NCBI GenBank assembly: GCA_030627405.1
Contig: DAOUSD010000002.1
Coordinates: 1-33,017, forward strand
DNA: 33,017 nt
DNA from: Deltaproteobacteria bacterium
GTDB lineage: Bacteria > Desulfobacterota > Desulfobacteria > Desulfobacterales > ETH-SRB1
Direction of reading: 5' to 3'
The notes under the pieces were generated by a model, which worked only from the letters and a program-made list of their open reading frames with translations, had not been told where the DNA came from and searched no databases. The translations under genes were made by a program, and so were the position numbers. How positions within the stretch are numbered: the stretch's first letter is position 1; every line of letters starts with the position of its first letter. Shown piece by piece: positions 1-33,017 of this stretch.

Positions 1-19
1 ACAGGTGGTTGCAAAGTAA

Positions 20-218
20 CTGAAGTTTCACCGTTTTTAAATATTATGAACCAAAGCTATTACCATAAAACCTTTATAAAATGTGGTTTTGAAAGAGGTT
101 TTATAGGGTTTTGCTACTGTAGAGGCAAACTCCTATAAAATTAAATCCAATTTGGCCCAAATATCAGTCAATAATGGCATTTACAATATCGGCCTTATAA
201 AAAAACGTGAAACTTCAG
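20..218 (+). mobile_element. MITE-like non-autonomous element (199 bp) with the same terminal inverted repeats as the IS at 27844..29428
   Basis: The left end ctgaagtttcaccgttttt (20..38) and right end aaaaacgtgaaacttcag (201..218) are inverted repeats: 12 bp perfect, a 1-nt indel, then gttttt. Positions 17..38 are identical over 22 nt to 27841..27862, the left end of the transposase-bearing IS. There is no ORF inside. Confidence 0.6.
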
Positions 219-242
219 TTATAAAAAGTTGATGTTATTGAC

Positions 243-1331
243 ATGAAAGCACATAACTTAAAAATATATTTCCAAATACTAACAAATATTGCCTTACGGT
301 CAGTTAGAAAAAGCGGAAAAGTAGTTGGTCTTCCTGCACATCTACAAGTAGAAATTACAAATAAATGTAATTTAAGGTGCTTATCATGCCACCGCGATTT
401 ATTATATCCCAAAACTACAACAATGAGCTTTGAAAATTTTAAAAAGGTGTTTAATGATGTGCGCCCTTCTAAAATAAATGTTAGTGGTTTAGGAGAACCA
501 TTTCTAAACCCTGATGTGTTTAAAATTATTCGTTATGCAAAAAAAGCTGGTTCTGCTGTAAATTGTGCGACTAATTTTACATTAGTTAGGAATAAAATTG
601 AAAAAATATTAGATTCTGGAATTGATCAACTTAAGATATCCATTGACGCAGCTGATAGAGAAACCTTTCATAAGATAAGAAGGAAAGATTTGTATAATGT
701 TTTAATAGAAAATATTCAGAATCTCAACAGTGCAAAAGAAAAACATGGCATTGATAAACCGGACATTCGCTTTAATTTTGCTTTACAGAAAAATAACATA
801 AATGAATTGTTTGATACAATTGAGTTGGCTAAATCGCTTAATGTCAAATCAATGTATATACAATACCTTGTATATATCGATAGAGAAGAAAGAAAAAAAA
901 GCCTAGTGGGCAATCTAACTCCAGGAAAGATAAAAAAAGTCCTTTTAAAGGCCGACAAATTGACTAAATCTTATAAAATAACAACAAATATCAGCATGTG
1001 GAAGCGGGAATTTGATCTGTTTTGGAATAATATGCAACCTTTTGAAAATTTTGTTCCGAATAAAAAACATTGCTATTTCCCATGGTTCAGTTCATGGATT
1101 GATGCGGATGGTACTGTCAGGCCTTGTCCAATTATTCCATGGCAAAAGGATGTGGGCCATATGGGAAATGCATTTAATGAACCCTTCAAAGATATCTGGA
1201 ATAATATCAAATATCAAGAATTTAGAGCAGCTCTTGCAAGAGGTGAAAGGCCAACTGAACCCTGTCGTACCTGCATTCCTCAGAGTTTGTTTAATATTTT
1301 TCAAATTGGAACGAAATTATTGCCAAAGTAA
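243..1331 (+). CDS. Radical SAM enzyme with a partial SPASM/twitch-like C-terminal Cys domain
   Basis: CNLRCLSC (CxxxCxxC) lies near the N-terminus in EITNKCNLRCLSCH. The C-terminus carries C-x12-G-x4-C (CYFPWFSSWIDADGTVRPC) plus CRTC. Confidence 0.85.
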   Translation: MKAHNLKIYFQILTNIALRSVRKSGKVVGLPAHLQVEITNKCNLRCLSCHRDLLYPKTTTMSFENFKKVFNDVRPSKINVSGLGEPFLNPDVFKIIRYAKKAGSAVNCATNFTLVRNKIEKILDSGIDQLKISIDAADRETFHKIRRKDLYNVLIENIQNLNSAKEKHGIDKPDIRFNFALQKNNINELFDTIELAKSLNVKSMYIQYLVYIDREERKKSLVGNLTPGKIKKVLLKADKLTKSYKITTNISMWKREFDLFWNNMQPFENFVPNKKHCYFPWFSSWIDADGTVRPCPIIPWQKDVGHMGNAFNEPFKDIWNNIKYQEFRAALARGERPTEPCRTCIPQSLFNIFQIGTKLLPK

Positions 1332-1340
1332 TATTATCGG

Positions 1341-1368
1341 TAAGCCATAAGCCATAAGCGGTAGGTGA
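1341..1368. repeat. Intergenic heptanucleotide tandem repeat (taagcca x2, taagcgg, taggtga)
   Basis: Direct reading gives taagcca taagcca taagcgg taggtga, immediately after the stop of the radical SAM gene. Confidence 0.6.
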
Positions 1369-1417
1369 GAAGACAAAATTCTTAAAGCTTATAGCAAAAA
1401 CAAAGCGAAATATAATT

Positions 1418-3283
1418 ATGTGCGGTATATGTGGATTTGTAGGAAATTATAGTCGGGATTTGTTAGAAAAAATGACCGATATCATGTCTCATCGTGGCCC
1501 TGATGATCGTGGGTTTTACAAAGATGATGACGTAGGGCTTGGGCATCGCCGATTAAGTATTATTGACTTACAGTCAGGTCATCAGCCCATCTTTAATGAG
1601 AATGATTCTATAGTTTTGATTTATAACGGGGAAACGTATAACTTTTCGACGTTACGTGAAGATCTTCTAAAAAAGGGGCATCAATTTAAAACCCGCACTG
1701 ATTCTGAGGTAATCGTACATCTCTACGAAGAACATGGAGAACGTTGCGTTGATTATCTTCGCGGAATGTTTGCTTTTGCTATTTGGGATAAAAAGAAAAA
1801 GGAACTTTTTTTAGCCCGCGATCGATTTGGTATTAAACCGCTATATTTTACTGAAACCTCGTCAGGTATATTTATTTTCGCTTCAGAGATAAAATCGATT
1901 CTTCAAATTCCAGATGTAAAAAGAGAAATCGATCCTATTGCTGTTGATCAATATTTTACGTTTCGATATGTTCCCGAGAATAGAACGATGTTTAAGAATA
2001 TATATAAACTTGAACCGGGGCATATTTTAATCCGTAAGAATAATAACAATGAAATAAAACAGTATTGGGACATTTCATTTGATAATAAACCCTTTTTTGA
2101 AAAAAATGAAAATGAAGTTGCGCAGCAACTTACTGAATTATTACAAGAGTCAATCAAACTACGATTGATTAGCGATGTACCTTTGGGTGCATACCTTTCT
2201 GGTGGATTAGATTCTAGTTTTATGGTTGCCCTCATGAGCAGGATTTGTTCTGAGCCCCTTGAGACGTTTTCGATAGGGTTTGATGATGAGAAATGGGATG
2301 AGTCTCTCTATTCAGATTTGATTGCAGAAGAATTTCACACGAATCATCACAAGCTACGTGCTGAGTCAAAAGCAATTGAATTAATAGAAAAAGTTATCTG
2401 GCACTTGGATGAGCCAATGGCTGATGCGGCAACAATACCGACTTATATGATGTCAAAGTTAACGCGGGAATATGTGACGGTTGTCTTAAGTGGAGAAGGT
2501 GCGGACGAAATCTTTGCAGGATATGATAAATATAAGGTATTGACATCAGGAAATGCAATAAAATCTGTTGTATTTTCACCTTTTTTCAATCTCTTATCGC
2601 AGATTCCGTATAGAAACATTAAAGCAACACGGTTATGTGAATATTTAGGAAACGTCCATGATATAGCGCGTGCATATATACGTCTGCAGTCGGTATTTTC
2701 TGAAAAAGAAAAGAGTTTCTTGTATTCTGATGAATATAAAAAGACTCTGGGCAATGTTAATAGTTCTGTTGAAATAATACAAAAATATATTACAAAATTT
2801 GATGATGTTTTGAATAATTTGCTTTATGTGGATATTAAAACATGGCTTCCGAATGATGTATTACTAAAGAATGATAAGATGACGATGGCTAATTCGATAG
2901 AAGCACGTGTTCCCTTTTTAGATCATGTTTTTGCTGAGTATTGTGCACATATCCCGGTAAAGATGAAATTGAAGGGTTTAACAGATAAGTATATTCTCAG
3001 AAAAGCAATGCAGTCAGTTGTGCCGGATACTATTATTAAGAGGAAAAAACATGGTTTTACTGTTCCTATTCAAAAATGGATGGCGGGCAGTTTACTTGAT
3101 TATTGTAAAAAGGTTCTCTCAAGAGAAAATATTGAGCGACGGGGTTATCTGAATTATTCCTTTATTGAACCGCTGTTGAACAGGGATCTTGATAACATCT
3201 ACTATCGCCGCCAATTTTGGAGCGTTCTTACCTTTGAACTCTGGTGCCAGATTTTTTTAGATAGACAGTATCCTGCATTATGA
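1418..3283 (+). CDS. asnB: Asparagine synthase (glutamine-hydrolysing) family amidotransferase, of the kind found in exosortase/EPS loci
   Basis: The N-terminal MCGICGF supplies the Cys2 nucleophile. Glutaminase residues HRRLSIID, YNGE and TDSEV are present, as is the PP-loop SGGLDSS. Length is 621 aa. Confidence 0.9.
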   Translation: MCGICGFVGNYSRDLLEKMTDIMSHRGPDDRGFYKDDDVGLGHRRLSIIDLQSGHQPIFNENDSIVLIYNGETYNFSTLREDLLKKGHQFKTRTDSEVIVHLYEEHGERCVDYLRGMFAFAIWDKKKKELFLARDRFGIKPLYFTETSSGIFIFASEIKSILQIPDVKREIDPIAVDQYFTFRYVPENRTMFKNIYKLEPGHILIRKNNNNEIKQYWDISFDNKPFFEKNENEVAQQLTELLQESIKLRLISDVPLGAYLSGGLDSSFMVALMSRICSEPLETFSIGFDDEKWDESLYSDLIAEEFHTNHHKLRAESKAIELIEKVIWHLDEPMADAATIPTYMMSKLTREYVTVVLSGEGADEIFAGYDKYKVLTSGNAIKSVVFSPFFNLLSQIPYRNIKATRLCEYLGNVHDIARAYIRLQSVFSEKEKSFLYSDEYKKTLGNVNSSVEIIQKYITKFDDVLNNLLYVDIKTWLPNDVLLKNDKMTMANSIEARVPFLDHVFAEYCAHIPVKMKLKGLTDKYILRKAMQSVVPDTIIKRKKHGFTVPIQKWMAGSLLDYCKKVLSRENIERRGYLNYSFIEPLLNRDLDNIYYRRQFWSVLTFELWCQIFLDRQYPAL

Positions 3284-3593
3284 ATTTATTTGAAATGATC
3301 TAATTATGCCAAGAGATCAGTCCGATGCGGATGATAACGATGTTGATACTGCAATTCCAACCCGAGACTTTTTATTGCGCACCCTGCCAAAAATTATTGG
3401 TCAATGGCCACCTGTGCCCTTTTTAGGAAAAATTCAAAGATCCTTTGGAATTACCAAACGGACAGGCAGGCAGGATTTAATTATGAACAAAAACAAAGCC
3501 AATTATCCGACAGGATTAGCTGGATAGTATAGGAATTTCCTTTTATGTTCGGCTCTTCTCTCAAAGAGGGATTAAGGCTTTTGCCTTTCTTAA

Positions 3594-3642
3594 CGCCATG
3601 CGCCATGCGCTCTGCACCTTACACTATGCTCTATGCGCCACA
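3594..3642. repeat. Degenerate heptanucleotide tandem array (7 units, cgccatg-like)
   Basis: The array reads cgccatg cgccatg cgctctg cacctta cactatg ctctatg cgccaca, directly upstream of the Rpn gene. The ORF-track start at 3598 lies inside this repeat. Confidence 0.65.
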
Positions 3643-3657
3643 AAGGAACTCGGACAA

Positions 3658-4668
3658 ATGACAGAAATATCCAATCCTCATGACCGGTTTTTCAAAGACG
3701 TGCTTTCGCGCAGAGAGGCTGCACGGGATTTTGTGCTTCACTACCTGCCAGCGGAGGTGGCAAAGCTTTTGGATGTTGAATCGCTGGTGGTAAGCAAAGA
3801 TTCTTTTGTGGATAAAGAGCTAAGAGAGCATTTTTCAGATATCATTTATCAGGTTGACCTAAAGCAGGGAGATTCTGCTTATATTTATCTGCTCTTTGAG
3901 CATAAGAGCTATTCAGATCCTCTGATTGCCTTGCATCTTTTGCGTTACATGATAAAAATATGGGAACAGGGTGTCAAACAGGGCAAAGCAAGGCCGTTTT
4001 CACCGATTATTCCCATTGTGGTCTATCATGGAAAGTCAAAATGGAAGGCCGGTCCTGATTTTTATGCGCTTTTTGATCTTCCCGACGGATTACAGGCATA
4101 TATGCCCAATTTTCGTTATCTCCTTTGTGATCTTTCGCACCGCAGCGATGAAGAACTCAAAGGTACTGTTATTTTGAGAGCCGCGTTTTTGCTGTTGAAA
4201 CATATTTTTTCGGATGATCTGAGTGACCGGCTGCCGGAAATTTTGAGTCTTTTAAAGCGCCTTTCGGACAAACAAAGCGGTCTTGAATACCTGGAAACCA
4301 TTTTGAAATATCTGGCCTCAGGCACGGACAAGGTAGGAGCCAAAGAGCTTAAAAAACTTGTTACGAAAATTTTCGAAGATAAAGGAGAAGATATCATGCC
4401 TACATTAGCTGAGCAATGGACTCAACAGGGAATTCAGCAGGGAATTCAGCAGGGAATTCAGCAGGGAATTCAGCAGGGAAAGCTTCAAAGTGTGCGTGAG
4501 AGCGTCCTTGAAAGCCTTGAAGCCAGGTTTGAGGTTGTCCCGCGGTCTGTTGTCAAGAAAATTGATCAAATCGAAGAATTGTCTTTGTTGAAGATTCTCC
4601 ACAAAAAAAGTGTTGTTGTTGACTCTCTGGAGCAATTCAAAGAGATTATGGCAAGGCTTATGGAGTAG
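3658..4668 (+). CDS. Rpn family recombination-promoting nuclease / putative transposase (Transposase_31, PD-(D/E)XK) with a DUF4351-like tail
   Basis: The N-terminus MTEISNPHDRFFKDVLSRREAARDFVLHYLP is the typical Rpn/YhgA start. The C-terminus has a QQGIQQGI repeat followed by a helical tail. The start was moved to ATG 3658 because 3598..3657 translates the heptamer repeat. Confidence 0.8.
   Translation: MTEISNPHDRFFKDVLSRREAARDFVLHYLPAEVAKLLDVESLVVSKDSFVDKELREHFSDIIYQVDLKQGDSAYIYLLFEHKSYSDPLIALHLLRYMIKIWEQGVKQGKARPFSPIIPIVVYHGKSKWKAGPDFYALFDLPDGLQAYMPNFRYLLCDLSHRSDEELKGTVILRAAFLLLKHIFSDDLSDRLPEILSLLKRLSDKQSGLEYLETILKYLASGTDKVGAKELKKLVTKIFEDKGEDIMPTLAEQWTQQGIQQGIQQGIQQGIQQGKLQSVRESVLESLEARFEVVPRSVVKKIDQIEELSLLKILHKKSVVVDSLEQFKEIMARLME
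4426..4481 (+). repeat. 12-bp in-frame tandem repeat cagggaattcag (4 perfect units plus a partial) encoding (QGIQ)n
   Basis: Direct reading. Each unit carries a gaattc site. The repeat lies within the Rpn CDS. Confidence 0.9.
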
Positions 4669-4737
4669 AAAAATCAACAAAGCCGTCGTACTGCTTTGAA
4701 AATTAAGTAGTTTTCTTTCCGCACCTATGAGCTTTTT

Positions 4738-4786
4738 TCCCTGCTCCCTGCTCCCTGCGCTTTTCGTTCTGCGCTTTGTGGTCTTG
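4738..4786. repeat. Heptanucleotide tandem array (tccctgc x3, then degenerate units)
   Basis: The array reads tccctgc tccctgc tccctgc gcttttc gttctgc gctttgt ggtcttg, about 70 bp downstream of the Rpn stop. Confidence 0.65.
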
Positions 4787-4864
4787 TGCTAAATTCATTT
4801 AACCGTACTTTGCAACCAATGCGCACGCTCCTCGCCTGAGAGGTTAAAACATAGTTTTCCCGAC

Positions 4865-5077
4865 ATGATTAACTCGATTAACAAGATAAGCTTCATGAAA
4901 AATCGAATCTACAGATCTTTAGTACTTCTCATCTTAATAGTCATTTTGGGTGGTTTTTTGCGATTTTATCATTTAGGAAATCTTCCTATTGAAGGCGACA
5001 ATAGCTTTCATGCACTTTCCGCCAAGGGAATTTTAGAATATGGCGTCCCTAATTGGCTCATTATAGACCATGTCTGA
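4865..5077 (+). pseudogene. 5' fragment of a GT-C fold (ArnT/PMT_2-like) membrane glycosyltransferase gene
   Basis: The 70-aa ORF (LVLLILIVILGGFLRFYHLGNLPIEGDNSFHALSAKGILEYGVPNW) resembles only the first TM segment and loop of ArnT/GT39-like proteins, then terminates. It parallels the N-terminus of the next gene (LRFIHLG). Confidence 0.45.
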
Positions 5078-5191
5078 GCCCTGGGATGAGTATCGGGCAA
5101 AGGTGGCTTGAAGCTGAAATGCGAAAATGGGAAGAGTTATTTTTGAGCGAACCCTCAGTACCCCTGAACTACGAATGATGGAGATGATCGA

Positions 5192-6883
5192 ATGTCTGAA
5201 TATAGCCGATTACTATCAACTTTACTACCCAATACACTTTCATTAAGACCTCGCACAAAAAACTTGTTGATATTTGGAGTGATCCTGGGACTTTGCGCCT
5301 TACGTTTCATACATTTGGGTGCTGATACGCCAATAGGAGTCTCTAATAATATAGGTTTATATGTAGATGAAGGATATAAAACACTTGATCCTCGCAATCT
5401 GGTGCTTTTTGGAAGCGAAAAATGGCATCCTGACGATGATTATCCTGGTTGGATTAAAAATAGCCCGCTCACACAATGGCCATATTACTTTGCTTTCCAG
5501 ACATTTGGAGTAAATATAGAAAGTGCCCGCCTTGTCACGATCTTATCGTTTTTTATCCTGCTGTGCGGATATGCTTATACGATGGCCAATCGTTATAGCG
5601 CAAAGTTATTGTTTGTTGGTCTATGCGTTTTGGGACTGCAAAATACTATCTTTTTCTTCTCCCGGGTCGCACTGTTTGAAGTTCCCATCATTACATTTGT
5701 TTATTTAATATTATTTCTTTTCATTAAGATAGAGCATTCTCCACTTGTTGCCAAATTAGCTGTCCTTTTATTAGGCGCGATCCTTTCGGTATGTTGCATT
5801 AAAGCCTCTGCAATGATTTATTTATTCCCTGTAATTATAACTACAATACTTGCCTCAGCCTTTAAGTGTACTTTTTTTCAAAAGAAAATCACTTTCTGTT
5901 GGGTTTCGCTATCCTTCATATGTTTAATCTTGTTATTAGCTATTTTTTTTTACGATAGGTACGAATCCAGAATTTCATTTTCTTTTATAATAAAACGTGT
6001 ACTAATTTACCGCGCAATAGATTCCGCCCCTTGTATAGTTATTATGGGGCTGTTTTGTGCTTGCCAAGGTTTACTATCTCGTCCAAAAGCATATTTGAAT
6101 GACAATTACAGTGCAGGCCTATTGGGTATTGTCGTATTATGTCCCATTCTATTGGCATTTTTTTCATATAACCCTTTGCGATATTATGTCCCTATTTTGC
6201 CTGCATATATACTACTATTCCTTGAATGGTTCCATCAAAAAACATGGAACCACACTGTTGCTAAACGATTGTCACCGTTATATTCCACGGCAATATTCAT
6301 TATTCTGATTCCTCTCGTTTTCTATATTGCTCATTCTCTTAACAAGCATATTTTAACTTTGCTGCCCGTAAAGATAGGAGATGAGCCTGGTATCTCAGAT
6401 TCTTCTATGCTTGAACTCTTGACTCCCGTAGCGGTTTTTTTGTCAGCATTAATCTATTGCACACGACGATATATCTTTTCAACAAACATAATTGTTGCAA
6501 GTTGCATTCTAATGTTTGTTTTATGTTTTTTTTACAACGCTACTTTGTTAAGCCGTTTTTTCTTATACCCGTCTTATCAGTCTCAGAATATTCAAACGGA
6601 AATTGAAAATATTGTGCCACCAGAAGCTATAATAGCAGGCGATTGGGCTCCATTTTTTCTTCTCAGTACGAAAATCAAGTCATTATATATGAATACTAAG
6701 TTTAATCGAGATACAATAATGTCCATTCGCCCCAATTATCTGCTTTATAGTGATAATAGGAATTCCTTTCTAAACATGCAAGCCATTAGCGAGCTAAATG
6801 ACGTAACCTTGGGTACTCCTCTGTATGAATCATACTATAACGCCAAAGGTGTGATACTATATCCAATCATATATAATAAGTAG
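5192..6883 (+). CDS. Polytopic membrane protein, putative GT-C fold glycosyltransferase (ArnT/PMT_2-like)
   Basis: The 563-aa protein has many hydrophobic segments. The N-terminal region LRFIHLGADTPIGVSNNIGLYVDEGY resembles the first loop of GT-C enzymes. It sits within the polysaccharide locus. Confidence 0.5.
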   Translation: MSEYSRLLSTLLPNTLSLRPRTKNLLIFGVILGLCALRFIHLGADTPIGVSNNIGLYVDEGYKTLDPRNLVLFGSEKWHPDDDYPGWIKNSPLTQWPYYFAFQTFGVNIESARLVTILSFFILLCGYAYTMANRYSAKLLFVGLCVLGLQNTIFFFSRVALFEVPIITFVYLILFLFIKIEHSPLVAKLAVLLLGAILSVCCIKASAMIYLFPVIITTILASAFKCTFFQKKITFCWVSLSFICLILLLAIFFYDRYESRISFSFIIKRVLIYRAIDSAPCIVIMGLFCACQGLLSRPKAYLNDNYSAGLLGIVVLCPILLAFFSYNPLRYYVPILPAYILLFLEWFHQKTWNHTVAKRLSPLYSTAIFIILIPLVFYIAHSLNKHILTLLPVKIGDEPGISDSSMLELLTPVAVFLSALIYCTRRYIFSTNIIVASCILMFVLCFFYNATLLSRFFLYPSYQSQNIQTEIENIVPPEAIIAGDWAPFFLLSTKIKSLYMNTKFNRDTIMSIRPNYLLYSDNRNSFLNMQAISELNDVTLGTPLYESYYNAKGVILYPIIYNK

Positions 6884-7056
6884 CGTATATGTTGAGAGCA
6901 GTTTCCCTCACGCTATGATGCTATGTTTACCAGAAGAATCAGTTGTCCTGGTTTTTGAATTTTGGAACCCGTTCCTTGCATCAACCGTGATGAGTTATGC
7001 GCTTTGCTAAAGGCAAGGTTTGAACTACTACCTGAGAGGCCGAGCGGTCCACTGGA

Positions 7057-8034
7057 ATGAATAGGAATATCGAAAAAAATAAAGTGAGCGTTATTATTCC
7101 GACTTATAATAGAGCGGAGTTTCTTGGGGGGGCGGTGAGGAGTGTAATCAAGCAAGAATATGACAATATAGAAATAATCATAGTTGACGACATGTCCACG
7201 GATAACACAGAATCAGTAGTTGAATCCCTAATGACAATATTTCCTTCTATTGTGTATTGTGAAAATGATCACAATAAAGGTCCATCAGGAGCAAGAAATA
7301 CTGGAATCATCAAGTCATCAGGAGAATATATAGCCTTTTTAGATTCTGACGATATTTGGTTGGAAGGTCATTTGACCAACGGATTGAAAGTTTTTGACAA
7401 GAATCCTGAGATAGATGTTATTTTTGGAAACTTTAGCGTTGTTGATCTTCATAATGATAAGCACAGATATAATTTTTTTGATCAAAAAAAAATATTATTT
7501 ACCCTTAACTCCGTGCAGATTGCACCCAACATTAGAATATTGCAGGACAATCTATTTGAAGCTTTAATACAGGAAAATTTTTTTCATTTTGGAAGTTCAA
7601 TTATCAGGAAGTCATCCACTAATGGAGTCCTTTTAGATGAATCTATCATGTTTGCTGAAGACCGCGATTTTGCAATAAGACTTTACAAGGAAGTAAACGC
7701 TACATTTGCGTATTGTGAAGATCCTGTATTTATATTGTATAGGCATAATTCAAACCTGATTAAATACAGTGAGTTAAATAACAGCCAACAGGTCATAGAA
7801 GCACATTTATATTTATTTACAAAATATTTAAGGAGCTATGACCTCTCACATTCAGAAAAAAGAACCTTAACCAACCTCATTTCCAAAAGGCTTTTAAGCC
7901 TTTCCTACGTTTATAGAATGAAAAAAGAACATCATAATGCTTTTTCATGTGTCATAAAAAGTTTTAAATATAGCCTCTCATTAAATCAGTTTAAAGAATT
8001 AACTAAGGTTTTAATCACACGGGGAATTCGCTAA
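7057..8034 (+). CDS. Glycosyltransferase family 2
   Basis: Motifs seen are VSVIIPTYNRAEFL, IIVDDMSTDNT and FLDSDD (DxD). Confidence 0.85.
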   Translation: MNRNIEKNKVSVIIPTYNRAEFLGGAVRSVIKQEYDNIEIIIVDDMSTDNTESVVESLMTIFPSIVYCENDHNKGPSGARNTGIIKSSGEYIAFLDSDDIWLEGHLTNGLKVFDKNPEIDVIFGNFSVVDLHNDKHRYNFFDQKKILFTLNSVQIAPNIRILQDNLFEALIQENFFHFGSSIIRKSSTNGVLLDESIMFAEDRDFAIRLYKEVNATFAYCEDPVFILYRHNSNLIKYSELNNSQQVIEAHLYLFTKYLRSYDLSHSEKRTLTNLISKRLLSLSYVYRMKKEHHNAFSCVIKSFKYSLSLNQFKELTKVLITRGIR

Positions 8035-8052
8035 ATTTAGCGGTTTAGAACG

Positions 8053-8892
8053 ATGGCAAATAGAAAGCCTATCTTATTGATGACATCTCTATTTTTTTCT
8101 TTTGTTTTTGCATACTTCCCGGTATGGGAAAGACTCATATTGGGTTGGTACAGCTCTGATGAATATTCTCACGGATTTTTTATCGTTCCTCTTTGTATTT
8201 ACATAATCTGGCGAAAGAAAGAGATCTTGACTGAAATTCCAGTCAAGCCATCCTGGTGGGGCCTATCGTTGGTTATATTCTCATTATTTCTTTACTTATT
8301 TGCTTATTTTGCTGAAATATCAACCATTGCGTCTTTTTCCATGGTTGTATTATTAGCAGGAGTTATCATCTATTTATATGGTTTTTTAATTTTCAAGGAA
8401 TTACTTTTTCCATTGTTTTTTCTCCTTTTCATGATTCCCATACCCGCCCAGATATATTCTTCTCTGACAATACCTTTGCAGCTTTTTGTGACCAAGGTTA
8501 GTGTCTGGTTAGGTTCAACTATTGGTATCCCGATTTATCGGGAAGGCAACGTCATCCATCTTCCGGATCGAACTATGCAGGTTGTTCAGGCATGTAGCGG
8601 CCTTAGATCTATGATATCACTTTTAATGCTGGGTGCTATTTTTGGATATTTGAGCCTTAAATCCAATATGTTAAGATTTGCCTTGTTTCTTTCAGGAATA
8701 CCGGCTGCAATTTTTGTCAATATTATCAGGGTATCTTTGATGGTATTTGCTTTTTATTTTTTTAATTATGACCTTACAAAAGATTCTGTTCACACAGTAT
8801 TTGGAATTATTATTTTCTTCATAGCTTTGATTATTATAGTTCTCACAAAAGGAGTGCTATCCATTTGGGACAAATCAGCCACAGAAAAATAA
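8053..8892 (+). CDS. Exosortase (EpsH/Xrt family transpeptidase)
   Basis: The 279-aa polytopic protein carries SHGFFIVP, the catalytic-Cys motif QACSGLRS and the conserved Arg in NIIRV. Confidence 0.85.
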   Translation: MANRKPILLMTSLFFSFVFAYFPVWERLILGWYSSDEYSHGFFIVPLCIYIIWRKKEILTEIPVKPSWWGLSLVIFSLFLYLFAYFAEISTIASFSMVVLLAGVIIYLYGFLIFKELLFPLFFLLFMIPIPAQIYSSLTIPLQLFVTKVSVWLGSTIGIPIYREGNVIHLPDRTMQVVQACSGLRSMISLLMLGAIFGYLSLKSNMLRFALFLSGIPAAIFVNIIRVSLMVFAFYFFNYDLTKDSVHTVFGIIIFFIALIIIVLTKGVLSIWDKSATEK

Positions 8893-9509
8893 TTATTTTG
8901 GCTCTTTGCTTGGTTATTACAAGCATTTTCATTTATTCAAAGCCATCGTCAATAGCTGTAGAAAAAAACATCTCGCTGAAACAAGCCCTGGCAGACATCC
9001 ATGGTTGGAACAACAATGGTTTTTCACCATTTGATCAGAAAATCGTTGATGCTCTGGAACTGGACGATTATGCAAATCAGAGTTATACAAAAGGACAAGA
9101 CATAGTATCACTTTACATAGGTTATTATCTTACAACAAAGAAAGTTGGAGCTGCGCATTCACCATTAGTCTGTTTTCCAGGGCAAGGCTGGATTATATCA
9201 GATACTGAAAAAAAAATTGTTAAAGCAGGTAAAAATAATATTAATTGTATAAGTATGGTTATTACAAAAGGTAAAAGAAAAGAGCTTATTTTGTACTGGT
9301 TTCAATCTTATGACCAGACGACCCCAGGGACTTTGCTTCAAAAAATATATACACTATGGGCTAAATTTCGATATAATAGAGAGGATAATGCATTTGTTCG
9401 AGTATCAGTAGCAATTGAAAATCAATTAAAAGATAAAGCTTTTAACACTGGAGAAAAATTTATTAAATCCTTCTATCCTCACTTTTTGCAATATGTAAAA
9501 GAAAAATGA
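8865..9509 (+). CDS. epsI: EpsI family protein (exosortase-associated)
   Basis: It has an N-terminal TM segment, then LELDDYANQSY...VSLYIGYY...GAAHSPLVCFPGQGW, which is typical of the EpsI domain. The start is TTG, 10 nt after aaggag (8849..8854), and overlaps the exosortase stop by 28 nt. Confidence 0.75.
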   Translation: MGQISHRKIIILALCLVITSIFIYSKPSSIAVEKNISLKQALADIHGWNNNGFSPFDQKIVDALELDDYANQSYTKGQDIVSLYIGYYLTTKKVGAAHSPLVCFPGQGWIISDTEKKIVKAGKNNINCISMVITKGKRKELILYWFQSYDQTTPGTLLQKIYTLWAKFRYNREDNAFVRVSVAIENQLKDKAFNTGEKFIKSFYPHFLQYVKEK

Positions 9510-9515
9510 TTAGCT

Positions 9516-10664
9516 ATGTTCACTTTTTTTCTTATAATCTATTTGCTGACAATTTTTCTATGTTTATCAAGTTATATTTTTTATCCAATAATTATTTGGG
9601 TATTGGGCAAGATGTTTACAATAAAAGTTAAAAAGAGAGATATTTACCCGGATATATCTATTATTATATCTGCATATAATGAAGAAAAAAATATTGAAAA
9701 AAAGATTAAAAATACTTTAGCCTTGGCATATCCTAAAGATAAAGTTGAGATTCTCGTAGGATCAGATGGCTCCACTGATGATACGCCAAATGTAGTAAGA
9801 AAATATGCTGACCAAGGGGTCCAGTTTGTTGATTTTAAAGACAACCGTGGGAAAACCGCTGTGCAAAATGATCTTGTGAATCAGTCCACTGGAGAAATTC
9901 TTATATTCACAGATGCTGCGTCATTTCTGCCAGGAAATGCAATACGAAAAATAATAAGAAATTTTTCTGACAATCGCATCGGCTGTGTTGCCGGAAGGAT
10001 GCGCTTTGTAGATACAAATACTAATCTTACGACTGAAAGTCAGGGTCTTTACTGGCGATATGAAGTCACTATACGTGAAATGGAATCACGGATAGGCAGC
10101 CTGATAGGTGTTGATGGCCCATTATATGCTGTTCGGCGTGACTGCTATGTTCCTTTGGGGCATCATGTTATCAGTGACCTGATGACTCCTCTGATAGTTC
10201 TTGATCAGGGGAGGAAAGTTATACTGGAGCCCGAAGCCCTGGTAGATGAAGATCCTACAACGAGGACAGAACATGAATTTTCTACACGTCGTCGTATTGT
10301 ACTTAGAGGGTTGGTTGGTATTTCGACATATATGGTATTATTGAATCCAATAAGGCATCCTGTCCTGTCGTTCCAAATTTTTTTCCATAAAGTCTTGAGA
10401 TGGTTTGTCGGCCCTTTAGTGATTTTAAACGGTCTGGCCTGTTTGGCCCTAACTGGCCATTGGTTTTTTAAATTTTTTTTAACCATGTATATACTCTTTT
10501 TTGTTGCTGCTGCTTTTGGGTGGATTACAGAACGCATTGGCGTAAAATTCAGAGCGTTAACCGTGCCTTATTATTTCAGCCTGGTAAATTTTGCAGCTAT
10601 AATGGGAATCATAGACTTTTTCAGAAAAAAACAGATTGTAACATGGAAACCAGTTCGTCATTAA
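9516..10664 (+). CDS. Glycosyltransferase family 2 with flanking TM segments (synthase-like)
   Basis: It has an N-terminal TM segment, then ISIIISAYNEEKNI, GSDGSTDDT and IFTDAAS, followed by C-terminal hydrophobic helices. Confidence 0.8.
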   Translation: MFTFFLIIYLLTIFLCLSSYIFYPIIIWVLGKMFTIKVKKRDIYPDISIIISAYNEEKNIEKKIKNTLALAYPKDKVEILVGSDGSTDDTPNVVRKYADQGVQFVDFKDNRGKTAVQNDLVNQSTGEILIFTDAASFLPGNAIRKIIRNFSDNRIGCVAGRMRFVDTNTNLTTESQGLYWRYEVTIREMESRIGSLIGVDGPLYAVRRDCYVPLGHHVISDLMTPLIVLDQGRKVILEPEALVDEDPTTRTEHEFSTRRRIVLRGLVGISTYMVLLNPIRHPVLSFQIFFHKVLRWFVGPLVILNGLACLALTGHWFFKFFLTMYILFFVAAAFGWITERIGVKFRALTVPYYFSLVNFAAIMGIIDFFRKKQIVTWKPVRH

Positions 10665-11755
10665 TTGTAAGGACTAACCCAATGAACCCAACAAACCCAA
10701 GTAACCCAAGTAACCCAAGTAACCTCAAAGCCGTTCTTTTTAAATCAGACGAAAGATTTTCTTCCTTCCTGAAAAAGCTATCCGAATTCGGTGTTGATAC
10801 CACAATTTTAGATTTTGAAGATCATGAATGGATAGACTTTGATTACAGTAATATTGATTTTATCATTTACTATCCATCATTTAAATACTCATCAAATCAT
10901 CCTCTGGCCCTTCATGAAGTATATGATAATTTAATGTTCATTCACTCTGAATTTCCAAGGGCTCAATTCTATCCGGCTCCTCAAATAATAAAGTATTACA
11001 ATGATAAATATAGACAGTATCTGTTTTTGACAAAGCATGGTTATCCGATTCCTGAAACTATCCCGCTTTTTTCTGAAAAATCAGTGGATTTTGCAGATAA
11101 AAAGCTGGGTTATCCTATGGTGATCAAAAACAGATATGGAGCCGGCGGCGGTTCTGTGTTCAGGATAAATAATAAAAAAGAGTTGCATAAATACTACAAT
11201 CTTTCCACCTTGAACCTGTTTAACCTGAAGTCCGCGAAATATTTTTGGAATATGCTTAGCAAAAGAATATTCTATTATCATCTAATTAAAGCAAAAAGAT
11301 CCAACTATCCTTTTTTATCTCCACCTCTTTTGGCACAGAAGTTTGTAACAATTGACCGCGATCTTAAAACTGTTGTTGGTAATTACAAGGTTGTTGAAGG
11401 ACATTGGAGATTACAAGCAAATGAAGATATGTGGAAAATGAATATTGATGGTGGTGGAACAGGTGTATGGAGTAAAATACCTCAAGAAGCACAAGAATTA
11501 TCCATAAGACTTGCAAAAGATCTCAAAGCATTATGGTTAAATCTTGATCTTATTATGAGTGATAATAATTTTTTAATTACAGAGTTTTCACCTGTCTGGC
11601 ATCACTATGCATACAAAGAAAACCCAAGTTTTGTTTATGAAAATGACTATAACCTTGAGCCCCTTGAAATTTCACTTGACCTTGAAAGAATAATCGTTGA
11701 ATCATTAATTAAAGCAGTGAAAGAAAAATATCCTGAAAATCCTGTCCAAAATTAA
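10643..11755 (+). CDS. ATP-grasp domain protein (RimK-like ligase)
   Basis: GYPMVIKNRYGAGGGSVFRINNKKEL is the Gly-rich ATP-grasp loop. The conserved body starts at KAVLF, right after the repeat. Candidate starts are ATG 10643 or ATG 10682; the track start at 10520 lies inside the upstream GT2 gene. Confidence 0.7.
   Translation: METSSSLIVRTNPMNPTNPSNPSNPSNLKAVLFKSDERFSSFLKKLSEFGVDTTILDFEDHEWIDFDYSNIDFIIYYPSFKYSSNHPLALHEVYDNLMFIHSEFPRAQFYPAPQIIKYYNDKYRQYLFLTKHGYPIPETIPLFSEKSVDFADKKLGYPMVIKNRYGAGGGSVFRINNKKELHKYYNLSTLNLFNLKSAKYFWNMLSKRIFYYHLIKAKRSNYPFLSPPLLAQKFVTIDRDLKTVVGNYKVVEGHWRLQANEDMWKMNIDGGGTGVWSKIPQEAQELSIRLAKDLKALWLNLDLIMSDNNFLITEFSPVWHHYAYKENPSFVYENDYNLEPLEISLDLERIIVESLIKAVKEKYPENPVQN
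10674..10727 (+). repeat. 9-bp tandem repeat NNAACCCAA (6 units) encoding NP(T/S) repeats
   Basis: The array reads ctaacccaa tgaacccaa caaacccaa gtaacccaa gtaacccaa gtaacctca. It begins 10 nt after the GT2 stop. Confidence 0.9.
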
Positions 11756-11787
11756 AAATATAAATTTAATCCATTCCATTATATACT

Positions 11788-12990
11788 ATGATTATACATC
11801 TTATAGCAGCAGCAAGGCCCAACTTCATGAAAATTGCTCCTCTTTATCATGCCTTAAAAAAGGAAGATTGGGCAAAACCGATTATTGTTCATACTGGCCA
11901 GCATTATGATTTGAATATGTCAGATGCGTTTTTTAAAGATTTGGAACTTCCCGAACCTGACATTCATCTCGGCATAGGCAGCGGCAGTCATGCAGAACAA
12001 ACAGGAAAAGTGATGATTGCCTACGAAAAAGTGCTAATGGAACATAGACCTGACCTGGTCATTGTAGTAGGTGACGTCAATTCAACTATGGCCTGCACCC
12101 TGTCAGCTTCAAAAATATCATATAACCCAAGTAACCCAATAAACTCAAGCAACTCAAGCAACCCAACTAACCCAACTAACCCAATAAACCCAATAAACCC
12201 AATAAACCCAATAAACCCAAATAACCCTGAACGGCCATTGATAGCCCACCTCGAAGCTGGCTTGCGTTCCTTTGATCGTACCATGCCGGAAGAGATTAAT
12301 AGAATTGTAACCGATTCTTTGGTAGATATTCTTTGGACGCCATCTCCTGATGGTGATGAAAATCTACTTCGGGAAGGGATATCAAAAGAGAATATCGAAT
12401 GTGTTGGAAACATTATGATCGATTCTCTTGAGATGCTTCGCAACAAAATTGAAGAACAGGCTGTTTTTAAGGAATTTGATGTAAATAAAAATGCCTATGG
12501 TTTAATTACTCTGCATCGTCCTTCTAATGTGGACAGCATAGAAGTGTTATCATCTATTTGTGATGTTTTTATAAATATATCTGAAAAACTTCCTTTGATC
12601 TTTCCTGTTCATCCGCGAACAAGAAAAAATCTTGAAAATTTTGGATTGATAAATGTTTTAGAAAAAGCAAAAAGCATATTTCTTGTTGAGCCAATAAATT
12701 ACATCCGCTTCATGAATCTGGTTTTCAACTGCCGGCTTGCTATAACGGATTCAGGGGGCATCCAGGAAGAAACTACTTATCTTGGCATACCCTGTCTAAC
12801 AATGCGTCCCAATACTGAGAGACCGATAACTGTTGATCAGGGTACAAACACGTTATGCACAATAGATAATCTTGAAGCTTTTGTTGAAACTATAATCACC
12901 GAAAGAGATACAAAGCTTTCAGTCCCTGAATTATGGGACGGCCATACCGCAGAAAGGATAGTACAATCCATCAAGACCTATATGAGCTAA
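11788..12990 (+). CDS. wecB: UDP-N-acetylglucosamine 2-epimerase (non-hydrolysing) carrying a 36-aa repeat insertion
   Basis: Motifs seen are ARPNFMKIAPL, GQHYD, HLEAGLRSFD, MPEEINR, HRPSNVD, HPRT, TDSGGIQEE and RPNTERP. Length is 400 aa against roughly 360-376 for typical WecB. Confidence 0.9.
   Translation: MIIHLIAAARPNFMKIAPLYHALKKEDWAKPIIVHTGQHYDLNMSDAFFKDLELPEPDIHLGIGSGSHAEQTGKVMIAYEKVLMEHRPDLVIVVGDVNSTMACTLSASKISYNPSNPINSSNSSNPTNPTNPINPINPINPINPNNPERPLIAHLEAGLRSFDRTMPEEINRIVTDSLVDILWTPSPDGDENLLREGISKENIECVGNIMIDSLEMLRNKIEEQAVFKEFDVNKNAYGLITLHRPSNVDSIEVLSSICDVFINISEKLPLIFPVHPRTRKNLENFGLINVLEKAKSIFLVEPINYIRFMNLVFNCRLAITDSGGIQEETTYLGIPCLTMRPNTERPITVDQGTNTLCTIDNLEAFVETIITERDTKLSVPELWDGHTAERIVQSIKTYMS
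12121..12228 (+). repeat. 9-bp tandem repeat (12 units, NNNAACCCA) inserted in frame in wecB
   Basis: The array reads tataaccca agtaaccca ataaactca agcaactca agcaaccca actaaccca x2 ataaaccca x4 aataaccct. It encodes YNPSNPINSSNSSNPTNPTNPINPINPINPINPNNP. Confidence 0.9.
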
Positions 12991-12997
12991 AAATTAG

Positions 12998-13024
12998 ACA
13001 GGATTTACAAGATATTCAGGATGG
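12998..13024 (-). repeat. Three 9-bp units containing ATCCTG/CAGGAT (acaggattt acaagatat tcaggatgg)
   Basis: Direct reading. The reverse complement (atcctgaat atcttgtaa atcctgt) resembles the last codons of the ATP-grasp gene (tatcctgaa aatcctgtc, about 11729..11746). Confidence 0.4.
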
Positions 13025-13031
13025 TTTTTCT

Positions 13032-13062
13032 TTTCAGCACTTTCCAGAAGAAAGTGCTGAAA
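13032..13062. other. Perfect 13-bp stem / 5-nt loop hairpin downstream of wecB
   Basis: The sequence is tttcagcactttc cagaa gaaagtgctgaaa. No U-tract follows on either strand, so its role as a terminator is unproven. Confidence 0.5.
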
Positions 13063-13276
13063 CTTAATCCGCTTTCAAGCGAATTGCCCGCCCTGTCTGA
13101 CGAAGTGGAGCGTAGATCCCGCTGTGTCGGGGTCACGATTGTTGTAAATTGATCGGGTATGTAATATCCATATATTCAAAATGGGCAGAAAACAAACACT
13201 TTCAAACATAAACAAAACCCACGTGTTGTTTTACAAATTGCAACCTTTGAAAAATCGTAATTAGGGAGACTAACTT

Positions 13277-13384
13277 ATGAGAACGATTCAGACCGAGGTG
13301 CCGGAGTGGCTTTTTAAAAAGGCTGAAGCTTTGGTTAAAGAAGGTTGGTTCCGAGACGAAAAGGATATTTTTTCTGAGGCTCGA
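13277..13384 (+). pseudogene. Truncated ribbon-helix-helix (CopG-like) antitoxin-type fragment
   Basis: MRTIQTEVPEWLFKKAEALVKEGWFRDEKDIFSEA resembles the beta-strand/helix/helix of RHH antitoxins. The reading frame then runs into glycosyltransferase-derived sequence. Confidence 0.3.
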
Positions 13385-14054
13385 TATCCATTTATACCAA
13401 ACAAAAAGGCGCATGTCCTTTATAACGCAGTTGATTATTCAGAACAAGTTCCCAAACAAACAAAAGATGCAGTTGTTATTCTGCAGCCGCTGGGTTGGAT
13501 ACAAAGGCTTTTTTGTCCTGTTAGATGCTTTAAAATTACTTGAAAAAAAGCGTGATGATTATGAAGTGTATATCGCAGGCGGCATTCACACTACCAATAA
13601 GTCTAATGATAATATTATCTATGAAGAAAAGCTAAGGAATAAAATCGCTAAAATAAACAATGTGAAAGTAATTGGTTATGTTTCTCATGATGAGCTAAAG
13701 AGCATGCTAAATAAAATTGATATACTTCTTTTTCCATCTTTGTGGGATGAACCTTTTGGACTTGTCCCCGCAGAAGCTACTATGGCTTCCACACCTACAA
13801 TAGCCTTTAGCGTGGGGGCTTTGCCTGAGGTTGTTATACACAATGAGACAGGTGTGCTAATTAAAAAGAGCAGATATGATCTTATTAATGCAAGAAGGCT
13901 TTCAAGTGAGATTTATAAATGTCTTGATAATCCGATGGTTATCAGAAAGCTTGGAATCAATGCCAGGACAAAATGCGTAAATGAATTTAATTGGCATGTT
14001 TATATGCAAAAACTTTTAAAGATCTATAAAAAAATAACAGATAATAATGAATGA
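13383..14054 (+). pseudogene. 5'-truncated and frameshifted GT4 (GT-B, Glycos_transf_1) glycosyltransferase remnant
   Basis: Only the C-terminal domain is present. IPNKKAHVLYNAVDYSEQ is in frame 2. LLFCSRWVGYKGFFVLLDAL and the EX7E motif EPFGLVPAE...GALPEVVIHNETGVLI are in frame 0. The frame switches in the A-rich tract around 13450..13465. Confidence 0.6.
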
Positions 14055-15330
14055 GAAAATTCTTATTATAGCATATCCCTTTCCCCCAATACCCTACAGC
14101 GGGACATATAGAATAATTAGAATTTGTAAAGGACTGTCGCGCCTGGGAGTAGAAGTACATGCGTTAAGTATAAATATTGATGACGATATTCCAAATGATT
14201 ATGATCTGCTCAAAAAATTCCCGAACGATATCAATATCCACAGAACGTATATCCCAGATCCATGGTTGCTATACCAGCAATGGAAGAAAAACAATAAAGA
14301 CAGAAAAGGTTTTAAGTATATAAATAAAATCTTATCTTTATTGCTAAGGTTAATAACAATTCCGGATCATCAGATCTTCTGGATACCCTTTGCGGTATTT
14401 CATGGCCGTAAAATAATAAAAAAGCATCATATCAAAACAATTTTAATCTCCTCACCACCGAATTCATCACAGCTTATCGGATATTTTTTAAAGAAAATGA
14501 CAAAGGTGAAATGGCTGGCAGATTTTAGGGACCCGATTGTAGGAAATGTAGCAGCGACTCATTTGATTAACCCCACGGATTTTATATCTAAAATCGAAAT
14601 AAGAATTCTGGTAGCGCTTGAGAATCTTGTGGTCAAGAACGCAGATATAGCAATTGCCAATACAGAAACCCATAGAAAAGAATTAACAGAGAAATTTAAG
14701 ACAGACAATTTTATTACCATAAGAAATTCTTTTGATGAAGATGATTATAAAGGCCTTTCAAAAGAAAAGTACAACAAGTTTACTATTGCCCATATTGGCA
14801 GTATGTACGGCCTGAGAAAAGCTGATGTTCTATTTGAGGCTATAAAAAAACTTGAAGAATTGATTGCACCTGAAGTCTTGAAAGTGCAAATACTCTTTGT
14901 AGGCCAAGGTGCCGATGATTTGAAGCGGTCTGTGAATAATTATGGTGTAGAAAAGTATGTTGAAATGAAAGGGATGGTTCCACACAAAGAGGCCATTCAA
15001 ATCATGATGAGATCACACCTGTTGCTACTGGTAAAGGCAACAGGCAAAGGGAGCCTCGGCCAGATACCAGCCAAGTTTTTTGAATATTTGGGAACGGGAA
15101 ATAAGATATTGTGCATTGGACCGAAAAAAAGCGAAGTTGCCGGCATAATAACGAAATTGAAAGTAGGTTATATAATTGATGATAACCTTTCAAAAATCTG
15201 TGAAATATTGAAGAAAGAATATAATACATATCAACAGAAACAAATTTACACAATAAATTCCGGAGAGATTGATGGTTTTAGCAGTTCATATATTGCAGAT
15301 GAAGTGGCGAAGCTTATATGTCAGGTATAG
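14047..15330 (+). CDS. Glycosyltransferase, GT-B fold (family 4-like)
   Basis: The N-terminus ILIIAYPFPPIPYSGTYRIIRICKGLSRLGVEVHAL and the C-terminal PAKFFEYLGTGNKILCIG are typical of WbuB-like group 1 glycosyltransferases. It overlaps its neighbours by 8 nt and 13 nt, consistent with an operon. Confidence 0.7.
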   Translation: MNEKILIIAYPFPPIPYSGTYRIIRICKGLSRLGVEVHALSINIDDDIPNDYDLLKKFPNDINIHRTYIPDPWLLYQQWKKNNKDRKGFKYINKILSLLLRLITIPDHQIFWIPFAVFHGRKIIKKHHIKTILISSPPNSSQLIGYFLKKMTKVKWLADFRDPIVGNVAATHLINPTDFISKIEIRILVALENLVVKNADIAIANTETHRKELTEKFKTDNFITIRNSFDEDDYKGLSKEKYNKFTIAHIGSMYGLRKADVLFEAIKKLEELIAPEVLKVQILFVGQGADDLKRSVNNYGVEKYVEMKGMVPHKEAIQIMMRSHLLLLVKATGKGSLGQIPAKFFEYLGTGNKILCIGPKKSEVAGIITKLKVGYIIDDNLSKICEILKKEYNTYQQKQIYTINSGEIDGFSSSYIADEVAKLICQV

Positions 15331-17177
15331 CAGGAATATATTATTTTAATCAGCAGGACAGCAAACCGCTTGAATATGAACTAATTCCTATGTTCAAAGC
15401 AATGTCCCCTGGCCAAATAGATGATCAAGCTACTTTCATTAATGCTGAATATTTTGCTTTCGGTGTATGCAATAGTAATAATGTTCACTCAGGTCAATTT
15501 TATGAGAATGATGATTGGGTTGTATCCTTTAATGGCAGACTTACAAATAGTGACGAATTAATAAAACGAGCTGGTTTTCCAAATCGTGATTCCAACACGT
15601 CAGAAGCAAGAATTATTGCTTATCTGTTTGATAAATATTTGAATGAAACCGTAGAAATACTTCAAGGAATATTTGCTTATGCTGTTTGGGATAAGAGGAA
15701 TAAGCAGCTTTACATATATACCGACAGGCATGGTTATGAATTTATATATTATTTTCAAGATAATAACAAATTTGTGTTTGCCTCTGAAATTAAACCTATC
15801 TTAAAACATTTAAATAGACGTATCAAAGTAGATATTGATGGGATATGCGATATTTACAATTTTAACACAGTCTTTAATAATCGAACACCTTATAAAAATG
15901 TAAAACTGCTTCCACATGCAGCCGCGTGCCAAGTATTTAAAGATAGTTTAACTATAAATCAATACTGGGATTATCCGATAGACGTAAATCATTGTAAAGA
16001 CCATTATAACAAAATACTGGATGATGCTAAAAATGCTATTCAGTCTGCTGTTCAGAATGCTGTTAACGGTTTTGACAACCTGGGTATCATGTTGAGTGGT
16101 GGACTGGATTCGCGCCTTCTTGCTGCTGTGGCAGTCCAGCATTCACCAAATATGAAGGCTTTTACATTTCAATTTGGTGAATCAATTAATAAAGATTGCG
16201 ACATCGCTGAGCAGATAGCAAAGAGTCTTGGAATTGAATTCCAACTTATCCAATTACCACCTTCGGATTTTATCAAAAACATTGAAGAGTGCCTGATAGA
16301 TAGTGATGGGCAATGGGGCTTCCTTGATTTAATTCCCAAGATTACTGCGATTAGTAAATTATATCCTGGGATTGCGTTAATAAACGGTTTTTTAATGGAT
16401 ACCCTTTTTAAATCAGGCTGGGCTTTTTTCCCTAATAAGGGATTTGAAAAAATTGGTATCGAACATTTTGTCAGCAGATATTCGGTAATGGGTGACTATA
16501 TGGTTGACAAAGTGTTTAATCCTGATTTTGCACAGTTGCTTAAGTTAAAAAAAAGGGAAAGAATAAATGAAAATATCAATGCTATGCCTCAAGACAAGCC
16601 TCTTGAAGTTTCACTAAAATTTTACTGCCTTAACAGAGCCCGCAAATCTCATAATCTCATTTTTAAAGCATTCAAGCGTTATACAGATATTATACTGCCA
16701 GGTGCGGATTACGCACTGACTGACTTTGCTTTTAGTCTTCCAAATGAACTGAGATCTAACTCTGATTTTTATAGGGATTTGATCTGTACATGGTTTCCAG
16801 GTATCGGGGCAATCGAGTGGGACCTCACAGGTAAACCGGTAAATAGAGGCATGAAAAGCAAAAAACGAAAAATAGCTAACTTAATTTTTAAAATAAAGTA
16901 TTCTGCCCAACGGTTAACAAAGGGGAGTTTGGATTTCCTTAATGCCAAACATTCTTTTAATAGAAAATTTAGAGCTGACAAAATATTCAGAACATCTGTT
17001 CAGGATATCCTATATGATAATAAGAGCTTGAACCGTGGTTTTTATAATCATGATAGGTTAAGCAGACTAATCAAAGAACAGTTAAATGGAAAAGATTATT
17101 CAGTTGTATTTAAATCTCTTTTATCAGTAGAATTGCTTCACAGGATATTTATTGATGAACCGTTCAAAAATAGCTGA
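15318..17177 (+). CDS. Asparagine synthase-like amidoligase with a degenerate glutaminase site
   Basis: The PP-loop SGGLDSR is intact. The N-terminus is MSGIAG (Ser where the Cys2 nucleophile should be), NGE is replaced by NGR, and DSE by TSE. Confidence 0.8.
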   Translation: MSGIAGIYYFNQQDSKPLEYELIPMFKAMSPGQIDDQATFINAEYFAFGVCNSNNVHSGQFYENDDWVVSFNGRLTNSDELIKRAGFPNRDSNTSEARIIAYLFDKYLNETVEILQGIFAYAVWDKRNKQLYIYTDRHGYEFIYYFQDNNKFVFASEIKPILKHLNRRIKVDIDGICDIYNFNTVFNNRTPYKNVKLLPHAAACQVFKDSLTINQYWDYPIDVNHCKDHYNKILDDAKNAIQSAVQNAVNGFDNLGIMLSGGLDSRLLAAVAVQHSPNMKAFTFQFGESINKDCDIAEQIAKSLGIEFQLIQLPPSDFIKNIEECLIDSDGQWGFLDLIPKITAISKLYPGIALINGFLMDTLFKSGWAFFPNKGFEKIGIEHFVSRYSVMGDYMVDKVFNPDFAQLLKLKKRERINENINAMPQDKPLEVSLKFYCLNRARKSHNLIFKAFKRYTDIILPGADYALTDFAFSLPNELRSNSDFYRDLICTWFPGIGAIEWDLTGKPVNRGMKSKKRKIANLIFKIKYSAQRLTKGSLDFLNAKHSFNRKFRADKIFRTSVQDILYDNKSLNRGFYNHDRLSRLIKEQLNGKDYSVVFKSLLSVELLHRIFIDEPFKNS

Positions 17178-18392
17178 TTATAAAAAACATACAGTGATAG
17201 ACCATAATGGGTATTTAACAGAATTTAAAACCCCTAATAATGCTACGGCTAAACAAAAAACAACAATAAAAATTATTGCATGTGGTGATACGAGTCCCGT
17301 CAGAAAGCTTGAAAATAAAGTAATACAAGGGAAGTCATCGCATATTCTTGGCAATTTAAAACCTATTTTGCAGAATGCAGATTTAGTATTTGCAAACCTG
17401 GAAGCAGTATACTCAAACAGAGGTGTCCCTTTAGACAGGGTTCCTGTATTTAGGTTGAATCCAAAAGCATTTGACATTATCAAAGAAGCAAATATCAACG
17501 TTGTGTCTCTTGCAAACAATCATATGTTTGATTATGGACATGAAGCATTCATTGACACATTAGACCTTTTGCAAAAGAATAATATTAATTCATTCGGAGC
17601 TGGTTTAACGTTAGAAAATGCTTTAAAGCCTGCTGTTTTTGAGACCCAAGGTATTAGATTCGGGTTTATTGGCTTTAGAGACAAGGAAGCCTGGTGGTTT
17701 AATGATAATGGAGTAATAACCCCTCAAATACAAAAAAAATAGTACTGAAAAGTATTAATGAATTAAGGCCTAAAGTTGACTGGTTGATTTTATCTTTGCA
17801 TTTCGGATGGGAATATCAGCTTTTTCCAAGTCCAAAAGACGTTAATTTATGCAGGTTCTTTATTGATAGTGGCGTTGATATAATTTTGGGGCACCATCCG
17901 CATTATCCGCAGGGAATAGAACGCTACAAGGATGGATTGATAGTATACAGCCTTGGTAATTTTATTTGGGATCAGAATCTTGTAGGACATACGAACTCCA
18001 GTTATCTGGCGGAAATATCCATTTTAAAGGACAGCATTCAAAGCGTGAAGGTCATCCCCTACCGCCTCAATAGCAACTATCGGCTAGAGTTGCTTAACGA
18101 TAATGGTGCTATAGAAGAAATAAATTCAATAGCTAAAATATTGCGTAACAAAAGAATATTAAATGAAAAATGGTACTTTATCGCTCGCAATAAAATAATA
18201 GAGCAAAGTATCAATATTACAAATGCCGCCTTGCAAAAAAAAATAAAAAAATTATTACAACTCATTAAAGTCTTATCCTCGCCGCGCTGGGTATACACGG
18301 CTATATCGATATTATTTTATATTATTACAGGTAGAGCTATTTGGTATGAAGTTAAAAAACGGGTTAAGAGGAAATGTAGTTTGAATGCTTAA
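17152..18392 (+). pseudogene. CapA/PgsA-family (PGA_cap, metallophosphatase-like) gene split by a frameshift in an A8 run
   Basis: ORFs 17152..17742 and 17784..18392 align end to end with the intact paralogue at 23784..24905 (ACGD, ANLEA, SLANNH, then SLHFGWEY, GHHPH, YSLGNF). The junction is caa aaa aaa tag at 17731..17742, and the downstream frame is -1. Confidence 0.8.
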
Positions 18393-19872
18393 ACTTGCAA
18401 AAGAATTAAAGTTTTTAGCCAAACATACCTTGATATATAGTCTGGGGAATTTTATGCAGCGGATTGTTTCCTTGTTGTTGCTCCCAGTATATACAAGATT
18501 CTTGACTCCTCATGATTATGGAGTTAAGGAACTTGTCGCCCTCTCAACGGATGTAATAGGAATACTACTGGCTACAGCTATTTCCGGGGCAATATACAGG
18601 TTCTATTTTGAATACAAAGATGTCAAAGACCGTAATGAGGTTATAAGCTCTGCTGTAATAACAATTGCTGCTTTTGGTCTGTTTGCTTTACTGTTCCTGT
18701 CTCTTGCTACCAAAACAATGGCAAAATATATTTTAGATTCACCCGATCTGTATTATTATTTCCTTATTTCCTTTGCGTCACTATGGTTTCAATCCTTGAA
18801 TAGTATTGCATATAATTATATCAGGGCCAACCAGCAATCATTGAAATTCATCATACTATCTTTCAGCAAAATGATAATGGCGATTTCACTTAATATTTAT
18901 CTTGTATGCATAGTCAAAATAGGTGTGCTTGGCATATTGATAAGTACGTTGACAGTTGCAATAATAATGAATTTCATTCTATTAGTGCCGCTGCTTAGAA
19001 AAACAGGTTTAAGTTATTCCTTTGACAAAATTAAAGCCATGCTGAAATTCGGCTTACCACTTATTCCTGCCCAATTCGGCGCATTTATTGTACACTTGTC
19101 AGACAGATTCTTCATAAAAGGGTACTGCTCTATTGCCGATGCAGGTTTATATTCACTTGGTTATCGGTTTGGTGCACTCCCTGCAAATTTTATATCAGAT
19201 CCGTTCAATCAAACATTTCAGCCAAGAAGGTTTGAATTGTATGAACAGGAAAACTCAGAAAAAGTTTTTGGGACAATATTCACTTACTTTGTTTGCTTAA
19301 TGCTTTTTGCTGGATTAGGTATATCTGTACTTACCAAAGATCTGCTTATGATTATGGCTGATGAGAAGTTCTGGTCTGCTTATAAAATTGTACCCATTAT
19401 TGTAGTAGCAACAACAATATTTTCCTTTCACTATCATTTGAACATGGGGATTCTGATCAGCAAAAAAACAAAATATCTGGCCTACATAAATTTTTCAAAC
19501 GGCTTTTTTATTCTACTTCTGAATTTTTTATTAATTCCTAAATATGGCGTTTTTGGCGCCGCGTATGCTACGCTTATTGCGTTTATTTATAAAATATCCT
19601 TAACATATTATTTCAGCAGTAAATATTATAAAATCCATTTTGAATTTATACGAATAGGAAAAATATTACTATCTGCTGCGGTTGTATATATATTAACGGT
19701 ACCGATTGAATTTGCATCAGTATATAATAGCTTTGTTGTTAAAATGAGTATTATTTTATTGTATCCGGTTCTTCTTTTTGGAGTTGGTTTTTTTACTGTC
19801 GAAGAAAAACAAAAGATAGTTGATTTTATCAAGCCGAAGTTTCTCACCGTGAAAAAAAGATTTTTGGCATAA
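18385..19872 (+). CDS. Polysaccharide/oligosaccharide flippase (Wzx-like, MOP superfamily)
   Basis: The 495-aa protein has about 12-14 hydrophobic helices. The N-terminus TLIYSLGNFMQRIVSLLLLPVYTRFLTPHDYG is typical of Polysacc_synt proteins. Confidence 0.75.
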   Translation: MLKLAKELKFLAKHTLIYSLGNFMQRIVSLLLLPVYTRFLTPHDYGVKELVALSTDVIGILLATAISGAIYRFYFEYKDVKDRNEVISSAVITIAAFGLFALLFLSLATKTMAKYILDSPDLYYYFLISFASLWFQSLNSIAYNYIRANQQSLKFIILSFSKMIMAISLNIYLVCIVKIGVLGILISTLTVAIIMNFILLVPLLRKTGLSYSFDKIKAMLKFGLPLIPAQFGAFIVHLSDRFFIKGYCSIADAGLYSLGYRFGALPANFISDPFNQTFQPRRFELYEQENSEKVFGTIFTYFVCLMLFAGLGISVLTKDLLMIMADEKFWSAYKIVPIIVVATTIFSFHYHLNMGILISKKTKYLAYINFSNGFFILLLNFLLIPKYGVFGAAYATLIAFIYKISLTYYFSSKYYKIHFEFIRIGKILLSAAVVYILTVPIEFASVYNSFVVKMSIILLYPVLLFGVGFFTVEEKQKIVDFIKPKFLTVKKRFLA

Positions 19873-19933
19873 TTGCTTAAAATATCCAATATCGCTACAA
19901 AGCGAAAACAGCCACCATAGTTTTGAAACTCTA

Positions 19934-20920
19934 ATGTATCAGCTAAAACCCCTAATTATATCAAGCCTATACCACCTGAAATATTTTGATATCTTGCGAC
20001 AATTCCAAAAAAAACGTGTGATCATTCTTATGTATCATCGGTTTTCACAAAAACTGGAGCCTTTTAAAATTCAACAAAGTATTTTTGAAAATCAAATTAA
20101 ATTCCTTAAAAAGAAATACAATTTTATCAGTTTAAAGCATTACTCTGAAGTCCTTAACGAAAAAAGAGACGACCTTCCTGATAATCCAATAATCATAACA
20201 ATTGATGATGGTTATCAGGACAACTTCACATTCGCATATCCTATCCTGAAAAAGTATTCTATCCCTGCCACAATATTTATTACCACTGATTTCATAACCC
20301 ATAAATCCTGGTTATGGTCAAATAAACTCGAATATATTTTGAAAAACTCAAAGCTGAATGAATTCGATTTTCCGCTGGGTGGTGACACCATTCAATTTCG
20401 GGTCGATGATTTCAAGAGCTGGCACAGGACCCAATTGTCCATATTCAATCATTGTCGAACCATAAGCAATATTGAGAAAGATAACATCCTGCGTAATCTG
20501 GCAACATATTTGAAAGTTGATGTCCCGCAGCAAGCCGTTGCGGATTTCGCGCCTTTAACATGGAACCAGATAAAAGAGATGCAGGAGCACACAATTGACT
20601 TTGGATCACACACATGCTCTCATCCGATTTTAACAAACCTTACCTCCGAAAGGCTGAAACACGAACTCATGGATTCAAAAAGAGAAATAGAAAACAACCT
20701 CCAGGTTCAAGTTAAAAGCTTTTGTTACCCCAACGGCCAACCCGAGGACATAAACGACAATGTCATAAGAGTTCTCACACAATCAGGCTATAATTGTGCT
20801 GTTACCACGGTTAACGGCTACAACAGGATTGGCAATGCAAACCGTTTCTTGTTGAACAGGACAAGTGTTCACAGCCAGATTAATAAGGGCCTGTTGAAGG
20901 AAGTCACTTGGAACTTCTAA
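19934..20920 (+). CDS. Polysaccharide deacetylase (NodB homology domain) family protein
   Basis: Motifs seen are ITIDDGYQDNF, GSHTCSHPIL and FCYPNGQ. Confidence 0.85.
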   Translation: MYQLKPLIISSLYHLKYFDILRQFQKKRVIILMYHRFSQKLEPFKIQQSIFENQIKFLKKKYNFISLKHYSEVLNEKRDDLPDNPIIITIDDGYQDNFTFAYPILKKYSIPATIFITTDFITHKSWLWSNKLEYILKNSKLNEFDFPLGGDTIQFRVDDFKSWHRTQLSIFNHCRTISNIEKDNILRNLATYLKVDVPQQAVADFAPLTWNQIKEMQEHTIDFGSHTCSHPILTNLTSERLKHELMDSKREIENNLQVQVKSFCYPNGQPEDINDNVIRVLTQSGYNCAVTTVNGYNRIGNANRFLLNRTSVHSQINKGLLKEVTWNF

Positions 20921-20949
20921 CCGCTCAAATCAACGCGAGAAGTATATAG

Positions 20950-22230
20950 ATGCCAACCCCTGATTCAATTAGAATTCTAACTGTAATTGTTCCAATCGTA
21001 CTTCTGGCAATGGGTATAAGAAGACCCGTATATGCAGTAATAGCATATATGATACTCGTTAAATGCAAAGTGGCCTCATATTATCCGGCTTTTGCTGCTA
21101 TGAAAGGGGAATTGGTCTTGGCGTTGCTCATACTGTGTGGGCTGTTTGTTTCATCTAATTTTGCGACCAAGCTATCTTTGAACTATGATCGCGTGAACAA
21201 GTATTTATTTTGTTTTATCTTGTGTGTCTTCCTTTCTTATACGGTAGCTTGGGACCACCAATACTCATGGGATAATGCGGTTTATCATTTTATAAAGGTT
21301 TTGTTTCTTTACGTCATGCTTTTGCCAACGTTATCTAGCGAACAGGATTTGAAAATATTTGTCTGGGGCTTCGTTTTGATGTTTGCCTATCTTGCCTATG
21401 AACCGTTTTATGGCTTTACTTCAGGTACTGGAGGGAGCCAGCAGATGTATGGAACAAACTATATTTCTGAGACTGGAATTCTTGCAGGCCATGTAGCACT
21501 GGCAAACAACATGAATCAGATGATACCCATTGCTTTTTTTCTATTCCTGTCAGTTCGTGAAAAGAGGTTCAAAATATTGGCGATTTTTCCATTGCTGATA
21601 TTCATTGTCGCTTTAGTCGGAAGTGGGTCCAGAGGTGGAGTTGTGGGCTTTATTGTTTTTTGCTCATTAATCGTGTTCTTCTCAGAGAACCGGCGAAGAA
21701 ACGCTGTTATGGCAGCGGTAGCAGTTGTTTTACTGTTTGCAGGCTCCGAGACCATCACATCCACGGCAAGTCGAATCGACGAGAGTCAAACTAAAGGGCG
21801 TCTCACTGGAATAACTCATGGGATTGGGATATTAAGAAAAGGAAATATACTTGGCGTGGGACCAGGGTGCTTTTTATTTGCACGCGGTAAGTATTTCAGT
21901 TTCACAATGGAATCACACAATATTTATGGCCAGGTCATTGGAGACCTGGGCATACCTGGAACGGTTGCCTGGTTTTTTTTGATTCGCCAGATTTTCCTAA
22001 ATCTAATTGCCTCCAAACGAAGATTAAAATCCTTGTCAATGGAGAATGGTTTTTTGTATAAGCTTGCAGTTGGTTTGCAGATCTCTCTAATTGTGAGATT
22101 ATTTATTTCCTTGGGTTCTCATGGATTGTACTTTTTTTATTGGTACATCATTGCAGCGCTTTCAATTGCAATATCGAAACTAGTCGAAAACATGGCTGAG
22201 AACAGGTCCGAATCTGTGGCTGTCACATGA
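20950..22230 (+). CDS. O-antigen ligase/polymerase-like membrane protein (Wzy_C domain)
   Basis: It is a polytopic protein with GSGSRGGVVGF and a large loop followed by further TM segments. Comparable proteins occur in exosortase EPS loci. Confidence 0.65.
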   Translation: MPTPDSIRILTVIVPIVLLAMGIRRPVYAVIAYMILVKCKVASYYPAFAAMKGELVLALLILCGLFVSSNFATKLSLNYDRVNKYLFCFILCVFLSYTVAWDHQYSWDNAVYHFIKVLFLYVMLLPTLSSEQDLKIFVWGFVLMFAYLAYEPFYGFTSGTGGSQQMYGTNYISETGILAGHVALANNMNQMIPIAFFLFLSVREKRFKILAIFPLLIFIVALVGSGSRGGVVGFIVFCSLIVFFSENRRRNAVMAAVAVVLLFAGSETITSTASRIDESQTKGRLTGITHGIGILRKGNILGVGPGCFLFARGKYFSFTMESHNIYGQVIGDLGIPGTVAWFFLIRQIFLNLIASKRRLKSLSMENGFLYKLAVGLQISLIVRLFISLGSHGLYFFYWYIIAALSIAISKLVENMAENRSESVAVT

Positions 22231-22355
22231 TCTAACGTACAAGGTCATTAAGATATCCTATCTTGTCTCCCCAATTATCTTTCTGGGGCAAAATCTGGAT
22301 TGGTCAATATGAATATGTTCTTCAATTTTCCAAAGACTGCTATTATGAGAGGGTA

Positions 22356-23723
22356 ATGATGTCGCTCCACAGTGCCTTTGTTAAGAATATTTCTTTTCCA
22401 CTCATTGCAAAAAGAGACGGACTGCCTCGTTTATACGAGCATCTGCAACGACTAGAAGTGAGCCAATTCTGGCCAAGGCAAGAAATCATGAAATTGCAGT
22501 TCGATCGGGTTAAGAAGCTTTTGATTCATGCTTATCAGTATACTGACTTTTACAAAAAACGATTCGATGATGCAGGCTTTGATCCATTTGGATTTACTAA
22601 TTTGAGTGAACTTTCACAAATTCCCTTTCTTACAAAGAAGCAAATCCGGGATAATCTTCAATTGTTAATTTCCGAATGCTACAAAGAATCCGAGCTTCAC
22701 TTTTCAGAGACAGGGGGGACAACGGGTGTTAAGATGAAATTCTATCGCGACAATGACTGTCTTTCCCCAAAAGAGGCTGCTCTCTACCGGTTTGAAAAAT
22801 GGGCGGGTTGGGATTTTGGGCAGCGGATGGGACTTGTCTGGACCGCGCAGCAGGATTATGTGGGGCACTGGACCCAAAAGGCGAAAATCAAAAACGAACT
22901 TTTTGGAAGGCAGATTGTTTTTCCAGCCGCAATATTGGATGACGAATCGATTTCGAATTATGTGAATCTTTTGCTCAGAAAAAGACCTGTAATGATAAGA
23001 GCCTTTACAAGCCCTATCTACGAGGTAGCAAAATATATACGAGATAACAATATCGACGACATAAAGCTGAAAGGTGTAATTACAACTGGGGAACCATTGT
23101 ACGATCACCAGCGCAGATTGATTTCATCAGCTTTTCACTGCGATGTATTTGATTCCTACCGGTCAAGGGAGGCTGGCCCTCTGGCACAGGAATGTGAGTT
23201 TCACAATGGTATGCACATTAACGCGGAATCTCTTTATATAGAAGCGGTTCAGCCAGCGAATCCTGATGCCTTTGAAGATGGAATGAGCCAGATTGTTGTC
23301 ACAGATCTTTTAAACTATGGGATGCCGCTAATCAGATATAAAATGGGAGACATGGGGATATTGTCAGATGAAAAATGCCCCTGTGGGAGAGGGCTTCCAC
23401 TTTTAAAGAAGGTAGCGGGAAGGACATCAGACATTTTTTATACGCCAGACATGAAATGCGTTACGGCAGGTTCCCTGGTATTGTATTTGGTTGATGAGGC
23501 GCCGGGACTACTTGGCCAGGTACAAATAATTCAGGATCAGCTTGATCACTTGATCATAAGAATGACTCCTGATCCTCCTCCAACGCAGGAGATTAGAGAA
23601 TATCAAGAGAACACCGTCAGAAGACTCTTTGGTGAAAAGATGAGAGTGACTTTTGATACTGTCAACGAAATACCTCCTGAAAAATCAGGCAAATATTTAT
23701 TTACAAAATGCCTTTTGCCTTAA
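22356..23723 (+). CDS. Phenylacetate-CoA ligase family (PaaK/CapK-like) adenylate-forming enzyme
   Basis: Motifs seen are SETGGTTGVKMKFY (P-loop-like), TTGEPL, YRSREAG, IRYKMGDMG and the C-terminal SGKY. The start was moved to ATG 22356, preceded by gagaggg; the track start at 22263 is TTG. Confidence 0.75.
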   Translation: MMSLHSAFVKNISFPLIAKRDGLPRLYEHLQRLEVSQFWPRQEIMKLQFDRVKKLLIHAYQYTDFYKKRFDDAGFDPFGFTNLSELSQIPFLTKKQIRDNLQLLISECYKESELHFSETGGTTGVKMKFYRDNDCLSPKEAALYRFEKWAGWDFGQRMGLVWTAQQDYVGHWTQKAKIKNELFGRQIVFPAAILDDESISNYVNLLLRKRPVMIRAFTSPIYEVAKYIRDNNIDDIKLKGVITTGEPLYDHQRRLISSAFHCDVFDSYRSREAGPLAQECEFHNGMHINAESLYIEAVQPANPDAFEDGMSQIVVTDLLNYGMPLIRYKMGDMGILSDEKCPCGRGLPLLKKVAGRTSDIFYTPDMKCVTAGSLVLYLVDEAPGLLGQVQIIQDQLDHLIIRMTPDPPPTQEIREYQENTVRRLFGEKMRVTFDTVNEIPPEKSGKYLFTKCLLP

Positions 23724-23783
23724 AAGGACTTGTGTTACGATTCTATTCACGTTAACTGTAATTGTGAGAGACCAAACAATACA

Positions 23784-24905
23784 ATGACCGATAAAGTCGT
23801 AAAATTGGCGGCAGTGGGTGACATTGCCTTGACCCATGACTATGACAACTTGCTTGAAACGGAAGGGTCCCATTATCCCTTTGATCATGTCAGGGGTTTT
23901 CTCAAGGGTCATGATATTGTTTTCGGCAACCTGGAAGCTCCGCTTTCTATTAGGGGAGAAACATTTCCCATGAAGTGCAGTTTGCGCTCAAATCCTCATT
24001 ATGTGGAAGGATTGAAAGAAGCTGGCTTTAACGTTTTATCCCTCGCAAACAACCATATCCTCGATTATAAGGAAGAAGCCTTTTATGATACGTTTGAATT
24101 TTTAGATAAGTTCAATATTAGCTACTTCGGAGCCGGGAGGAATATTAAGGAAGCAAGGAAGCCCGCGATTTTAGAAACCAAGGGTGTAAAAATCGGATTC
24201 CTCGGTTATTGTGACGTGGTTATTGATTCTCCATTTTACGCTTCCGACAATGAAAAAGGAATAGCTCCACTAAAACAGAGTTACATCAGGGAAGATATTA
24301 CACATCTAAAAAAGTTAGTTGATGTGACTATTGTATCTTTGCATTGGGGAATAGAAAACTGGTGCTACCCTTCACCTAACCAGATTGATATTGCACACAA
24401 CATAATTGATTTTGGCGTAGATTTAATCCTCGGTCATCATCCGCACGTACCTCAGGGGATAGAGAAATACAAGAACGGCTATGTAGCATACAGCCTGGGA
24501 AATTTCATCTTTTCCGATATACACTGGTTCTGGATGAATGAAGCTGGTAAAAAAATGTGCTCGGCTGTTAGACTCAATAATAACAACAGGGAATCAATTA
24601 TTTTAACTGTTTCTTTGGATAAAACTGGGATACAACAGATTGAGTCCACCCCCTGTCTAATCTCAAAGAATCTGCAACCGGTCTTAATAACTGACAATGA
24701 GTTTCTTAAAGAGAAGATAAATAAACTATCGGAGAAGTATTATATGGCTAATTATGAAAGGTTTTGGCGTCGTTACTCTTTAGTGCAAAAATATAAGACC
24801 TTGTCATCAAACATAACTAGGTGTCTTAAGAATATCCATAGGCTGAGACCTGCACATGCAAAAGAGCTTTTCGATATGGTAAGATCTGGTTCGAAAACGG
24901 TTTAG
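23784..24905 (+). CDS. CapA/PgsA-family protein (PGA_cap), intact paralogue
   Basis: Motifs seen are AAVGDIAL, FGNLEAPL, SLANNHILDY, SLHWGIEN, GHHPHVPQG and YSLGNFIF. The start was set at ATG 23784; the track start at 23730 is TTG. Confidence 0.8.
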   Translation: MTDKVVKLAAVGDIALTHDYDNLLETEGSHYPFDHVRGFLKGHDIVFGNLEAPLSIRGETFPMKCSLRSNPHYVEGLKEAGFNVLSLANNHILDYKEEAFYDTFEFLDKFNISYFGAGRNIKEARKPAILETKGVKIGFLGYCDVVIDSPFYASDNEKGIAPLKQSYIREDITHLKKLVDVTIVSLHWGIENWCYPSPNQIDIAHNIIDFGVDLILGHHPHVPQGIEKYKNGYVAYSLGNFIFSDIHWFWMNEAGKKMCSAVRLNNNNRESIILTVSLDKTGIQQIESTPCLISKNLQPVLITDNEFLKEKINKLSEKYYMANYERFWRRYSLVQKYKTLSSNITRCLKNIHRLRPAHAKELFDMVRSGSKTV

Positions 24906-24910
24906 ATTAG

Positions 24911-26071
24911 ATGCAAAAGAAGATCAAAATTGCTTATATAATAGATGAGCTAAATATCGGTGGTACTGAGAAACAGTTGGTCAGCACAATTGAACTTATC
25001 GATAAGAATCAATTTGAAATTCTACTGATCTGCTTGAGGCCCTCGCGGTATTTTTCTGAGATTGACTTGCAATGCGAAAAGATAATGCTTGACGTCTCTT
25101 CTCTGATAAGTAGCAACGGAGCCTTGGCTTTTTGCTCCTTGCTATCCTGTCTAAGAAAACGCGAAGTCGATATAGTTCAGACCTATTTTTTTGATGCAAA
25201 TGTTTTCGGTATACTGGCAGCTAAGCTTGGTGGAGTGAAACGAATAATATCCTGCAGAAGGGATATGGGGTTTTGGTACACTCCGAAGTTGGTGTTTGTT
25301 CTTAGAAGATTGAATAAGCTTGCTGATAGATTTTTGGTGAATTCGTATGCAATAAAGGAAAATATTACAAAACATGAACTCATTCCCGCCCATAAGATCG
25401 ATGTTATTCATAACGGAATAGATTTAAAACCATTTCAGAATAAGCATGATGCTGCAATGATTAAGAATAAGCTTGGTATAAATCACGGTGAAAGTGTTGT
25501 TGGGATTGTCGCAAATCTGAACCGAAAAGTGAAAAGAGTCGATTTGTTCATACATGCTGCGAAAAATGTCCTCCGCGAAAATAGGGATGTGTCATTTATC
25601 ATCGTCGGGGATGGGCATTTACGATGCGTGTTAGAAAGCCAGGCAGAGAATTCGGGATTAAAAGATAAGATCTATTTTGTGGGCCAAAAAGAGGACGTAA
25701 AGCCTTACTTGTCTATTTTTGATATCGGTGTGATATGCTCTGATTCAGAGGGTTTTTCAAACTCGATTCTTGAATACATGGCATCAGCTATTCCTGTAAT
25801 TGCTACTGATGTGGGGGGCAACAAGGAAGTAATAGAGGATGGCGTAAACGGTTTTCTTGTACCACCTGGGAATTATAAAGCTATGGCTGATAAGATTTGC
25901 AATATTTTGCAAGACAGAAAAACATATATACAAATGTCAAAAAATGCGAGATCGCTAATAAATAGAGAATATGATTGGTCTATCAAGATAAAGGAAATTC
26001 AATCGTATTATACAGAATTAATTTTCAAAAAAAGTGCATATAGGAAATCAAATGGAAAAATGTTTTACTGA
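24911..26071 (+). CDS. Glycosyltransferase family 4 (GT-B)
   Basis: Motifs seen are IGGTEKQL and EGFSNSILEYMASAIPVIATDVGGNKEVIEDGVNGFLV (EX7E). Confidence 0.85.
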   Translation: MQKKIKIAYIIDELNIGGTEKQLVSTIELIDKNQFEILLICLRPSRYFSEIDLQCEKIMLDVSSLISSNGALAFCSLLSCLRKREVDIVQTYFFDANVFGILAAKLGGVKRIISCRRDMGFWYTPKLVFVLRRLNKLADRFLVNSYAIKENITKHELIPAHKIDVIHNGIDLKPFQNKHDAAMIKNKLGINHGESVVGIVANLNRKVKRVDLFIHAAKNVLRENRDVSFIIVGDGHLRCVLESQAENSGLKDKIYFVGQKEDVKPYLSIFDIGVICSDSEGFSNSILEYMASAIPVIATDVGGNKEVIEDGVNGFLVPPGNYKAMADKICNILQDRKTYIQMSKNARSLINREYDWSIKIKEIQSYYTELIFKKSAYRKSNGKMFY

Positions 26072-26807
26072 ACCAAAAGCTATAGGATCACCTCCAAATG
26101 CTTTCAAAATTGCTATTGAATTTCTGGAGAAAATAAAAGCCATACATGTATTAGATTGCCCTGCTGGTGAGGGTGTATTTTCTAGTGCACTTCTTCAAAA
26201 GGGCTACAAAGTTGTAGCTGGGGATGTGTATCCTAAACAGTTTAAGTTGTCGGACATTTCCTGTGATTTTGTAGACCTAAATGATAAACTACCATATGAC
26301 AACAATACATTTGATGCGGTTGTATGCCTTAACGGTCTTCAGCGCGTTTGGGCACGAGGTCGAGCAATGCAAGAATTCGCCCGTATTCTAAAACCAGCTG
26401 GACATCTTATAATTTCTTTCCCCAATAATAGCGATTTGCGTCGTCGTTTGTTGTTTTTGCTAACTGGATCAGTAACTTGGAATGTTATTGGCCCTCCAAG
26501 CATTTGTTCGCCAGAGGTAGAAAATCCTGCAAGTTGCTTCCGATATCCTATGACATTAGCAAATGTACTAAGCGGAATAGATAGTGTTGGGTTTAAATGT
26601 GAGTTGATTCGTTCCACACATTGGTCTAAGAGTGCAATTGTCTTATCTCCTTTCATTCTATGGCTCAAATTGTTTTCTATACTTGCTCCGAAGAGGTATA
26701 AGAATGTGTTTGATAAGAAATTGTTTAGAATAAAGGAATGTACTAGCATAGATGCTTTGTTAGGCGCATTCCTAGTTGTGGTTTCCCAAAAACCAGAGTA
26801 CCGATAA
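26052..26807 (+). CDS. Class I SAM-dependent methyltransferase
   Basis: Motif I is VLDCPAGEGVF. Also present are the acidic loop VAGD, FDAVVCLNGLQRV and LKPAGHLIISFPN. ATG 26052 follows agga; the track start at 26034 is GTG. Confidence 0.75.
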   Translation: MEKCFTEPKAIGSPPNAFKIAIEFLEKIKAIHVLDCPAGEGVFSSALLQKGYKVVAGDVYPKQFKLSDISCDFVDLNDKLPYDNNTFDAVVCLNGLQRVWARGRAMQEFARILKPAGHLIISFPNNSDLRRRLLFLLTGSVTWNVIGPPSICSPEVENPASCFRYPMTLANVLSGIDSVGFKCELIRSTHWSKSAIVLSPFILWLKLFSILAPKRYKNVFDKKLFRIKECTSIDALLGAFLVVVSQKPEYR

Positions 26808-26869
26808 AACGACACTCTTTTCATTATGTAGCCGAAGTATTTAATTATTATTTCGAGGATAGATAAGAG

Positions 26870-27847
26870 ATGGAAGGCCTTTTTGACGTAAACATTCCTG
26901 ATACAGAAATTATTAATAGACTTTCGAAAATGGAGTTCAGTAAAATAGGTGAGGGTTCCTCCGCCCATATTTTTGGTGATAATACCAAAAGCATCGTTCT
27001 AAAAATATTTCCACCACTCAACGTTGGAAATCCTCAAGACTTGGAATTTATCAACAAAAATATTTTTTATAAATACGCTGACATTTTAACCGCACGTTTG
27101 CAGAACTATCGGGCTATCAATTGGCTACGACAAAAAGCAAAATTTATTATTGCAGCATCTCATAGTTCTAAAAATATCGAACAGATTAAAAAGTCATGTG
27201 AATTATCTATAAATGCATATGAGATAAGTATTAAAAAAGGTCTTATGAAAGGACTTCCCACAAGGGTAATTCCAAATTGTGTATCAACATTGTCACTCAA
27301 TATAAATCGTAAACTTCTGAGTTACTTGTTGAAACCGAATAAAATTATAATCCAAGAGCGGTTTAATAATGATGATGTTGTATTAAACGTTATAAAATCA
27401 TTAGTGAAAAAAGGTGATATTCTATCCTCAAAAAAATTAATTGAGGGTGCTGTAAACTTTCAAGTCTATCTGTGGAAGCAAGGATTAACAAATACAGATA
27501 TGTCTTTTAATATGTTAGATAGTTTATTATTATTGTTGGATGGTGAATTCCAGATTCATGATGTAAATGGTATTAATGAGTCAATTAAGCACTCAAGATG
27601 GTATATTAGAGAAAAGGATAAAGATATAGGTTTGATATTTAGAGAAATGAAAGAAATAGGATATCCAGAATCACTGTATGCTACAAATCGTAAAGGTATT
27701 GCTGAAACAGCCCGTAAGTTGCATACATTTTTGCCAAAGCAATACAGGAACGATTTGGTAATGTCATTTCTAAACTTTTCTAGGGAAGTTTTATCAGAGA
27801 ATGTAATGATGACCAATTGGGAAAGTAATAAGTACTTACATAACTGA
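26870..27847 (+). CDS. Hypothetical protein, possibly protein-kinase-like fold (Kdo/WaaP/RIO-like); 3' end abuts the IS
   Basis: IGEGSSAHIF...IVLKIF resembles a Gly-loop plus Lys. TDMSFNML followed by QIHDVNG resembles HGDLxxxNIL ... IDF/DFG. The stop TGA (27845..27847) lies inside the IS terminal repeat. Confidence 0.35.
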   Translation: MEGLFDVNIPDTEIINRLSKMEFSKIGEGSSAHIFGDNTKSIVLKIFPPLNVGNPQDLEFINKNIFYKYADILTARLQNYRAINWLRQKAKFIIAASHSSKNIEQIKKSCELSINAYEISIKKGLMKGLPTRVIPNCVSTLSLNINRKLLSYLLKPNKIIIQERFNNDDVVLNVIKSLVKKGDILSSKKLIEGAVNFQVYLWKQGLTNTDMSFNMLDSLLLLLDGEFQIHDVNGINESIKHSRWYIREKDKDIGLIFREMKEIGYPESLYATNRKGIAETARKLHTFLPKQYRNDLVMSFLNFSREVLSENVMMTNWESNKYLHN

Positions 27848-29428
27848 AGTTTCACCGTTTTTCCAACAGTTTTTAGATCAAATTATTTATTTTTAAAAAA
27901 ATCACTATTTGGCACGAAAAATGAATTTCAATTTTGGTGCCAATATTTCTTATTATTTCAATAAGTTATATCGCTTTATTGCTTGCGATATACTCCTTTT
28001 TGTGGTATGAAATATAGCAGATAACCTGCTAAAATTAAACCCAAAAGGAGTGAAATTTCATGTTTATCTTACACAATGTCCTTAGGCCACTTCAAAATGA
28101 GTTTTCATCAAGTAACCTTGGCAACCAACGCAGTAGATGGTTCGTCTATGCCCTGCTTTCATTCATTATCCCTTTTACCAGCTCTATCTCATCGAACATT
28201 CTTCGTTGTATGCATACCTTTTTTGGAATCAATATCAATAAACGTAAATTCTATACGTTCATGGCATCAACCAAGCTTCCCTGGGATAAACTTTGGCCAA
28301 AATTGTGGGATTCTATTCCAGACCCTCTAACCGATGGACGATTGATAGTCGCTCTTGATGATTTTATCAACCCTAAAACCAGCAAAAAAATTTTTGGCTG
28401 TTCGCATATTTTTGACCATGCCGCAAAGTCAAACCAGAGCAAATACCCTTGGGCGCAGAATGTGGTTCTCGTTGGCTTGCTTACATTCATAAAAGGACGT
28501 TGGGCATGTCTGCCTTTTGCACATAGATTTTATCTGCCGCAAAAAGCTCTTACCTCAAAGTCAGGCAACATGAATATTCCTGGGAAAACAGTCTCATTTA
28601 AAACAAAACTGGAACAAGCGGTTGATATGCTGGTTCAATTAGCTCATCATTTTGACGGGACTAAAGTTTTGTGTACTTGTGATAGCTGGTTTGGCAATAA
28701 TGGGTTATTCAAACCTGCCCGAAATCATATTGGCAACCTGTTTAATTTGCTCTCACGATTACGCTCCAATATTGTGCTATATTCTATGGCACCCAAAAAA
28801 AAGCCGGGGCAACGTGGAAGAACACGTAAATATGGAAATCGTTTGGGCTCATGTAGTGAAATGGCTGCTATTTTCAAAGAACAAGCTTCAAAACTTCGGG
28901 TATTTCTTTATAGCGATTATCGTGATGTCATGACTTATTCAACGGTGGTCATGCTAAAAACACTCAAGTGCCCTATCCGGGTAGTATGGGTATTTCGGAA
29001 AACCCAATGGGTCGCACTATTTTCCACTGATCTGGATTTGTCAATTAAACAGATCATCGAATATTATGGGGCCAGATGGAAAATAGAATCAGGGTTCAAA
29101 GAAATCAAGCAGGAGATTGGCAGCAGTAAAAGTCAAACCCGTAATGCTCATGCTGTCATTAATCACATTAATTTTTCAATGATGGCTGCTACTATTATTT
29201 GGATTTATGGCGCACGTCTTGCAGATATCCCGGAACGTCGGCATAAAGTCAAAGGTCGTAACAGTTTTGCCTTTTCTGACCTTAGACATATTATAGCCAA
29301 AGCCGCACTGAATGAGGATTTTGATGCTGTTTGCCCGAGGCACCCCAAATCCTTGAAAAAATATTTCATTGACGTGCTGCTACGCATGGTTGCATGATAA
29401 TTATGCTTTGATTTCGGTGAAACTTCAG
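27844..29428 (+). mobile_element. Insertion sequence (about 1.58 kb), IS4-superfamily (IS4/IS701-like)
   Basis: It has 14-bp perfect terminal inverted repeats, ctgaagtttcaccg (27844..27857) and cggtgaaacttcag (29415..29428), enclosing a single DDE transposase ORF. Confidence 0.8.
28060..29397 (+). CDS. DDE transposase, IS4 superfamily
   Basis: Motifs seen are ALDDF (D1), CDSWF (D2) and YYGARWKIESGFKEIK, the Y-x2-R-x3-E-x6-K signature. aaggag lies 9 nt upstream of the ATG. Confidence 0.85.
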   Translation: MFILHNVLRPLQNEFSSSNLGNQRSRWFVYALLSFIIPFTSSISSNILRCMHTFFGININKRKFYTFMASTKLPWDKLWPKLWDSIPDPLTDGRLIVALDDFINPKTSKKIFGCSHIFDHAAKSNQSKYPWAQNVVLVGLLTFIKGRWACLPFAHRFYLPQKALTSKSGNMNIPGKTVSFKTKLEQAVDMLVQLAHHFDGTKVLCTCDSWFGNNGLFKPARNHIGNLFNLLSRLRSNIVLYSMAPKKKPGQRGRTRKYGNRLGSCSEMAAIFKEQASKLRVFLYSDYRDVMTYSTVVMLKTLKCPIRVVWVFRKTQWVALFSTDLDLSIKQIIEYYGARWKIESGFKEIKQEIGSSKSQTRNAHAVINHINFSMMAATIIWIYGARLADIPERRHKVKGRNSFAFSDLRHIIAKAALNEDFDAVCPRHPKSLKKYFIDVLLRMVA

Positions 29429-29584
29429 CTTAATAACATAGGCGAACTGTTTAATATCAAAGCATACAGTACTGTAAGCAGCATATTACGAAGAGTTTCG
29501 AGGCTCAAAAAATATGACAGAAAAATTAAAAGACAGATAGGAAAAATACAAGACAGCATTAATAAGGGTCAAAGGCAGACCTGA
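29429..29584 (+). pseudogene. 3' remnant of a gene encoding a DnaA-C-type HTH tail (as in RayT/IS200-like transposase fusions), cut by the IS
   Basis: LNNIGELFNIKAYSTVSSILRRVSRLKKYDRKIKRQIGKIQDSINKGQRQT begins exactly at the IS right end and has no upstream part. The family assignment rests on recalled resemblance and is uncertain. Confidence 0.4.
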
Positions 29585-29701
29585 CCCCTTTTTACACATT
29601 TTCTGCAGACGGTCATTCACAGTAAACAACGACGCCAAACAAGTAAGCTGATCAGGTGTTTTCTTCGGCTTACCGGGCAGTGGACTGGTTCAACTTGGCT
29701 C

Positions 29702-29875
29702 ATGGAACCTAAGGGACTCCATCGGGTGTTGACTGACCTTACTTCGAGCTATCGAAACAGGGCAGCACACATTGATGAACTTGCCAAAGACGATTACGTA
29801 GGCTGTCGTGAAATCGTAATCGGTGCTCAGGGCGTTCTATGGAAACTGATCCTTTCAACGGAGAGACACAAGTGA
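29702..29875 (+). CDS. Small ORF (57 aa) with an R-N-x3-H (HEPN-like) motif, possibly a truncated cassette gene
   Basis: The ORF reads MEPKGLHRVLTDLTSSYRNRAAHIDELAKDDYVGCREIVIGAQGVLWKLILSTERHK. It ends 13 nt before attC-1 and is below the 60-aa cutoff of the ORF track. Confidence 0.25.
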   Translation: MEPKGLHRVLTDLTSSYRNRAAHIDELAKDDYVGCREIVIGAQGVLWKLILSTERHK

Positions 29876-29888
29876 AATATAGAACCGC

Positions 29889-29950
29889 GTCTAACAAGGC
29901 TTTTGCAGCGGATCGCAAAAAGCCGCGCCCGCTGAAAAGCAACGTTATGC
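29889..29950 (+). other. attC recombination site 1 (62 bp)
   Basis: The site reads gtctaac-aag-gctttt(g)cagcgg-[17-nt loop]-ccgctgaaaagc-aac-gttatgc. It has the R'' box RYYYAAC, a 3x3 unpaired spacer, a 12-bp L stem with one extrahelical G, and the R' box GTTATGC. Confidence 0.75.
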
Positions 29951-29972
29951 ATATTAACAGGAGGTCATAATC

Positions 29973-30917
29973 ATGCCTCAATTCAAGAGGGTATTCCTTT
30001 ATGCAATCATACCTGCTCTTGTAGCTGGTTTTTTCTCATTGGCTCCAAAAATCTATGACGTTATTACCGAACCAAAATCTGAGTTAGCTTATAATGTCGT
30101 CGATGGCCCTGGACTTGATATACAAGGCAAGATAAGGAAGATCTATTCTGTTGAAGTACGGAATAGTGGTAAAAAAGCTCTCAGTAATATTCATGCTGAA
30201 TTAAGGGTCTCTAATGGACAGATTGAGCAATTTAAAATTGAAGACGCTTCCGGTATAAAACCATCCACCGATCTGTTAAATGATACCCTTTCAGTAAATG
30301 CCGACAACCTCCATCCAACCGAATCCTTTATCATTTCAGCAATGCTATTAATGCCAGCATTAGATACTAATGTGGCATTTAATCTTCGCAGTAAAGAAAC
30401 GCTCGGAAAAATCAGATCAGAAGATAGCCCCAAAAAGAATACAAAGCTTGACATAATTGGTGCAGTACTCGCAGGTTTTTCTGTTTTTTTTATGGCTACA
30501 CTGGTAGCTTCAGGAAGGATTCCACTCATAAAAACCCTTATGATGGGGGGAAGGCAAGATATTTTGTATTATATTACTGCAAGAGTCGGCCTAACAGACA
30601 TAACCAACCAATTGAGAGCTTTTGACACAAGCCTGACATATCTTAGAACGGCAGATATATTTCTTGCAGCTGGACTATCTAAAGAAGAACTTAGACCTTT
30701 AGCCATAAAGGCCCTTAAATGTATGTTACTGATAAGAAACATAGCGCCAGTTTCTTTGAATGTTGTCAAAAGAAATGTTCAGTTTCTGGAGGGCGGAAAT
30801 TATTTGGAGAAAGAAGTCAACTCTCTCCGAGAAGAATCAATAAATATTTCAAATTATTTAGAGCTACGTGATAGGGTTGACAGGCATTTAGCAGAAGGAT
30901 CTCCACATAGTGAGTGA
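29973..30917 (+). CDS. Cassette-encoded hypothetical membrane protein (2 predicted TM helices)
   Basis: aggagg lies 7 nt upstream of the ATG. TM1 is FLYAIIPALVAGFFSLAP and TM2 is LDIIGAVLAGFSVFFMATLVASG. A beta-rich domain of about 130 aa lies between them, and a helical tail of about 125 aa follows. No family was recognised. Confidence 0.6.
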   Translation: MPQFKRVFLYAIIPALVAGFFSLAPKIYDVITEPKSELAYNVVDGPGLDIQGKIRKIYSVEVRNSGKKALSNIHAELRVSNGQIEQFKIEDASGIKPSTDLLNDTLSVNADNLHPTESFIISAMLLMPALDTNVAFNLRSKETLGKIRSEDSPKKNTKLDIIGAVLAGFSVFFMATLVASGRIPLIKTLMMGGRQDILYYITARVGLTDITNQLRAFDTSLTYLRTADIFLAAGLSKEELRPLAIKALKCMLLIRNIAPVSLNVVKRNVQFLEGGNYLEKEVNSLREESINISNYLELRDRVDRHLAEGSPHSE

Positions 30918-30952
30918 ATTTTGGAAACAAGCTTCTGTTAACCAAGCTGAAT

Positions 30953-31022
30953 GCATAACCTCAGCATTAAGGTAGACGGTCAAAGCTAGCGCTTTTCCCG
31001 CTGCTTATGCTGGTCGTTAGCA
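30953..31022 (+). other. attC recombination site 2 (70 bp)
   Basis: The site reads gcataac-ctc-agcat(t)aag ... cttatgct-ggtc-gttagca. TAAC pairs with GTTA, there is an 8-bp L stem with a bulged T, and an inner hairpin aaagc/gcttt. Confidence 0.55.
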
Positions 31023-31046
31023 ACACAGAAAACATGGAGAGTAAAA

Positions 31047-31592
31047 TTGAAAATAAGAAAATCGACTGAATCAGATTTAAAAGATGTACTGGATGTCGAA
31101 ACACAAGCATTCGGCAATGAAAAAGGCCCTGAGATTGTAGGTCTTGTAAATGGATTGTTAATTGATCCGACTGCCATGCCACTTTTGTCCCTTCTTGCTG
31201 TTAATGATGATAAAACAATTGGGCATATTCTGTTCACAAAAGCACGTATCACTGATTCAAAAGAATCAATATCGGCTGCGATACTTGCTCCACTTGCAGT
31301 TCTTCCTGATGCCCAATGTCAAGGTGTCGGTGGTCAGCTTATTGAAGAGGGCTTGAGGTTATTGTCAGAATCGGGGGTTGCGCTGGTATTTGTACTCGGG
31401 CATCCTGATTACTATCCACGCCATGGATTCAAGCCAGCAGGTGCTCTTGGATTTGAAGCATCTTACCCAATTCCAAATGAACACGCTAATGCGTGGATGG
31501 TTCAAGAACTTCGTCCCGGTGTGATTGGTAGCGTAAGTGGCAAGATTATATGTGCAGATGTGCTAAATCAGCCTGAGCATTGGCGTGAATAA
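31047..31592 (+). CDS. GNAT family N-acetyltransferase (YhbS/COG3153-like), cassette-encoded
   Basis: The start (M)KIRKSTESDL resembles the YhbS N-terminus. Motif A is QCQGVGGQLIEEGL, and the tail GHPDYYPRHGFKPA is present. The TTG start is preceded by ggagag. Confidence 0.8.
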   Translation: MKIRKSTESDLKDVLDVETQAFGNEKGPEIVGLVNGLLIDPTAMPLLSLLAVNDDKTIGHILFTKARITDSKESISAAILAPLAVLPDAQCQGVGGQLIEEGLRLLSESGVALVFVLGHPDYYPRHGFKPAGALGFEASYPIPNEHANAWMVQELRPGVIGSVSGKIICADVLNQPEHWRE

Positions 31593-31601
31593 GAAAAATA
31601 T

Positions 31602-31701
31602 TGCTAACAAAAGGATTGAGCTGACCACAAAAGCCGAGCCGATTTTCAGTAAATTCAAAACATTAGGCGGCTTTTGTGTCAGCTCATCCTTGCCGTTATA
31701 A
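31602..31701 (+). other. attC recombination site 3 (100 bp)
   Basis: The site reads tgctaac-aa-aaggat(t)gagctgac(c)acaaaagccg-[31-nt loop]-cggcttttgtgtcagctcatcctt-gcc-gttataa. It has a 24-bp stem with two extrahelical bases on the 5' arm. Confidence 0.75.
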
Positions 31702-31724
31702 GCTAAGAAAGAGAAAGTAGAGAT

Positions 31725-32072
31725 ATGTCAGATCGCTATAGTAAGGTAATTGGATACTTTGCCTATGCTTCTCCCACAGAAGTTGTTTGCACTGGCAAAG
31801 CTTGTGTAATTTCTGGTTCCCAACGTGCTATGTGTGACTACATCGCAGAAATTGATCCTGATGGGTGGAAGAAAAACACCATTAAAAAGACCAGGTTTGG
31901 TGAAATTCTGAGAGGCCTGCAACTTGGTGCGGCGTATGCATTTGATAAGGAGTCATATGCTAAGTTCTATCCCATCGCCCGCAAGGAAGGATTACCAGTT
32001 GCTGAAGGAGATTTCAAAAAACAAAAATCAAAAGACTTTCGGTTCTTCACTGTCCAGATAAAGAGCTTATAA
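31725..32072 (+). CDS. Cassette-encoded hypothetical protein (115 aa)
   Basis: The ORF fills the cassette between attC-3 and attC-4. Its stop TAA is part of the R'' box (ttaTAAc). No family was recognised. Confidence 0.5.
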   Translation: MSDRYSKVIGYFAYASPTEVVCTGKACVISGSQRAMCDYIAEIDPDGWKKNTIKKTRFGEILRGLQLGAAYAFDKESYAKFYPIARKEGLPVAEGDFKKQKSKDFRFFTVQIKSL

Positions 32073-32191
32073 CATGGCGCTGCACCCGACACCAGAAGCC
32101 GGGGCATTTTTTGCTTTTGCCATTTCAGAGCAAAACTTCGCTTTTGCCAGGTCATCATTGGCTTCCGGTGCCGGTGACCTTGCCGTTATAT
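32067..32191 (+). other. attC recombination site 4 (125 bp)
   Basis: The site reads ttataac ... cacc(c)gacaccagaagcc ... ggcttccggtgccggtg-accttgcc-gttatat. The long stem is imperfect, with two mismatches and one bulge. The 3' end ccttgccgttata is shared with attC-3. Confidence 0.55.
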
Positions 32192-32208
32192 TTTTAAAAG
32201 GAAAAGCA

Positions 32209-32946
32209 ATGCAAAGCACAACAAAGGATCTACGCTATCTCGAAGCGAAAGAAAAGTTCCTCGAATATGCATTTCTCGCCGTCGGTCACCACTTCGATTC
32301 TCGTGAAGATTTTAATAGCTATTTCGACTCAATAAACGGAGATGATCAAAAAAGTCTGTTCCTGAGAACGACATCTTTTTACTTGTTTCTGGTAAAGCGT
32401 GGTGACTGGATGGTCGACGTTCCAGGATCGGACAGAATTGTGGATTATCTTACAATCACTTATAAGTATGTAGGAATATTTTCGTTAATAGAATCCCTCT
32501 CAAATGAGAAATTCATAGATTTCTATCAATTTCTGATCAGACAAAAATCCGCGATTCCATTTCCAATAACTGACAAAAAAGCATTTGATCCATTCTATGA
32601 AAGGTACAAGACGGATTACGGCTCAATCAAAAAATGCATTGCCTTTTTCAGGGCACTCAGTCCTGTACGACAAGATGCACTGATTTCGCGTTTGGAGGTT
32701 CGAGGAACAGACCCTTCTATTGAAAGCCTCGCAAAATTTCTATACGAACTACGCTCAAAGTTCGTACACGAGGCAGAACTCGTCCACCACATGGTTGGTG
32801 GTGGTACATCCATCAGCTTCAAAGGCAAGAAAACTATAGTCTGTAAGTTATCTATCATTGATGCTTTAACATTTTTCGAGGAAGGTTTAATTGAGCATTT
32901 CAAAGATAACACCGAAATATATAGGGATAGGGACACCCATCGCTGA
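32209..32946 (+). CDS. Cassette-encoded hypothetical protein with a HEPN-like Rx4H motif
   Basis: The start was set at ATG 32209 (after aaggaaaag) because 32074..32208 is attC-4. FLYELRSKFVHE matches the R-x4-H HEPN signature within a predicted helical protein of 245 aa. Confidence 0.5.
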   Translation: MQSTTKDLRYLEAKEKFLEYAFLAVGHHFDSREDFNSYFDSINGDDQKSLFLRTTSFYLFLVKRGDWMVDVPGSDRIVDYLTITYKYVGIFSLIESLSNEKFIDFYQFLIRQKSAIPFPITDKKAFDPFYERYKTDYGSIKKCIAFFRALSPVRQDALISRLEVRGTDPSIESLAKFLYELRSKFVHEAELVHHMVGGGTSISFKGKKTIVCKLSIIDALTFFEEGLIEHFKDNTEIYRDRDTHR

Positions 32947-33017
32947 GCGCCCCTCCCACACCACCGGACATACGGATCACGTATCCGGCGATTCGGCTGG
33001 TCAAAACAGACACAAAT

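Follow-up and report, generated by a model that had tools for sequence, protein, structure and literature searches.

Clusters of attC sites lacking an integron integrase (CALINs) were reportedly defined by Cury et al. in 2016 with IntegronFinder. Large chromosomal integron arrays typically have homogeneous attC sites. Rearrangements that part an array from intI are among the origins that have been proposed for CALINs (PMC8618304). Group IIC-attC introns insert into the bottom strand of attC sites at the R'' box, antisense to the cassettes, and are found in CALINs too (PMC3001079, PMC7923331). The window analysed here is a 33,017-nucleotide (33 kb) stretch of DNA, and positions 29585–33017 at its right end are, with a probability of about nine in ten, an integron cassette array of the CALIN type, with a left-end loss suggestive of rearrangement and an intron on the right. 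It is a CALIN by the operational definition, because there is no integrase in the window. The array contains one 5'-truncated cassette, three complete cassettes, and one with an interrupted attC site; its attI/intI end would be located leftward. An earlier note on this DNA had described an integron cassette array with no integrase in view, and this description is upheld by the boxes and folds of the sites, their single orientation, the mobility of cassette 3, and the lack of a tyrosine recombinase in the window. The note had also offered a sedentary chromosomal integron or a CALIN; judged on 33 kb, the second label holds operationally.

Boxes and folds of the attC sites

The array includes four intact attC sites and the start of a fifth:

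29889–29950, plus strand: attC site 1, 62 nt, R'' GTCTAAC, R' GTTATGC, recombinogenic fold on the minus strand
30953–31022, plus strand: attC site 2, 70 nt, R'' GCATAAC, R' GTTAGCA
31602–31701, plus strand: attC site 3, 100 nt, R'' TGCTAAC, R' GTTATAA
32067–32191, plus strand: attC site 4, 125 nt, R'' TTATAAC, which holds the stop codon of ORF 3, R' GTTATAT
32917–32920, plus strand: attC site 5, split by an intron, first four bases of R'' (ATAT)

Re-reading of the sequence agrees exactly with the four sites, terminal heptamers, and lengths of 62, 70, 100, and 125 given in the earlier note. As it had also claimed, the sites differ in length and sequence (62–125 nt); they are alike in the terminal boxes only. 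All four have inverse R'' and R' boxes placed as in the attC consensus (RYYYAAC and GTTRRRY, 50–150 nt apart). Each has the form NNNTAAC...GTTANNN, with inner bases that fit the R/Y consensus loosely (for example GTTATGC), as do those of several bona fide sites.

The bottom-strand DNA of sites 1–3 folds into an R box TAAC(G)/(T)GTTA and an unpaired spacer (2x2, 3x2, or 2x1), followed by a 6-bp stem and then a single bulged base on the bottom-strand 3' arm, which is the top-strand 5' arm. The folds have energies of −15.2 kcal/mol for site 1 (z = −2.7, 2x2 spacer), −13.6 kcal/mol for site 2 (z = −2.8, canonical geometry), and −23.7 kcal/mol for site 3 (z = −5.7). Site 4 is ambiguous when folded as a single sequence (z = −1.9); the consensus fold with four diverged homologues contains an R box, a 3x2 spacer, an L stem, and bulges on the bottom-strand 3' arm, with compensatory pairs at 9 of 33. 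The attC architecture that had been proposed, with bottom-strand folding as its check, is therefore seen as R box, spacer, and L stem in sites 1–3, and in site 4 through the homologue consensus. The extrahelical bases lie on the 5' arm, as claimed, and unpaired bases of the opposite arm occur solely near the variable apex in the folds of sites 1–3. The geometry agrees with that of control attC sites from class 1 integrons, of which those of dfrA5, estX, and VIM-2 were compared with site 1. When a geometry filter devised after the sites were known was applied to all 1574 AAC..GTT pairs that the two strands of the window contain, five passed: sites 1–3 and two others that fold at merely −2.6 and −4.2 kcal/mol. 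The sites are predicted to be recombined by an integron integrase.

At three of three junctions, the R'' box matches the reverse complement of the preceding R' box in seven of seven bases, and the boxes of site 2 are complementary to those of its neighbours on either side. The R' box of site 4, GTTATAT, predicts that the next R'' should read ATATAAC; ATAT is found at 32917 with an intron directly after it. Neither this fifth start nor the complementarity between sites was part of the earlier note. For the 12 bases beyond the obligatory TAAC/GTTA, the chance of such a match is ~6e-8 by our own arithmetic, which assumes independent bases. The complementarity is the signature of cassettes recombining between G and TT, and the same rule holds at most junctions of the bona fide class 1 arrays taken as controls.

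Two covariance models of our own, R1 and the rebuilt R2, were trained only on 16 attC sites of clinical class 1 integrons and run on both strands of the 33 kb window, with E-values that are rough because of a shortened calibration. Both returned the coordinate pairs of all four sites on the expected strand. Site 1 scored 32.0 and 32.6 bits (E 2.5e-6 and 1.5e-6, exact ends, minus strand), site 3 17.4 and 20.1 bits (E 0.018 and 0.003, exact ends), and site 4 16.7 and 22.3 bits (E 0.027 and 7.6e-4). Sites 1, 4, and 3 are the top three matches in the whole window (32.6, 22.3, and 20.1 bits; E 1.5e-6 to 3e-3). Site 2 is matched weakly (7.5–8.1 bits, E 4–7), yet at its exact coordinates. An off-target intragenic match at 12794–12858 reaches 15–16 bits (E 0.057 with R2), near the scores of sites 3 and 4. 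Because site 2 scores ~8 bits and the off-target match comes close to sites 3 and 4, the class 1 model alone is decisive just for site 1. In 90 kb of plasmid DNA, R1 gave no match with E<0.01 outside attC sites, the sole extra being the opposite strand of the qacL site. R2 also matches neighbouring attC sites in related contigs. A search of the window for attC with Rfam gave no match.

Cassettes and their cargo

The sites delimit the following cassettes:

29585–29944, plus strand: cassette 0, 5'-truncated, start approximate, C-terminal ~96 codons of a family of 111–157 aa
29945–31016, plus strand: cassette 1, 1072 bp, ORF 29973–30917, 314 aa
31017–31695, plus strand: cassette 2, 679 bp, ORF 31047–31592 with TTG start, GNAT-family acetyltransferase
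31696–32185, plus strand: cassette 3, 490 bp, ORF 31725–32072, 115 aa, uncharacterised protein
32186–32920, plus strand: cassette 4 up to the intron, ORF from 32209, natural 237 aa ending at 32919, reading on to 32946

As had been noted from the sequence, each interval contains one plus-strand ORF with its own RBS; the RBS is purine-rich in each case, and the ORFs span 29973–30917, 31047–31592, 31725–32072, and 32209–32946. The units are organized as gene cassettes, each with one ORF, one attC site, and, in the manner of the TTRRRY start of linear cassettes, a start complementary to its own R'', and all are in one orientation. Cassettes 1–3 start with TTATGC, TTAGCA, and TTATAA, and their own R'' boxes are GCATAA(C), TGCTAA(C), and TTATAA(C); cassette 4 starts with TTATAT, and its R'' begins with ATAT. 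A promoter-pattern scan found no enrichment of promoter-like sites. According to established integron biology, each cassette would be a promoterless ORF with an attC site, the single-stranded bottom strand of which would fold into a hairpin of R box, spacer, and L box with extrahelical bases seen by the integron integrase. Strand exchange between G and TT of R' would then excise the cassette as a circle or insert it.

Cassette 3 provides evidence of movement. The identical protein is encoded on 17 contigs; eight were fetched, and in each the cassette has different neighbours. Identity between the contigs extends from G/TTATAAG to G/TT of the cassette's own site, and the cassette is found as a discrete unit with G/TT bounds in at least eight other metagenomic contexts. 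The class 1 model also matches the sites upstream of cassette 3 in two of these contigs (L017 and L019) and its own, shorter site in a third (L018). Judging from these comparisons, cassette 3 is a mobile unit that circulates between arrays. Cassette boundaries can be verified in this way without IntegronFinder, by box complementarity between successive sites together with cross-contig comparison. Cassettes 1 and 2 were met solely on collinear sister contigs. The protein of cassette 1 has no family match in Pfam, NCBIfam, PADLOC, PHROGs, or PDB, and that of cassette 2 matches Pfam Acetyltransf_9 (E 4.9e-9) as well as Acetyltransf_7 and Acetyltransf_1.

The protein family of cassette 0 has an invariant RNxAAH motif. 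Eleven homologues span 100% of the 91-aa query and reach ~20 or more residues further N-terminally. The protein of cassette 4 has 266 homologues, mostly of 231–237 aa, in a family without a Pfam domain. A copy of cassette 4 that is 88% identical (L022) also has the left boundary GTTATAT and is followed by an intact attC site starting with ATATAAC, the TAA of which is the stop codon. In the window, the intron splits this stop codon and adds eight codons (YRDRDTHR). Cassettes 0 and 4 carry members of widespread uncharacterised families with invariant Rx4H motifs, which by this motif might be candidate HEPN-type nucleases; a fold search gave no match. The cargo includes mobile genes of uncharacterised function, such as those of the 237-aa protein with 266 homologues and the 115-aa protein on 17 contigs.

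Group II intron at the right edge

The fifth site is interrupted at the window end:

32921–33017, minus strand: 3' end of a group II intron (domains V–VI), on the bottom strand of attC site 5 and antisense to the cassettes, running off the window

The piece in the window matches Rfam RF00029 with 32.5 bits (gathering score 40; E 7.7e-5), ends exactly at 32921, and is identical at 95–96 of 97 nt to full copies in four related loci (L003, L008, L010, and L011). D1-D4-3 and D1-D4-1 are above the gathering score in L003, L008, and L010, and D1-D4-3 only in L011. The full copies match RF02001 with 75–103 bits, and those of L003, L008, and L010 also match RF01998 with 39–43 bits, all above the gathering score. 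They start with GUGUG and end with AU. The elements of a group II ribozyme (GUGYG, domains I–IV, domains V–VI, and AY) are therefore present in the full copies, and the window holds just domains V–VI. The copies are 698–712 nt long and contain no conserved ORF and no reverse-transcriptase ORF; neither was a reverse-transcriptase ORF found beside the second intron copy of L010.

The intron is inserted into R'' on the bottom strand, antisense to the cassettes. The window reads ATAT followed by the reverse complement of the intron; in six other loci, the bases just past its far end are AAC (five loci) or AGC (L011). The intron target in L003 folds as an attC site by eye, and the R2 matches in that locus are at other sites. 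The insertion resembles that of group IIC-attC introns (S.ma.I2 and others) in its bottom-strand R'' position, antisense orientation, separation of a gene from its site, and 5' exon end TTGTT. By contrast, the copies described here are ~700 nt long and have no reverse-transcriptase ORF, and therefore cannot be placed in the class C-attC lineage by protein phylogeny. The junction is TTGTT/R by the GUGUG...AU convention and TTGT/T as published; since either candidate junction base is a T, the sequence does not tell these placements apart. The intron works like a IIC-attC intron and represents a small, ORF-less, attC-targeting type, positioned in R'' of the fifth site where the window happens to end. 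Its copies are 75–95% identical overall, with nearly invariant domains V–VI, and occupy at least 12 different attC-like sites on MAG contigs. Tentatively, the ~700-nt introns could form a diversified family of non-autonomous attC-specific retroelements that persists without a reverse transcriptase of its own and is mobilised in trans. This family may merit a dedicated study.

Left end, origin, and comparison with known systems

The array is bounded on the left by the following elements:

27844–29428, plus strand: IS701-family insertion sequence, transposase ORF 28060–29397
29429–29584, plus strand: 3' tail of an unrelated gene by frame translation (ending ..KGQRQT and a stop codon), a remnant between the IS and cassette 0

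The IS has perfect 14-nt terminal inverted repeats CTGAAGTTTCACCG at 27844–27857 and 29415–29428, and its transposase matches NCBIfam NF049999 (IS701, E 2e-113) and Pfam DDE_5. Its flanks (..ACATAA / CTTAAT..) contain no matching target-site duplication, and sister contigs end at this element. The expected start of cassette 0, GTTAGAC, was not found between the IS and site 1, and homology to its protein family begins only past the stop codon of the gene tail. The IS and gene remnant reported at the left end in the earlier note are thus specified as an IS701-family element and a gene tail, joined to the truncated cassette 0. Since cassette 0 is truncated and joined to an unrelated gene tail, the original left junction has been destroyed.

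No tyrosine recombinase, Phage_integrase, or integron integrase was found among window ORFs of at least 100 aa. The first cassette has no intI, attI, and Pc beside it in the window, only the IS and remnants. With four intact sites and one interrupted, and ~30 kb leftward free of intI, the locus exceeds the two attC sites without intI within a few kb by which CALINs are recognized. The single tyrosine recombinase seen beside a cassette 4 protein homologue, in L026, is of another type than the integron integrases. The array has lost its left end, and its first cassette is truncated and lies against a gene tail and an IS without target-site duplication, which suggests, short of proof, that a rearrangement parted it from attI and intI. 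A link between the IS and this loss may be drawn from the truncation and the absent duplication.

Alternatively, the array could be the far portion of a sedentary chromosomal integron that is still complete, with intI and attI elsewhere in the genome, for instance past a further copy of the IS, the CALIN label being an artefact of window and assembly breaks. This is possible but rather unlikely. In several assemblies, contigs end where the IS or the intron lies, so that the connections of the array are uncertain; the IS without target-site duplication is as expected after recombination of two IS copies; and integrons have been reported in Desulfobacterota (PMC8618304). However, the 28 kb to the left are a recombinase-free exosortase/polysaccharide locus, what remains of the leftmost cassette is joined to the tail of an unrelated gene, and intI occurs in no related locus examined. 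Unlike in typical large chromosomal arrays, the sites vary in length and sequence, and this heterogeneity would fit a CALIN better.

It is doubtful that the cassettes were never beside an attI here and that a trans-acting integrase placed them at a secondary site in the chromosome. Off-target insertion is among the routes to CALINs (PMC8618304); however, it would leave the first cassette intact, and the first cassette lacks its 5' end and GTTAGAC start, so that a later deletion or rearrangement would be needed anyway. The reading of the palindromes as REP-like repeats or intrinsic terminators, to which imperfect hairpins right after stop codons and one terminator-like pattern overlapping the end of site 4 might point, is effectively already refuted: the geometry scan and covariance model detected no similar palindromes in the other 29 kb of the window, the sites share only terminal boxes and are otherwise unlike in length and sequence, the count of terminator-like sites shows no enrichment (4 against 2.9 expected), and box complementarity, exact G/TT bounds in eight contexts, and matches to a model of clinical attC sites would be left unexplained.

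Like described CALINs, the integrase-less cassette array has two or more attC sites that all point one way and each follow a single ORF, no intI nearby, and mostly uncharacterised cargo. It differs in nothing essential, as classed on 33 kb only; the damage visible at its left end (IS and truncated cassette) points to a particular one of the origins of CALINs. With the class 1 arrays of plasmids (aadA, dfrA, blaVIM-2, and cmlA1) it shares the R box TAAC(G)/(T)GTTA, the 2x2 spacer, the single bulge on the same arm, and the box complementarity between successive sites; site 1 scores 32 bits against the class 1 model, and the arr-3 site 32–36 bits. By contrast, it has no intI1, attI1, Pc, or 3' conserved segment, its cargo is not antibiotic resistance, its host is probably an environmental species of Desulfobacterota (the best genome match, at 67% aa, is to a Desulfobacteraceae MAG), and the sequences of sites 2–4 lie far from those of clinical sites. 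With integrons, CALINs, and attC-targeting introns already established, the array is an ordinary, well-supported example that leaves the current picture unchanged. It is a further well-documented cassette array of environmental origin, probably belonging to a marine-sediment Desulfobacterota genome, and metagenomes directly show at least one of its cassettes moving between arrays.

The attC sites of the array

The right end of the window contains a genuine integron cassette array, as the earlier note had proposed, separated from any integrase as far as the window extends. The sequence agrees with that note in the coordinates, terminal boxes, and lengths of the four attC sites (sites 1–4 from left to right), and in the presence of one plus-strand ORF with its own, purine-rich, ribosome-binding site in each interval. 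Minus-strand single-stranded DNA folds of sites 1–3 also have the proposed attC geometry, with the extrahelical bases on the top-strand 5' arm. The R box is formed by 4–5 base pairs of TAAC(G) with (T)GTTA, and is followed by an unpaired spacer of 2x2, 3x2, or 2x1 nucleotides, a 6-bp stem, one bulged base on the bottom-strand 3' arm, which corresponds to the top-strand 5' arm, and a further stem. The minus-strand folding energies of sites 1, 2, and 3 are -15.2, -13.6, and -23.7 kcal/mol, with z-scores relative to dinucleotide shuffles of -2.7, -2.8, and -5.7. The single-sequence fold of site 4 is ambiguous (z = -1.9). The consensus of four diverged copies of site 4, from the window and the compared loci L013, L016, and L020, contains an R box, a 3x2 spacer, and a long L stem, in which the bulges are located on the same arm as in sites 1–3 and 9 of 33 pairs are compensatory.

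All AAC...GTT pairs of 52–146 nt on both strands of the window (1574 candidates) were scanned for strict attC geometry. Five passed: sites 1–3 and two others, whose folding energies are only -2.6 and -4.2 kcal/mol. The filter, written once sites 1–3 were known, catches two of nine bona fide sites from the class 1 control loci L030 and L035 and misses site 4; it is specific yet insensitive. Because it was designed after the sites had been seen, an independent covariance-model test was made. Twelve class 1 integron regions were fetched from plasmids with an IntI1 protein query 100% identical to the annotated intI1, and 16 different bona fide attC sites were extracted from them as the training set (aadA1, aadA2, aadA16, aadB, aacA4, arr-3, dfrA5, dfrA14, dfrA27, blaVIM-2, aac(6')-29a, estX, psp, cmlA1, qacL, and an orf). 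RNAalifold detected no structure in a MAFFT alignment of the class 1 sites; therefore, the R box and L stem were drawn by hand on the aligned bottom strands, from which models R1 and R2 were built. The hand-drawn structure pairs 86% of the cells of the class 1 alignment, a value matched by none of 500 shuffles. At E < 0.01, R1 detects only attC sites in 90 kb of plasmid DNA. The window was searched with R2 on both strands with filters off; the results of R1 were similar.

Matches of the class 1-trained model R2 in the 33-kb window
29889–29950, minus strand: site 1, 32.6 bits, E 1.5e-6
32067–32191, minus strand: site 4, 22.3 bits, E 7.6e-4
31602–31701, minus strand: site 3, 20.1 bits, E 0.003
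12794–12858, minus strand: intragenic off-target, 15.2 bits, E 0.057
30953–31022, minus strand: site 2, 8.1 bits, E 4.4

The matches at the sites have exactly the coordinates of the earlier note and are on the expected bottom strand; R2 does not support site 2. The only further R2 match above 15 bits in the window is the opposite (plus) strand of site 1 (16.7 bits, E 0.023). The off-target at 12794–12858 (15–16 bits, boxes GCATAAC...GTTAGAC) is located on the minus strand within a UDP-GlcNAc 2-epimerase gene, and was judged to be a chance match because of several mismatched pairs and the lack of a cassette context.

Rfam at the gathering threshold provided no match in the whole window, and no attC model was found among its families. 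Scans of the window for promoters and terminators gave no enrichment. The reading of the sites as REP repeats or terminators was rejected.

Cassette boundaries and cargo

In integron recombination, the crossover lies between G and TT within R', the 3' terminal box of an attC site. Therefore, the last six bases of R' belong to the next cassette and are expected to be complementary to the 5' terminal box, R'', of that cassette. The R' boxes of sites 1, 2, and 3 (GTTATGC, GTTAGCA, and GTTATAA) pair with the R'' boxes of sites 2, 3, and 4 (GCATAAC, TGCTAAC, and TTATAAC), with seven of seven bases complementary at all three junctions. In the class 1 control arrays, the same rule holds at most junctions. 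From GTTATAT, the R' of site 4, the next R'' is expected to be ATATAAC; ATAT is found at 32917–32920 and is followed at once by foreign sequence. In L022, a long contig with a homologue of cassette 4 that is 88% identical, the left boundary is also GTTATAT, and the intact site begins with ATATAAC.

Seventeen contigs encode a protein identical to the 115-residue product of cassette 3; in the eight of these that were fetched, the neighbors on both sides are all different. In a gene-anchored comparison, identity starts at G/TTATAAG, downstream of eight unrelated sites, and stops at G/TT of the cassette's own site. These boundaries in differing contexts provide direct comparative evidence for the movement of cassette 3 as an integron cassette. 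Further R2 matches fall on the upstream sites in contigs L017 and L019, on the shorter site that belongs to the cassette in L018, and on several more sites in L014 and L003. Contig L018 contains two attC-like sites nearly back to back at ~30–200, upstream of cassette 3; the cassette between them is very short or empty. In L014 (4129–4330), site 4 is represented by a copy with a run of N, flanked on both sides by the central part in inverted orientation, which probably arose in the assembly of a long palindromic site.

Searches of Pfam, NCBIfam, PADLOC, PHROGs, and PDB sequences gave one match among the cargo, identifying cassette 2 as a GNAT acetyltransferase; cassettes 1 and 3 matched no family in them. 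The protein of cassette 4 (237 residues, ORF 32209–32919) belongs to a family with 266 matches, the alignment of which has invariant R182 and H187 in the motif RSKFVH. Its confident AlphaFold model (pLDDT 81.8, pTM 0.80) has no counterpart in a Foldseek search of the PDB (best E 0.34). The family of cassette 0, the leftmost unit (29702–29875), has an invariant RNxAAH (RNRAAH). Both Rx4H motifs resemble the Rx4-6H motif of HEPN nucleases, and the two motifs, with no database or fold match, make the families candidate HEPN nucleases as a lead only. In locus L026 (6482–10705), a homologue of the cassette 4 protein with 62% identity is part of a genomic island with a tyrosine recombinase nearby, which does not match the integron-integrase model; attC-like flanks are not visible there. 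Therefore, the protein family is not confined to integron cassettes. Homologues in L027 and L028 are also in non-array contexts.

The attI-proximal side

As the earlier note had described, an insertion sequence and a gene remnant precede the array. No tyrosine recombinase was found in the window among ORFs of 100 or more residues.

Features left of the array
27844–29428: IS701-family element with perfect 14-nt inverted repeats
29429–29584: tail of an unrelated gene, between the IS and cassette 0

Cassette 0 comprises only its last ~96 codons, and its homologues are 111–157 residues long and reach at least about 20 residues further N-terminally. The array is broken on the attI-proximal side, because cassette 0 is truncated and its expected start, GTTAGAC, is absent between the IS and site 1. 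The IS may have caused this break. No matching target-site duplication is present around the IS (..ACATAA in 27838–27860, CTTAAT.. in 29415–29440). The left end of the IS provides the TGA stop of ORF 26870–27847 (325 residues, no family), so that this ORF may be truncated.

Sister contigs did not lead to intI: they are either collinear or terminate at the IS. Assemblies of the same strain are interrupted both there and at the intron at the right edge of the window. An exact search of representative genomes for the flank right of the IS gave no match, and L022 contains an array without intI. For a housekeeping-type gene in the window, the best genome match is a Desulfobacteraceae MAG, with 67% amino acid identity. 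As seen in the window, the array is a CALIN, a cluster of attC sites lacking an integron integrase, with a damaged attI-proximal end and a fifth site that contains an attC-targeting intron.

The first 27.8 kb of the window are an exosortase/polysaccharide biosynthesis locus encoding EpsH, glycosyltransferases, AsnB-like enzymes, Wzy_C, and flippase-like and PGA_cap proteins. One PGA_cap gene is seemingly split: ORFs 17152–17742 and 17784–18392 match profile positions 1–141 and 193–255, which could reflect a frameshift or pseudogene. An intact paralogue is located at 23730–24905, and sister contig L029 has the same split. In the stretch 12991–14054, ORF 13413–14054 (213 residues) matches only the C-terminal Glycos_transf_1 domain, is preceded by ~420 non-coding nucleotides, and may encode a truncated glycosyltransferase. 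A YhgA-like putative transposase (3598–4668; Pfam Transposase_31, E 1e-63) within the locus is flanked by long non-coding gaps.

An ORF-less group II intron and known systems

Intron sequences in the window and compared contigs
32921–33017, minus strand: group II intron 3' end, Rfam domains V–VI, 32.5 bits (gathering score 40), E 7.7e-5
L003 (-): full copy of 709 nt
L008 3187–3895: full copy
L010 1709–2420: full copy
L011 2564–3261: full copy
L009 584–962: copy of 379 nt, internally deleted

The domain V–VI match stops exactly at 32921, and a 40-mer from 32921–33017 is present in 11 MAG contigs. Full copies of the intron are 698–712 nt long, start with GUGUG, end with AU, have D1–D4 matches over the gathering score, and contain no conserved ORF. 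The copies are 75–95% identical to each other, and identical to the window piece in 95–96 of 97 nt. Wherever both ends of a copy are available, the intron is positioned between ...RYYY and the AAC (AGC in L011) of an attC-like R'', on the bottom strand after TTGTT or TGGTT (TGGCT in L011) and in antisense orientation relative to the cassettes. Each copy occupies a different attC-like site. In the window, the intron interrupts the native TAA stop codon of cassette 4, adding eight codons. The 5' end of the same intron is located at ~1–145 of L020, in the attC upstream of cassette 3.

Integrons have already been reported from Desulfobacterota, and among the origins proposed for CALINs is rearrangement (PMC8618304). 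The kind of element described here is already known, and the ORF-less intron family is its sole mildly unusual item. The intron inserts as published for group IIC-attC introns, which also occur in CALINs (PMC3001079; PMC7923331): into the bottom strand of attC, antisense to the cassettes. By contrast, group IIC-attC introns encode a reverse transcriptase, whereas the ~700-nt family lacks such an ORF, and no protein-encoding relative was found in the DNA compared.
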